Source of the DNA: Eledone cirrhosa
Lineage: Eukaryota
Assembly (NCBI GenBank): GCA_964016885.1
Contig: CAXHJY010000869.1
Span: forward strand, 1-64,000
Length of the DNA stretch: 64,000 nucleotides
Reading direction: 5' to 3'
Shown here: positions 1-64,000 of the stretch, in pieces
How the letters are laid out: each line of letters starts with the position of its first letter
Position numbering within the stretch: position 1 is the stretch's first letter
The notes under the pieces: model-generated
Database searches by the model: none
What the model saw: only the letters and a program-made list of their open reading frames with translations
What the model was told of the DNA's origin: nothing
Position numbers and translations under genes: made by a program

Positions 1-27915: not shown

Positions 27916-28069
27916 ACGTCTCAATAACTGCATGCATATGCGCACGAGTGTATATATATATAGATGCCTCAATAACTATGTATGTATAAGCGCACGAGTA
28001 TATTTATTTCTGGGACAGTTGACATTGTGTATTGAGGCATATATGTACTATGTGTACTTTAAAGCATTC

Positions 28070-30987
28070 CCCTCTCTCTCTCTCTCACTGACTCGCTCTC
28101 TCACTGTCTGTTTGTCTCTCTCTCTGTCTCTCTCTCACTGACTCTCTCCCTCTGTGTCTCTCTCTCTCTCTGTCTCTCTCTCACTGAATCTCTCCCTCTG
28201 TCTCTCTCCCACTGTATCTCTCTCACCGACTCTCACTGTCTCTCTCTCTCACCGCCTCTCTTCCACTGTCTTTCTCCCACTGTCTCTCTCTCACTGTCTC
28301 TCTCTCTCACTGAATCTCTCCCACTGTCTCTCTCCCACTGTCTCTCTTCCACTGTCTCTCTCTCACCGTCTCTCTCTCACTGTCTCTCTTTCACTGACTC
28401 TCTCCTACTGTATCTCTCTCTCACTGTCTCTCTCCCACTGACTGTCTCTCACTATCTCTCTCTCTCTGTCTCTCTCTCACTGACTCTCTCCCTCTGTGTC
28501 TCTCTCTCTCTCTCTGTCTCTCTCACTGAATCTCTCTCTCTCTCTCTCTCTGAATCTCTCCCTCTGTCTCTCTCCCACTGTATCTCTCTCACCGACTCTC
28601 TCTCACTGTCTCTCTCTCACCGTCTCTCTTCCACTGTCTTTCTCCCACTGTCTCTCTCTCACTGTCTGTCTCTCACTGTCTCTCTCTCACTGTCTCGCAC
28701 TGTCTCTCTCTCTCACTGAATCTCTCCCACTGTCTCTCTCCCACTGTCTCTCTTCCACTGTCTCTCTCTCACCGTCTCTCTCTCACTGTCTCTTTCACTG
28801 ACTCTCTCCTACTGTATCTCTCTCTCACTGTCTCTCTCTCTCACTGAATCTCTCCACTGTCTCTCTCCCACTGTCTGTCTCTCACCGTCTCTCTCTCACT
28901 GTCTCTCTCTCACTGTCTCTCTCTCACCGTCTCTCTCCCACTGTCTCTCTCTCACTGTCTCTCTCTCACTGTCTCTCTCTCACTGTCTCTCTCTCACTGT
29001 CTCCTTCTCTCACTGTCTCTCTCTCACTGACTCTCTCCCACTGTATCTCTCTCACCGTCTCTCTCTCACCGTCTCTCTCCCACTGTCTCTCTCCCACTGT
29101 CTCTCTCCCACTGTCTGTCTCTCACCGTCTCTCTCTCACTGTCTCTCTCTCACTGTCTCTCTCTCACTGTCTCTCTCTTACTGTCTCTCTCCCACTGTCT
29201 CTCTCTCACTGTCTCTCTCCCACCGTCTCTCTCCCACTACTCTCTACGACTGTCTCTCTCTCACTGTCTCTCTCTCACTGACTCTCTCTCACTGAATCTC
29301 TCCCACTGTCTCTCTACGACTGTCTCTCTCTCACTGTCTCTCTCTCACTGTCTCTCTCTCACTGTCTCTCTCTCACTGTCTCTCTCTCACTGACTCTCTC
29401 CCACTGTCTCTCTCCCACTGTCTCTCTCTCACTGTCTCTCTCTCACTGACTCTCTCCCACTGTCTCTCTCCCACTGTCTCTCTCTCACTGTCTCTCTCCC
29501 ACTGTCTCTCTCTCACTGTCTCTCTCTCACTGAATCTCTCCCACTGTCTCTCCCACTGTCTGTCTCTCACTGTCTCTCTCTCACTATCTCTCTCTGACTC
29601 TCTCCCACTGTATCTCTCTCTCACCGTCTCTGTCTCACCGTCTCTCTCCCACTGTCTCTCTCTCACTGTCTCTCTCTCACTGTCTCTCTCTCACTGAATC
29701 TCTCCCACTGTCTCTCCCACTGTCTGTCTCTCACTGTCTCTCTCTCACTGACTCTCTCCCACTGTATCTCTCTCTCACCGTCTCTCTCCCACTGACTCTG
29801 TCCCACTGTCTCTCTCTCACACTCTCTCTCTCACCGTCTCTCATCCGCTGTCTCTCTCTCACTGTCTCTCTCTCACTGTCTCTCTCTCATTGTCTCTCTC
29901 TCACTGTCTCTCACCCACTGTATCTCTCTCTCATTGTCTCTCTCTCACTGTCTCTCTCTCACTGTCTCTCTCTCACTGCCTCTCTCTCACCGTCTCTCAC
30001 CAACTGTATCTCTCTCTCACTGTCTCTCTCTCACTGTCTCTCTCCCACTGTCTCTCTCTCACTGTCTCTCTCTCACTGACTCTCTCTCACTGTCTCTCTC
30101 TCACCGTCTCTCTCCCACTGTCTCTCTCTCACTGTCTCTCTCCCACTGTCTCTCTCCCACTGACTCTCTCTCACTGTCTCTCTCTCTCACCGTCTCTCTC
30201 TCACCGTCTCTCTCTCACCGTCTCTCTCCCACTGTCTCTCTCCCACTGACTCTCTCTCACTGTCTCTCTCTCACTGAATCTCTCCACTGTCTCTCTTCCA
30301 CTGTCTCTCTCTCACCGTCTCTCTCTCACTGTCTCTCTCTCACTGACTCTCTCCCACTGACTCTCTCACTGTCTCTCTCTCACTGACTCTCTCCCACTGA
30401 CTCTCTCCCACTGACTCTCTCCCACTGTCTCTCTCTCACCGTCTCTCACCCACTCTATCTCTCTCTCAATGTCTCTCTCTCACTGTCTCTCACTGTCTCT
30501 CTCTCACTGCCTCTCTCTCACCGTCTCTCACCCACTGTATCTCTCTCTCACTGTCTCTCTATCACTGTCTCTCTCCCACTGTCTCTCTGTCACTGTCTCT
30601 CTCCCACTGACTGTCTCCCACTGTCTCTCTCTCACTGTCTCTCTCTCACCGTCTCTCTCTCACCGTCTCTCTCCCACTGTCTCTTTCTCTCACTGTCTCT
30701 CTCCCACTGACTCTCTCTCACTGTCTCTCTCTCAGCGTCTCTCTCTCACTGTCTCTCTCTCACTGTGTCTCTCTCACTGTCTCTCTCTCACTGTCTCTCT
30801 CCCACTTTCTCTCTCCCACTGTCTCTCTCTCACTGTCTATCTCTCACTGTCTCTCTCCCACTGTCTCTCTCTCACTGTCTCTCTCCCACTGTCTCTCTCT
30901 CCCACTGTCTCTCTCTCACTGTCTCTCTCTCACTGTCTCTCTCCCACTGTCTCTCTCTCACTGTCTCTCTCCCATTGTCTCTCTCCC
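28070..30987. repeat. ~2.9-kb (CT)-rich satellite, ~12-14-bp unit CACTGTCTCTCT(CT)
   Basis: Direct. Confidence 0.95.
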
Positions 30988-31476
30988 ATATATATATTTC
31001 TCTTACTTTCTTTCGTCCCCTCTGTCATGTCAGTTAACACTTTCTCTCTACTGACCTCTTCCTCACACTTCCACTCACTCACTGTTTCTCCCCTTCTCAC
31101 CCCCCCCCCCCCCGTTCGCGACGTTAACGATTCCTTCTTTCTTACATCGGATTCATTTCGAAAGGTCTATTTTCTACTCGCTCATATATTCACCCAGCTT
31201 ATACTGATAGAATAACTATGTAGCTTGTGTCTTTTCCTATCTTCGGTTATCTTTCCTCTATGTTGTTTACTTGTCTCACTCGCTTTACGCGTTTTAATTG
31301 TCCTAATAACTTATTTTAGTTATTATTGCGCCAACGTGAGGTATATGATTTTTAATGCAATGAAATACCTATGACCGTTGGTAAATCACTGATGAGGGAC
31401 TCATTTTATAACATGTTATCCATGTGCAACCATGCAGTATTCTTCTCCCCATTTTTTCATATATATATATATATAC

Positions 31477-31835
31477 ATTCATATATATATAGCTATTTCA
31501 GAGCACCAATTCTAATTTTCAATTTCTGCTTGACCGGCAACCGCTCTGTATAATCAGTTCCTGATTATTTACTAGAATTCTATAAGAACCAAACATCCAT
31601 GATTTCAGCAAACAGGAGGAGTAGTCGGCTTTGATAAGCATCAATAAATGCGAAACAAGGCCTTGTCAGCTTTATCTCCCCTGTTTGCTGAAAATTAAAG
31701 TAAGTGAGCCTGTCACTACACTAAAACAATAGCATAAGGTCTTCGAAATGCTTTTAATTAAGCATACAGTGTATTGCAAAATACACTATATATACATTCA
31801 TATATATATAGCTATTTAAGAGCACCAATTCTAAT
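31477..31835 (+). mobile_element. Retrozyme-like ~319-bp monomer with terminal direct repeat
   Basis: CATTCATATATATATAGCTATTT(C/A)AGAGCACCAATTCTAAT at 31477 and 31796; contains HHR. Confidence 0.75.
31603..31693 (+). ncRNA. Type I hammerhead ribozyme, U3-A8 core variant
   Basis: TTTCAGCAAACAGG..GGAG..GGCT-TTGATAA-GCAT-caataa-ATGC-GAAAC-AAGGCCTT-GTC-AGCT..CTCC-CCTGTTTGCTGAAA. Confidence 0.85.
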
Positions 31836-31980
31836 ATATATATATATATCATAAAACATGTCTATAGAATCACAAGATAAAATATATACTATTTATATAT
31901 ATATATGTATATATATGTGTATATAATAGAAAAAAACGGGTAAGTTTCGTTTACATATGAAAAATATTTATTGCGTATCG

Positions 31981-32056
31981 ACCTGTTACGCGCGTTTCGC
32001 ACAGGATTGGCTCAAGGTGACACATTGGAGAGTATCGATCTGCTCCTCAGACTGGT
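31981..32056 (-). ncRNA. Hammerhead ribozyme with enlarged domain II
   Basis: Minus strand ACCAGT-CTGAGGA-GCA...TGC-GAAAC-GCGC-GTA-ACAGGT. Confidence 0.65.
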
Positions 32057-32630
32057 GATGCGACAAATGATATAGTTTAGTTGTGGTATGTGGGCCGAGA
32101 AGGTATATATATATAGAAAGAGGCATTGGCTCTATTTTTTTATGTGCTGTGTGTATTTTGGTGCAATTGGTGGCGTATGAATGCAGGTGTGTATTCACCG
32201 ATATTCATGTGCGTGTTTACGTGAGCGCGCTAGCAATTAATGAATCGTGTTTGTATATATTGGAATGATTTTAAGCCCTACGGCTGAGGTCTTGCTGCTT
32301 TGACTACATGTAGGTAACTAGGGCAGAAAATAATTATAATACCTAGACTATTCTTTCTTAGATATCCTGTACTAAGCTGAACAATTGTTTCACTGTTCTT
32401 GACTAGTATCTCCCTATCTGTCTGTCTATCTGTATATTTATCTCTCGGCCTCTCTTTCTCACTTTCTCTCTCTCTCGTCCTCTCTCTCACTCTCCCTTTT
32501 TCTCCCCCTCTCTCCCTTTCTCTCTCTCACTTTCCCTTCTCTCTCACTCTCTCTCTCTCTCTCTCTCTCTTCCCGTTCTCACTTTCTCTCTCTCGCTTTC
32601 ACTGTTTCTCTCTCACCCCCCCCTCTTTCT

Positions 32631-32664
<34 letters not shown>

Positions 32665-32668
<4 letters not shown>

Positions 32669-32852
32669 ATTATTACTGGAACTCTATAAGAATCCAACAC
32701 ACATAATTTTCAGCAAACAGGGGTGGTGAACTTTGATAAGTACCAAAAAGTACGAAACAGTGCTCTGTCAGTTAAAACATGATTTTAAAACAATAGCGTA
32801 TGGTCTTCAAAATGCTTTTAATTAAGCATACAGTGTATTGCAAAATACAAAA
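32665..32852 (+). ncRNA. Partial retrozyme-like copy with U3-A8 hammerhead (core 32729-32773)
   Basis: AACT-TTGATAA-GTAC-caaaaa-GTAC-GAAAC-AG-tgct-CT-GTC-AGTT. Confidence 0.8.
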
Positions 32853-32864
32853 TATTGATGAACA

Positions 32865-33370
32865 TTACAACCCCTAGAGGTGAACTAGCTTACTAATTTA
32901 GAAGGGCCCTAGATAAACTTAAACTAAATATTAAGATACTGGAAAGACCAGGTACCTCCATAAAAACACTTATTAATAATACATACTCTTTTCAAAGACC
33001 TCTCTGTATAGATAGGAAATGCATAATCTGTAAACTAGGCCCCCATATTAACTGTAAAACTAGAAACATAGTATATATCATAGGATGTACTGAGGGGCAA
33101 TGTAAAGATGAGAATATAATGTACATAGGTGAGACAGCTCGTAGCATAGGAGAACGATTAAATGAACACTGGCGAGAACTCCGAGATAGAAAAGACTCAT
33201 AAGTACTCCACCAACATGCTAAAATAGAACATAAGGGCAAACTAGAGAACATAGAAATAAAAATAAAATCTACATACAGAAAAGACAATGTTTAGACAAA
33301 TCACAGAGGCAATAAACATAAATGAACTCCAACCGAAATTAAATAGAAAACATGAATGGAATAGCAACAT
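32865..33370 (+). pseudogene. Penelope-like element GIY-YIG endonuclease relic
   Basis: ERPGTSIK..CIDRKCIICKLGPHINCKTRNIVYIIGC..C..YIGETARSIGERLNEH..RQITEAININELQPKLNRKHEW; two TAA stops and a frameshift. Confidence 0.9.
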
Positions 33371-33583
33371 CACAACTTACAATTAAGGACAAAATGAAAA
33401 CACACACACATAGAACAAACAACCAACCAGTAACATGTAAAGAAACAAATAAATAAACAAATAAAAACACACACAGACACCCGGATGTAACACATGCGCA
33501 AACTAAGCACACAACACACACAAAAACAAGATGGCGTAGGACAGAACAAAGGAGAGGCACAACACAAACAAAAGAATCCCCAG

Positions 33584-33624
33584 TCACTGAAGAGGTCACA
33601 TAATGTGTGACAAAAGAACTTTGA
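33584..33624 (+). ncRNA. Degenerate HHR in the 3' region of the Penelope relic
   Basis: TCA-CTGAAGA-G-GTCACA-taatg-TGTGAC-AAAA(G12 lost)-GAACTT-TGA. Confidence 0.55.
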
Positions 33625-33774
33625 GAATATATGAACAACCGTCCGGTGGTGGAACCAACCAACCAACCGGAAATTTATAAAAAATTTTAAATTTATAATT
33701 TAATTTATAATAAATTGAAGTGAAAGCAACTGGTGCATGTGTTTCTTATTGGCAACATGACCCTCCCAAAGTAT

Positions 33775-33871
<97 letters not shown>

Positions 33872-34015
33872 GAGTATATGTTGGTTGTATACCAGTTGGT
33901 TGTATTCCAGTTCCTCAGAGAAATAACAACCCAACCAGGAACTGGACATTTCAGAGTATTGACAAAATCATACACCTCAACAACATATGTACTTGTCTAT
34001 ACCACACTAATTCAA

Positions 34016-34070
34016 ACTGCCTGAAGAGGTCTCAGCCAAAGATGGCTGACACTGAAATATATATAGCAGT
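34016..34070 (+). ncRNA. Type I hammerhead ribozyme (Penelope-type)
   Basis: ACTGC-CTGAAGA-GGT-c-TCAGCCA-aaga-TGGCTGA-c-ACT-GAAA-TATATA-TA-GCAGT. Confidence 0.85.
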
Positions 34071-34115
34071 AATAAACGAAGCTAAATTTTAAACATTTGA
34101 CTTTTTATTTAACTT

Positions 34116-34147
<32 letters not shown>

Positions 34148-34399
34148 TCATACATTCAAACATACATACATGCATATTTATGTTAAATTCGTAAACCCAG
34201 TTGAAACCATATTTTCATTAAACGTATGTTTAGCCAGTTGTGAAAACAGATCCCGTGGTTTAACCACAAGCAATTCTGCTGACATGATTTGTGGCCATAT
34301 TGTTTCTTTCGACTCCGGTTAAAAAAGGCATCGTCAGAATACAATCAAATACCTCTTACTTTCAGATCGAATGTAACGATAGTATAATAGTCTAGTCGA

Positions 34400-35115
34400 A
34401 CTTTCTGTGGCATGAAGCGACTGAGAGTACAATCCACACACCCCTGGACAGGATAGCAGTCCATCGCAGGGTTAAACCACCAGCTATTGCTGGCATTAAT
34501 TTTCAGTTGAGTATACTGGAGCAACGGGAAATGAAGCGTTTTGCTCAAGAACACAACATAAAAAACTAGCCCAGGAATAGAACCCGTGACATTATGATCG
34601 TAAGTCCATCACTTAACCATTGGAGTGACATGAAATGAAGTGTTTTGCTCAAGAACACAACATAAAAATTAGCCCAGGAATACAACCTAAGACAGTATCA
34701 TTGTAAGTCCAACACTTTACCACTGGTGTGACATGAAATTACCGTATTTCCCAGCGCCGAAGATGCTTCGTCCTCGAGGACGCACCCTAATTTTGACAAC
34801 CAAAAGTTTGAAAAAAAATAATAAACAACTTTCGGCCTCCAGGACGCATAGAAGATTTTTGATACTTAGTTTAGGAAAAAAAGTAGCGTCTTTGGCGCCG
34901 GGAAATGCGTTTTGTTTTGCTCAAGAAAACAACACAACAACCGGCCCAGGAATCGAACCCACGACATTATGATCGTAAGTCCAACAACCTTACCACTGGA
35001 ACAACATGAAATGAAGTGTTTTGCTTAAGAAAACAATACAACACGCAGCCCAGGAATCGAACCGACGACATTGTGATCGTAAGTCCAGCTCATTTACCGA
35101 GCCACGCGGCCCCAC
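34400..35115 (-). mobile_element. CORE-like SINE with several tandem head fragments
   Basis: Repeated GAAATGAAGTGTTTTGCTCAAGAACACAAC...CCCAGGAATCGAACC. Confidence 0.8.
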
Positions 35116-35459
35116 ACGATAACACTTATGGTAATATATAAACACCGTCAGCGGTTGACCTGATTGCATTTACATATCGGTGCAAAGTTGAGTAGGTACA
35201 ACGATAATAACAGCAATGAATAAACAGCAGATCAACTCAGCAGATAGGAGATAACAATTTGTACACGGAATTGGAGGCGAATGTTTTCACATCATATATT
35301 TTATTAACTATAGAATCAGTAGAGCATCGGACAACATGCTTTTGTGGCATATAGGTATGTCGCTTTACGTTCTGAGTTCAAATCCCGTCCAGGTTAAATT
35401 TGTCTTTCATCCTTACGAGGGCTTCATCAAATAAATTAACCGGAACGTACTGGGACCAC

Positions 35460-36225
35460 GTATTGGACGACAAGGTCACTTCAGAAGCTCTCTACATTCC
35501 AGAACCACATCATGAGACTTGTGACTGGCAAGCGGCTCACCGATCGTATCTGTATCAGTGAGCTGGTCTTGACTGTGCTAATTGGACGACAAGGTCACTT
35601 TAGAAGCTCTCTACATTCTAGAACCAGATCATGAGACTTATGACTGGCAAGCGGTTCAACGACCGTATATGTATCAGTGAGCTGGTTTTGACTGTGCTAA
35701 TTGGACAACAAGGTCACATCAGAAGCTCTCTACATTCCAGAACCACATCATGAGACTTATGACTGGCAAGCAGCTCAGCGATCGTATTTGTATCAGTGAG
35801 CTGCTCAACATTACCAAACTTAGACCAATTACATCAATTGTCAAGTCAAGAGTACTTAAATTATACGGTCATATAAAAATATCAACTCGTGGTGTGAGTA
35901 GGTTATGTATGGAAAGAAGGTTGGCTGGTAAGAGAAGTAGGGGTCAGCAGCCAAAACTACGGCTTGATAATGTCAACCTATGGACTGGACTTGATCTTTG
36001 CACTTTAAACTCTGCTGTTGGTGATCGAAAGGTATTATATATTCCTGGAAGGAAGGTTGGCTGGTAAGAGAAGCAGAGGCTGGCAGCCACAACGATGGCT
36101 TGGTAATGTCAAGCTATGGACTGCACTTGATCTTTGCTCTTTGAACCCTGCTGCTGGTGATCGAACTTTGTGGAGAGAGATACTACATGTTGATGCACAG
36201 TCTACAGCTGGCGGAGTTTAGCGTC
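35460..36225 (+). mobile_element. RTE-like LINE 3' end with 119-bp triplication and a second internal duplication
   Basis: KLSTFQNHIMRLMTGKQLSDRI..RVLKLYGHI..GKRSRG..DRTLWR. Confidence 0.8.
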
Positions 36226-36318
36226 ACCAGAAGAATTGGGGCCAATTTAATTGACCTTCTCATCCGCCCCCCTATTTTGTTATCCTTATGCCCAAATCAG
36301 AAAACATATACTATATAG

Positions 36319-36784
36319 CATGGATGTCAAACTGAGGGTACCCCCGAGGGCCACATGGATCACATATGTGTTGTCTGAGGACCATATGGGTCACATATGT
36401 GTTGTCTGAGGACCATATGGGTCACATATGTGTTGTCTGAGGACCATATGGGTCACATATGTGTTGTCTGAGGACCATATGAGTCACATATGTGTTGTCT
36501 GAGGACCATATGGGTCACATATGTGTTGTCTGAGGACCATATGGGTCACATATGTGTTGTCTGAGGACCATATGGGTCACATATGTGTTGTCTGAGGACC
36601 ATATGGGTCACATATGTGTTGTCTGAGGACCATACATAACAACTAATTGCGCACATTACTACTAATTTTTTTTTTTATATTACAAAGAAAAAACATGTTC
36701 GAGCTGTAAAAACATTTGTACGGACCGCAGGTGTGCTTGTAAATGGGCGCATGCGGCAGGCGGGCCGCATGTTTGTCATGCCTG
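36319..36784. mobile_element. hAT-type MITE containing a 31-bp tandem array (~9 copies, 36347-36635)
   Basis: TIRs CATGGATGTCAAAC / GTTTGTCATGCCTG; imperfect 8-bp TSD CTATATAG/TTATTTAG. Confidence 0.7.
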
Positions 36785-36807
36785 TTATTTAGGTAGTGGA
36801 TTGTCAG

Positions 36808-37022
36808 TGAAGGCGTGTGGCTGAGTGGTTAGAGAATTGGATTCGCAATCGTAAAGTTGTGAGTTCGATTCCTGGACCGGGCGGTGCGTTATGTCCTTGA
36901 GCAAGACACTTTATTTCACGTTGCTCCTTCTACCTGGAGTTGCGACCGATAGATAGTATTAGCAATTGGAAAGACCAATGGAAACACTGTTTCCTCGGTC
37001 CGATTTGACGAAAGTCGATCGT
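36808..37022 (+). mobile_element. CORE-like tRNA SINE (inverted paralogue at 63793-63981)
   Basis: A-box TGGCTGAGTGG, B-box GAGTTCGATTCC, GTCCTTGAGCAAGACACTT. Confidence 0.85.
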
Positions 37023-37024
37023 TG

Positions 37025-37650
37025 GGAATTGTCAGTATCATTAGAGTGTCATGCATGCTTTTTTGGCATATAGTTATGTCCCTTTACGTTCTGAGTTCAA
37101 ATCCCGCCGAAGTTAGCTCTGCCTTTCCTCCTTACAGAGGCTCAATAGGATGAAGTGTCAGTAATGCACTGAGGTTGATTTAGTAGAATTTCCCCTTTCC
37201 ACAAAATTGTCGTCATTGTACATGAATCAGATCGCTGGTGTTGTTTATATATTACCATAAGTGCTATCATGTGGAGGCGCGTGGCTGGGTGGTAAAGGAG
37301 TTGGTCTTATGATCATTATGTCGTGGGTTCGATTCCTGGGCTGGGTTTTGCGTTGCTTTCTTGAACAAAACACTTCATTTCATGTCACTCCAGCCGTAAA
37401 GGTGTTGGTCTTACCATCAAAATGTCACGATGGGGAATTAGCAGAATCGGTAGAGCGTCAGACAACATGCTTTGCGGCATGTAGTCACATCCCTTATGTT
37501 TCTAAGCTCAAATCCCAACTAGATGAGCCCTGTCTTTCATCCTTAATGGGGATCGATATAATAAAGTACTAGTAATACATTAGGGTCGATTTAATTGACT
37601 TTCCCGCTCCCCTATTCTCGGAAATGGGCCTATATCTGAAACCACTAATA
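37025..37650 (+). mobile_element. Cluster of diverged SINEs (family A, CORE-like head, family A)
   Basis: B-boxes at ~37094, ~37327, ~37506. Confidence 0.7.
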
Positions 37651-37857
37651 ATTAGTCAAAGTGTATATTTTTTGTTTTGTTTTTGTTGCGTTTTTTCTTC
37701 TGTGGAATCTGTGTATGTGTTAATGTATGTGAGAGTGTTTGAGTGGGACTAAGACGTAGCCATAGTTGTGTGTGTGTGTGTGTGTGTGTGTATGTCTCTC
37801 GGCGCATGCGTGCTGTAGTTTACGAATATCATTTTTTTTGTTGCATCAATGTCATTT

Positions 37858-37900
<43 letters not shown>

Positions 37901-37904
<4 letters not shown>

Positions 37905-38101
37905 AAAATGTATGATTCCGACGGCAGAGCTCAAGCCGTTTCGACGGCTATTTCTGGACTCGGGGCCCCAGAAATAGCCGACGAAATGGCTTGAGCTCTG
38001 CCATAGGGGTTAAACTTTTTCCTATTACCCGCTCTACTACCCTAAGTATTGAGTACTCTGGTGCGTTATTGTCCATCTGGTTCTTTACCACACCTCCTTC
38101 G

Positions 38102-38104
<3 letters not shown>
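37901..38104 (+). mobile_element. (TA)n-embedded palindromic element, copy 1
   Basis: TAGGA..GAGCTCAAGCCGTTTCGACGGC / inverse arm plus 80-bp tail ending CCTTCGTTA. Confidence 0.85.
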
Positions 38105-38141
<37 letters not shown>

Positions 38142-38261
38142 TAACACGTAATTATATTAGATATATTACACACATATATAATATATATATATGCCCCAGC
38201 ATGGCCTCAGCCGGATGGCTGGATCAGATATATATAGTAAAAGATATATATATAGAAATAT

Positions 38262-38332
<71 letters not shown>

Positions 38333-38354
38333 TTATATATTATATATATTATAT

Positions 38355-38444
<90 letters not shown>

Positions 38445-38457
38445 ATAAATATATATA

Positions 38458-38516
<59 letters not shown>

Positions 38517-38628
38517 TTATATATTATATATATATTATATATATATATATTATATATATATATATATATATAATATATATATTTATATATATATATATAT
38601 TATATATATATATTATATATATATATAT

Positions 38629-38659
<31 letters not shown>

Positions 38660-38728
38660 ATATTATATATATATATATTATATATATATATATATATTAT
38701 ATATATATATATATATTATATATATATA

Positions 38729-38771
<43 letters not shown>

Positions 38772-39185
38772 ATACTTATATGTGTATACACGTAAATTTA
38801 TTTGACATAGTACACACACACACTCACACACATATATATATATATATATATATACGTCCATGTAAATAATGAACATCTGTTTTGCCACAGACACCATTTA
38901 TCTGAGTGACTGAGACATATTATCTCTAAATATAATCCAAACGCGGAAATAATAGCAACCACACACACGCACACACACTGACACACACACACACACTCAC
39001 ACTGACACACACGCACACACACTCACACACACACTCACACTCACACACACACACACTGACACACACGCAGACACACACTGAAACACACACACACTCACAC
39101 TGACACACACACACACTCACACTGACACACACTCACACACACACACTCACACACTCACTCACACACTCACTCACACACACACACA

Positions 39186-39232
<47 letters not shown>

Positions 39233-39601
39233 GTATATATATAAACTTTGTGACAGGAGCATTAAAATGTTTGCTCTATAAATGTTTCTCCTCTGTGTGT
39301 ACAGAAACGGAAATTGCTGTTTGATTATCTATTATTACTAAATGCCGCAGCGCCATCTGTCAGACAGAGGGGCCTTGTGACATCTTTTTTACTATTGAAG
39401 AAGCCCTTCATTTTTCTTTCTTCTTATCTCTTGTTGTTTTTTTTTTTCCTTTTTACCTTTCTGAGTTCGAAATCCTACTGAGGTTAGCTTTGCCCCGAAA
39501 TGACCCCGGGAGTTGGTTTTGGTTATTTTAACGCGTCTTGCTTGCAATTGGCCACGTGGCCGCCTGCACACGGTGCCGGATTTAGGCAAGGATTGGCAGA
39601 T

Positions 39602-53825: not shown

Positions 53826-54277
53826 GAGAATCCACCCCTTCCTCCATCCTATCCCCATGTCCCTCCCAGCCCCTTCTCACAACGTTAACCGGTATTTTAC
53901 CCTGTCCCCTATTTTTAAAGCCAAGTTTTTAACAGGGTTGATGGTATAAATAATTTATCTGCTCGACTGAATATGAGGGACGGGACTCGGTAGAGAATTA
54001 ACTGGCTGTCTCCCTCTCTCACTCTCTCGCTCTCCCCCTCCCCCCTCTCTCTTCTCTATCCCTCTTTTCACTCTTTCTCTCTCGCTCCCCCTCTCTCACT
54101 GGTACATGTCAGATGGATATATATATATAAATATATACACACAGACACATGGATATATTTGTATATATATAAGTAGAAGTGGTATTTAATTTGTTGGAAG
54201 TCCAACAACCATAAATGTTTATAACTGGTTTAGAGCACTCAACAGCTATTGGAGTAAATATTCAATGGTATTAAATT

Positions 54278-56272
<1,995 letters not shown>

Positions 56273-56537
56273 TGTTATTGAAATGATGGGTAAATATTCT
56301 ATGGCTGTAGATCGCAAATAAATGGCTATCGTTTATTTATCTATTATTTCTTCTTAGATGCTTTTTAATCTTATAGCTTGGTTTTTTTTGTTGTTGATTA
56401 TGCTAATTGTGAGAGGAAATGGAATATATATCTTATCAAATGATTCTAAGGACATAACTTATAGTATATATATATATATATATAGATACTATAAGAATGT
56501 ATACGTACATACATATATGTATACAGACATACATGCG

Positions 56538-56603
<66 letters not shown>

Positions 56604-56982
56604 GGTTTACCGAACATTTATTATAATGCTCGGTTTGTTTGTAAACAAACAGCCCGAGTTAAGCCGTACAGTGTTCAGCAAAAGAATGATGAACTAGTTT
56701 CTAGCTTATTAGCTGTCATCAGTATCGTATACCTTCCTGTCAGTCGACTGAACGTTTGAAAGTATATACTTTCCTCATGCATATTAACGGCTGAGCAGCC
56801 TAATTTGCATATCGAGTGAATTAGTCAGCCGGGCGTACCGAGAACGATAAATGGATAAATGAAATTTCATTTCTCACTCTTAGTACGGCTGATACTTAAA
56901 TATAAGTATGTATACGTACATACATATATGTATACAGACGTACAGTAGTATGTATATATATATACATACATGCACACACATG

Positions 56983-57690
56983 TAGGCGGGAAGCTGCTGG
57001 AATTAGTTGAGGACTTCGTGTATTTGGGAACAAAGATTGGGAATACGGAAGACGATGTGGTTGAGAGTAAGAATAAAGCCTGGGCGGCGTGACACAGTTT
57101 GAGATCGGTGTGGAAGTCGGACCTTTGTAAAGACCTGAAAATCCGCCTCTTCATTGTTGTAGTGGAGTCTGTGTTGCTGTACGTGTCTGAGACTTGGACA
57201 CTGACGAAGAAACTCACTCAGATGGTGGATGGGTGCTACACGAGAATGCTGAGGAGGGCTCTGAACATTAATCAGTATACACTGAGGATGAAAAACTCAG
57301 AGCTGTACGGGAGCCTCCCAAAAGTCCGCTCAAAAGTGACACAGAGGAGACTGAGCTTAGCTGGACATGCTCACCGACATCCAGAGTTGACATTGCACTC
57401 AGTGCTCCTGTGAGAGCCCCTACATGGACACACTGGAAGAGGGAGACTGAGGTTAGCTGGACATGCTCATCAACATCAAGAGTTGATACTGCACTCAGTG
57501 CTCCTGTGAGAGCCCCTACACGGACACACTGGAAGAGGAAGACCAAGGTTAACGTATGTTGATGCCCTAAGGACAGACACTGGTCTGTTGGAGACGCACG
57601 ACATGGCAGCGATAATGAGGGACAGAGACCGCTGGAGAGAACTCGTACAGGGATCTCGGGATTTTACCCGCCCTAGATAGATAGATATAT
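56983..57690 (+). mobile_element. RTE-clade LINE RT C-terminal fragment (pseudogenised)
   Basis: LELVEDFVYLG..LKIRLF..VESVLLYVSETWTLTK..DGCYTRMLR..LAGHAHRHPE; stops, ~95-bp duplication, (TAGA)n tail. Confidence 0.9.
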
Positions 57691-57764
57691 GTGTGTGTAT
57701 ATACACAGACAGATAGATAGATAGAGAGAGAGAGTTAGATTGATTTCTTTAGCAGTATAGATGA

Positions 57765-59000
57765 ATTTCTTTATTAGCCACAAGGGCACAAAAGTAGGGG
57801 ACAAATACAAATGGGAAGTTTATATACAGGTATATGAAAATAAAACTATTAATACAATAACAAATAACAATTGAAATCCCCAATAGGGGGGAGGCGTTAC
57901 ACAGGGGTTGTACACACCCAGTAAAAATGTACAACCCTCATCTCCAGTATCACCAAGAGTGAGTACTCCCTTCCTCTCTTCCTCTTTTTCCTCAACCTAC
58001 AGGCTTATATAGAGAGAAGCCCAACCACTCGGGCCATCTTTCCCACATTCACCCACCTTTTCTAAAATTTAGCAGTATAGATAGGTAGATACGTAGATAC
58101 GTAGATAGATATGTTTCTTTATTAGCCACAGGGGCACAAAAGAAGGGGACAAATACAAAGGGGGAAATGTACATACAATAAAAACGTGTAAAATATTATC
58201 ACAAATGCAATTTAAAAATTAATCGATTTTCTCCAATAGGGGGAGACAGTTCATATGGGTTACACATACTCCCGAAAAAATGTGCAACCCTCATCTCCAG
58301 GAGTACGAAGAGTTTGTACCCCTTTCCTCTCTTCCTGTGGTTCCTCAACCTACAGGCTGATATAGAGAGAAGGCCCATTCACTCGGGCCATTCTCGCCAC
58401 TTTCACCCAACTTTCATAAAACTTGCTGGGGTACAGCACCTCTCTCTCCATCCTGATTCTTCTTCCAAAGTGGTATTTGAAAAAAAGAATCAGTTGTTGG
58501 CCGGAGAGAAAGGTGTCTGACCTCAGCTTTTTTAACCTCGTCCACCATACAACCTCTTTCGCCATAGCTATCACACAAAGGAAAACCGCCTCTCCTTCGT
58601 TTTTGAAGGAGGGTGGCGGTTTGATCATGACAATGGTCTCGGTGGTCAACCGGATTGGTCCCACCCGCGACAATAGTCGTTCCACATAGCCCCACAGGTC
58701 GCTGACGTCCGGGCAGTGTATGAATGCGTGCGCGACGGTTTCTTCGTCTCGCACGCACCTCGGACAGATCTTTTTTGCAGGGTCCCTGCCCGGGCGCCCA
58801 TGTCTGTAGAGCTTGTCTCGAACTGGTAGAGCTCCTCGGTAGCACTGCCAGGCCAGGGACTTTTGGAAGTTGTCCATCGGTCCCGGGCGATAAATGGAGG
58901 TATAGATAGAGAGATAGGTAGATAGATAATTATATCTTTCTATAGATATATTTCTTTATTTGCCACAAGGGCGCACAAGAAAAGGGGACAAAACAAGGAC
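57765..59000 (-). mobile_element. Tx1/L1-clade LINE 3' ends (ORF2 zf-RVT fragment 58350-58890 plus two extra 3'UTR copies)
   Basis: AWQCYRGALPVRDKL..CPRCVRDEETVAHAFIHC..AKEVVWWTR; repeated TTTCTTTTATT(A/T)GCCAC. Confidence 0.88.
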
Positions 59001-59219
59001 ACATGCCGGGGATTTTACAGATAGTTAGGTGAGATTTCGTGAGGAGAAAGACGGAGATTATTAGTGTGTAACTGTGAGTAGGTGACTGTGTGTGTGTGTG
59101 TGTAGCTGTGTGTGTGTGTGTGTGTAGCTGCGCGCGTGTGTGTGTGTGTGTGTGTGTGTAGCTGTGTATGTATGCGTGTGTGTGTGTGTTTGTTTGAGAA
59201 TATCAGCCTATATTGAAAT

Positions 59220-60230
59220 GTGTCAAGATAGAGAAATAAAAGAGAGAATGAGAAATATAGAGGGAGTGTGATAGATAGATAGATAAATAGAGAGAGAGGG
59301 AGAGACAGAGTGTGAAAGATATATAGAGAGAGTGTGAAAGAAAGCGAGAGAATGAGAGATATAGAGAGAGTGTGAAAGATAGACATAGAGAGAGAGAGGG
59401 GGAGAGACAGAGTGTGAAAGATAGAGAGAGAGAGAATGAGAGATATAGAGAGAGTGTGAAAGATAGATAGATAGATAGAGACAGGGAAGGAGAGAGAGAG
59501 ACAGAGAGTGTGAAAGATAGAGAGAGAGAAAGAGAGAGATGAGATATATATATATAGAGAGAGAGAGAGAGAATGAGCGGGAGATAGAGAGAGACAGACA
59601 GAGTGAGGTGAGAGGAAGAGACTGAGAATGAGGGATATATAGATTGTGAAAGATAGAGAGGGGTAGGGAGAGAGAGAGAGGGAGGTGAGACCGGGGGGGG
59701 GGTGTAGGGTTGGAAACAGGGTGAACCCGTGAACCCGGTTAGTTGGACTGCTTGTTAATTTAATATGAATAGGGGCTAGTGGTGGTGTTGGTGGGAGGTG
59801 GGGGTGATGCTTGGGGGTCGTTGGGGGTGTTGTGTTGTGGTGGTGGTGTTAGGGGGTCGTGGTGGTGGTGTTTGGTGTTCGTGTTGGGGGGAGGTTCGTT
59901 GTGCTGGTGGTGTTTGGGGGTCGTGATAGTGGTGGTGATGGTGTTTGGGGGTCGTGATGGTGGTGGTGGTGGTGTTTGGGGGTCGTGATGGTGGTGGTGG
60001 TGGTGTTTGGGGGTCGTGGTGGTGGTGGTGTTTGGGAGGTCGTGATGGTGGTGGTGTTGTTAGGGGGCCGTGATAGTGGGGGGGTGGGGGAGTGTCGGTA
60101 TGTTGTTGGTGGAGGTGGTGGTGTTGGTGGTGGCGGAGGTGTTGGTGGTGGTTGTGGGGTTAGTGATCAGGTGGTGTGAGTGGTGGCTGTGTTAGTGGTG
60201 TTGGTGGTGGTGGTGGTGTCTGCGGTAGAA
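59220..60230. repeat. (GA)n-rich and (GGT)n-rich low complexity
   Basis: Direct. Confidence 0.85.
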
Positions 60231-60790
60231 TTAGGGTAGAGGTAGTAGGGTGGGTGGGGGAGAGTAGTGATAGTACAGGGTGAGGAGGTGTGGGCGGAGG
60301 CTATGATTGGAATAGAATTAGGGTAAAATGAGGGAAGCTAGGGGCCTAGGTAGGTGTGTGGGGGAGGTGGGTAGTGTTATCGGGGAGGGAGGTGTGGTGG
60401 GGTGGATATCGGCATAAAATTAGGACACATAAACACACGTACACCAACACACACATACACTTGCACACGCATACGTACACACATACACAAACGCCCACAC
60501 ACATACCCTCACCCACCAACGCACACATGCACGCACAGAAACACACACACACACACATGGACGCACATAAATACACACCCACGCACACGTATACACACGC
60601 ACTCACACACCTACACATAAACGCACACACACGTTCACACAGACACACACACAACAGTGCGCATGTCAGTCACATGGTTCAGGGTTCATGCTCACCCCGT
60701 GGGCCCTTAGTCACGTGATTACTACTGAAGAACTGCAGAAGCCTAACACACACACACGTATATATGTATATATACACACACTCACACGCG

Positions 60791-60823
<33 letters not shown>

Positions 60824-61521
60824 GTATACATGTATACACACACACAAGCGTATACATGTACATACATACACACACATGCACACACCTATACATGTACATA
60901 CAGACACACGTATATATGTACATACACACACACACGCATACATGGACATGCACACACACACACATATACACTCAGACACACACACCTATACATGTATATA
61001 CACACACACACACGTATACATGTCCATACATACACACATACACACACGTATACATGTAGATACATACACTCACATGCACACACGTATACATGTACATACA
61101 CACACATATATATATATATACCCACACACACGTATACATGTATATATACATACACACACGTATACATGTACATACACACACCTATACATGTACATACACA
61201 TACACACACATGTATATTTCACATATATGTGTGTTTGGACAATACAAACAGAAGCCAGGTGTAGGTAGAGAGTTGATTGTTTTACGATCGTTCCAGAGGG
61301 CTGATTGATCCATGGAGATCGATATAACGACTAGCATGGTAGAGGTTAAGTTACTACCTATTTCTACGTATAGGTTTCAAGGTCCAGTTATGGCTACCAT
61401 TGCATAATGGGGGAAGGAAGGGTTCTAAAACTGCCTCTCCCTTCAGGTACAAGAACATCCTGCATTCTCACACACTCACACACACATATATATATATTTA
61501 ATATAGAAATGGCTTCTACAG

Positions 61522-61561
61522 GGCTAGAACTGTTTCATTCGCGAGAATTCATCAGGAAGCC
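61522..61561 (-). ncRNA. Minimal hammerhead-like motif (diverged paralogue at ~44792-44830)
   Basis: Minus strand GGCTtc-CTGATGA-ATTC-tcgc-GAAT-GAAACAGTT-ctAGCC. Confidence 0.6.
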
Positions 61562-62268
61562 GACTGTCCAAGTAATATGGTGGTATTTATACCTTTTCTA
61601 GTGGTAGGAGAGGGAGGTGATTGGGATGGGTTGAGGTCATTGGTTGGTGGGTTTAAAGAAAGGGGATTCTTTAAAAATTATATTTAGAGAACGAAAGCAG
61701 AAAGATTTCAAGCTTAGTGTCTGTAGAGGGTTCAGAATGACGGTGGGACCACTCCTGATTTATAAGGTTCAGTTAAAGGGAAACCGCTATCGATCTTTCA
61801 TGTATGTTTACCAATATATCTATCTTAGGATAAAAAGAACAACCAACCAACCTTGTACCCTACGTGAAGTAGGAAAATACGTACACACAACACACGCACA
61901 TACGTATGCACATATATACGTACTTGCACACACACACACATACACACCCACACACATACTCACATACCAGACATATCAGTACATCCATACATATATACAC
62001 ACATACATTCATACACACATAATACATACATACATACATACATACATACATACACGCATAAATGCATAAACGCTTAAATGCAACATGCATACGCACACTC
62101 ATGCATACATATATACATGCATATATATATACATATACATACATATATACATATATGCATATACACATATATATACATACTCACATGGATACATACATGG
62201 CTACATACATGCATACATACACATACATACGTACGTACATGTATACATACATGTGTATATACCTACAT

Positions 62269-62338
<70 letters not shown>

Positions 62339-62501
62339 TTACATATATACAATGAAGAAAGAGAAAACATGAGGAAGTTATCGATTTAAATGAATAACCG
62401 AACATTGAAGGATATTATTTAGCATAAACCCTGTCATTTTTGCCCTGTACTATGCTACAATATGTATTTATGTGTGTGTGGGTATGAACATTATCAGTAT
62501 A

Positions 62502-62735
<234 letters not shown>

Positions 62736-63074
62736 TATATATAATTTATTTTTCTGTTAAGTTGACCTCGGTGGGATTTCATGATAAGCATTTCTTTGCC
62801 CTTTTTTTTTTTTGTTCGACACACCTATCAACATTGACAGTTCAGAACCCTTATTCATCAATATAAAAATCGTGTCTCAGGGACCATTTTTTTTTGCACA
62901 TGCGCAATGCCGACAACGAACGTGAAACGAAACCGGAGCGCATGCAAAGTTTTCTTTACTATATAACTGATGTCGCTAGCAACCACACACACGCATACAG
63001 ATATACTTATTATAAGCATATACTTACTTATGAACATACATACACATATATACACATACACATACGCATCTATG

Positions 63075-63121
<47 letters not shown>

Positions 63122-63282
63122 ATATACGCACAGGCGCACACACAGACACACCCGTTTACACCGTTGACTGATTACAAGCCCGCATATACACGCGTGTGTG
63201 TGTGTATGCATGTATCTTATCTATATATCTATATGTATGTGTGTATGCTTATGTTACATACACACACACACAAAGATGTACG

Positions 63283-63340
<58 letters not shown>

Positions 63341-63361
63341 TCGCATATCGATCTAAACTCT

Positions 63362-63409
<48 letters not shown>

Positions 63410-63413
<4 letters not shown>

Positions 63414-63455
63414 AACGAGTAGGACCCCGACGGCTGAGCTCAAGCCTTTCCTCCG

Positions 63456-63458
<3 letters not shown>
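63410..63458 (+). mobile_element. (TA)n-embedded palindromic element, copy 6 (termini only)
   Basis: TAGGAACGAGTAGGACCCCGACGGCTGAGCTCAAGCC-TTTCCTCCGTTA. Confidence 0.85.
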
Positions 63459-63520
<62 letters not shown>

Positions 63521-63638
63521 GGTTTTAGACTCGAGGGCGGCCGACTGAGGTAGAAGCTGCTAAATCGTCGGTCGTTCTCTTGTCGATGATATTCAGCCCC
63601 ATGGATTTTATCTGTTATATTCCTTTGTTATATTTTGA

Positions 63639-63696
63639 ATACCTGATGATGTCACCGGATTCATAATGAACCCGGTCATTGAAATGATCATAGTAT
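63639..63696 (+). ncRNA. Type I hammerhead ribozyme, canonical core
   Basis: ATAC-CTGATGA-TG-tc-ACCGGATTCA-taa-TGAACCCGGT-CA-tt-GAAA-TGATCA-TA-GTAT. Confidence 0.8.
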
Positions 63697-63744
63697 AATA
63701 AACCTTTCAAGGATTTACACCAGTCCAGCCGCCTTTTATTTATA

Positions 63745-63792
<48 letters not shown>

Positions 63793-63981
63793 AACGATCG
63801 ACTTTCGTCAAATCGGACCGAGGAAACAATGTTTCCATTGGTCTTTCCAATTGCTAATACTATCTATCGGTTGCAACTCCAGGTAGAAGGAGCAACGTGA
63901 AATAAAGTGTCTTGCTCAAGGACATAACGCATCGCCTGGTCTGGGAATCGAACTCAAAACCACTCTGCGACACGCCTTCAG
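63793..63981 (-). mobile_element. CORE-like SINE
   Basis: Reverse complement of 36808-37022. Confidence 0.85.
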
Positions 63982-64000
63982 TATATATACACACACATAT

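What the first reader, a model, noticed from the sequence alone, without database searches (positions are those of the whole stretch)
32665..32852. Second U3-A8 hammerhead with all three helices re-sequenced
Seen, relative to 31603: helix I GGCT/AGCT becomes AACT/AGTT, helix II GCAT/ATGC becomes GTAC/GTAC, and helix III changes to ACAG/CTGT. TTGATAA, GAAAC, GTC and the 6-nt CAA-AA loop are retained. This is strong internal evidence that the variant core is functional rather than decay. The copy directly abuts a PLE endonuclease relic.
Basis: seen in the sequence. Interest (0 to 1): 0.8.

Follow-up and report, generated by a model that had tools for sequence, protein, structure and literature searches.

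The report
Variant-core hammerhead retrozyme beside Penelope relic
This is a damaged copy of a common non-coding jumping repeat in an animal genome whose hammerhead motif, predicted to cut its own RNA and likely in pairs, keeps its base pairs across the family despite a rare but already published swap in its core, and the Penelope retrotransposon fragment next to it most likely inserted there afterwards.

Summary
Observation confirmed. Copy B (32729-32773) keeps all 12 hammerhead pairs of copy A, with 4 double-sided changes and the U3-A8 core. Reads from other family copies show six paired positions changing at matching frequencies (r 0.98-0.99, unphased) and no core substitution at 5% or more. 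So the family is under structural selection. B itself is damaged: it lost the 3' arm of the long stem, and one base breaks the family's 12-nt helix III palindrome. The element is a ~319-nt non-LTR retrozyme with three loci in the window, all ending at TA tracts. The palindromic loop III covaries, which points to dimer cleavage. U3-A8 is published in natural hammerheads (PMC3088659, PMC4209133). The Penelope (PLE) relic starts about 3 nt after B, behind a 17-nt inversion. Nested insertion into B's TA end (~0.65) is likelier than a retrozyme-PLE chimera (~0.2). Enrichment next to PLEs could not be tested (no genome held). Cleavage is untested. The scan already noted U3-A8 retrozymes of similar unit size elsewhere in this genome.

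The parts
32634..32665 (.). (TA)n tract at the 5' end of copy B
32666..32849 (+). Retrozyme copy B, 5'-truncated and internally deleted
   Evidence: 76% over 109 nt and 93% over 70 nt to copy A; alignment
32729..32773 (+). Type I hammerhead of B: helix I 32729-32732/32770-32773, U3-A8 core 32733-32739, helix II 32740-32753, helix III 32757-32768, predicted cut after C17 at 32769
   Evidence: Rfam HH9 sub-threshold match 20.1 bits, E 0.055, gathering 52
32761..32761 (+). Copy-specific base that breaks the 12-nt helix III palindrome; 660 of 693 reads of run X9 carry A here
   Evidence: palindrome test
32772..32785 (+). Deletion scar: 14 nt stand where copy A has 52 nt, including the 3' arm of the long outer stem
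   Evidence: B folds no better than shuffles (z 0.13) against z -7.1 for A
32853..32869 (-). 17-nt inverted piece of the PLE family's upstream sequence, overlapping the forward PLE by 4 nt
   Evidence: reverse complement matches the loose-end consensus of 954 X9 reads before 32866, agreement 0.95
32866..33778 (+). 5'-truncated PLE relic: CX4CxxC linker, C-terminal GIY-YIG endonuclease with stops and a frameshift, 3' pseudo-LTR
   Evidence: Pfam GIY-YIG E 3e-4, 21.5 bits, below cutoff 22.6; P0001 45% identity, E 2.7e-14; tblastn E 4.6e-26. The 3' boundary is read from the (TA)n tract.
33582..33627 (+). Decayed minimal hammerhead of the PLE's own pseudo-LTR, canonical C3-G8 core at 33587-33593, GAAA box mutated
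   Evidence: read by eye; not picked up by the scans because the GAAA box is lost
33779..33840 (.). (TA)n tract at the 3' end of the PLE relic
31488..31834 (+). Retrozyme copy A: one 319-nt unit (35% GC) plus a ~28-nt terminal repeat; intact hammerhead 31627-31671 inside a long stem 31603-31693; TA tracts at both ends
   Evidence: HH9 sub-threshold 20.9 bits, E 0.031
7009..7413 (-). Retrozyme copy C: about 1.3 tandem units with a decayed hammerhead, ending in (TA)n at 6965-7004

Best explanation
Copy B is a damaged genomic copy of one major subfamily of a ~319-nt non-coding repeat (a non-LTR retrozyme) whose U3-A8 hammerhead keeps its base pairs across the family, is predicted to self-cleave, likely as a dimer, and was likely later hit at its TA-rich 3' end by a Penelope-like element. 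Inferred cycle: tandem units are transcribed; two neighbouring hammerheads pair through the 12-nt helix III palindrome and cut after GUC; unit-length RNA is likely circularised and reverse-transcribed into (TA)n tracts by PLE enzymes. A single unit is predicted to fold into an inactive form in which the 5' strand of helix I plus U3-U4-G5 pairs with the 5' half and loop of helix III. The compensatory changes arose in active source elements; B only inherited them. Shown: sequence, pairing, matched allele frequencies, tandem and TA-flanked layout, junction anatomy. Inferred: transcription, cleavage, dimer use, circular RNA, PLE mobilisation, order of the two insertions.
For: Allele frequencies in runs X9/X10, 5' side against 3' partner: C31639T 0.41/0.37 and G31650A 0.40/0.37; A31640T 0.09/0.08 and T31649A 0.09/0.08; T31641C 0.54/0.48 and A31648G 0.53/0.49; T31630C 0.17/0.16 and A31668G 0.16/0.15; A31658G 0.47/0.45 and T31663C 0.56/0.54; loop III G31659A 0.52/0.48 and C31662T 0.53/0.52. 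r = 0.98 and 0.99; 4 and 6 of 720 re-pairings fit as well. Two of these pairs (31640/31649, 31630/31668) are identical in A and B, so they are new evidence. None of the 32 listed substitutions falls on the 13 core positions (1214 and 1019 reads, 307 and 8 contigs). B's helix II and palindromic helix III occur together in a loose-end consensus of 101 and 67 reads. Loop III positions 1 and 4 cannot pair within one hairpin, yet change together. The double-hammerhead dimer scores -28.9, -29.1 and -25.5 kcal/mol for A, A with B-type read variants, and B with the family letter, against -8.6, -12.6 and -9.0 for two active monomers. Unit size, GC and tandem layout fit non-LTR retrozymes (PMC7229834). 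U3-A8 is reported as natural and earlier shown active in vitro (PMC3088659). Nested insertion: B ends at the same TA-rich linker where the independent copy C ends, not at the cleavage site; the junction has a short inversion with a 4-nt overlap, as twin priming from an upstream target end would leave (model described in PMC2246262 for L1; applied here by inference).
Against: No cleavage or RNA data. Reads are unphased, come from two RAD-seq runs of one study, include only molecules at least 80% alike, and may hold duplicates; three of the six pairs sit near 0.5 and probably mark one subfamily split, so independent events number about four. About 10% of reads carry A31658T, which breaks the fourth helix III pair; G31660A (5%/4%) has no listed partner; an insertion behind 31651 (56 of 984, 59 of 843 reads) touches the core; a deletion at 31671 is in 96 of 1106 and 71 of 941 reads. 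B's helix I double change is not listed at 5% and shows only as 25 reads against 152. For native A the dimer (-28.9) barely beats two inactive monomers (-27.8), and the unconstrained dimer (-31.5) is a different fold. The inactive fold carries an A-C mismatch in B's helix I variant, so it is not universal. In Li et al. 2026, 8 of 9 predicted retrozyme dimers did not cleave in vitro. No retrozyme-PLE terminal similarity beyond TA runs was found.
Confidence: 0.72

Rival explanations
1. B and the PLE relic are one insertion: the PLE reverse transcriptase copied the 3' end of PLE RNA, then switched template to retrozyme RNA, making a chimera between two (TA)n tracts.
For: Same strand; about 3 nt between the parts and no TA run; (TA)n on both outer sides; a TAT microhomology between the retrozyme linker and the inverted PLE piece. 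Only one endonuclease relic was found in 64 kb with P0001, and it touches one of three retrozyme loci.
Against: The junction is where free copy C also ends, not at the ribozyme cut site that would be the 3' end of a linear monomer. The inversion fits priming by an upstream DNA end. In the loose ends shown, PLE reads continue into PLE (954 reads) and retrozyme contigs into their own linker (44 contigs), so the fusion is not a family trait (most loose ends were not shown).
Confidence: 0.2
2. The two elements inserted apart and a later deletion with a local micro-inversion brought them together.
For: B already has one deletion with filler; the inverted piece is bounded by a 4-nt inverted repeat, a setting that favours in-place inversion.
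Against: The breakpoint falls exactly at the linker where copy C ends, which a random deletion need not hit.
Confidence: 0.12
3. The ribozyme works as an ordinary monomer; the palindrome and loop III covariation are by-products of selection on another fold or of one subfamily split.
For: Helix III has 4 pairs, longer than the 1-2 pairs of dimer-dependent animal hammerheads (PMC4209133, PMC7229834); invertebrate retrozyme monomers cleave well (PMC7229834). G31627A, G31659A and C31662T also keep the alternative monomer helix paired.
Against: The active monomer is 5-10 kcal/mol worse than the alternative fold for A and the B-type variant set (no tertiary energy counted); both subfamilies keep a perfect 12-nt palindrome through four changes.
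Confidence: 0.3
4. The motif is a dead relic and the pattern is chance or shared descent without selection.
For: B and C are damaged; no activity or RNA data; about four independent events only.
Against: Random substitution rarely keeps all pairs; changes up to 56% in helices against none listed in the core; two hammerhead-like Rfam matches; 0 hits in the reversed window and 1 in 10 shuffled windows against 6 in the real one.
Confidence: 0.05

Closest known systems
Metazoan non-LTR retrozymes (Cervera and de la Pena 2020, PMC7229834, passages read; Li, Clavereau and Pollet 2026, 10.64898/2026.07.22.740005, parts 1-3 of 5 read)
   Same: Type I hammerhead in a ~300-nt, low-GC, non-coding unit found as monomers and tandems; co-occurs with PLEs; palindromic loop III as in axolotl HHR_Amex1.
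   Different: U3-A8 core; 4-bp helix III inside a 12-nt palindrome; long outer stem; no detectable similarity to the PLE-type termini tested in this window; RNA and cleavage not shown here.
U3-A8 minimal hammerheads of Schistosoma mansoni Cercyon PLEs (Cervera and de la Pena 2014, PMC4209133, passages read)
   Same: Same core covariation, about 1,300 genomic hits, palindromic helix III positions, dimer model.
   Different: Those are minimal motifs in PLE terminal repeats; this one is full-size, with a 4-bp helix II and an HH9-like loop II, in a non-coding tandem unit.
Natural U3-A8 hammerheads (Perreault et al. 2011, PMC3088659, passages read; in vitro work of Przybilski and Hammann 2007 seen only as a citation)
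   Same: C3-G8 replaced by U3-A8 with pairing kept.
   Different: Here the swap is fixed across several subfamilies of a high-copy animal repeat.
Neptune/Nematis-type EN+ Penelope-like elements (Craig et al. 2021, PMC8557442, passages read)
   Same: Relic has a CX2-5CxxC linker before a C-terminal GIY-YIG domain, 5' truncation, a hammerhead in the terminal repeat and microsatellite flanks.
   Different: Inverted 5' piece is only 17 nt and internal, not an inverted terminal copy; clade not placed on a tree.

Membership tests
Type I hammerhead ribozyme | Three helices round the core, open end in helix I | tested here: met
   12 of 12 pairs in A and B; sub-threshold HH9 alignments
Type I hammerhead ribozyme | Core with paired positions 3 and 8, GAAA, A15.1-U16.1, H17 | tested here: met
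   U3-A8 pair, no core substitution listed; variant published (PMC3088659, PMC4209133)
Type I hammerhead ribozyme | Reaches an Rfam hammerhead gathering score | tested here: not met
   0 matches in the window; about 20 bits against 52
Type I hammerhead ribozyme | Loop I - loop II tertiary contact | not tested
   Loop II of B equals the HH9 consensus loop; the contact itself was not modelled
Type I hammerhead ribozyme | Site-specific self-cleavage | not testable with these tools
   needs an assay
Non-LTR retrozyme | Unit of 150-450 nt, GC under 45-50%, non-coding, one type I hammerhead per unit | tested here: met
   319 nt, 35% GC; only short stop-to-stop frames over A
Non-LTR retrozyme | Tandem organisation, many copies | tested here: met
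   A has a terminal repeat, C is about 1.3 units; 307 distinct contigs of run X1 lie on the motif. No two complete hammerheads in tandem in this window, so it would not pass the 'active' rule of Li et al.
Non-LTR retrozyme | Expressed as linear and circular RNA | not testable with these tools
   no data obtained
Non-LTR retrozyme | Derived from a PLE pseudo-LTR (Li et al. 2026) | tested here: inconclusive
   A and B against 6 PLE-type terminal stretches of the window: top 8 hits are TA runs only; the genome's other PLE families were not available
EN+ Penelope-like element (the relic) | C-terminal GIY-YIG endonuclease with CX2-5CxxC linker | tested here: met
   motif read from the translation
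EN+ Penelope-like element (the relic) | Telomerase-like reverse transcriptase upstream | tested here: inconclusive
   lost by 5' truncation; tblastn covers only residues 73-248 of P0001

The most novel reading that the evidence does not exclude
The B-PLE unit is a single reverse-transcription product: a Penelope enzyme jumped from its own RNA onto retrozyme RNA. It would be a molecular fossil that ties a named PLE family to retrozyme copying, a link so far proposed from co-occurrence and terminal-repeat similarity. In the same reading U3-A8 is kept because U3 helps lock single units in an off fold that only dimer pairing releases.
Probability: 0.2. Interest if true: 0.6.

Novelty: new variant of a known kind. 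Interest (0 to 1): 0.32.

Why it matters
It adds natural, family-wide support that U3-A8 is a working hammerhead core in a high-copy animal retroelement, and gives covariation in loop III that favours the dimer model with a concrete off/on prediction that a simple transcription assay can test. If the junction proved chimeric it would bear directly on which enzyme moves animal retrozymes. As it stands, the class, the core variant and the dimer idea are all in print, so the gain is modest.

Tried and rejected
No whole genome is held for this window, so copy number, a phased alignment and PLE enrichment could not be computed. Rfam at gathering threshold: 0 matches. A pattern scan of metagenome contigs gave 2 matches; by eye neither forms the helices, so both were rejected as chance. 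Dating B against the PLE failed because only 40 of 248 substitution rows were shown. Rejected: that the retrozyme is the regular 5' part of this PLE family (loose ends; the PLE has its own C3-G8 motif). Paper searches: hammerhead with C3U and G8A, 1 paper, not relevant; hammerhead with U3-A8 or C3-G8 spellings, 2 papers; retrozyme with U3-A8 spellings or UUGA, 0 papers; Penelope, template switching, chimeric, retrozyme, 12 of 14 listed, none on retrozyme-PLE chimeras by title or abstract start; twin priming with Penelope, 3 papers, none on PLEs by title; hammerhead in cephalopods, none of the 20 listed holds the term. The host taxon was not determined.

Full report
Observation. The two motifs lie 1102 nt apart on the + strand (A 31627-31671, B 32729-32773). 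Both copies form 12 of 12 pairs; 4 pairs change on both sides, 1 on one side and 7 not at all. Nine random substitutions in the 24 paired positions keep every pair in 0.04-3.7% of trials, depending on the transition share. Rfam finds nothing at gathering level but aligns both motifs to Hammerhead_HH9 at about 20 bits (E 0.031 and 0.055; gathering 52). A relaxed motif scan found 6 hammerhead-like motifs in the window, 0 in its reverse and 1 in 10 shuffles.

The element. A sits in a 319-nt unit of 35% GC with a ~28-nt terminal repeat, inside a long stem (z -7.1). A third, decayed copy C of about 1.3 tandem units lies on the - strand at 7009-7413. All three loci touch TA tracts. This is the layout of animal non-LTR retrozymes (PMC7229834, passages; Li et al. 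2026, parts 1-3 of 5).

Larger covariation test. No genome is held, so I laid public runs on A: 1214 and 1019 raw reads of two RAD-seq runs (organism A, one study), 307 contigs of X1 (organism A) and 8 contigs of X4 (organism B). All 32 substitution rows were shown; none is on the 13 core positions. I used 12 rows as six pairs. 5' and 3' partners change at matching rates: 0.41/0.40, 0.09/0.09 and 0.54/0.53 in helix II, 0.17/0.16 in helix I, 0.47/0.56 in helix III and 0.52/0.53 in loop III (run X9; X10 is alike). r is 0.98 and 0.99; 4 and 6 of 720 re-pairings fit as well. Two of the six pairs do not differ between A and B, so they are new support. Left out of the pairs: G31627A (0.54, G-U to A-U), A31658T (0.11/0.09, breaks a pair), G31660A (0.05/0.04, no partner listed) and 17 rows in flanks, loop II or rare. 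An insertion behind 31651 (about 6%) and a deletion at 31671 (about 8%) also occur. Limits: unphased reads, possible duplicates, an 80% likeness floor, and probably only about four independent events. Three X4 contigs carry the same helix II changes, so the subfamily is shared with a second organism label.

What B is. B's helix II is a major subfamily (about 40% of reads), seen together with a palindromic helix III in a loose-end consensus of 101 and 67 reads. B departs from it: 660 of 693 X9 reads have A at 32761, where B's T breaks the palindrome, and 14 nt replace 52 nt that hold the 3' arm of the long stem, so B folds no better than shuffles (z 0.13). B's helix I double change is a minority form: 25 reads (9 starts) match through 32773 against 152 (35 starts) that stop at 32771, and it is not listed at 5%. 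The compensations therefore record selection on source elements; B is probably inactive or impaired (inference).

Mechanism. A and the B-type subfamily both keep a perfect 12-nt palindrome over helix III and its loop, through four changes. Loop positions 1 and 4 cannot pair within one hairpin, so their matched change favours a double hammerhead, the known mode of newt, axolotl and PLE hammerheads (PMC4209133; PMC7229834). Nearest-neighbour energies put the active monomer at -4.3 to -6.3 kcal/mol, below an alternative helix of helix I 5' strand plus U3-U4-G5 with the 5' half and loop of helix III (-13.9 for A, -11.6 for the B-type set); the dimer scores -28.9 and -29.1. U3 pairs in that alternative helix in both sets (U-A, U-G). 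This predicts monomer off, dimer on. Against it: the margin for A is 1 kcal/mol, unconstrained dimers fold otherwise or as well, tertiary energy is not counted, the variant set is unphased, B's helix I variant puts a mismatch in the off helix, and the same three changes fit the alternative helix alone.

The PLE. [quoted passage not shown] Family reads continue upstream of 32866 in a consensus whose last bases are the reverse complement of 32853-32869 (954 X9 reads, agreement 0.95). So a 17-nt inverted PLE piece, overlapping the forward part by 4 nt, starts about 3 nt after B's last matching base (32849). B ends at the TA-rich linker where free copy C also ends, and shares TAT with the inverted piece. 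This is what twin priming from an upstream target end would leave (model for L1 as summarised in PMC2246262, one passage; detail from my own knowledge). I put nested insertion at about 0.65, a template-switch chimera at 0.2 and later deletion at 0.12. No sequence similarity beyond TA runs links the retrozyme to six PLE-type termini of the window. Enrichment was not testable.

Known work. U3-A8 was reported in natural hammerheads, with earlier in vitro activity cited (PMC3088659, passages), and in about 1,300 Schistosoma PLE motifs (PMC4209133). An unpaired C3/A8 core was inactive in a schistosome candidate (PMC8490949, passage). I found no paper naming U3-A8 in a retrozyme, but supplements of PMC7229834 were not opened and those of the bioRxiv preprint are closed; either may hold such a case. 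Li et al. saw cleavage in 1 of 9 predicted dimers, a caution for any untested copy. Earlier notes of this scan describe U3-A8 retrozymes of 316-320 nt and PLE-type ends elsewhere in this genome; they are unchecked leads, and I did not confirm that they are the same family by sequence (one search did not return them).

Verdict. Real, selected at family level, ordinary in kind: a new variant of a known system. Interest 0.32.

Noticed in passing
window 31860-32400 (- strand): Likely 3' terminal region of another PLE family with a C3-G8 hammerhead-like motif near 31975-32050, tail-to-tail with copy A across TA runs.
   Followed up: partly
window 34016-34070 (+), 45030-45090 (+), 44394 (-), 50146 (-), 61555 (-): Further C3-G8 hammerhead-like motifs, most with short palindromic helix III, typical of PLE terminal repeats.
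   Followed up: partly
window 6540-6640: Back-to-back inverted copies of the sequence that follows the 34021 motif, about 350 nt from retrozyme copy C.
   Followed up: no
window 44020-44140 and 44555-44680: Two related, long near-perfect hairpins, each directly after a (TA)n tract, flanking an inverted pair of hammerhead-bearing termini at 44240-44510; possibly a small palindromic mobile element.
   Followed up: no
window 7700-8200 (- strand): Tandem array of a ~120-nt piece of a SINE-like repeat that also occurs singly near 34400-34560.
   Followed up: no
run X5 (organism C): Holds the PLE family deeply but shows no depth over the hammerhead (32717-32791), whereas organism B holds both; contigs show presence, not absence.
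   Followed up: no

Follow-up and report, generated by a model that had tools for sequence, protein, structure and literature searches.

A (TA)n-associated palindromic repeat with the layout of short Penelope-like element insertions

The element at 37901..38104 folds into a long hairpin beside a (TA)n tract, and the two arms of this hairpin carry the same sequence variants, which raises the question of how such an element is formed and why its arms match. It was analyzed within the whole stretch of 64,000 nucleotides to which it belongs (the window), which is repeat-rich eukaryotic DNA. A BLAST search of the window with two copies as queries returned exactly six copies, and no others of note, at the six starts given in the original prediction; four of them are complete, with hairpin arms and an 80-nt tail. 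The copy at 37901..38104 (forward strand), the most diverged, has (TA)n on both sides and consists of an inverted arm (37901..37960, reverse strand), which begins at an internal site (site 1) beside (TA)n and extends to the mirror of the unit's 5′ boundary, a center filler (37961..37967), which is a G/C run unlike the family center, a direct arm (37968..38024, forward strand), which stops at site 1, and an 80-nt tail (38025..38104, forward strand) that spans site 1 to site 2. Two further complete copies lie on the forward strand, at 44022..44215 (palindrome, 44022-44136; tail, 44137-44215) and 44555..44760 (palindrome, 44555-44680; tail, 44681-44760), and one lies on the reverse strand, at 45722..45915 (tail, 45722-45801; palindrome, 45802-45915). 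The partial copies, both on the forward strand, are without a direct arm: the one at 62615..62735 has a 56-nt inverted arm, a 3-nt filler, and the final 62 nt of the tail, and the one from 63410 to about 63459 has a 37-nt inverted arm fused to the final 12 nt of the tail.

The palindromes of the complete copies at 37901, 44022, 44555, and 45722 measure 124, 115, 126, and 114 nt, respectively, with arms of 54-63 nt, and the fold of the 44555 copy (−132.7 kcal/mol; z = −18.9) was equaled by none of 200 shuffles. The repeat unit is about 140 nt long (about 44621-44760 in the 44555 copy) and has two fixed end points, sites 1 and 2, 80 nt apart. An inverted 5′-truncated copy of the unit adjoins a direct copy in four of the six cases. 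The inverted piece is present in all six and always begins at site 1, the direct piece always stops at site 2, and the junction between the two is unlike in every copy. The tail forms an 80-nt extension on the direct side in all four complete copies and is partial in the other two. The 5′ boundary of the unit resembles what we take to be an initiator motif, a likeness that was noticed post hoc. In line with the original prediction that the copies lie next to (TA)n, the arm ends abut a TA run in six of six copies, compared with 918 among the 55,051 positions of the window outside TA runs, and the tail ends lie beside one in five of six. The prediction did not hold for the tail end of the 44022 copy, which at about 44216 abuts the tail of another element (family F; see below) and not (TA)n. 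The layout fits a (TA)n target bias, and the (TA)n tracts seem to have received insertions repeatedly. Three consecutive insertions were seen at 44022-44760, namely, the 44022 copy tail-to-tail with the family F element (44216-44506), (TA)26, and the 44555 copy.

To compare the arms, the first 54 nt of nine arms were aligned. Non-majority alleles common to both arms numbered five in the 37901 copy and two in the 44022 copy, with none in the 44555 and 45722 copies, and the variants quoted in the original prediction do sit in both arms. They are, however, not copy-specific as had been claimed, as the variant quoted for the 44022 copy is also found in the 62615 copy, and all seven shared alleles occur in 14-70% of the family reads in sequencing run X20. 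The shared variants are subfamily markers. Left/right differences number 15 over the four complete copies (9, 2, 3, and 1; nine in 54 nt for the 37901 copy), and changes private to a copy occur in one arm only and never in both; the proposal that the two arms mutate together is not supported. No alignment column separates left from right arms, a split of the kind that had been named as counting against the prediction. The expectation that arms should pair by copy was borne out in part: the true pairing of the four copies tied for best among 24 (2/24; P value of about 0.08), and the arm tree grouped only the two 37901 arms (support, 83/84). On these values, the four copies by themselves lend weak support to arm concordance, which is drawn from seven shared sites in two copies only. 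Allele frequencies at mirror positions in the reads are similar (r = 0.96; eight pairs with both rows among 40 of 109 rows), a correlation that is descriptive and not independent proof because reads inside an arm fit either arm, and in which reads ending at site 1 may derive from tail-less solo copies. Since the shared alleles are common in the family and the private changes are one-armed, the arms would share the subfamily alleles of their source at birth and then drift apart. The arms therefore likely match because both were copied from one source RNA at insertion and not through later joint mutation.

The family extends well beyond the window. With the 44555 copy as the reference (44545-44830), 24,532 raw RAD reads of the 12.5 million in run X20 and 20,203 contigs of run X1 could be aligned, in addition to 43 contigs from run X5 and 18 from run X6. 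Run X1 may itself be the source of the window. The repeat is present in sequencing runs of three organisms, in A and more weakly in B and C. It is a large dispersed family, whose size these counts give only loosely, as contig depth is not equal to copy number. Read depth at the TA flank equals that at the arm start. Relative to the tail, the (TA)n-arm junction is covered at a depth of 0.31 (X20) and 0.25 (X1), suggesting, with depth as a rough measure, that many tail-bearing copies are without an inverted arm. Pile-ups of X20 reads ending at 44607, 44616, and 44628 were considered as features of the element and rejected, as they match the three AATT sites of this stretch; they are likely restriction cuts, which would also mask the center in X20. 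Loose read ends had no long upstream sequence in common among 21 of 411 rows, and the upstream consensus of one subfamily reached an agreement of 0.74 in X20 and 0.46 across 113 contigs in X1.

The junctions bear on how the arms are put together. All four complete copies have different centers, which points to assembly at each insertion and not to inheritance of the whole structure. The inverted arm reaches further into the center than the direct arm in the 37901 and 45722 copies, in the latter by about 6 nt; the center of the 44555 copy is a perfect palindrome, the direct arm is the longer one in the 44022 copy, and the two partial copies have an inverted arm alone. Among 17 skip joints listed from the reads, a tally that leaves out one row with a TA insertion, the inverted piece is longer in nine, the direct piece is longer in seven, and one is symmetric. 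Five of six listed opposite-strand joints connect 44621-44631 to 44677-44690, which, on our reading of strand order in the table, corresponds to an inverted arm fused straight to the tail. These joints are few and thinly supported, with 1-4 start places and 1-3 contigs each at 80% likeness; most skip-joint sides are shorter than 30 nt, and the tallies cover part of a listing that holds 43 further joints. Collectively, the junction evidence favors two cDNAs primed from opposite target strands, at sites 1 and 2, and meeting head to head; against this, the one-armed copies could have arisen through later deletion. The statement in the original prediction that one arm is templated from the other is doubtful in that form, since four of the six copies hold inverted-arm sequence that is absent from the direct arm.

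Other elements in the window share this layout. A whole-window inverted-repeat search was swamped by (TA)n, and a masked palindrome scan, which covers the window in its place, gave 15 matches, comprising four to this repeat, five to TA-rich low-complexity sequence, four to other hairpin-plus-tail elements, and two more (14790 and 43747). The four unrelated elements (4016, 6534, 44296, and 46085) each have an arm pair and a 65-97-nt one-sided extension, with a TA run at one end or close to it. A type I hammerhead descriptor, run without a shuffled control, found seven complete motifs in the window (15161, 34021, 45038, and 63643 on the forward strand; 44394, 50146, and 61555 on the reverse strand), and none in this repeat family; six of the seven have a TA run no more than 145 nt downstream, and six of the seven have a 4-bp self-complementary stem III. 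Of the hairpin-plus-tail elements, at least four are unrelated to the repeat, two being members of families with hammerheads. The family F element (44216..44506, reverse strand) has an inverted arm that begins at the arm/tail border, a spacer, a direct arm with a full type I hammerhead (44394-44353), and a tail; the family has two unfolded relatives (15161 and 45038), and both arms of the 44296 element share three alleles found in neither. The family G element (6534..6734, forward strand) has an inverted arm, a direct arm, and a tail of about 97 nt, and its unfolded relative at 34021 (34021-34125) carries a full hammerhead. Because this relative stops without a tail at site 1, the arm/tail border, site 1 is a real insertion end in family G. 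That this layout and the sharing of alleles between arms recur in unrelated families with hammerheads supports the part of the original prediction in which the arms are made together during mobilization.

The center of the 6534 hairpin coincides, in this one case, with the predicted hammerhead cleavage site of the unfolded relative at 34021, which hints that the template of the 6534 copy was a self-cleaved RNA; hammerhead cleavage is described as dispensable in vitro (PMC11167929). The further hairpin-plus-tail elements from the palindrome scan span 45991-46221 and 4016-4224, and the former has by eye a hammerhead-like core, with one base altered, in both arms. The palindromes at 14790-14911 and 43747-43832 have no clear tail, and the first surrounds a TA-rich center. 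The unfolded family F copy at 45038 (44950-45228) opens with 14 nt of its 3′ end in inverted orientation, a short piece that recurs near 45485-45505; both pieces may be very short inverted cDNAs begun at the outer end site.

The repeat was compared with known systems, and its match to the published layouts of Penelope-like elements (PLEs) supports the original prediction, which had suggested this class. According to Craig et al. (2021; PMC8557442), Naiad and Hydra PLEs have an inverted 5′-truncated copy, a 30-40-bp tail at one end, and a (TA)n bias, Naiad, Hydra, and Neptune PLEs prefer (TA)n or microsatellites, and the formation of the inverted structures and tails is an open question. Like the repeat, EN+ PLEs (Naiad, Hydra, Neptune, and Penelope/Poseidon) combine an inverted 5′-truncated copy beside a direct copy with a one-end tail, a palindrome at the inverted junction, and a (TA)n target at which no target duplication is discernible; palindromes at inverted junctions are also described by Arkhipova et al. 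(2013; PMC3846280), who propose self-priming on the antisense template. Unlike these PLEs, the repeat has no ORF in any copy, its 5′ boundary is clustered near one point, and its tail is 80 nt, as opposed to 30-40 nt, the extensions of the four other window elements likewise lying outside that range. The protein of PAc, a Poseidon element of Anolis, is a predicted dimer that cleaves and extends both strands in vitro and starts at two internal RNA sites bounding the tail (Frangieh et al., 2024; PMC11167929). PAc shares with the repeat two fixed, A/C-rich end points bounding the tail, a hammerhead-like motif upstream of both, and an AT-rich target; however, its start sites are 30-40 nt apart, compared with 80 nt in the repeat, and the excerpted text does not link both-strand extension to head-to-head insertions. 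The non-autonomous PLEs MRC1 and Chlamys-N4 and the very short insertions of Chlamys (median new insertion, 128 bp) are, like the repeat, short, non-coding, and microsatellite-targeting, whereas these insertions differ from it in having (C)n or (CA)n targets, known autonomous partners, and head-to-tail repeats (PMC8557442; PMC9977147). Non-LTR retrozymes resemble it in being short, non-coding, hammerhead-related, and thought to be PLE derived, but they form head-to-tail tandem units with complete type I hammerheads, while the repeat is dispersed and head-to-head (bioRxiv 10.64898/2026.07.22.740005).

By these comparisons, the repeat falls outside the autonomous PLEs, the MITEs, and the retrozymes. 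The copies span 50-206 nt, and no PLE reverse transcriptase or GIY-YIG ORF overlaps any of them. A canonical PLE of the Penelope/Poseidon, Neptune, or Hydra kind would have a complete type I hammerhead near its 3′ end, which was not found in the repeat. Unlike a MITE or a TIR DNA transposon, the repeat does not have inverted repeats at both termini; its second arm lies inside the element, 80 nt short of the end. As for retrozymes, there is no tandem array at the copies among 150 of 195 rows (up to 52405), the copies at 62615 and 63410 are single by sequence, and no complete hammerhead is present. Pattern scans of metagenome contigs and viral contigs gave no matches to the repeat, and a 15-nt motif of the tail gave none in the supplement of Craig et al. 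(PMC8557442), in which line breaks can hide one. The open-access literature yielded nothing on this repeat family or on twin priming in PLEs, which may yet be published elsewhere. With no reverse transcriptase or endonuclease found to be linked to the family, its membership among the PLEs is one that we infer; we nonetheless consider it probable that the repeat acts like a PLE insertion.

We are thus fairly confident that the copies are short (TA)n insertions made by the reverse transcriptase-endonuclease of a PLE and that the arms are made at insertion. Within this PLE-type origin, a two-primer route stands about an even chance of being right overall. The PLE enzyme would cut each strand of (TA)n, and reverse transcription would be primed from one nick at site 2 and from the other at site 1; both antisense cDNAs would grow toward each other until their truncated ends were joined through short microhomology or filler; the nicking, priming, and joining steps are modeled on the work on PAc and on the geometry of the copies. 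Two cDNAs reaching the 5′ boundary of the RNA would give a near-perfect hairpin, and a site-2 cDNA stopping early would leave an inverted arm and tail only. In this model, two overlapping cDNAs would require strand displacement or two RNAs. If a single RNA, or sibling RNAs sharing a source locus, gave rise to both, the two arms would carry the subfamily alleles of that source and would thereafter each diverge on their own, as do the paired LTRs of a retrotransposon. More tentatively, at somewhat less than an even chance, head-to-head Penelope insertions could be products of paired target-primed reverse transcription, in which one protein dimer works on both target strands from two fixed RNA sites. 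The arm/tail border would then be the second start site, arm-to-arm divergence would date the insertion, and this family, abundant and without a protein of its own, would be a 140-nt passenger, or a "strong-stop" copy of the 5′ end of a PLE transcript, that has recorded the reaction thousands of times.

A PLE-type insertion could also proceed by snap-back, in which the site-2 cDNA folds at its 5′ end and copies itself, and the endonuclease resolves the product at site 1. This route comes close to the self-priming proposed in PMC3846280 and to what PMC8557442 terms "EN-mediated resolution". Snap-back guarantees identical arms and sits well with the near-symmetric centers of all four complete copies, among them the perfect palindrome at 44555 and the longer direct arm at 44022, as well as with the seven skip joints of 17 in which the direct piece is longer and the one that is symmetric. 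However, a cDNA that folds back from site 2 should leave a direct arm that is always as long as or longer than the inverted arm at the center, which holds in the 44022 and 44555 copies and not in the 37901 and 45722 copies; it forbids the inverted-arm sequence missing from the direct arm that was found in four of the six window copies. A second step, deletion of one arm only, is needed to account for these, and although snap-back followed by later one-arm deletion is possible, we consider the snap-back route rather unlikely. Homogenization of the arms after insertion, through hairpin or cruciform gene conversion, was part of the original prediction, and the hairpin is indeed very stable, with alleles shared between arms in two of the four copies. 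Ongoing conversion is nonetheless argued against, because each of the seven shared alleles is widespread in the family, private changes are confined to one arm, and the arms of the most diverged copy differ at nine of 54 sites; we regard this explanation as highly improbable.

If the element were instead a fixed palindromic non-autonomous one, either MITE-like or a rolling-circle DNA element, its masters would carry both arms, and the alleles would be symmetric in the masters. The constant outer ends and length, the fairly fixed 5′ boundary, and the failure to find a coding partner would all agree with this. Such an element is poorly reconciled with an arm at one end and a tail at the other in place of terminal inverted repeats, with four different centers in four copies, with a (TA)n-arm junction depth of only 0.31 (X20) and 0.25 (X1) of the tail depth, and with hammerhead-bearing families that have the same layout plus unfolded relatives, making it improbable. 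[quoted passage not shown] Unlike in L1, the second priming site of the repeat is fixed, as is the inversion point, and the two cDNAs usually overlap and so give a duplication. The arms are duplicated in four of the six copies, and to our knowledge L1 twin priming does not yield duplicated arms. Apart from the target, the repeat also has neither a poly(A) nor a simple-repeat tail, and Rfam gave no RNA-gene family match at gathering level in its region. We find an L1-type origin quite improbable.

Returning to the preferred reading, an insertion by a PLE enzyme with both arms made in the process, the PLE-like inverted layout is known already, and the claim of concerted mutation dissolves into subfamily inheritance. 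The repeat offers a test case for the formation of inverted structures in PLEs: with insertions this short and abundant, the junction pattern makes an open mechanism countable, and the models could be separated by counting junctions in one genome assembly. If the reading is true, arm divergence becomes an insertion clock, and annotators would no longer file such hairpins as MITEs or microRNA precursors. The repeat family itself is likely ordinary selfish DNA.

The repeat contains at most part of a hammerhead. The direct arm of the 44555 copy has a hammerhead-like 3′ half-core (44639..44661, forward strand) with GAAA, a 6-bp stem III, and C at the cleavage position; the CUGANGA half is absent upstream of it. 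This half-core was matched by 10 of 5,000 shuffles, a null that the internal repeat of the unit weakens, and it could be a by-product of that 6-nt repeat, because the 3′ strand of the stem is repeated just upstream. As a sequence likeness it is suggestive only, a lead and not evidence of catalysis, and no compensatory pairs in stem III were seen by eye among the listed read variants. A permuted hammerhead using the core-like 8-mer of the tail, which is exact in one X6 contig, was rejected, as no convincing stems were seen by eye. Rfam returned no hammerhead family among 94 matches in 43980-46240 and misses two descriptor hammerheads there, including that of family F; among the best 150 of 218 Rfam matches there were only sub-threshold hairpin and microsatellite matches and no hammerhead. 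In PLEs, hammerheads with a palindromic helix III and opposite-strand pairs 100-700 bp apart have been described (Cervera and de la Pena, 2014; PMC4209133), and several Naiads carry, as the repeat does at most, only half a core. The half-core and the (TA)n bias are compatible with Naiad and not diagnostic of it. In the repeat, the GAAA half lies upstream, and the tail holds the core-like 8-mer about 75 nt further on. Naiad_Obim and Naiad_Ovul have the two half-cores in reversed order at their 3′ ends (supplement of PMC8557442), and this likeness could reflect a shared permuted arrangement or chance; by eye, the repeat is unlike these two 3′ ends and unlike the hammerhead row of Hydra-1_Obim.

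Coding remnants are found elsewhere in the window. PLE-type coding DNA in the neighborhood is indicated by a fragment of a GIY-YIG endonuclease at 32897-33199, which has a cysteine linker and a Pfam match short of the curated threshold (E = 3e-4); by BLAST, this fragment has no similarity to the repeat family and is unlinked to it. A homologue search with the fragment gave one unnamed protein of 55 candidates, at 45% identity. The region 32897-33779 resembles a 5′-truncated PLE, with the GIY-YIG fragment, a CX4CxxC linker, and a long 3′ region ending at (TA)n. LINE-like coding remnants were seen at 58350-58955 (reverse strand), 57093-57413, and 35681-36067 (zf-RVT, E = 3e-7; DUF6451, E = 8e-4). 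Minisatellite arrays at 39602-41794, 20351-22920, 16945-20041, and 51520-52848 have units of 75, 55/108/163/271, 123-167, and 148 nt, respectively, and several of them look by eye to be built from SINE-like pieces.
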